A stretch of DNA of 64,000 bases from Octopus bimaculoides (taxonomy: Eukaryota): the NCBI RefSeq assembly GCF_001194135.2, contig NC_068981.1, positions 16,455,304 to 16,519,303 of the forward strand, given 5' to 3'. Within the stretch, counting starts at the first letter, position 1. Each line of letters starts with the position of its first letter. The position numbers and the translations under genes are program-made. This document shows positions 1-64,000 of this stretch, piece after piece. The notes under the pieces are model-generated. The model did no database searches and had not been told where the DNA came from. It saw nothing but the letters and a program-made list of their open reading frames with translations.

Positions 1-12
1 ATACCTGCATAA

Positions 13-443
13 ATACATACATACATACATACATGATGGCTGCCCCCTCGTTATCGAGTACGGCCATTGCACGAAGCTTAACTTAACGGTGCTGTGATCG
101 AATGTGACTTTTTATCCCAGCCAAAGATCTACAATGTCTTGCATAGAGTTGGCATCCAAAACCTTTACTGGCAATAGCTGGCTGTTGTTGTAATTGGGTT
201 CCATGTACCTTTGCGTGTCGTTTAAGTCCTCCTGCTGAATCACACTCTCTTCCACATGCCCGGCAGACATGATTAGTATGGTGTGTAGCATCATCACCAG
301 CGGCCTGGTAGTCAATCATCGGTCTCGCTTTATGACTACGAAGATGACTCATGAGTCCAGCTTTACTGAGGCACGGTCTAGCACAGACTCTGCATGTCAG
401 TGTCATAGGAAGACCCTTGCCATCTGGAAGTGCAGCAACAATG
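13..443 (-). mobile_element. 5'-truncated RTE-clade (BovB-like) LINE 3' end: ORF C-terminus, 48-nt 3'UTR with stem-loop, (ATGT)n tail
   Basis: Minus-strand frame encodes CRVCARPCLSKAGLMSHLRSH, which matches the RTE C-terminal CxxC-R-x-C-x-S-x-x-GL-x-SH-x-R-x-H finger. Stop TAA is at 83-85. The 3'UTR hairpin has CTCG/CGAG (47-50/55-58) enclosed by TGGC/GCCA (37-40/63-66), followed by a TACA microsatellite tail at 13-34. Confidence 0.75.
83..443 (-). pseudogene. Retrotransposon ORF fragment with three C2H2 zinc fingers (third has C->Y)
   Basis: CRVC..HLRSH, CRAC..HAKVH and CQLY..HIRSQH. The upstream part of ORF 83..643 is only (TATG)n read-through, so there is no genuine start. Confidence 0.7.
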
Positions 444-498
444 CATACATACATACATACATACATACATACATACATACATACATACATACATACAC
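444..498. repeat. (CATA)n microsatellite at the 5' junction of the RTE fragment
   Basis: Direct reading. Confidence 0.95.
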
Positions 499-775
499 AC
501 GCAAACACATAAATAATTGGGGCGCTGAGATATGTAACACACTGCCTAAATACGTATCTTGAGAATTTAAGCTTCTCAAATCTATAAAGGCGAAAGCTGA
601 TTCGAAAACTACAGGTCCAAGTCATCATTGGAACTGTAAACATCTGTAAAACTTTCCAAAAGTTTGTCAGTTAAGTATATATGAGTTTGCCTAGATATGC
701 AACTATATGCATCAGAAGATATGGATAAAACAAAACATACTAATCTGCACGTATACACACATACAAAAACACTAA

Positions 776-880
776 GTTGATGTTGTTGAAATTCTAATGA
801 AGGAGCCTTGGATCTAGATTAGAAACCGGCTCTTTCTCTATTGGCAAGAAATCTTGAAATAAAACTGAATAATTACATAC
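776..880 (+). mobile_element. Short 3'-terminal fragment of an unclassified non-LTR retroelement with stem-loop, ending in TACATAC
   Basis: Stem GAAGGAGCC (799-807) / GGCTCTTTC (828-836). A related copy lies on the minus strand at 4665-4774. Confidence 0.5.
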
Positions 881-1003
881 ACACTCCCTCAACGACATGA
901 TGTTGTTGCAAAAACAATATACAATGCCATTAGGGAAAAAAAACCCTCTCCTCAAGTAAATACTGAGAATCTACTTGTTATTTAACATACCCAAACATCA
1001 ACA

Positions 1004-1057
1004 CAAGAAATACTGGCAGAACCCTCTGATCAAGAAATACTGGTAGAATCCTCCTAT
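1004..1057. repeat. 27-bp tandem duplication (CAAGAAATACTGGYAGAAYCCTC...)
   Basis: Units start at 1004 and 1031. Confidence 0.85.
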
Positions 1058-3423
1058 CAAAACGTCTGTGAAGTGTAAACATATCAGAGCGAATATTGTT
1101 CTTTGGAACAGATAAGTAAAAGTATGTTCCGTAATACAGGACAGCTATTTTTGCAGCAGTGCACTAGTACTGTGTAAATGTAAAGAACTATCCAGGTTAT
1201 TGAATACATACATTTCAACATAAAGAGTATTGGTGGAATATTCCCATCAAACTGTTCTGCCAAATACAAACATAACAAGCTAGATATAGCGGTTTGGGTT
1301 ATATAATGATTATGTACACTAAAAGATCTTTGCATCCTTGTGGATGTGATTATTTCTTTAAAATTCAGAGAGGAATGTAGTATTTAGAGATAACTTCATA
1401 ACTTCAACCGTTCTTCCAAGATAAAAAAAAAAATCACGTATTTTCATACTTATATATTCGACTATTCGGCAAAATAACTGACCTCCTAATACGCACTTTT
1501 CTAAAGCATTCTTTGAGGAAAAGAGAAACATTTGCAAGCTTTTTCTAAACTTCAGTGTGTAACACCGGTTTCCCATATTCCATCCATGCGTTTTTGTTTA
1601 TTTGTTAGAAGTTGATTCTGTCTTATGAAAAGAATTCGAGCGATTAAAAGAGAAAAAAAGGATGCATAGATACAGCCATAGATAAATAGATAGATTATAA
1701 ATTTGCTTACAGGCATAGTGAAATACAATAGCTGATATTCACAAATTCATGAAAATACACTAATCATATAAGCTCATCATAAGATCTCGTTTTCATTTTA
1801 AAATGGGAAATTATTTGTACAAGATTAAGCAGAATAGTAGAGGAAGGAAAACAAAATTGAAGTTATCTATAGAAATATGTCCAATATTTTGAATGCATTT
1901 TGTACTAATAACTACTACATGTACATGTGCGAACACTATTTGAATGTACTATGTATTTATGGCCTCCTTTGCTATGATATAAACCGCTAATTCTAACTAA
2001 TATTGTTTATAAGTATAACATAATCATTAACGTCAGAGAGAAATCGTGTTCTGTTTTGTATATAATAAATTTCTTTCGTTTTTATTATTACTTGCTTTTT
2101 TTCGTTCTTCAACGAACAGGTCTATGATCGAATACGTTTCAGCTATTATTTTATATTATTTCTTTGTATTATTGCCTGAAGGAAGAGCAGTGCCCATAAC
2201 CTTCGCAAGCTTTGCTTTTACAACACAGCAGGAAAAAACCAGCAGGATGGGCACGAGCAGAGTTACGTTCCTAGGATCTGTGTTCAAGGATGAAGCGCCA
2301 GGGCATAATGGTTAGTACGATATCAAAAGAAGAGCTGGGTGATAGACGATAGCTGATATTTGAGTGGGTCGTGAGGAACCTGAATGGAGGCGGTACGATG
2401 TACAAGCAGCAATTCAGTTATTCAGACATAGATTTACTTTACACGATCATAATTTCCTTCTTTCCAACGGTAAAATGCTTCTAAGTTAGATCTAGCCACC
2501 ATGGTTTGTTTGCAGTTCATTTTTAGTGAGACAAATGAATTCAACTTTCGCATAAACCTGAAAATATAAATGTCTTTTATCATCACCTTCATTCGACCGA
2601 AATCTTCTAAAGACTGAAATTGATTGGAAACCTGTCAGAAGAACCATCCCTATTCACGAGTGGCAGTTGTAATCAACCATTTAGATTAACTCCATAATTT
2701 TGTTTCGAGGGCTATTTAGTGAAATGTTTCAGTCCTGGTCTCATCTCTTCCTGCTGTCAGTCTCGGAATCTCTGAGGAATGTCAATGGCCATTGAATTTC
2801 CTTTCAAACTAAAATCTTTACAATGATGCACATACGATATAAAGAAGCGGATTGTGTAGAAAACCAAAACAAATATTTATTTTCCTTCTAAAAATCATAG
2901 ATAAAAAAAAAAATTTGGTTTCATATAAGACTCGATGTGGAACGTGGAATTTGTCTTCCTGATATCAGAATTATCTGAAAGTAACCGAGCAAAAAGCTGA
3001 GACAAACGGGATGGCACCATACAGGTCTTTTTTTTCTTTTCTTCTTTCTGTTACTGGATGTTGGTAATGATGACATCAGTAAACAACAAAGCAAGGAACA
3101 CTCTATATTCGAAATATTGCTGCGAAACTATGTTACACTCTACAGATAACGTGAGGATGCGGTTTTGCAGACAATCAGAAAAAGAAAAAATATATTACAA
3201 AATTTTCGAGTAAATTTTGCTTCTCTTGTCTCTCATAGTGAACAGTCCTTTGAAAACTTCTCATTAATTAAGATGAAGACATTAATTAACGGGTTGAAAT
3301 TATTGATCTACGTGCGAAATTATTAGTTAGATAGTAAGTACAAAGAACTGCTCCGAAAAATGTGTGCAGATGCTGTTCGTTCTTCTTAATACAACAGTTG
3401 CATCTAGATGTGAAGCTGGAGAG

Positions 3424-3618
3424 TGGCGGCGCTACCTCCTTCACCACCACTACCACCACCACCACCACTACCTCCACCACCATCTCTTCTACCAATACCA
3501 TCACCATCACGACCACCACCATCACCACTGCCACCACCTTTATCATCACCACCACCATCACTGCCACCACCTTCATCACCACTACTACCTACACCACCAC
3601 TAAACAACAACAACAGTA

Positions 3619-3649
<31 letters not shown>

Positions 3650-3722
3650 TTACTACTACTACAACTACTACTACTACTATTACTTCTACTACTACTATTA
3701 CTATTAATACAACTACTACTAC
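3424..3722. repeat. Compound trinucleotide tract (CAC/CAT)n-(CAA)n-(CTA)n
   Basis: Direct reading; this tract explains the poly-Pro, poly-His, poly-Thr and poly-Tyr ORFs. Confidence 0.95.
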
Positions 3723-3939
3723 ACGCCTTTCCTCTTTGTAATGTCAACTTTTCCATTGCTACTACAAGAGGCATTCACGAGGAGTTGTTTCGTAACACAT
3801 GTTAGTTAAGCGTAGCATCAAATATTTCTGTACACCAACCATACGTATTTACAGCCATTTTTATCATTCTCTCTTTCTCCNNNNNNNNNNTCTATTTAAC
3901 ACACTTGCACAAATACATGCATACATATGCACATGTTGG

Positions 3940-4260
3940 TATATATGCGTGTAGGTGTGTATGTATGTATGTAGGTGTGTATGCATGTATGTATTTATGT
4001 ATGTAGGTGTGTATGTATATATGTGTGTATGTATGTGTGCATGTATGTATGTAGGTGTGTATGTATGTATGTATGTATGTGGGTCTGTATGTATGTGTGT
4101 ATGTATGTAGGTGTGTATGTATGTAGGTGTGTATGTATGTATGTAGGTATGTATGTATGTAGGTGTGTATGTATGTAGGTGTGTATGTATGTAGGTGTGT
4201 ATGTCCGCATTTATATATGTAGGTGTGTGTATGTATGTATGTATGTATGCATGAATGTAT
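3940..4260. repeat. (TATG)n-derived minisatellite with recurring GTAGGTGTGTATGTAT units
   Basis: Direct reading. Confidence 0.9.
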
Positions 4261-4664
4261 GTTCTCTCTCTCTCTCTCTCTTTCTCTCTCTGCTTCCAAT
4301 TTAGAATAAAGTTTGACCCTCTGCCCACCTGGTGGAGGAATGCATCTTGTTTTGTTCGCCATCCTTCAAATCTTAAGGTCTTGCAAAAATTTTGTTGTCT
4401 AAGATATCGTAATTATTTGTAGTGTATGAATTAAGGATTTGCGTGTTCTCCCCAAGAACCCAAGTTCAGTCATTCTTTGGGTCAAGCAGGTTGGTATGTA
4501 TGTTGTTGCTCCAATAATAGGTATGAAGCTTAAAGTGTATCTAAGATACTAGCAGCGGTCCATAGATGTTCCCTTTCTATTCTAATTTTTTTAACCACAT
4601 TGGTGCCCAGAGGACATTATGTATTTATGAATGGAGAGAGGTGTATGAAAGGATGTATGAGGAG

Positions 4665-4774
4665 CGTATGTATATTGTTATTTATTTTTACGTCTAGATT
4701 TTTGGCCAAAGGAGAAAGAGACGTTTTCTAACCTAGACCTAAAATACGCGCAAAAGAATTTTGACAACATCAAC
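4665..4774 (-). mobile_element. Diverged relative of the 776-880 retroelement 3' fragment
   Basis: Reverse complement reads GTTGATGTTGTCAAAATTCT...GGTCTAGGTTAGAAAACGTCTCTTTCTCCTTTGGCCAAAAATCT...TACATAC, colinear with 776-880. Confidence 0.5.
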
Positions 4775-5115
4775 AGGGTAATTGTGCATGTACGTGTGTA
4801 TATGTGCAGGTATTTCGCTTTATTACATGTGCAGACCTGTATCCTTCGTTTGATGTAACATATACTCATGCATATAGTTGTATGCCTAAACATTCGTAAA
4901 TTGTGGAAAATGCAATTTTGGTATTCATTATAATTTAGAGGGAGATAACAAAACGATCTAACGATGGTCTTATCTAAAATAATGACCCTATGGAACACAT
5001 TTTACACCTTTGATGAAGGATAGTGGTTACACAATATAATTATGTCAGCTCAAAATATGCAACTAGCGGATAGGGTGGGGGGAAAACACAGACACACACA
5101 CACACACAAACACAC

Positions 5116-5153
<38 letters not shown>

Positions 5154-6314
5154 NNNNNNNNNNNNNNNNNNNNNNNNNNNNNNNNNNNNNNNNNNNNNNN
5201 NNNNNNNNNNNNNNNNNNNNNNNNNNNNNNNNNNNNNNNNNNNNNNNNNNNNNNNNNNNNNNNNNNNNNNNNNNNNNNNNNNNNNNNNNNNNNNNNNNNN
5301 NNNNNNNNNNNNNNNNNNNNNNNNNNNNNNNNNNNNNNNNNNNNNNNNNNNNNNNNNNNNNNNNNNNNNNNNNNNNNNNNNNNNNNNNNNNNNNNNNNNN
5401 NNNNNNNNNNNNNNNNNNNNNNNNNNNNNNNNNNNNNNNNNNNNNNNNNNNNNNNNNNNNNNNNNNNNNNNNNNNNNNNNNNNNNNNNNNNNNNNNNNNN
5501 NNNNNNNNNNNNNNNNNNNNNNNNNNNNNNNNNNNNNNNNNNNNNNNNNNNNNNNNNNNNNNNNNNNNNNNNNNNNNNNNNNNNNNNNNNNNNNNNNNNN
5601 NNNNNNNNNNNNNNNNNNNNNNNNNNNNNNNNNNNNNNNNNNNNNNNNNNNNNNNNNNNNNNNNNNNNNNNNNNNNNNNNNNNNNNNNNNNNNNNNNNNN
5701 NNNNNNNNNNNNNNNNNNNNNNNNNNNNNNNNNNNNNNNNNNNNNNNNNNNNNNNNNNNNNNNNNNNNNNNNNNNNNNNNNNNNNNNNNNNNNNNNNNNN
5801 NNNNNNNNNNNNNNNNNNNNNNNNNNNNNNNNNNNNNNNNNNNNNNNNNNNNNNNNNNNNNNNNNNNNNNNNNNNNNNNNNNNNNNNNNNNNNNNNNNNN
5901 NNNNNNNNNNNNNNNNNNNNNNNNNNNNNNNNNNNNNNNNNTATATATATATACTCACACACATATCCATATTCTTTTAAACATGGCTCTGTATTAACTG
6001 AGTTTTAACTTTGAAATTTTATGTTCTGTGGTGTTAATTTTGTTGGACAACACCTGCTTGCTTTACAGATTCCCTTTATGAAGAATCTTCAAACGTAGAC
6101 CATGCAAATAACCAATTTCTGGCCAGTGCTGGAACAGCAACACCGCAGGCAAGAGAATCTAGTCTGGTTTTGTGGAGATTTGATGTTTCATCACACAGTG
6201 ACAGGTGTTGGCCAACAAAATTAACACGGAAAATGCAATTTCAAAACGGAAACATAACTATTGAACATCCGTTTTCAAATGTTTCACAAGACGTGTGGAA
6301 GTGTGTCTGCGTGC

Positions 6315-6380
<66 letters not shown>

Positions 6381-6910
6381 GTGTGTGTATGTACGTGCGT
6401 GTCTAACATGAGAAATTAATCTCGATTCTTTTGAGTGGGCGTCTGCCAAAAACAAATTCAGCCTCCACCAACAGATATTCATTGTAACCTACAGATACAT
6501 ATTAACAACATACACACACATACACACACACACACACGCACGCACACCTCGCACTCCACACACAAGCACAAGTCAACCTAAACATAGATGCACACTCACA
6601 TTTGATCGTATGATCGTGTAAAGGTACACCATAAAAATTACCCTAAATCATTTCAGCCGCTCTTTGTCATGTCTTTCTGTTTCGCTACACCTCCGTGTAT
6701 TCAATTCTCAGTCGAATATATATCATACAGGTATGTGGGAAATAGAGTAAATTATCGTATACTTAATATACATCATACACACTCGTTTCTCTCTCTCTCT
6801 CTCTCTATTTCTCTCTCTCCCTTTCTTTGTTTCTCTCTCTCTCTCTTTCTCTCTCTCTCTTTCTTCTCTCTCTCCCTTTCTCTGTTTCTCTCTCTCTCTT
6901 TCTGTATACA

Positions 6911-6943
<33 letters not shown>

Positions 6944-7264
6944 NNNNNNNNNNNNNNNNNNNNNNNNNNNNNNNNNNNNNNNNNNNNNNNNNNNNNNNNN
7001 NNNNNNNNNNNNNNNNNNNNNNNNNNNNNNNNNNNNNNNNNNNNNNNNNNNNNNNNNNNNNNNNNNNNNNNNNNNNNNNNNNNNNNNNNNNNNNNNNNNN
7101 NNNNNNNNNNNNNNNNNNNNNNNNNNNNNNNNNNNNNNNNNNNNNNNNNNNNNNNATAAGTAGACAAATATTTAAATTATTGAATATATATATATAAAAC
7201 AAATAGATATATTAGTATAACGCTCGGGAATTGAAAAAGTCTTTAACGTTTCGAGCCTACACTC

Positions 7265-7991
7265 TTCCGCAGAAGGGAAAGAAGGTGTGTAGCGTGCGAT
7301 CATCGCATTGGCCATCACAAAGAAAGTTGAGTAGAGAATCTACATCAAATTTTGCCAAAAGCCTGCTCAGCGCCCTACCCAAAGTTTTCAAACAGTTTTC
7401 ATCTTTCTCGATACAATCAAGGAGATCTTGTGCAACTGAAACCCGAGTGTCTTTTTGGTCATCTGAAAGCAGTTTTGGTATAAACGTGAATGACACGCAT
7501 CTCATACCAAAATCTTCAGAGATAATGGACTGAACTGACCTGTAACTAATCTACACAACATCTGATAACTCACGGATGTTCATTTGACGAATTCCCTTCA
7601 TATCTGCGATATTTTTCTCAGTTCTGATGGTTTCGGATCTCCCAGAACATTCGTTAATATCGACATTTTTCGGCCATCTTGGAAGCATCTGACCCATTCG
7701 TACACTTCTGTGCGATTTACACACTCTTCTCCTGAGACTTTCTGTAACCTTGCGTAGGCTTCTGTGCGGGTATCGCTATGACAACTTTCTCTGTGATGGT
7801 CAATGCGACGATCACACGCTACACACCTTCCTTTCAAGCACTGCTGTAAACAGCGGAAGTGAACTAGAACGTTGAATCTTAGTGAGCATACACAACTGAG
7901 TTCAAGGTGAATCGTTGCCAAGTAGCTTCACTCTGTGCTTTAGTTTCGTTACTATGTCAACAGTCCGGATACTTATTGATCAAACCTTGTA
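7265..7991 (-). mobile_element. Mariner-family DNA transposon relic: TIR plus 5' half of transposase, with an inverted duplicate of the 5' region
   Basis: TIR at the right end (reverse complement TACAAGGTTTGATCAATAAGTATCCGGACTG). Peptides EAYARLQKVSGEECVNRTEVYEWVRCFQDGR (HTH) and MRCVSFTFIPKLLSDDQKDTRVSVAQDLL (mariner WVPxxL-type linker). Inverted arms 7281-7329 and 7782-7830 match at 45/49. Confidence 0.8.
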
Positions 7992-8751
7992 TATATGTAT
8001 TATGTATGTGTGTGTTTTTGTGTGTGTGTTGTGTGTGTGTATGTATGCATGTTTCTATGTATATGTATGTATTCGATTTGTTTGCATTTAAGCTTCAATT
8101 GGTAAGTCTAGTATTGAATGAAAGAGAACGAGAGAAGGTGACTTGTATGAAGCTGCAATAACTGAACATATGCCTCAGTAAAATACTATTTCGTACTGAA
8201 TTTAGCTGTAATAAAGTCATAGAAATCTAGACTTATGGAGCTTTCCTGTCAAGTGTTTTCGGCTTCCGCAGCTATATGAAAATGCATTATTGTAAAATAT
8301 ACTTTACTCCACTTAAAATAAAGCTTTTATGTTTAGTTTAAGAGAGGAAAATGTATGTGGTTTAAAGGCAGATATATTGAAAAGTATTTTACCTGAATGT
8401 AAATGGCAAGGGAAATCATACTCTGAACATTGGTAGTGTTTTGAACTTGCTCGTAATATAATAGTAAAACGATATTTTATGTTTTCTGAAGGTGAGGTTG
8501 AAACGAAAACAAGAGTAAATTCTCAGTAGGAACGTCTGAGAATTGCTCGAAATTCTGGAGAGGATTTCTTAAAGCTAACAAGAAATTCACTATGTCTGCA
8601 GCTGTCAAGAATCCTTGAACCAGTGGATCATTCTTTTCACCAGCCGGAGTCCAAAAGGACCATTTGGGGTCTATATAAACTTTAGCTGTTAAAATTAATG
8701 TGCAATAAATTGGTTATATTTATACAATGCACAAAATAGTTTCTAATACAA

Positions 8752-8991
8752 TTACTCTTTTACTCTTCTACTTGTTTCAGTCATTTGAGTGCGGCCATAC
8801 TGGAGCACCGCCTTTAGTCAAGCAAATCGACCCCAGGACTTATTCTTTGTAAGCCTAGTACTTATTGTATCGGTCTCTTTTGCCGAACCGCTAGGTGACA
8901 GGGACGTAATAACACCAGCATCGGTTGTCAAGCGATGTTGGGGAGACAAACACAGACACACAAACATATACACACACACACATACACGTCG

Positions 8992-9053
<62 letters not shown>

Positions 9054-9216
9054 CGACGTGCTTTTTTCAGTTTCCGTCTACCAAATCCACTCACAAGGCT
9101 TTCGTTGCCCCGAGGCTATAGTAGAAGACGCTTGCCTAAGGTGCTACGCAGTGGGACTGAACCCAGAACCATGTGGTTGGTAAGCAAGCTACTTACCACA
9201 CAGCCACTCCTGCGCC
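8752..9216 (-). mobile_element. SINE family A (tRNA-derived, CORE-like; Octopus OR-type by recognition), full length with internal (TA)n/(CA)n
   Basis: Colinear with copies at 22256, 55207 and 61843; tRNA-like head, CORE-like segment, TAAAAGAG-type tail. Confidence 0.9.
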
Positions 9217-10721
9217 AATTCCTAATAATATTATACTATAAACATATGATGGGATTTTTTTAAAAGAGTGAATGTATTTGAGGATCTACTCGTGTAAAAT
9301 ATTATTCGAAGATGTCCAAAAGGAAAAAAATGGTTGAGAACTACAGCTCTACACAAATATACAGCACCCAAATATTCTGCTATAAGGCAGTCTATCATAA
9401 ATCATCGTTATTAGAACCAAGTTAATCAGTATTCTAGCACGTGAGAAAAAACTCAGTGGTGATGTCTCAACATATGCGCGGAAAATATATCAAAACTCTT
9501 GTTTCCGGAAACAAGACGAAACATTCAAAAACTTCTTTCACTGAACAATTTTTAATGAAGCATTGTTAAACAGGCATATCCGGTCCTCATTAGAACCGAG
9601 ACAGCATATTACTGGAATGCTACGTGAGAAAACAAAGCAACCTCACCAGAGAATAGAAATAAAAATTTGATTGTAAATAAATAATTAAATAAATAAATAT
9701 AAATTTAAACACAAATGTTCTAACAACCAAAATTACACACAAATACGTACCTGCGTTTATTGATTGTTTAGTCGACCACGTATGAACATATTAAATAAAC
9801 ACATTAAATGCCTACAAGAGACATTGTCACATACACCTGACTTTTGATAATCAAACAGCCAGTGAATAATAACGAAAATAATAACAATAACAATAGCAAT
9901 GATAACAACAACAATAATATAAGTAAAATGTAATACAGAATTATATGACCAAGAGAAAGATTTTAATCAAATAAATGGAAATTTTATTGGCATACCCACC
10001 ACTTTTATTTTATTGGAACTTATTTGTTTATTTACATTGATCGCTTACGTACGTATATATATATATTTTCTAATTTATACGACTGCCACCTCACGTGTAG
10101 GCGTTTAATAAACACTTCATTGAACAAGAGATTCGAAATTTTGAGAAAAATATAAAACCAAGCGGAATAGCAGTAGATTGAACAGGAAACTTCGGGAAAA
10201 AGCAGACTTCACACGTACAAGTGGTTAAACTTGAATTTAATAAAATTAATGGAGTAGAGGAGAATTATTGTGCTTTGTTTATAAAAACGAAAAATAAAAT
10301 CAAGAGCCATCATATAAATTGAGATTTCTGGGCGAATATGTCCTTTGACATCATTCTTCTCTTGGGAGACATGAAAATCAAAAAGAGAGAGGGGTGGGGG
10401 TTTACTATTTCAGAAGCTAACATGCTATCATCGCCACAAGCTGATGAAAGCAACACTCTCAAGTCATAAACGTATCGAGAGCCTTTTGAGGAGATGGAAA
10501 GACTATACTATGCACACAGCATTAAAGAGACTCATTCACAGGTTTTGAAATTTACCGCAGTGAAGTTCTACCGCAGTAAGGCGTTAGAATATGCATACAC
10601 ACACGCACCCATGCGTGGACACACGTGCGCACGCGTACGCACATATATATACCTGCATAAATCTCATTCTTACTGCCAACCTCCAACCTCTTTCTTTCTT
10701 TCTTTCTTTCTATATCTCTCC

Positions 10722-10789
<68 letters not shown>

Positions 10790-11274
10790 NNNNNNNNNNN
10801 NNNNNNNNNNNNNNNNNNNNNNNNNNNNNNNNNNNNNNNNNNNNNNNNNNNNNNNNNNNNNNNNNNNNNNNNNNNNNNNNNNNNNNNNNNNNNNNNNNNN
10901 NNNNNNNNNNNNNNNNNNNNNNNNNNNNNNNNNNNNNNNNNNNNNNNNNNNNNNNNNNNNNNNNNNNNNNNNNNNNNNNNNNNNNNNNNNNNNNNNNNNN
11001 NNNNNNNNNNNNNNNNNNNNNNNNNNNNNNNNNNNNNNNNNNNNNNNNNNNNNNNNNNNNNNNNNNNNNNNNNNNNNNNNNNNNNNNNNNNNNNNNNNNN
11101 NNNNNNNNNNNNNNNNNNNNNNNNNNNNNNNNNNNNNNNNNNNNNNNNNNNNNNNNNNNNNNNNNNNNNNNNNNNNNNNNNNNNNNNNNNNNNNNNNNNN
11201 NNNNNNNNNNNNNNNNNNNNNNNNNNNNNNNNNNNNNNNNNNNNNNNNNNNNNNNNNNNNNNNNNNTATATATA

Positions 11275-11439
11275 TGACGAGCTTCTTTCAGTTTCCGTCA
11301 ACCAGATCGACTCACGAGGTTTTGGTCGGACTCAAGATATATAGCAGAAGACACTTGCCCAAGATACTGCGCAGTGGGAGTGAACCCGGAACCATGTGGA
11401 TGGTAAGCAAGCTACTTACCACAGAGCTACTCCTGCGCC
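11275..11439 (-). mobile_element. SINE family A, head half (rest in gap or absent)
   Basis: Colinear with 9053-9216. Confidence 0.85.
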
Positions 11440-11942
11440 TATGTGTATGCATGTATGTGTATATATATATATGAGTACATGTGTGTGTGTGCGTGCGTGC
11501 GTGCGTGCGTGCGCGTGTATGTAAGTATGTCAATATATGTGTACGCGCGTGTAGATGCATGTATACATATGCATCTGCACGCATCTAGGTCTATATTCGT
11601 AACCTCGATTGTGATTTTGTTGCTTGTGCACATGCATATGAAAGAGAGAGAGAGAGGAGGCGAGGAGTGAGAGAAGAAGAGAATGGAGAGAAGGTATAAA
11701 GAGGAAGAAAGAGAGAGAAATGAAAAGCGAAGGTAGCGCCATATCAAAATGGCGACAGGCCACCAGCTATAGAACCAGTAAAAGAAGTTTATTTGTGGAA
11801 TATTATTGTCCAATTATTTTCATCGCCTACTTTTGAATATTGTTGATTATTTTATAGGATGGAGAGTGTTATCGGTAGTAGAGATATGTCAATAGAAATG
11901 AATGCTTGCAGTAATTATTTTTAATGAGAGTGTAAAATGGAC

Positions 11943-11943
<1 letters not shown>

Positions 11944-11983
<40 letters not shown>

Positions 11984-12060
11984 TATGTGTGTGAGCTGTG
12001 CGTGTTATATATGTAATGTATGTATGTATGTATGTGTATGTATGTGTACGTATGTGTGTG

Positions 12061-12098
<38 letters not shown>

Positions 12099-12412
12099 CA
12101 TGTATATGTATATATATATACGCACATATATATACATATACATATATATGTATGTATATTATATCTATATGTATGTGTGTGTGCTTTATGTATTGTATCC
12201 ACGTGTATGTATATATGTATATATACATATATATATACATACATACATACACGCATACATGTATACATATGTATATATATATATATGTGTGTGTGTGTGT
12301 ATACATATATATGTACGTATATTATATTTATATGTATGTGTGTGTGCTTGTATTTATTGTATCCATGTGTATGTATATATGCATATATACATATATATAT
12401 ATATATATATAT
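11944..12412. repeat. Long degenerate (TA)n/(TG)n/(TATG)n tract
   Basis: Direct reading; runs into a gap. Confidence 0.95.
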
Positions 12413-13041
12413 NNNNNNNNNNNNNNNNNNNNNNNNNNNNNNNNNNNNNNNNNNNNNNNNNNNNNNNNNNNNNNNNNNNNNNNNNNNNNNNNNNNNNNNN
12501 NNNNNNNNNNNNNNNNNNNNNNNNNNNNNNNNNNNNNNNNNNNNNNNNNNNNNNNNNNNNNNNNNNNNNNNNNNNNNNNNNNNNNNNNNNNNNNNNNNNN
12601 NNNNNNNNNNNNNNNNNNNNNNNNNNNNNNNNNNNNNNNNNNNNNNNNNNNNNNNNNNNNNNNNNNNNNNNNNNNNNNNNNNNNNNNNNNNNNNNNNNNN
12701 NNNNNNNNNNNNNNNNNNNNNNNNNNNNNNNNNNNNNNNNNNNNNNNNNNNNNNNNNNNNNNNNNNNNNNNNNNNNNNNNNNNNNNNNNNNNNNNNNNNN
12801 NNNNNNNNNNNNNNNNNNNNNNNNNNNNNNNNNNNNNNNNNNNNNNNNNNNNNNNNNNNNNNNNNNNNNNNNNNNNNNNNNNNNNNNNNNNNNNNNNNNN
12901 NNNNNNNNNNNNNNNNNNNNNNNNNNNNNNNNNNNNNNNNNNNNNNNNNNNNNNNNNNNNNNNNNNNNNNNNNNNNNNNNNNNNNNNNNNNNNNNNNNNN
13001 NNNNNNNNNNNNNNNNNNNNNNNNNNNNNNNNNNNNNNNNN

Positions 13042-13095
<54 letters not shown>

Positions 13096-13110
13096 TGATA
13101 AGACATGCGA

Positions 13111-26972: not shown

Positions 26973-28760
26973 AGTGCATAAAATATATGTTTCTGTATTA
27001 CTAAAAGGACGAGAGTTAAATTGCTTCCCGCCTTCAAGTAAATTTGCAGAGTTAACTGGCTTCTCATCTACACAGTAGTTTTACAGGGAATTCCTTGTAA
27101 TTTTACCCAGTGTCTGTGTCACTTAGTTGGATAGATGTACGTAGAACAAAACCGACTCGAAGGAACAATATTTAAACCCTGTAATCATAAATCACGAATC
27201 AAGTTTAACTGGTTTATTCCTTAATTACAGAGACATTTCGTTCCTCAAATTCAAAGCTGAATGTAAGGAAATCTTGTATTCATCGTGCATTTCATAAACA
27301 TATTATCACTATAAAGGATATGATAGCACTTGGATAGAGAAGAGACACTGAACGATTAAGTTACTGTATGGTCTTGGCTTAAGCAGTGCCGGTTGTAAAA
27401 TATTGCTTAGGGTCATTTTGTCCATCTTAATCATAAGCAGTAAATCTCTGATAAAGTAATTAAATGTTAATATAATTTCAATAACTCCACTATATTACCA
27501 TTATCATTATATTATATTGTTATGAATACAAATAGTATTAATTTCCAAATTTGAAACAATGCCACATACTTTGAGGCAGCGATTACGATTAGCTTCACTT
27601 CCAAGTCTTAAGTTAGCATTTATATTATCGAGAGATGAAGGATAAAATGAATGGCGACTCTCACACGATTTCAACTCAGTGTTGTAAAATAACTGAGACT
27701 TACTTTCCTTTGCCACATTCCTACGCTATGGTTTGTAAATAATGCTGACTGTGTCTGATACGAGATCTCCTTACAATTGTGCCTGTACTTTGTGTAAAAT
27801 CTCTCTCAACACTTGTGGGAAAATATTTGTAATCAAAATGGTCAGGTGTATTTTATGCTGTCTGTTTTACATTCAGTTAATTCTAATATTTTCTCAAATA
27901 TTAATTGAATCCCACAGATCTTCGGTATGTCAATGACTTAGATGTTGGAATTGCATTATTTGCTCACAACATTTACAGCATTCGAGAGCCAGCGATGGAG
28001 ATTCCATGTGAACGCTCAACTGTTTTATATATATCAGCCATTCACGTTCAACTAACAGCCTCCTGTTTTAAAAACAGAAGTTTACGTTGAATAATGTGAC
28101 TGTGGATGTACATTTCCGATAAAAAAAGAAGGTATGTTCATTGGTTTCGAAGCTTTTCCTCAATGAACAGCGGCAGCAACAATTCACTCCTACACTCATA
28201 TGGTCATCCATAAAATAAATCTTATTTACGACGTTTTGGAGTTGATATTTCCAAGTGCAGATACAAGCTCATTCGAGATACGCACAGATATAATATTGTG
28301 AGAACTGCATTCTTTTCTAGATCAGGAAATACGCTAATTTTCATTAACTTTCGAACATCTCAGAAGCAAAAGCACAACACATTTTAAAGGGCGGCTCACA
28401 TTACGGGGTTAGTAAGACATTGCGGGTGTTAAAACAAACACGATCATACTAGATCATACAGATAAACAAAATGCCATCTATTTGGCTAAGATTTACTCTC
28501 TAATACAATAAAACCCCATAATCACATGTATGCTGCCCCTCACTCTTTCTCTTTCTCTCTCTCTCTTTTTCTTTCTCTCTTTCACTCCCTCCCCCTACTT
28601 TCTCTCTCCGACAGCTAATACTTATCGTTGCCAAAGTTTTTCATGAAGCGTCCAACTCCAGCTGCATTTTGGATGCACTTCCACTCATTTATATGCAAAG
28701 CGTACGCCTCTTGCACACACAAGTATGCATACACACATATATACACACACAAACACACAC

Positions 28761-28816
<56 letters not shown>

Positions 28817-29438
28817 ACACATATCTGCATTCGTATATACCCACCTACATAACTACCTGCCTACCTACCTATGTACATACATTCATACATACATACATAT
28901 ATACATTCATACGTATCGACGCGTGATTTGCGCATCATATAATTTAATTTCACAAAAGTCTATTATAATACTGCCATTTCAGTTATAACATCAAGTGTAT
29001 AGCTATATAGCCTTCTATAGAAATTACGTCTCCTGCAGATTTCACATTAAATTCTCTCTGCAGTTGTTATCTGTCAGTATTTTTGTTGTTGTTGTTTCTG
29101 TTCTTATTTGAATTCATGCTTACCAAATGCTATTGCAGAAGCTGATTCAGGGAGATGTGCTAAAGACATATGAAATGGTTTTCTTTTTCGTATATGAGAG
29201 GTGTGATTTTCGAATGACAATACCAATAAAATTGTGTATAATGGTAAACCAAGAATGGAAATACTACAGTCTATAATTATTTCCTGCTTCTACTAAAATG
29301 GATTAAAACGTTATTATTTATAGAAAGCATTCGGTATATGTATATAGATGAGCATAGATGCGTATGATTATATATGTATACAACACATACTTATATAAGT
29401 AGTTATATAATATATAGGCAGAGAGATAAATGGACGGT

Positions 29439-29489
<51 letters not shown>

Positions 29490-29494
29490 GTAGG

Positions 29495-29532
<38 letters not shown>

Positions 29533-29575
29533 TACATATATACATATATATATATAGCATGTAATCATCAAAAGA

Positions 29576-29611
<36 letters not shown>

Positions 29612-30471
29612 GTATATGTAATATATATATATATATATATACGTATATGTATATATAAGTGTGCATATATATGTGTGAGTGTGTGAGTGTGTGTGTCTGT
29701 GTCTGTGTATGTATGCATGTATGTATGTATGTATGTATGTATGTAGGTAGGTAGGTAGGTAGGTAGGTAGGTAGTTTGGTAAGTAGGTAACACGTAAGTG
29801 TCAAAATTTGAATTTACTTTTTAAGACTTCTTTGAATGTCTGTGTCAGAGTTTTGCAGTTGTGAAAGTGCAGAATATTAAATACCTAATTTCGAATAGTC
29901 AACGGTATTTCTAGTCTCCTTTGACCTTATCAACGCCATATTATGTGCTGCTGTGAGAAAATTGCCAGTGACGTTTACAATTAACAATGAACTTTACAGA
30001 TTTTCATTTTATTCCCTTTCTTACTTATGACTGAATGAATCTGGATTCAACCATTGCTTGACTTGACAAGATAACAGACTTGCATTGAATGAACCACACA
30101 TGGACAGATAAGTTACTTTGTAAATGATTTTCATATTCAGTTACAATGAGATTTTTCATACTTAAAACTAACTCGAATATTTATACATAAAGACTTAGGC
30201 TAATGGTCAGTACTTCAGAATCCCAGTTCACCGGACGAACTACAAGTCATTCAATGAATCAATCTTTCATTCACCTGAGTTCTAAACACACAGCATTCCA
30301 ATAAGCTCGTGACTTAATCTCCCAGTCGCTCCAGTACCCGCCACACAGCATTCATATGAACTTGTGATGACAACGTTAGTGGTGGAAAATTTATATGTCA
30401 AGTTATGACGTAAAACGGTAAAACCGCCTCATTTAAAAGCATGCAAAAAGTACCCATCTATGCATCTATGC

Positions 30472-30521
<50 letters not shown>

Positions 30522-30534
30522 ATGTATGTATATG

Positions 30535-30650
30535 TATGAGGTTTGATCAATAAGTATTTGGACTGTTGCCATAGTACCGAAGCTAAAGCACTCAGAGTGA
30601 AGACGGTTGGCAAAGACTGACCTTAAACTCTGCGATGCATGCACACTAAC
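30535..30650 (+). mobile_element. Solo TIR/5' end of the same mariner family as 7265-7991
   Basis: TATGAGGTTTGATCAATAAGTATTTGGACTGTTGCCATAG... aligns with the reverse complement of about 7875-7991. Confidence 0.8.
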
Positions 30651-31861
30651 TATCAGTTAGATTCAGATTATGGTCATTAATTCAAAACAAAACAATCTTC
30701 TCGTAAAACAATACACATTTCAGTAGAATTACTTTAAAGTAAACATTCTCTGATCATTTTTATGGGGTATTCAGCGTTTCGAAGTCACACAATTTTTATG
30801 CAAACTTTTGGTTTGTAATTTCATAATTTTGAGTTCCAATTTCAACCCCTATGCTTCTTGGATTTGTTCATATGTATAAAAAATGGATATTAATCTGTCT
30901 TTCATTTTGAAGATATTGGCTGACTGAATTCCTTAACTGCAGTTCATTTCAATTTACTGCTATGCAAATTCTATGTCTTTAGTTTGGCTATGACGTTCAA
31001 TTTTATTGTGGTATTGTTTTCCCTCCGATTTTCTTCTTTTTCCTTTTTCTTCTTTTTTCTTCATTGTTGAAATATATTTTAACAATTGTTCAGTTTTCCT
31101 GTATATAAACGAGTAGAAATGGCGCGGATATGGAGCCGAGTCTTAAAGTGTTTCCAGTTACGCTGATGTTCGTCTACTGACTTTTAGGTTGTATCTGTAC
31201 ACTCACGCTATCTTTAGTTAATCTGTTAAGGGTACAGATTGTTATTTTTCTACAGTTATATTCATGCTATGATGGTTGTATAGTTTCTACCATTTTAATT
31301 CTTATTAGATATCTGTGATCTTATTTCATGCAAACAATTGTAACTGACTCGAACAAAACTTTTATTAAAAGTATTATGGAATCTATGTGAAGTAGTGGTG
31401 CTTTCTGCATTGATTAAACTATATCATTTATCTATTTCAGTGACTGCCATTTCGTGGTGCGGAATGGTCTATTCTTGACATTCAGACATTGAAAATGCTT
31501 CTTATATTAAAGCGTAGATTTACAGAATATGTCTTTATCTGATAACAAATAACATATGTATCAACTTATGTAATGGGATTTATAATTGTCAAAGGGTACT
31601 TCCTTGTTCATGTATATGGTTTCAGCGCAGGATTTTGCCTTAGGGCTGGTGTTTGATTGTGCAAGAACAATTTTTTTCCGTGTAGTTATATTTCTCTATT
31701 TGAATTCACATTCACACATTCACACATTCGAGTGCACACGCACCTACACACAAAATACACACATGCACACGCATATGCACACACAGACACGCCTGCGCAC
31801 ATGCACACACACGCGCTTTCTCTCTATCCACATATGCACACACGCATGTATAAATGTATGA

Positions 31862-31915
<54 letters not shown>

Positions 31916-32504
31916 GTGCGTGTGTTTATGAAGCGAGTAAGAGTACATGTGTGTATGTATAGAGAATAAGAGACGAATACGCTTTATGATGATCTAATGA
32001 TTCATTTTAATATAAATGTCATATCCATCAGGACTATAGAACGAGAATATTAATATGATAAATTGTGAGGAATAATCCCTGACGCAGAATATGTACATGT
32101 GCGAACTGAATATTAAATCATTATGTATAGCATAATTACTGGTCTGTAGAGATCATTGATACACTGTTTAATTAAGAAAGCAACAAAATGGCTTCCGTAT
32201 CTAATTGAACATTTCATTATAATTGATATAAAGAAACAATCACTCGTGCAAAAACGTTGATTGTCTACCGGTATTGGACACTCGTGCATCTATCATACCT
32301 TTTTAATTAATCCCCAGTTTCAAATTGATCACCTTAATTAAAAGAATTCATTAACGATACTGATTCCCAATGTTCTCTCATTGTCTATGGCTCTTCTTTT
32401 CAATTTCTCTTCCTTTCATTACAAGTCTCTACAACTAACTTCTCTTTCTTGCGCCCCTCCCTTCACATATATATATTTGAATATATATATATATATATAT
32501 ATAT

Positions 32505-32547
<43 letters not shown>

Positions 32548-33916
32548 CACACACATCTATAAAATTTACATATATGTACGTTTATATATATATATACATA
32601 TATATTGACTTAGCTGATTGAATTAATATACACGTAGGTATGTTGTTATACGTATATCTATCTATATCATTATATATATATGTGTGTGTTTGTGTGTGTA
32701 TGCGTGCATGTATGTATATTATGGATATACATGTATGTATATATAATATATATATATACGCACACACGCACACACACATATATGAATGCATATATATGTG
32801 TGCGTGTTCGTGTTTGCGTGAGTATGTACGTATGTACGTATGTATGTATGTATGTATGTATGTATGTATGTAGGTAGGTAGGTAGGTTGGTAGGTAGGTA
32901 GGTAGGTAGGTAGGTAGGTAGGTAGGTAGGTAGGTAGGTAGGTAGGTAGATTGATAAGTGTATATGCTTGTAAAGAAAGGAACATCTTCAATGTTTAAAA
33001 TAGAACTGGTATGTCTAATTAGAAGCTGAGGATTCTAGACTCGTCAGTTGAAGTTTCACATTACCAATTATAAAAACGACTTCAAATCTCAGATTAACTA
33101 TTTATGTAACTTCAGTTCTAATGCTGTGTACGTGTTTGTCTTCGTTTGCCTAATATACATGTCATATGTAATGGGTTTGTATAGCCGTTCCACTTTTAGT
33201 TTGCACTGTTATACGTAGAAATGAGGAAATAAATGCGTGAATGTAATGCACTGAATGTTATAAACAGGAAGAAATGGTTGCTTGGTTCACAATTCTGTTT
33301 CACAGTTCTGAGATACTGGATTTGATTCTACAGCATAATATCATGTCACGTTCTTTTTTTTTTTTTGTATTTTTTCTCTCAAAAAACTTTAGTCCTGTCA
33401 TCTAGATCAGTACTTTAAAAAAAACAATAAGACAGCTTTATCGCTTAGCGTTACACTGATTCCATCTCAGAATTGCTAATGGTACATATGCTTGTGTGGA
33501 ATACTCACCCAGTTAAGCGGTAGAAAGTAGGTAAGTAATTCCATCGATCGAATAATTGAAACACTTATCGTGGAAACCGACGAAGTTTCATATATATTTA
33601 TACTTCAATGCATGCAACGCCATCAATGCATAAAATTGGTCAACTAATTCATCATTTGTTATCCGAGATATTTATCATCCTATGATAAGTCTTATTGATT
33701 ATACACATACACTTTCTCATTCTCTCTCATACATATAAGCACACAAACGAACACAAAATTGCCCAGGATATTAATGCATGAACTGAAATCCATATCCGTA
33801 CTCTCCAAGTGTTCAACAACAGATTTTGTATAGCTTAACATCTAGACTTCATCATTGTTTGTCTCTTCTTCGTATACGTCCAGAACCGTTTTCCTAGACG
33901 TGTTCTAGAACGATTT

Positions 33917-33917
33917 T

Positions 33918-33979
<62 letters not shown>

Positions 33980-34005
33980 ACTGCTGCTGTTGCTGCTATT
34001 ATCCT
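33917..34005. repeat. (CTA)n-(CTG)n compound microsatellite
   Basis: Direct reading. Confidence 0.95.
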
Positions 34006-35593
34006 GAGCAGCATCACCATTACTAGTGGTAGTGTGGCACATTTTGTTCCTGTCCTGGGTTACACAATAGTTAAACACCACAAAACTCTAGTCAATTTCA
34101 TGTTAAATTTCCATTAATAATTCAAAGAATGTCTTACGTTTAAGTTCCCATTAGCCATGCTGTTTACTAAAAAGTCGGGAATATATGAGTTAAGTGAGAC
34201 TAATAAAAGTCAGAGTTTGGTTGTGTGAGCGAGAAGTGTTTGTATCTAATCTCCGTTGCTTTAGCCTTTACAATGGAAGATTTATTGAATTGTGAAAAAC
34301 AAAGCAGACGCGTTTGATTCTATTCTTTCAGACATTATATGATTGCACAATTTAATATCGAATTGTATAGCTTAGCATTGAACTATACCAAAGTGTAATG
34401 ACCCAAGTCTTTTCTATAAGTAGCTTCAATGAGATTAGAACTGACAAAAACTGCTCAAATAAGACAATAATACCAAATGTTGGTTCTTATGATATGGCAA
34501 AAAATTGTTGTTTGTTTATCAGATTTTGTTGATTGTTTCACTTATTCAATGTTTTAAAACACTGTCACAGTATCCAAGGGACTAGGAACGGCCACCCGGA
34601 GGGACCCCACGATGATTGGAATTTAAACGATTTGTGCCAAGGTGGAAAATGAGGGCGTAGTCACGAAAGAAGTGGAAACGCATTTTGACCAGTGGTGTAT
34701 AGCGACATCTGATCGTTTAGTTGGTGCTGAATCTACTCACATATCAGTGATGTTGAACCTTATTTTCAAACGAGATAATTTGTTATTTCACTGTTCATTT
34801 GACCTCGAAAACACAGGTTACCTTAATCTTACAACCAATATGCTGCTGACAACACAAAATTATGTGAGCTCTCAATGATCACTACATGATAATGCAAACA
34901 GCAGTCTGTTTCGGCAACGGAAAGAGAAAGAAAAGATAAATTTCTTTGATGAAGTAAGTCTTTTCTCAATATTCCTCTCCTACAATTACAAACACATGTT
35001 CTTATTTAAACTATTCTTGTCTGAAACATATTTTTATCTCCTTTACTAACACTTATATCGATTGTTATCTCATTAAAGTCTGCATTATTCTCCCACAAAA
35101 CCACTTAACTCTGTGTATTTTCCTTTCATAGTTATTTACTGACTACACATTTAATCAGTACTTCACTTGATTCCCGTATCGAGTTTCCATAAATACATCA
35201 GATTTTAAACCGCACCAGCAATAAAATCATTACGTATCCTTATAGCATCAACTTTGTGGAATCTATAAATGATTTGGCTGTTTAACTCCGAAGATTAAGA
35301 TCTAGGAGAGATCTTCATCGAAGTCTTTCAAAGCAAGAATTAGTCAACTTCCTGTTTTCCTTTACATTTATTGATTTCGATTACGTAAGAGATGTTCTCT
35401 ATATGTAGATTGGTTAGATGTGTTCCCGTGACGATATGATACAAGGCCAAACTACCACTGTTCTTATACAAAATAGAACAAGATTCAAACATTCTAATAA
35501 CCTCATATTTTAAATTTCAGCCGTAACATGTTATTGTTTCAAAGTTCTTATAAAGACAAATTTCACAACTTAATTCATCATTAGAACCACCAC

Positions 35594-35594
35594 C

Positions 35595-35658
<64 letters not shown>

Positions 35659-35900
35659 GCAATACTAAGCAGTGGCTCTCATGGCTTCTGATCTTAAATG
35701 ATTGCATGTGTTATCAATTACATGATTTGCCTTCTTGTAAAAGATGGGCTACAGCAAATATTCTGCTCAATACCACGGATTTGAATGTCGGTTGTTTGAC
35801 CTTAATCAGTTGAGCATGTCCTTTATTGGCTGAAGATATGTGCATCTCTGATCACGAACAGAAGTAGTGGGGGAGTTATTTAGTCGAGAGGAATCATCAC
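35594..35900 (-). mobile_element. Probable retroposon 3' end with (ATT)n tail, unclassified
   Basis: A unique block of about 240 bp ends (minus strand) in GCCACTGCTTAGTATTGCATT followed by (ATT)n. I recall it as a cephalopod interspersed repeat, but there is no second copy in the window. Confidence 0.4.
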
Positions 35901-35928
35901 TTTGAGGGCATGCGCTGATCTCTCATTC

Positions 35929-35960
<32 letters not shown>

Positions 35961-35976
35961 TAATAATAATAATAAT

Positions 35977-36061
35977 AGCAAAAAATAGAAGAGTGCCAAA
36001 AAATAAACTTGTCAATCTACTTTATTTTGGTTAATAACAATGGCACTCTTCTAGTTTTGCT
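35977..36061. repeat. 85-bp inverted-repeat element (21-22 bp arms)
   Basis: AGCAAAAAATAGAAGAGTGCCA (35977-35998) versus TGGCACTCTTCTAGTTTTGCT (36041-36061). Confidence 0.7.
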
Positions 36062-36109
36062 TCTATATATTCTGGAGGAGTTACCTCAATCCTATAAATA
36101 TTAATAATA

Positions 36110-36170
<61 letters not shown>

Positions 36171-36171
36171 G

Positions 36172-36290
36172 TGATTCAAATTTGGGCATAAGCCAGCAAT
36201 TTTAGAGGGGAGGGGCAAATTATTAACATCAACCCAAGTGCTCAACTATTACGAAGAGATAAAAAGCATGGTTGATTTCACCGACATTCT
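36172..36290 (-). mobile_element. Degenerate SINE family B tail fragment
   Basis: AAATTTGGGCATAAGCCAGCAATTTAGAGGGGAGGGG...ACATCAACCCAAGTGC resembles the reverse complement of the 39590-39650 region. Confidence 0.5.
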
Positions 36291-36765
36291 TTGCCTTTCA
36301 ACTTTCCCAGATCGATAAAATAATATACCATTTAACATCTGGAGTTGGTATTATTGACTTATTCTGGTCCTCAGATTGCTAGCTTAACGTCTATATAAAG
36401 AAAAATTAGAAATTATAATTAGTTTGACGGGATCATCATTATCGTATTGTTATGGCTTATTCAGGAGAAGGAGGGCAAAGATCATATCGTATTCTGGGGC
36501 CCCAGAGACTGTTGGAAAGAAGAGAATATATTCTTAGACTAGAAATCTAGCTCAAAGACATGCATTCAGTCCTGCTGTTCGGTAGGTTCCAACTTGAAAC
36601 CATGCTGTGAATGTCTTATATTTAAAGATATTTCTTAGCGGTTCGGTGATATCTGACTTTGCTGCAAACCTGCGAGCCAGAAATGTATACGATGTTTAAT
36701 TAGACGTCGTGCATACAGGAAATAAGAGTTACATGATTAATGAATCAATTCAACTGCTTCTATTA

Positions 36766-37118
36766 CTGTTCTATATTTAAGAGATGAAGAATTATGTGCG
36801 TTATTCACATTATTTACACTACTTACATTCGACGGATATTTGTCCTCATATGGCGTACTGGGTAAGAGCGCGGGCTACTAACCCCAAGATTCCGAGTTCG
36901 ATTCCAAGCAGTTACCTGAACAATAATATTAATAATAATAATAATTATTATAATAATAACATCGAAAAAGTACCTTAGGAATGAGAACCCAGGTTCGAAC
37001 TTTCCCCAAGGCACCTGAAGAAGGCTGGAAGGTATATGAGCCGAAACGTTGTGTTAACAATAAACAAAATGAAGGCAAATATCCGTCAAATGTAAATAGT
37101 GTAAATAACGTAAATAAC
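36766..37118 (+). mobile_element. Family C tRNA-headed, hammerhead-bearing element preceded by an inverted copy of its own 3' tail
   Basis: Head CATATGGCGTACTGG..GAGTTCGATTCC (36847-36905), (AAT)n linker, ribozyme at 37010-37055. Segment 36766-36849 is the reverse complement of the family tail. Confidence 0.85.
37010..37055 (+). ncRNA. Minimal type I hammerhead ribozyme (variant copy)
   Basis: GGCAC-CTGAAGA-A-GGCT..AGCC-GAAACGT-T-GTGTT. Confidence 0.7.
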
Positions 37119-37839
37119 GTTGTTGTTAGTCTTTATTCTTTGTCATCTTTCAGTCACTGTGCTACAGCCGTGCTGGGCTAAAATCATCCATGTTAAAATG
37201 ATCTTATTTACCGCTTGTATCAATATAAATGTGGAAATGAAGACATGATATTATATTTTGAAGCAACAAATGAACAGAATCAGCAAGATACTTCACCAGC
37301 CAGATAGATGAATACCAGTATACACTCTTATTAAAGTACACTCAGCTATGGCTTATAGCAGAAGCTTTACTATCGTGCTGTGATATATGAAGAAATTGCT
37401 GACAAAAAATTATCGTCAGTACAGTATAAGATTGCTGTAAGCAAATTACAATAATAGTACTAAATGAAACAACGGAGAAAGAAGACGTCGTACAATCAAA
37501 TCTTTTGTCATTAGTAAATATTTATTTTGACATTTTTTTCACTTTATTTATTTATCTATTTATTTATTCATTTCTTCAGTGAGTGAGGATTCTGTCTTCG
37601 GTGTTCTTTGAGGATAATTGAAGATAGAGGGTACCATTTGATGCAAACGTATCGTTTGAGAAGGTAGTAATTGAGATAGGACAAGATTTAAAGCATTAAT
37701 CAATCTTATTAGGAAAGAAAACAAAAATAGCACAGGAAACAATCGCAGAAAACGAGTCAATTGCCGTACATTAATAAACCGATATCAATATTGAATGCAA
37801 AAATTATATGTGTATATGTGTGTGTGAATACGCACGCGC

Positions 37840-37879
<40 letters not shown>

Positions 37880-38146
37880 CGAGAGAAAGAGGGGAAAGGA
37901 GAAAGAGAGTGGTGGGGAGAAAGGAAGAGATTAGGAGGATTCCGATTTGATGATTGTAGTAATCCACAAATAAAAAAAGTATCTTAAGAAGAGAATATTG
38001 TATAATTAGATTCATATTCTTACAACATAGCCACAATGCTCAGGGGAGACATGTTTCCTCTAAGGCTCCACAAAGAAAAAATATCAAGACACTGCAACTA
38101 GAAATTATTTATCTATCTATCAATCTATCTACCTATCTGTCTCTCT

Positions 38147-38186
<40 letters not shown>

Positions 38187-38190
38187 TTAT

Positions 38191-38222
<32 letters not shown>

Positions 38223-39007
38223 GTTTCTACCTATCTATCTGTCTATCGTTTTCTCTCTTTCTCCTTAAATACTTATATGTGACAACACAGAAGAGGAGGA
38301 GAAAAAAAGCGGGATAGCAGAAAAGGAGAGAAGTTGGAAAGAAAGAAAGAGGTTGGTACATGGAATTAAAGAGAAATAATGAGGCAGGGAGGTATATATA
38401 AAAAAGAGGACGACGGTCGAAAAGAGAAATTGAAAAAAGGATAATAAAATGATGGTGAAGGCAAAATGGAGAGAAAGAGAGGAATAATTAATTAAAGTGA
38501 GGAAGGGATGTACATGGAACAAAAGAGCAATATAACGAATGATGAAAATCTAGCTAGTAATACAGTTAAGGAGCAGATAAAAGAGGGGTCGGCACAGCAC
38601 TGCCACTAGGAAAGAATTGTGAGCTAAAGAACAAAGGTTGGATTTTGATTATAATGCTAGAAACGATGACATTAGTAACAAATGTATTGCTATGGAGTTG
38701 GGGATTCTAAGAACCACCTGTTTATTGACATTATAAAGAAATTGTGGAACCCTAAATGAAGGAAGAGCCTCAGCTATCTTCGTCCCCCTCTCCTCCTCCT
38801 CCTCCTCTCGCTCTTTCTTTATCTCTCTCTCCCTCTCTCACTCTCTCCTCTTCCCACTATAGGTCTTGTGATACGCGTAATCTTTGAAAAGACTTTTAAA
38901 GGTTTTCATAATTTCCTCAGAATGGACCTTCTGAGTACAAAATAGAAACTGAATAATCTTTGTATGTTATTTTACCAGAAAACTGAATATCTTTTTGAAA
39001 ATTTATT

Positions 39008-39089
39008 GAACTCTTCCTATCATAATTATTTTAGGGAACTCTTCCCAACATAATTATTTAGTGAACTCTTCCTAACATAATTATTTAGT
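39008..39089. repeat. Minisatellite, 3 x 27-28 bp (GAACTCTTCCTAACATAATTATTTAGT)
   Basis: Units start at 39008, 39036 and 39063. Confidence 0.9.
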
Positions 39090-39441
39090 CAAATAAGAAA
39101 GATAAGACAAGAAAGAGAAGGAGATTTCGAGTAAATTACCATAAACTTACCCCTTCCTATCTTGAATGAAATATTTATACCTGCTGGGCAGCTAACATTA
39201 TCAACAGCATACCCAAATAGCCGATATGGGTGTGGACTATGTTATATGGAGATTTATGAAATATTCAAATATAGAGATAAAGACAACCTAATTAAGAATA
39301 AATTAGATCTTAGGGTGCCGTGTGTTCATAGTATTACCCGTATCTTTAAATACTTTAGAAACAGTAAATAATAAATACCACCTACTGTCTCTTCGAGGAC
39401 ATAAATTACTTATTGTGCCCTATCATTTTATCTTTACCACT

Positions 39442-39650
39442 AAGGTAGCGAGCTGGCAGAAACGTTAGCACGCCGGTCGAAATGCCTAACGGTATTTCGT
39501 TTCTTTCTGAGTTCAAACTCCGCTGAGGTCGACTTTTCCTTTTATCATTTCGAAGTCGTTAAATTAAGTACCAGTTGCGTACTGGGTCGATGTAATCGAT
39601 TGGACCCCTCCCCCAAAATTTCGGGTCTTCTGCCCAGAGTAGAAAAGAAT
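39442..39650 (+). mobile_element. SINE family B, near full length
   Basis: Head AGCGAGCTGGCAGAAACGTTAGCACGCC, B-box-like GAGTTCAAACTCC, TAAATTAAGTACCAGTT body, AGAAAAGAAT tail. Confidence 0.85.
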
Positions 39651-39689
39651 CTTTTCTTTGGTACTAGTACTATCTTTACTACTAGTGGT

Positions 39690-40440
39690 TTTTATATTTT
39701 GCATCTCACCTACGTACAAAATATATCATTCTATGACTATTATTACTTTTTTATCTTTATGTATTTTTATTGTTTACTTTACAAATATTTGTAAAAACAT
39801 TTATTCACTTTTAGCTTTATTTATATTAAAATCTGGTATATTTATTTTTATCTCCATCTCTTTATTTAAAATAAAGGTCTTGCAATTTTTTTCTGTACAT
39901 ATATACCTTTATAATTTTTTTATATATTTTTATACTATTTTTTAATATTATTTTATATCTCTTTATTTATAATGAAGATTTTATTATAATTTTTCTATAT
40001 AATTTTATATTTCTTCATATTAATTTTATAATTTTTATATTTTTCTATATTATTCTCATATTGCTATATTCTTTTATTTTTCATTTTTATAGTTTTTATA
40101 CCTTTATATATTTTATATTCTTTACAATTTTTTATATATTCTTTTATGATTTTTTTATATATCCTTTATAAATTTCTTTAAAGATTATATATATATTTAC
40201 AGTTTATACTTTATATAACTTGTACATTTTATGTTTATATCCTTATATTTTAAATACATTATATTCCTTCTTAAATTATGAGCCTAAATTCTAAATGTTT
40301 ATATCGAATACAATGCTTTATATAATTCTAAATATTTTTTTTCTTCCCATTCTTCTAAATATTTTAAATATAATTAATTTGTCACCTATATATCTAATTT
40401 CTAAATTTATTTTAATATTATAACATTATAACTATGCTAA
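39690..40440. repeat. Very AT-rich, T-skewed low-complexity tract (TTTTATA-like units)
   Basis: Direct reading. Confidence 0.8.
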
Positions 40441-41356
40441 AGTGTAATAGTCCCTGCCAACTTTTTTTTCCTATAGTGATTTGATTACCACCCGTATTTC
40501 ATTTTATTTTAGTATTTCATTTAGTATTTTATTCCATTATTTCTCAAGGTCTTTCATACGGTAATGAATATAAGTAAAATTCAGCTTTCTCTATCTTGCT
40601 TGTCACTATCAAATCCTTCCCATCGCTCACTCTGTTACTACTACTTTTTATAACTGAAAAAAGTAGTACTATTTTTTATAACTGACATTTTTATGTATAT
40701 TTAACTATATTGGTTAAGCTTGTTGGCCACTTTATTATTATTATTTTTTATAATAATGACATCTTATATNNNNNNNNNNNNNNNNNNNNNNNNNNNNNNN
40801 NNNNNNNNNNNNNNNNNNNNNNATATATATATATATAATAGATAATAAAGGGAACCTGGTAGGTTACTGGTAAAGTATGGTAACTTTCACAGTGATCGTT
40901 ATGTATATGTTCGTTTCGCTTTTTGCCATCTGCGACTATATTTTTTGATTTTCTTTATAAATGAAGATATTTCCTCCGTCTGGCTTGCTTTTCTTTCTAC
41001 AAAACGGGAAGTTACTTTGCGGAGCAGTTATTTTAAGGAGTTATATATATTTATCACCCGACGAGATACATCTGGACCGCTGGATGTACTTGAACCAGTT
41101 TTTGAGTGTCCCACCCATGAGGAATCGATGCTAGATATGTCAAAACAATTTTCGTGATTAATAAAAAATTGTCGTATCTTCCATCCTCCGTGTTTAATTT
41201 TCATATATATATATACATATATATTTGTGTGTGTATATATGTATATATAATATTAGGGATAAAAATCCAAATTTACAGGTAAAAACTCAATTAAATTCAA
41301 TTTATCAAAAATTAAAATTAAATTAAGTTTCACAGTATATATTATTATTATTATTA

Positions 41357-41433
<77 letters not shown>

Positions 41434-41723
41434 TTATGATTTTTANNNNNNNNNNNNNNNNNNNNNNNNNNNNNNNNNNNNNNNNNNNNNNNNNNNNNNN
41501 NNNNNNNNNNNNNNNNNNNNNNNNNNNNNNNNNNNNNNNNNNNNNNNNNNNNNNNNNNNNNNNNNNNNNNNNNNNNNNNNNNNNNNNNNNNNNNNNNNNN
41601 NNNNNNNNNNNNNNNNNNNNNNNNNNNNNNNNNNNNNNNNNNNNNNNNNNNNNNNNNNNNNNNNNNNNNNNNNNNNNNNNNNNNNNNNNNNNNNNNNNNN
41701 NNNNNNNNNNNNNNNNNNNNNNN

Positions 41724-41794
<71 letters not shown>

Positions 41795-42889
41795 ATGTAT
41801 ATTTGTGCGTGTGTGTATTAATGTATCAGTCGTGATGTAATTGTATTTAGTGGATGTCCTGGTGGGGATGTTTTACTAATAATCTTCATGTTGGAATCTA
41901 TTAATACATTCACCACCAATTTGTTTAACAATATTTCTACAACGGTAGTTATTCCTCCTAACGTGTGGTAAAGTGTATACTAGAATTCTTAATGAAATAA
42001 GCCAACACATATTTAATTAATTAAAGTTACGCAGTGATGAGAAAATTAATTTGCGAAATGACTAATTATGAATGATATTTTATATTGTTTTAACAACGTC
42101 ATGCCATATAGCAAGATGATATCTTAATTATATTCCAATGCAGCTGCTTTTAACATCTGTCGTCCATATATATTTGACATGTTTATATGGAGAAATGTAA
42201 CGATATAGTGATGTGTAAATATGCTACATTCTGATATACATAGCACCAATAGAAATATATATATATACTATCATATATATTTAAAATACCTAAAATTACC
42301 ACTGTTGTCATAGTAGCAAGCCAAAGGCAACGTTTTGTCACAATTTAACTCTAGGAACTTGTCTCATTTCTCTTTTGGATTGTGATGGAACTATTTCAAT
42401 ATTTAATAATATCAATCTATTCACACGGAATTATAATTTTATTTGATCAATTATTGATGAAGGCGTCACTTAATTACTTATTTATTTAATATTTTATAAT
42501 TAATGAAATTTTCACTTTGCTAAGATAGATGTTTCCATCAGAATCATTTGAAAGAATATTTATGCAATACTTGTCCCAATTCTAATTAAGTTCAGATTGA
42601 ATAAGTATTGCATCTTGTCAGAAGGTTTGCGGAGTTATTCCGTCCATCTCTGGTGCTGTTGGTCAACGCATAACAGGCTTTTCTGTCCATTGCTTTTATG
42701 TTGAATACTAGGCCATATCGGATGTTATATTTTAGAGAATTTCCCCATTGTAATTGACAAAAAAGACCACAAACCTACATCAGATTTATCGGCAGAAACA
42801 CCCAACAGGTAAATGAGGATCTGTGAAAGCTAAAAGGAGACGTAAATTCCTGGCGTGCAGTGGTGAAATGTATCTCAGTTTCGGTAGGT

Positions 42890-42949
42890 TGCAGCAGCAG
42901 CAGCAGCAGCAGCAACAGTAGCAATAGCAGCAGCAGCAGCAGTAGTAGC

Positions 42950-42997
<48 letters not shown>
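42890..42997. repeat. (CAG)n-(TAG)n compound microsatellite
   Basis: Direct reading. Confidence 0.95.
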
Positions 42998-45506
42998 TCC
43001 TACTATTCTTAGATTATTATCACCATTTCGTCGTCATCTCTATTTGTTGTTCATGCCTGTGACAAAGGTGGAATAATTTGAATCATCGTGAAAATATTTT
43101 TATTGAAAGTCATCATGAATGGCAGTCAAGGAATGCCGCTTGTGCATGATTCTCAATCACGATTGAACTTACTTTCCTTTCCTTTCCTTTCCTTTCATCT
43201 CCTCCCCTTTATTGCTTTCTCTACCTCTCTCTCTCTCTCTTTCTCTTTATTTTCTGTCTTCTTTCCACCCTCTTCTCTCCCTTTCAAATATGACAGAAAT
43301 CTATGTGTTGAGTTGACACCTCCTAGATTGTTAGTCTTTAATTCATTTCATCTCCAACCAAAGTACATCCCTTTAATCTTATCCACTGCAGCAATAGTTG
43401 AAGGAATTCTCAAAATAAACACGATATTAAGATATTTTTATGGCATAATCGTTGCCAAATATAATATTCTTCTGACCTCTGAGCTTCGTGGAAGCGAAGA
43501 AATTAAGTTCAGATCACAGACGTGGTCTGAAAACATGCAACAGAATGAACTCCACTAAAATCAGCAAAAGCTTCATTAGTGATGTTAAAGAGGGCAACAC
43601 GTTTAGTATACTGTCTAAAAGCAGGTACGGCTCATTCAGTGTGCTACCGTAAAGTTTCTGTATATTTACTTTAACTCATAAGATTTAATCTCCTCAAGGC
43701 TATGGGAGAGGACAGTTAACGAACTCTTTCCGAAGTTGTTACGCGATGAGATAAAACCCAGAAGCAAGTGCTTGGGAAACAATCGTTTTAAATACTTCTC
43801 AAGTTCATGAATACAATTTCCGACTCAGATTGTAGGTTACAACTGAAGAGCTCCTTTCTCTAAGAGAATTAAAGTATTCTAGTTGTGGATAAGACTTATT
43901 TTATGAATATAAAGATTACTGAACCCCTTTTAATTTAGGTATCTTGACAATAGATATATAGTAATGAGAGTCACGAGATACAATCTGTCCGCAATTATAT
44001 ATTTATTCGACCAACGGCGATTTTCATAATCAATATCCAACTTATATTTGCATCTCTACACGGAGGAGTGCATATCTCTTAATACCTTTATACATGGGTG
44101 CATAGTGATGAGCTCGGAGAAAGAAGAAGCATTGTTTTGGAGGTGATCTACTTAGTGCATGTAATATGGTGTTTAATGCAAAGCAGGCAGTGAATGTGGA
44201 AGATTTTTGCAAGTGAATACGGCTTACAAAGCCATTAGGATTAAAAGTGACGGAAAGAAAGATTGTATATAATCAGTAGTTTTCATTTTCGCAAGAAACG
44301 TAAGGAATCACACACTATGAATTTCACTGTTCAAGTTTTCACTCTGGCAATCATAAGCTATTCCTATGAAGCGTCCTTCAGACTGTCATCGTTGTCGTCG
44401 TCGTCGTCGTTGTTGTTTAGCTCTAAATAGATTCATGATCCTATGCACATTCTACTTAAAACCAGTCACTCCTTTCATTCACCCAAGAAACAAGCAAACA
44501 GATATCTTTGTAGACATGTCCCTTCACAATCGCCATGTATTTCAGTCTTCACAGCCACGATTCTTCAGGAAGTTCACTCAATACTTCACTGCATTAGTTC
44601 TGGCAAAAATATTCTACAACGCTTGGAGAAATCACAACCCTACAAACTAAACGGTTTTTAACCCTCAGTGTAACTCTTACGAGATAATTATCCGAACCGC
44701 AAAACATGCTACTGTACACCGCGCAGCCTCCAAGCGCTCCTGTCCCTCAGTTTGCATATCTAAGACATTAGCTTATGCCCTCTTCTTCTCAAAGTATTAA
44801 AGTCTATATTAGCTTCTATTTCTAGTTCATTAACCAACTACGTTAAGGCGCCCGCCTTAGTTTTCTTTTTAGATGGTAAAACTGCATTGTAGAAAGTGAA
44901 ATGTTAAAGAATTATCGATATGGAGAAATATCTGACACTGGTGTTACCGAGAATAATTCCAAACAGTCTTAGCGAATGAACAAATATTTACCAAATTGAT
45001 TGTATGATAGCTTTGATAGGTGTTTCCATAAACTTGGTAGGTGTTACCTTCTGGTGTAAAAAATGCGTAGCGTAATTCTATAAACAAACACAGCCTTGCA
45101 GATAAGATTTCTTTTCGATCGTATGAATCCTTCCACACAAACGAATTAGTATAAAGTATCAAATACTAATTTCGTTATTTGATATCTAATACAGTTAAGT
45201 CTATAACACATCATGGAATCCATCGCAGTAGAGAAGTATAATTATCTGGTGAGTTTAACGTGGGAAGAATTGTTATATACGTCACCAACACGTACATCCG
45301 ATAATTTGATCCTTCGTAATTAAACGGTCGCAGACACTGACACCAATCCGAGTAGTGGATGACTCTCTACTCCTTCGTCGATTTAATAATCGGAAGACGT
45401 GAAAGTACAGGTCAATTTAATGAAACCTATAGTCACGATATTATATCCATTACATTATTTACATTATTTACATTTGACGGATATTTGTCCTCATTTTTTT
45501 GTTGTT

Positions 45507-45552
45507 AACACAACGTTTCGGCTGATATACCCTCCAGCCTTCGTCAGGTGTC
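45507..45552 (-). ncRNA. Minimal type I hammerhead ribozyme
   Basis: Exact reverse complement of 46294-46339. Confidence 0.75.
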
Positions 45553-46293
45553 TTGGGGAAATTTCGAACCTGGGTTCTCATTCCTAACGATGTTACTATT
45601 ATTATTATATTATTATTATTATTACTATTATTAATCAGGTCGCTGCCGTGAATCGAACTCGGAACATTGGGGTTAGTAGCCCGCGCTCTTAACCACTACG
45701 CCATATGGTTTTACCCGAAGGAGATATTTGCGAAGTGTTGTATTGCTCTTGAATACTGCCCTGATGTCATATGGGCCGNNNNNNNNNNNNNNNNNNNNNN
45801 NNNNNNNNNNNNNNNNNNNNNNNNNNNNNNNNNNNNNNNNNNNNNNNNNNNNNNNNNNNNNNNNNNNNNNNNNNNNNNNNNNNNNNNNNNNNNNNNNNNN
45901 NNNNNNNNNNNNNNNNNNNNNNNNNNNNNNNNNNNNNNNNNNNNNNNNNNNNNNNNNNNNNNNNNNNNNNNNNNNNNNNNNNNNNNNNNNNNNNNNNNNN
46001 NNNNNNNNNNNNNNNNNNNNNNNNNNNNNNNNNNNNNNNNNNNNNNNNNNNNNNNNNNNNNNNNNNNNNNNNNNNNNNNNNNNNNNNNNNNNNNNNNNNN
46101 NNNNNNNNNNNNNNNNNNNNNNNNNNNNNNNNNNNNNNNNNNNNNNNNNNNNNNNNNNNNNNNNNNNNNNNNNNNNNNNNNNNNNNNNNNNNNNNNNNNN
46201 NNNNNNNNNNNNNNNNNNNNNNNNNNNNNNNNNNNNNNNNNTAATAGTAGTAACATCGTTAGGAATGAGAACCCAGGTTCGAAATTTCCTCAA

Positions 46294-46339
46294 GACACCT
46301 GACGAAGGCTGGAGGGTATATCAGCCGAAACGTTGTGTT
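46294..46339 (+). ncRNA. Minimal type I hammerhead ribozyme
   Basis: Stem I GACAC (46294-98) / GTGTT (46335-39); CTGACGA (46299-305); extra A; stem II GGCTG (46307-11) / CAGCC (46322-26); GAAA; palindromic ACGT; predicted cleavage after T46334 (GUU). Confidence 0.75.
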
Positions 46340-47542
46340 AACAACAAAAAAGATGAGGACAAATATCCGTCAAATGTAAATAATGTAAATAATTCCTCAT
46401 CTCTTAAATATAGAACTGTATTATATCCATTGCTTATATTTACAGTTTGGTACACTGCCTCATCGAATGTTAAATGTATTTTGCTTTTAATAAGATGTTC
46501 AGCTGCTGAAAATTACCACCAGGGTTCTTTTTGCATACAGTCAAAAGCAAAGGCGCACACGTTTGATTCTTGATTAACATTTCTCTTTTGTAGTCTTGTT
46601 GCTTGTGACGTAAAGAACTTCCCTTTTATTTTCGTCTTACGTGATATGCATTTCACAACAGCCGCATTAATACCACTACCTGGCTAATGAAAGCTTTTAG
46701 CGGGGTTTTATCAGGATTTCATTTGGATTGATGCACACTTTACACTTTTCTACATGCTAAGCACTATAATTATATTCGCTAGATCATTTCTTCTCTTTTC
46801 GATCATCCAATCTGAAATTCTCTCCTGACACCGGTTTTTACAGCTTCCGACTTCTTTCACTTCAAAATGAATGTTAACATCACTAATCTCACCGGATTTA
46901 TGTTCCCGTGTTTTAATCTGTTCGATGTCCGTAACATTCTCAACATTTTTCTTGTTTTGTTTTTTTTCTTCTAACAGAACAGCGTTAAGTGGAATGCATC
47001 CATGAACGTGGATATGAAGGCTGCAAACGTTGCTTCTAGCCATCATATTACATATTACCACGTAAAAACATGCCATTTTTGTTAAAAAGCAGCTAACGTT
47101 TATACGATAATTAGAATATCATGGATACCACCAAAGTCACAGAATACAAGAAATTTAAGAATTAAGGGCATTATTCTTACTAAAACATTTAATACTAAAT
47201 TCCATCAAGAACAGAGAAGTGCTCGACGCTAATTGGTTAACATAATACTATCAATGTGCGCATGTCATTTATCTGATCTTCATATAAATGTACATATCAA
47301 TGCTAGGCTTAATCTTTATTTTCTCATGATAAAGTCTTACGAAGCCAATATAATGAAATATAAGATAAAAATGTAAACCATTCTCTTCTTATTTTGCGCT
47401 TGTTTCCATTCCGTTATTTCTAAATTCCACTGGAATGGCCTTCTAAAACAAATTTAACTCATTCTTTACAATGTTTGATGTAAATTATGCTACTCATACA
47501 TACATACAAACAGACTTTCTCTTTCTCTCTCTCTCTCTTTCC

Positions 47543-47626
<84 letters not shown>

Positions 47627-47637
47627 TTCACACGTAC

Positions 47638-47838
47638 TTGTATATCGTTCCTCTTCAGATATTTGTTTAATGTAGCAAAAGTCGAAAACATCATCGAGAA
47701 AACCGACAAACCGGTACATTCTAACGACAATCCCTTGTGTGGTATCTGTTCTGCCCAAATAGCACAGACAGTCTCTTGATACTTTCATCATTGCAAATGC
47801 ATTGAACCAGTTATTCACCTGTTCGGAAGACGTCTGTA
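47638..47838 (-). CDS. Candidate isolated 201-nt symmetric (phase 1-1) exon, product unknown
   Basis: Acceptor tcaatag| and donor CAA|gtacgt with an open frame QTSSEQVNNWFNAFAMMKVSRDCLCYLGRTDTTQGIVVRMYRFVGFLDDVFDFCYIKQISEEERYT; no family recognised. Confidence 0.2.
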
Positions 47839-47944
47839 CTATTGATCACAAAATGTGATACAAGAATAAAATTTTTTTAAATAAGTATTTGTTTATTCAC
47901 TAAATCTCACATCATTGTCTCTGATGTTCGGTCCTATCTATGGC

Positions 47945-47993
47945 TATGATGATGATGATGATGATGATGATGATTATCGTCATTATCGTCATT

Positions 47994-48046
<53 letters not shown>

Positions 48047-48050
48047 TATT
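47945..48050. repeat. (GAT)n-(CAT)n compound microsatellite
   Basis: Direct reading. Confidence 0.95.
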
Positions 48051-48632
48051 GTTATCAACATCACCGTAGTTAATGACAGTGCTGTAGAGAAATCCACTTT
48101 AACAACATTATATTCTTCACCGCTGAACTATATGTTTAATCAAATATTAAACATCAAAGAATGGAAGTATTGTAGAAAAATTTGAAAAACCACTCTAAAA
48201 TACCTTGCAGTCCTTCGTCACGTCTGTAACATACTGAGTGAAAATTCCAGCCAGGTCATCTTTCAGTGTCATTCTCCGATGTCAATAAGTGTCATTTAAG
48301 TAATGCACTCGATTAAATTGTCTGCAGCCCTTACTCTATTATCTGTGAGTTTGTGCCAGTGTTAGAAATATTCATTTTTATATCAAAGGTCATATGAATG
48401 AAGTATCTTTTTATGTTTAAGGAATCATGAAGGTTGGCTATAGGGGCTTAAACCTGCAAATGTATTTCATTTCATATATCACACGTAAGTAAATGGAGTG
48501 ATATTTTCCGCAGATGATTTAGTTTATGGGCGTCATCTTTTAAAATCTTTTGTTTAATAATTTAAAATATGATTTTAACTCGAATATTTTTTCAACTGAC
48601 AAGAATAATAATCATAATGGGGAGCATTGGTC

Positions 48633-49328
48633 TCTCTTCAGTTTGGCTCAAAGATTTTTTTATTATCTTTTTTAACTAAACAATTTGAAACTTCCTTTAC
48701 TGGTGTAATGTCTCACGCTGAACACAGTTTACTTTCAACATTTTTGACAAAATTTCGTATTTTAGAAGTTATTTCATGTTAAACTTGTCGTATTTGGGTA
48801 ATTTTAACCCAATCAATGACGTGTATTCAGCTGAAGAAACCTACTGCTGTTTGTGATAGTAATCGAAGAGCAACAACTTCCAAATCATCTCTACTGAATG
48901 TATTTTTCAACCACGTATGAATAATTCGGTATGTTCTTTAGCTTGGCTGTGTTTTTTGGCTTACGTGTGGATATTTTTACTTACTATTTGTGATAAATTT
49001 CACCACTTTGTTCTATTTTATTTTTGTTTACTGCCTGTGTTGCATATTACACGTTTTGTTTTTGTTGTTTTTTTAACCAGAAGTTGTTGCTCTTCGATCA
49101 CTATCGCAAACAGCAGTGGGTTTCTTCAGCTGAATGCACGTCGTTGATTGGTTAATATTACCCAAATACGACAAATTTAACACGAAATAACTTCCAAAAT
49201 ACAAAATTTTGTCTAAAAATGTTGAAAGTAAACCGTGTTCAGCTTGTGAAATTACACTAGTATACGACGTTTCAAACAGTTTAGTTAAAAAAAGATAATT
49301 AAAAAATCTGTGAGCCAAACTGAAGAGA
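48633..49328. mobile_element. About 700-bp fold-back element with about 250-bp inverted arms (non-autonomous DNA transposon, superfamily unknown)
   Basis: 48633-48880 aligns with the reverse complement of 49080-49328 at roughly 90% identity by eye; 199-bp spacer. Confidence 0.8.
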
Positions 49329-49644
49329 TCCGAACATATTATTTTGCATTGGCGAAAGAATAAATAAGGAAGACAAGAATATTATTTATAATAAATGTGG
49401 TGACAATGATGAGGGAGATGACGACGATGGCGTTGATCATTATCAACGCCATCGTCGTTGTCATCATGCCGGCGAGGAGGAGGGATAAATGATGATGATG
49501 TGGAGGAGGATGATTATAGCATTGATGCACCTTGACCCGATGATTATGTTGATGACTTCTCGTTGACTGAAGGTGAAATTGAGGTCAGTATCAAAGTGAG
49601 CAAGCCATCACTAAATTACGAACTGTAATGCAGCAACACCAGAA

Positions 49645-49661
49645 GCATCAGTAGTAGCATC

Positions 49662-49722
<61 letters not shown>

Positions 49723-49723
49723 A

Positions 49724-49779
<56 letters not shown>
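49645..49779. repeat. (CAT/CAG)-(TAG)n microsatellite
   Basis: Direct reading. Confidence 0.95.
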
Positions 49780-50455
49780 AGTACCTTCCTACCAACAAGC
49801 CCACAGCCACTGGATATTTGAAGAAAGTAAAATAACAAAATAGCAAAATGAGATCTTTTACAATGCGAAAAAGACAAAAATAATGGTTATTAAACCCTTA
49901 TATACTTCCGGTACAGAGGCCAATCATCACAAGTAAACAGTTAACAAAATGTTAGTCTATACAGTATCAACCATGTATAGACATGGATGTTTCGTTGTAA
50001 GAAGTTTTATGCCTTCAGGATTGTGTTACTTTACTTTATTACAATGATTCAAGCAAGCTACAACACTCTTCTTTTCGAGTTAGAACGTTCTTCTTGATGT
50101 CATGCGTCGCCGCAATTATGACTAAGCTTGAGATAAGTCATCAAACACTAAGTTTACACATTCTGATATTGTTGCTGTTAGTGTTTAGCTGTAGGTGAGT
50201 CCTGATCGATCGTGCTTATGATGAAAGACGTTCCAATCGTCACTCTTTAGTCGGGTTTCTTATGTGCAAATAACGTAGAACCACGTTATTCAACATATCG
50301 TTTTCAAAGATGATAGAATCAGATTTCGACCTCCTTCGAACATTCGTCACACTTTCTGATGACCTCTTCTGATGATCAACATCATCAACATTACAACTCA
50401 AAACTAGAGGCTGCGACAAAAAATGTCCCATATTTTCCAGAGACATTGGTGTAAC

Positions 50456-50508
50456 GCTACCACACAGTCACTCCTGCACCTAGCTACTTACCACACAGCC
50501 ACTTCTGC
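50456..50508 (-). mobile_element. Two tandem fragments of the SINE A 5' end
   Basis: CCACACAGTCACTCCTGCACCT followed by AGCTACTTACCACACAGCCACTTCTGC; both match 9187-9216. Confidence 0.65.
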
Positions 50509-51486
50509 TGAATATTATGAATATTTCTAATGTAGTCAGTTGATGCAACATAAACTTAGGTTCTAACCGACCCTTAGACACATTCAAGCGTAAAATTATA
50601 TCTTTATATAATATTGAGTTATTTTCTTTCGTATAAAGTCAATTTATCAACATTAATTTGACTATTTCTTTCAGATGATAAATTTTCTAATATTTGATAA
50701 ATGTTCAGAACAAGAAATTGATTTGCGAAATTATTTGAAAAGTTATTTGTTTGTATGAAATATTTATAAAATATTGCGTGAAGATAATTTCCAACAAATA
50801 CGACTAAAATATATTTCATACAATTTAAGAACATTTTTAAATGATTTATTTTAGGACTACTAGTAAATTTTTTTGTATTTGATGAAGTAGACTTTAACTA
50901 CAGAACATTACACGTCATTTAGGTACATTGTTATTTTGATGAAAACCCATATTACAGATCTTAATATTTCAAAACTTAAATAATACTTACACGATTGTAA
51001 CGATTCATTTTGGAAAGCTAAAGCAAAAAATTGTAGTCCTAAGTTAACTAAGGTTTCAACCTCTAGTTAGTCATATAGTTATTCGATGAGGATCATTAAG
51101 TAAATATTGTTCATCTGTTCTGAACGAATGGGAAATTGTTAAGACAGCATCAATGTGTAAATAAATCTGTTCCTACATTGCTGATCTTCTCTAACTAAGA
51201 TTTTCTGTTACATGTGAACAAGAAACTAAATTAGAAACAAACTGCTATAATTACATAATTGTTCCTTCCAAAGAAACATTCGATTTTCTACATTAGGAAG
51301 GCGGTCAGTAGAACTCCAAAAGTAATTGGGAAGTATTATATATCATCATAGATGGAAGTGGAAGATAAGTAAAAGAAACGAAAAGATCCATGATTATATA
51401 ATCATGAAACAAATCACAGAAAATTACTTCATCAATGTTATATATTTTGAAATAACTACACATTGAACATGTGTACGTACGTATGT

Positions 51487-51517
<31 letters not shown>

Positions 51518-51681
51518 CACATACAAACACACCAACACATACACACACGCACATATACACACATGCACACATATTTTTTCCTGAGCATCAAACATCATCG
51601 ATGTTCCTTCACTTGTCTTCTTCTTTTGTTTTCTGTAAATTCGAACTATATATATATATACATACACACATTCGCACACAT

Positions 51682-51794
<113 letters not shown>

Positions 51795-54196
51795 CATTTA
51801 TTCTGGAATACGGGTCATAAGAAATTTTTAAAAAACACCATATGGTCTTCTTATGAATAGATTTTTTAAACGAACCAGACAATAACCATGCCTTTTACAG
51901 GACTCCTGGACTGAAAGGACTGATGCTGTCGTGGTTTATTTTGAGATTCGCTTGATTGATGTTTGTAAGAGAAATGTAGGAGGTGATGAGCAATTAAAAT
52001 AACGGTATTGCTAAGGAATAAATATGTACTGGTTGCGGAATCTTAGATTTGAAACACGTACAAATGATGCAGAGGATAAATATTAATATCATATGGATCG
52101 GACAGGCGAAAATTTTTTGCTGTTTCTGTTATTTTAATTTACAGAACATGTTAGTATTGGTGGGGAAATAATAGAAGGATTAAATTTGTCTGTACGAGAA
52201 AGAGTGAGAGAGCTAGCGAGGGAGAGGTACGGGGTAAGATAGGACCATAGAGATAGAGAGAGGAAGTGAGTGTTTTTGGTATGTTGGTGAGGTAACCATT
52301 GTTAACTAGTCATGTAGCTACAATTTGGATATAGTCTACGGTGCATAGGATGCAGTCAACCATCTTTAATGAGGTAATAAATTTTTAATACTCGAATGTC
52401 CCTTGTGCTTCTGCCATCGAGTTATGGGAAGCAACTAAAAAGTTGACCACATGTGAAGACACAGAGATTTGTTACCGTTGCTAAGTAGCTCAGGGAACTC
52501 AGTTCAAGCAGAGCTATGAGGCAGATGAAGATTATTGATCCTGTAGCAGTTGATAATAGATCAAATGGATTAACCTTGGGAACTAAATCTGGTTTTGAGA
52601 CATATAACCATTATTCCACAGTATTTGACTGTCTTGTATGTCCCCATTATACATCATATTTCGCGTGTCACTTACACTGAATATTTTACATGCTACTTAC
52701 TGCTCATATATTCTGTATCTTTAAAACTTTTAAAATTTGGCTGATCACCAGAGCTTAAATAATAATGTTCATCTTAAATTCGCATCTTATGAATCTGTAG
52801 TTAGAGGAAGTTGTACGATGATGAATAAACATTAAAATATTCTTTAGTAAATTACAGACATGTTCGTCATCGATCATGTCATTATAAATATCATGTGCGT
52901 GGTCACATGAAAGATTTCCACTCACTCTGTATTAATTACAATTATGTTCAATTCTTATAGCCTGGTCAGACTTCCTTTAGCTTTAAGCTATTTTTGTTAT
53001 CTATAGTCTTTAGAATAAAGAGGTCGGGAGGCCTGTGACAATTACACACACACTAATACACATACATACATACATGCATACATACATACATACATACATG
53101 CATGCATACATACATACGCACATATTGAAGAAGAGGGGAAGGGGCTCTAAGAAGTATTCAAACTGATGCCAGAAATGGCAAATATTTCAATTGTAGGTAT
53201 TCAAAGAACTAGAATCAATCTTTACGTACTTCGTTAGCTACGATTTTGACTGCTTATAATGGGCAGTCTTCTGATAAAAAAAAATGGTGGGAAAGAAAAG
53301 AAGAGGCGGGTTAGCGTTCAAACTGGAAAGAGAAAAGCAACATCAGCAGCACCAACAGTAACAACAGCAAATCGAAGAGAAAAAATATATTTAAAGAAAG
53401 AGAAATGAAAAATGCAAGAGGGTCAACAACAACAACAACGAGACCAAGAAAACCTTCCCCACCATCATCACTGGCTCCACCGCCAACAACGAAAACAATG
53501 ACTACATCGAGCTGAGTAGCAACAAGAAAAATCTAAAAAAGAATTCTAGGAAAGAATATAGATATTCTAGCAGGAAATGATTACACAAGCACACAATAGA
53601 AGCATCAAAATGCAACAGCGCAAATTGTCTGAAGGAATCAATTAGCTATTCTCAAACGTGGCTGAATTTCCAAAAGCCAGTTCCATATATAGATATTTGA
53701 AATGTAATTGAAACCAATTCAAAGAGCAGACGATCTTTTAAGACATCACCAGTAATAATGGTATCTACTCACAACAAATATGATATGTTATGTGCCGACA
53801 AACTAATAGAAAAATGGCAGTATATGTGTGTGTGTAGCTAGGCACGTGTATATATACTGTATGTATGCACGTATGTATGTACATTTGGATGTATGTATGT
53901 ATGTATCTATGTATGTACGTTTGTATGTATGTAGTATATATGTTTGTCTGTTTATATGTATGTATATAAATGTGTATACAAAAAAATTTATATATGTATG
54001 TATGTTTGTATGTATGTTGTGTATGTCCATATATTTCTGTCCGCATATGTATGTATCTGCAAATTTATAATTCTGTCGATATATGTACATACCATACAAC
54101 ATAAATAGAGATGTGTAAATATTGAATATCTAGTTATTTAGAATGATATAGGCATTTGTGGATACTATACTGTTTCTCCCCACGTCTGTGTGTGCG

Positions 54197-54229
<33 letters not shown>

Positions 54230-54273
54230 ATATCTGTATGTGGATATAAAAGTTTGTGGATATATAACTCTGT

Positions 54274-54349
<76 letters not shown>

Positions 54350-54354
54350 GTATG

Positions 54355-54388
<34 letters not shown>

Positions 54389-64000: not shown

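What the first reader, a model, noticed from the sequence alone, without database searches (positions are those of the whole stretch)
46242..46418. tRNA-headed SINE-like family (C) carrying a minimal, Penelope-type hammerhead ribozyme
Seen: the family has a tRNA-like Pol III head (TGGCGTAGTGG A box, GAGTTCGATTC B box), an (AAT)n linker, then GACAC-CTGACGA-A-GGCTG-(10 nt)-CAGCC-GAA-ACGT-T-GTGTT. This gives a 5-bp stem I, an intact core, a 5-bp stem II and a self-complementary ACGT stem III. It occurs three times (46294-46339 +, 45507-45552 -, 37010-37055 +). The diverged 37 kb copy changes the free core position N7 (C->A) and turns an A-U of stem I into G-U, both structure-compatible. It also has one stem II mismatch. 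Established: minimal type I hammerheads with palindromic stem III that cleave as dimers are characteristic of Penelope-like elements; an extra nucleotide between A9 and G10.1 is tolerated (CChMVd hammerhead); Schistosoma Sm-alpha is a precedent for a tRNA-promoter SINE with a hammerhead. Inference: this is a Pol III-transcribed, self-cleaving non-autonomous retroelement (a SINE/retrozyme hybrid) mobilised by a PLE. I do not know of it being described in cephalopods.
Basis: partly seen in the sequence, partly recalled or inferred. Interest (0 to 1): 0.9.

Follow-up and report, generated by a model that had tools for sequence, protein, structure and literature searches.

The report
Octopus SINE carrying Penelope-type hammerhead motif
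A short mobile element in an octopus-like genome joins a tRNA-like promoter head to a minimal hammerhead ribozyme motif and a conserved hairpin, and it inserts in the odd inverted and tandem style of Penelope-like retrotransposons, so it is probably their long-missing SINE-type passenger.

Summary
A 46-nt minimal type I hammerhead (HHR) motif occurs three times (46294-46339 +, 45507-45552 -, 37010-37055 +). Shuffled windows gave no match to a strict descriptor in 300 trials. The focal copy has lost its head in an assembly gap; the tRNA-like head is seen in the other two copies.

The motif meets every sequence hallmark published for Penelope-like-element (PLE) minimal hammerheads. Rfam does not detect it.

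The same HHR-plus-hairpin 3' module turned up in more than 3,000 predicted ORFs, in Octopus bimaculoides and in three further SINE-like families of an unidentified animal genome. There it also forms 114-129-nt tandem arrays. The HHR helices and the tail hairpin keep pairing across the four families, with some double changes.

Insertions carry 10-13-bp target duplications. They often form head-to-head inverted pairs or partial tandems, which is the PLE insertion style. The "(GTAAATAAY)n tail" is really the hairpin loop.

Not shown: self-cleavage, Pol III transcription, and the partner PLE; no PLE ORF was found. Dead copies show no extra conservation of the core. Best reading: a tRNA-headed SINE superfamily that parasitises PLEs.

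The parts
46242..46418 (+). Focal SINE copy (c46). Its 5' part (head and most of the (AAT)n linker) is lost in the assembly gap. It holds the end of the linker, the body, the HHR, and the full 'long' 3' end.
   Evidence: 98% identical to the minus-strand copy
46294..46339 (+). Minimal type I hammerhead motif. Helix I is GACAC/GUGUU. The core is CUGACGA, followed by an extra A. Helix II is GGCUG(G)/(U)CAGCC, then GAA. Helix III is the palindrome ACGU with no loop. U17 follows; predicted cleavage lies between 46334 and 46335.
   Evidence: own covariance model R1 scores 76.3 bits; hallmarks as in PMC4209133
46351..46402 (+). Conserved tail hairpin. The 5' arm AGATGAGGA is at 46351-46359 and the 3' arm TCCTCATCT is at 46394-46402. 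The 34-nt loop holds (GTAAATAAT)x2 at 46376-46393.
   Evidence: the same 8-9-bp stem occurs in four SINE families, with one compensatory change in family ref2
46403..46418 (+). 3' terminal segment CTTAAATATAGAACTG. Together with the 3' arm it forms the 'long' end, a stretch of about 25-31 nt that is present in 7 of 13 copies.
46419..46431 (+). Right copy of the 13-bp target-site duplication TATTATATCCATT.
45439..45451 (+). Left copy of the same 13-bp target-site duplication. The two repeats bracket the whole unit: c45(-), gap, c46(+).
45452..45707 (-). Full-length inverted partner copy (c45). Head 45635-45707 (A box 45693-45703, B box 45650-45660); (AAT)n linker 45596-45634; body 45553-45595; HHR 45507-45552; 'short' tail 45452-45506, which ends in the 9-mer repeats.
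45779..46241 (.). Assembly gap (463 N) at the centre of the head-to-head pair. CATATGGG at 45767-45774 may be the start of c46's head; this is unverified.
36847..37118 (+). Older full-length copy (c37), 86% identical, with the short 3' end. Its HHR at 37010-37055 still satisfies the descriptor.
36766..36849 (-). Inverted, 5'-truncated copy (hairpin and long 3' end only) that abuts the 5' end of c37.

Best explanation
The feature is one copy of a roughly 280-bp composite SINE of an octopus genome.

Build, 5' to 3':
- a degenerate tRNA-derived head with A and B boxes;
- an (AAT)n linker;
- a 45-nt body;
- a 46-nt minimal type I hammerhead of the kind carried by Penelope-like elements (PLEs);
- an A-rich spacer;
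- an 8-9-bp hairpin (AGAUGAGG/CCUCAUCU) whose loop holds (GTAAATAAY)n;
- about 15 terminal bases.

Proposed mechanism:
1. Inferred: RNA polymerase III starts at the head and reads through. The sense strand has no T4 run.
2. Shown to be conserved; its function is inferred: the HHR-plus-hairpin 3' module is the part recognised or processed by the partner's reverse transcriptase. It is shared by at least four SINE-like families in at least two animal genomes, while heads, loops and bodies differ.
3. The architecture is shown; the enzyme is inferred: integration is by a PLE-type enzyme (RT plus GIY-YIG endonuclease). It leaves 10-13-bp target duplications, head-to-head inverted pairs with one long and one short 3' end, 5'-truncated copies and partial tandems.
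4. Inferred from published work on PLE hammerheads: the hammerhead has no helix III of its own. It could cleave after U17 only when two copies pair through the ACGU palindrome. That can happen in the 114-129-nt tandem arrays of the related families, which are retrozyme-like. It can hardly happen in the single or inverted octopus copies. There the motif is probably kept mainly as part of the recognition module.
For: Motif:
- It has an intact core and all four PLE-specific hallmarks listed by Cervera and de la Pena 2014: an extra nucleotide between 9 and 10.1, the G10.1-C11.1 pair, palindromic 15.2-16.2 with no loop 3, and a 4-5-bp helix I.

Family size and host:
- More than 150 representative ORFs (the listing is capped at 150) and 3,178 proteins match the HHR-plus-tail translation. 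One is UniRef A0A0L8FV75 of Octopus bimaculoides.

Related families with the same module:
- Three related families share the module: ref2 (L044, L048, L049), fam3 (L044) and fam4 (L055). ref2 and fam3 also have tRNA-like heads.

Structure conservation across 25 HHRs of the four families:
- 78% of cells are paired, against at most 43% when partners are slid.
- Five pairs show double changes.
- 17 double-changed cells are seen, against 9.2 +/- 2.4 in shuffles (0 of 500 shuffles reach the observed value).
- The third pair of helix I runs C-G / U.G / U-A at non-CpG sites.
- The tail hairpin is kept in all four families, with a G-C -> A-U change in ref2.

PLE-style insertions:
- A 13-bp TSD brackets c45(-)/c46(+), and a 10-bp TSD brackets the head-to-head pair at 63.1-63.5 kb.
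- An inverted 5'-truncated copy abuts c37. The same arrangement occurs in L045 and L052, so 4 of 9 independent octopus loci show it.
- An inverted copy plus partial tandems occurs in L044, L048, L049 and L055.
- These match the published PLE descriptions.

Context:
- PLEs are active in octopus.
- There is no T4 run in the sense strand of c45, c37 or L050, at 62-68% A+T.
Against: - No PLE ORF (RT plus GIY-YIG) was found in the window or in about 85 kb of related loci. The one RT seen is LINE-like. The 3' module was therefore never matched to a real PLE 3' end.
- Rfam hammerhead models do not recognise the motif.
- Among 11 octopus copies the core is no better conserved than the flanks. Older copies have lost G5, G12 or the palindrome.
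- Both helix II double changes are CpG-decay products, so they are weak as covariation.
- Predicted folds favour alternatives. The core pairs with ACGU in the monomer, and the 3' strand of helix I is captured by a GUUGU/ACAAC hairpin in context.
- Cleavage at U17 would cut the tail off the head, yet all copies contain the sequence on both sides of the site. The template RNA was therefore uncleaved.
- Inverted pairs could also arise by LINE twin priming.
Confidence: 0.55

Rival explanations
1. It is an ordinary LINE-dependent tRNA SINE. The conserved tail hairpin is the recognition stem-loop of a 'stringent' LINE (CR1, L2 or RTE type). The inverted pairs come from twin priming. The hammerhead-like stretch is an old captured fragment that plays no part in mobilisation.
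For: - A stem-loop followed by a short 3' terminus is the classic stringent LINE/SINE tail; this rests on established knowledge (Ohshima and Okada).
- The number of 9-mer repeats varies from 2 to 4.
- The c37 unit has the topology of twin priming on one RNA.
- LINE RTs lie near related copies, and LINEs are the most abundant TE order in octopus.
- No PLE ORF was found.
Against: - The 9-mers lie in the hairpin loop, not at the 3' terminus.
- The c45/c46 unit and the 63-kb unit each contain more than one element's worth of sequence inside a single TSD, which one-RNA twin priming cannot give.
- Partial tandems of the 3' module with a 5'-truncated leading unit are a PLE trait, not a LINE trait.
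- The HHR is kept with every PLE-specific hallmark in four families whose neighbouring sequence has diverged.
Confidence: 0.25
2. It is not one element. A short PLE-derived or retrozyme-derived fragment (HHR plus tail) inserted repeatedly and independently into the (AAT)n tails of a simple tRNA SINE, because its endonuclease prefers microsatellites.
For: - Head-plus-(AAT)n elements exist on their own at 63.1-63.5 kb.
- PLE endonucleases favour microsatellites.
- 5'-truncated HHR-plus-tail copies occur without heads.
Against: - c45, c37 and L050 share head, linker, body and tail. Linker length is nearly the same (about 42 nt), the junction is the same, and divergence is similar along the whole length.
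- The related ref2 and fam3 families have head and module joined without any (AAT)n.
Confidence: 0.07
3. The hammerhead resemblance is fortuitous or purely vestigial. The RNA never cleaves, and the sequence is conserved only as a protein-binding structure, or not at all.
For: - There is no Rfam hit.
- Dead copies show no excess conservation of the core.
- Minimal PLE hammerheads cleave poorly in vitro (PMC4209133).
- Alternative folds are predicted.
- Naiad PLEs thrive without a hammerhead.
Against: - A chance match is excluded: 0 of 300 shuffled windows match, and my analytic estimate is below one chance match per genome.
- Eleven core bases, the inserted A and ACGU are all retained in the consensus of four families.
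- Related minimal hammerheads were reported to cleave as dimers (Lunse et al. 2017, as cited; I could not read the paper itself).
Confidence: 0.3

Closest known systems
Minimal type I hammerheads of Penelope-like elements (Cervera and de la Pena 2014; Lunse, Weinberg and Breaker 2017)
   Same: The core is the same. There is one extra nucleotide between A9 and G10.1 and a G10.1-C11.1 pair. Helix III is reduced to the palindromic A15.1-C-G-U16.1 with no loop, and helix I is 4-5 bp. Such motifs are dispersed by the thousand as single copies in animal genomes, and they are expected to act only as dimers.
   Different: Here the motif sits in a defined roughly 280-bp element headed by a tRNA-like Pol III promoter and followed by a conserved hairpin. 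It is not in a pLTR flanking an RT/EN ORF, and it is not an anonymous 'truncated PLE'. Helix II is 5-6 bp rather than 7-8.
Schistosoma Sm-alpha / Sj-alpha SINE-like elements
   Same: They combine a tRNA-type Pol III promoter with a hammerhead in one short non-autonomous retroelement, and they occur in repeats.
   Different: Sm-alpha carries a canonical hammerhead, with loop-loop tertiary contacts and a real (if weak) helix III, and it cleaves efficiently. Its order of parts and its sequence are unrelated. No conserved tail hairpin or PLE-style inverted insertions have been described for it.
Metazoan non-LTR retrozymes (Cervera and de la Pena 2020; Li, Clavereau and Pollet 2026 preprint)
   Same: They are non-coding, carry a type I hammerhead, form tandem units, and are proposed to be mobilised by PLEs. 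The 2026 preprint shows homology between Xenopus retrozymes and PLE pLTRs. The related families ref2 and fam4 form 129-nt and 114-nt tandem arrays.
   Different: Retrozymes have 170-400-nt units, canonical hammerheads and no Pol III head. The octopus family is not tandem. Circular RNAs are not shown here.
Octopus tRNA-derived SINEs OK, OR1 and OR2 (Ohshima and Okada 1994) and SINE superfamilies with a shared core (CORE, V, Deu, Ceph, Meta)
   Same: It is a tRNA-derived head joined to a module shared between families and species.
   Different: The shared module here lies at the 3' end and contains a ribozyme motif plus a hairpin. I could not obtain the OK, OR1 or OR2 sequences, so identity with one of them is not excluded.

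Membership tests
Hammerhead ribozyme, PLE-type minimal variant | Catalytic core C3U4G5A6N7G8A9 ... G12A13A14 ... A15.1/U16.1, with H17 not G | tested here: met
   It is intact in c46, c45 and c37 and in the consensus of four families.
Hammerhead ribozyme, PLE-type minimal variant | One unpaired nucleotide between A9 and G10.1, and a G10.1-C11.1 pair | tested here: met
   The inserted A is invariant in 25 of 25 aligned copies. G-C occurs in 17 of 23 distinct rows. The feature is defined in PMC4209133.
Hammerhead ribozyme, PLE-type minimal variant | Helix III reduced to palindromic 15.1-16.1 and 15.2-16.2 with no loop | tested here: met
   ACGU: the A/U pair is present in 23 of 23 distinct rows and the C/G pair in 19 of 23.
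Hammerhead ribozyme, PLE-type minimal variant | Short helix I (4-5 bp) and long helix II (7-8 bp) | tested here: inconclusive
   Helix I is 5 bp in octopus and 3-4 bp in the relatives. Helix II is 5-6 bp, or 7 bp in fam3, so it is shorter than the published consensus.
Hammerhead ribozyme, PLE-type minimal variant | Location in the pseudo-LTRs of an element that encodes RT plus GIY-YIG EN | tested here: not met
   No such ORF was found in the window or the related loci. This fits the published statement that most such motifs are solitary.
Hammerhead ribozyme, PLE-type minimal variant | Site-specific self-cleavage as a dimer | not testable with these tools
   This needs in vitro transcription of monomer and tandem constructs.
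Rfam hammerhead families (RF00163, RF00008, RF02275-7) | Score at or above the gathering threshold | tested here: not met
   There is no hit even at E<=10 on 71 nt. This is expected, because the models require helix III.
tRNA-derived SINE (SINE2) | Head homologous to tRNA with internal A and B boxes | tested here: inconclusive
   The boxes TGGCGTAGTGG and GAGTTCGATTC are present. Rfam tRNA gives 12.8 bits against a gathering score of 29, covering positions 8-63. ARAGORN is negative.
tRNA-derived SINE (SINE2) | Dispersed copies of 100-600 bp flanked by target-site duplications | tested here: met
   At least 9 independent loci were found. The TSDs of 13 and 10 bp bracket inverted pairs rather than single copies.
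tRNA-derived SINE (SINE2) | Pol III transcription and a 3' end shared with an autonomous partner | not testable with these tools
   The only indirect evidence is the absence of an internal T4 run. No partner sequence was available.
PLE-type insertion architecture | An inverted 5'-truncated copy abutting the 5' end | tested here: met
   Seen at 36766-36849(-) next to c37, as c45(-)/c46(+) within one TSD, and in L045, L052, L044 and L048. The feature is defined in PMC8557442.
PLE-type insertion architecture | Partial tandems (pseudo-LTR) with a 5'-truncated unit | tested here: inconclusive
   This is absent in the octopus copies but present in ref2, fam3 and fam4.
PLE-type insertion architecture | A 30-40-bp 'tail' extension at only one end of the unit | tested here: inconclusive
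   A long 3' end of about 25-31 nt is present on one arm only in three of four inverted pairs. Whether it is equivalent to the PLE 'tail' is an inference.
Metazoan non-LTR retrozyme | Tandem repeats of 170-400 nt, each with a type I HHR, expressed as circular RNA | tested here: not met
   There are no tandem copies in the window or in the octopus loci. The relatives have 114-129-nt units. Circular RNA was not testable.

The most novel reading that the evidence does not exclude
A previously unrecognised SINE superfamily exists in cephalopods and at least one other animal lineage. It is defined not by a central core but by a 3' module made of a PLE-type minimal hammerhead plus a conserved hairpin, and it is driven by tRNA-like Pol III heads. 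It would be the PLE counterpart of the LINE-SINE partnership. It would also explain much of the 'thousands of solitary minimal hammerheads' in animal genomes, and it would link SINEs and retrozymes: single Pol III units on one side and self-cleaving tandem arrays on the other, as two states of one parasite.
Probability: 0.4. Interest if true: 0.75.

Novelty: new variant of a known kind. Interest (0 to 1): 0.65.

Why it matters
PLEs are the least understood major class of retrotransposons, and the role of their hammerheads is unknown. Their non-autonomous passengers have only just been proposed: retrozymes, in vertebrates, in a 2026 preprint.

A small, abundant, Pol III-headed passenger keeps only the hammerhead and one hairpin from the presumed partner. 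That marks out the minimal RNA that a PLE reverse transcriptase may need, so it can be tested directly with a marked 280-nt RNA instead of a 3-kb element.

It would also re-label part of the SINE load of octopus genomes, where SINEs are about 11% of the O. vulgaris genome. And it gives a concrete source for the solitary minimal hammerheads that standard Rfam scans miss.

Tried and rejected
- Rfam scans (gathering and E<=10, on the window, on slices and on L044) found no hammerhead and only a sub-threshold tRNA.
- ARAGORN found nothing.
- Scans of IMG/VR and JGI metagenome contigs with the HHR pattern gave 42 loci. All were phage or bacterial hammerheads or termite-gut contigs, and none belonged to this family. 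The termite contig L031 gave no PLE domain.
- A word-indexed protein search with the HHR-frame peptide found only one ORF. A mariner-fragment query, meant to fetch long octopus contigs, found only two metagenome hits. The exhaustive representative search opened the family.
- P0005, the O. bimaculoides protein, has no contig on record.
- The window has no RT or PLE ORF. The RT in L049 is LINE-like.
- No TSD was found for the inv36.8 plus c37 unit.
- The 71-nt spacer next to c45's head is unique.
- The idea that (GTAAATAAY)n is a terminal CR1-like microsatellite was rejected. It lies in the hairpin loop, and the element continues beyond it in 7 of 13 copies.
- The W/Q and R/R 'covariation' in the peptides, and the helix II double changes, were traced to CpG decay and down-weighted.
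- The double-hammerhead dimer cannot be scored with nearest-neighbour tools because its topology is pseudoknot-like. RNAcofold gave an unrelated extended duplex.
- Supplements of the two key papers are not held, and Lunse et al. 2017 is not held.
- My recollection that the '...IIWF...' ORF remnants are GIY-YIG-like got no Pfam support.
Full report
**1. What is in the window**

The window is a draft eukaryotic sequence, 34% G+C, with 14 N gaps and many microsatellites.

The motif GACAC-CTGACGA-A-GGCTG-N10-CAGCC-GAA-ACGT-T-GTGTT is present at 46294-46339 (+) and 45507-45552 (-). A variant is present at 37010-37055 (+).

BLAST of the full element against the window shows:
- a full-length copy on the minus strand (c45, 45452-45707);
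- a full-length 86%-identical copy (c37, 36847-37118);
- the focal copy (c46, 46242-46418), whose head lies in the 463-N gap 45779-46241;
- an inverted tail-only fragment (36766-36849, -) that abuts the 5' end of c37;
- two head-plus-(AAT)n elements head to head at 63.1-63.5 kb.

**2. Is the motif more than chance?**

An explicit minimal-hammerhead descriptor was run on the window and on shuffles. It required:
- the core;
- 0-1 inserted base;
- helix II of at least 4 bp closed by G-C;
- GAA;
- A15.1, a palindrome, U16.1;
- H17;
- helix I of at least 4 bp.

It finds only these three sites. It finds none in 300 shuffled windows, and a relaxed version finds 0.0067 per window. A rough analytic estimate is about 1e-11 per position, which is below one chance match per octopus-sized genome.

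Rfam finds no hammerhead at any threshold. That is expected, because the motif has no helix III hairpin.

**3. What kind of hammerhead is it?**

Cervera and de la Pena (PMC4209133) defined the minimal hammerheads of metazoan Penelope-like elements by these features:
- helix I of 4-5 bp;
- a conserved G10.1-C11.1 pair;
- palindromic 15.2-16.2 with no loop 3;
- action as dimers, with low activity in vitro.

They also note that most copies are solitary. The octopus motif has every sequence feature.

Folding gives no independent support. The 46-mer prefers a fold in which GACG of the core pairs with CGUU (-14.4 against -11.2 kcal/mol for the hammerhead fold). In 100-nt context the 3' strand of helix I is taken by a GUUGU/ACAAC hairpin.

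**4. The element is a unit**

c45 and c37 differ by 13% in the head, 2% in the body (plus a 10-nt indel), 9% in the HHR and 9% in the tail. Their (AAT)n linkers have almost the same length. A third full-length copy (L050) has the same order of parts.

The head gives a sub-threshold tRNA match (12.8 bits, D, anticodon and T arms). No T4 run occurs in the sense strand of three full-length copies.

**5. Relatives elsewhere**

The HHR and tail are open in one reading frame. An exhaustive profile-free search of 1.8 billion representative proteins with that 50-aa translation returned the maximum of 150 hits. A profile of 40 of them found 3,178 proteins. They fall into two groups.

*Octopus-type ORFs.* There are about 26 representatives. 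They include a UniProt entry of Octopus bimaculoides (83% identity) and contigs of sequencing runs SRR11869385-94. So the window is very probably octopus. Their DNA (L001, L045-47, L050-54) raised the sample to 13 copies.

*A much larger family, 'ref2'.* It occurs in long contigs of ENA assembly ERZ21867824 and in NCBI GCA_052426985.1. The organism was not identifiable with these tools. The same genome holds two more families, fam3 and fam4.

The module CUGAAGA-A-helix II-GAA-ACGU-H-helix I, followed by an A-rich spacer and the hairpin AGAUGAGG/CCUCAUCU, occurs in all three. Full-length ref2 and fam3 copies also carry a tRNA-like head. No head was seen for fam4, whose one sampled array begins with a 5'-truncated unit. 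The heads, bodies and loops are otherwise unrelated to the octopus ones.

ref2 and fam4 form tandem arrays of 129-nt and 114-nt units. Twenty-two of 121 ref2 representatives contain 2-3 units.

**6. The 3' end, re-read**

The 25-31 nt that follow the 9-mer repeats in c46 and in the inverted fragment are not flank. They form the 3' arm of a conserved hairpin plus a short terminus (...TATAGAAC). They are present in 7 of 13 octopus copies and in the O. bimaculoides ORF. The (GTAAATAAY)n repeats are therefore in the hairpin loop. The other six copies stop right after the second 9-mer (the 'short' end).

**7. How it inserts**

- A 13-bp direct repeat, TATTATATCCATT, lies just outside c45's short end (45439-45451) and just after c46's long end (46419-46431). 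The head-to-head pair, with its gap, is therefore one insertion.
- A 10-bp repeat, CCAAGTTGTT, likewise brackets the head-to-head pair at 63.1-63.5 kb.
- c37 has an inverted 5'-truncated partner with the long end. L052 and L045 show the same arrangement. That makes 4 of 9 independent octopus loci.
- In the other genome, full-length copies are preceded by 5'-truncated HHR-plus-tail units and by inverted truncated copies.

This is the published description of PLE insertions: 5' truncation, partial tandems that form pseudo-LTRs, an inverted 5'-truncated copy at the 5' end, a 30-40-bp tail at one end, and trouble for short-read assemblies (PMC8557442 section 6; PMC8969392). One-RNA twin priming by a LINE could explain c37. 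It cannot explain units that hold more than one full element inside one TSD.

**8. Is the structure under selection?**

Among the 11 octopus HHR copies the core (0.864 identity to consensus) is no better kept than helix II (0.871), loop 2 (0.841), the body (0.831) or the tail (0.856). Older copies have lost G5, G12 or the palindrome. This is what dead retroposon copies should show, so it neither supports nor refutes function in the master copies.

Between families the picture differs. I aligned 25 HHRs from the four families; the counts are:
- 78% of cells pair, against at most 43% when partners are slid;
- five pairs show changes on both sides;
- there are 17 double-changed cells against 9.2 +/- 2.4 in shuffles (0 of 500 shuffles reach this);
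- the covariation score is 0.181 against 0.141 (2 of 500).

There are two caveats. These are few evolutionary events. And the two helix II double changes (C-G to U-A, G-C to A-U) are complementary decay products of two CpGs, which preserve pairing in 3 of 4 combinations by chance.

The third pair of helix I (C-G, U.G, U-A) and the hairpin's G-C to A-U change in ref2 are not at CpGs.

A covariance model built from the alignment finds only the three known sites in the window, at 76, 76 and 66 bits.

**9. Mechanism**

The best reading is that a Pol III transcript carries a 3' module borrowed from a PLE and is copied into the genome by PLE RT/EN.

Because every copy contains the sequence on both sides of the predicted cleavage site, the template was uncleaved RNA. 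The hammerhead therefore cannot be an obligatory processing step for the single-unit octopus element. It may matter in tandem arrays, where two adjacent motifs can pair through ACGU and release unit-length RNA as retrozymes do (PMC7229834). Or it may simply be part of what the RT recognises.

None of this is shown. No PLE ORF or PLE 3' end could be retrieved for comparison.

**10. Novelty**

The following are known:
- solitary minimal hammerheads in animal genomes;
- Sm-alpha SINE-like elements with canonical hammerheads;
- metazoan retrozymes;
- since July 2026, homology between Xenopus retrozymes and PLE pLTRs;
- octopus tRNA SINEs (OK, OR1, OR2), known since 1994.

I found no paper that links octopus or any cephalopod SINE to a hammerhead, or that describes tRNA-headed SINEs with a PLE-type 3' module.

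Repbase and Dfam could not be consulted. The family may be catalogued there without the ribozyme having been noticed.

Noticed in passing
window 63110-63524: Two head-plus-(AAT)n elements lie head to head: the minus copy has about 260 nt of (AAT)n and a 12-nt head deletion, and the plus copy has (AAT)4. They have no HHR module. A 10-bp target duplication, CCAAGTTGTT (63110-63119 and 63515-63524), brackets them. So the bare head also moves, and it too inserts as inverted dimers. Its (TAA)n tail could point to a different partner, for example a Dong/R4-like one.
   Followed up: partly
window 45708-45778: A unique 71-nt stretch lies between c45's head and the gap, inside the TSD-bracketed unit. 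It ends in CATATGGG just before the Ns, which may be the start of c46's head. L052 has a 15-nt spacer (ATAATTACCGAAGGG) at the equivalent junction. That spacer resembles the reverse complement of CCTTCGGGTAA seen here.
   Followed up: partly
L002-L005, L016, L021, L027, L029, L039 (IMG/VR and marine metagenome contigs): Marine viral-contig hammerheads have helix II plus loop GGCTGGAGGGATACCAGCC, almost the same as the octopus GGCTGGAGGGTATATCAGCC. They have a normal helix III. Much of the match is forced by the search pattern. The loop similarity (GAGGG.ATA) is not forced.
   Followed up: no
window 7260-7927 (-): A mariner/Mos1-type transposase remnant in two frames (HTH_48, E=2.7e-4).
   Followed up: partly
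window 86-670 (-): A 195-aa ORF with three C2H2-like zinc-finger motifs; the Pfam hits are sub-threshold. It may be the N-terminus of a restriction-like-endonuclease LINE (R2 or R4/Dong type), or a ZNF gene fragment that runs off the window.
   Followed up: partly
window 8789-9263 (+), 10494-11474 (+), 61880-62250 (-): These are copies of another repeat family, whose ORFs share '...PASVVKRCW...FQFPSTKSTHKA...RRRLPKVLRSGTEPRTMW'. A further family is shared by 26767-27080 and 39444-39791 ('ETLARR[SA]KCL[TA]VFR').
   Followed up: no
window 13105-13371 (+); L044 10549-11254 (+): ORF remnants with '...RK[IT]IWF...' occur in both the octopus window and the unidentified genome. In L044 the remnant lies right next to a SINE array. 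From memory they resemble a widespread invertebrate ORF family with a GIY-YIG-like motif, but Pfam gave no support.
   Followed up: partly
L044 1306-3391 and 11660-12257: A 73-nt satellite (28 copies) and a 118-nt tandem repeat (5 copies) occur in the unidentified genome. They are unrelated to the SINE.
   Followed up: no
L044 9855-10010: The tRNA-like head of the minus-strand ref2 copy is itself tandemly duplicated (77 nt x 2). This is an unusual partial tandem at the 5' end.
   Followed up: no
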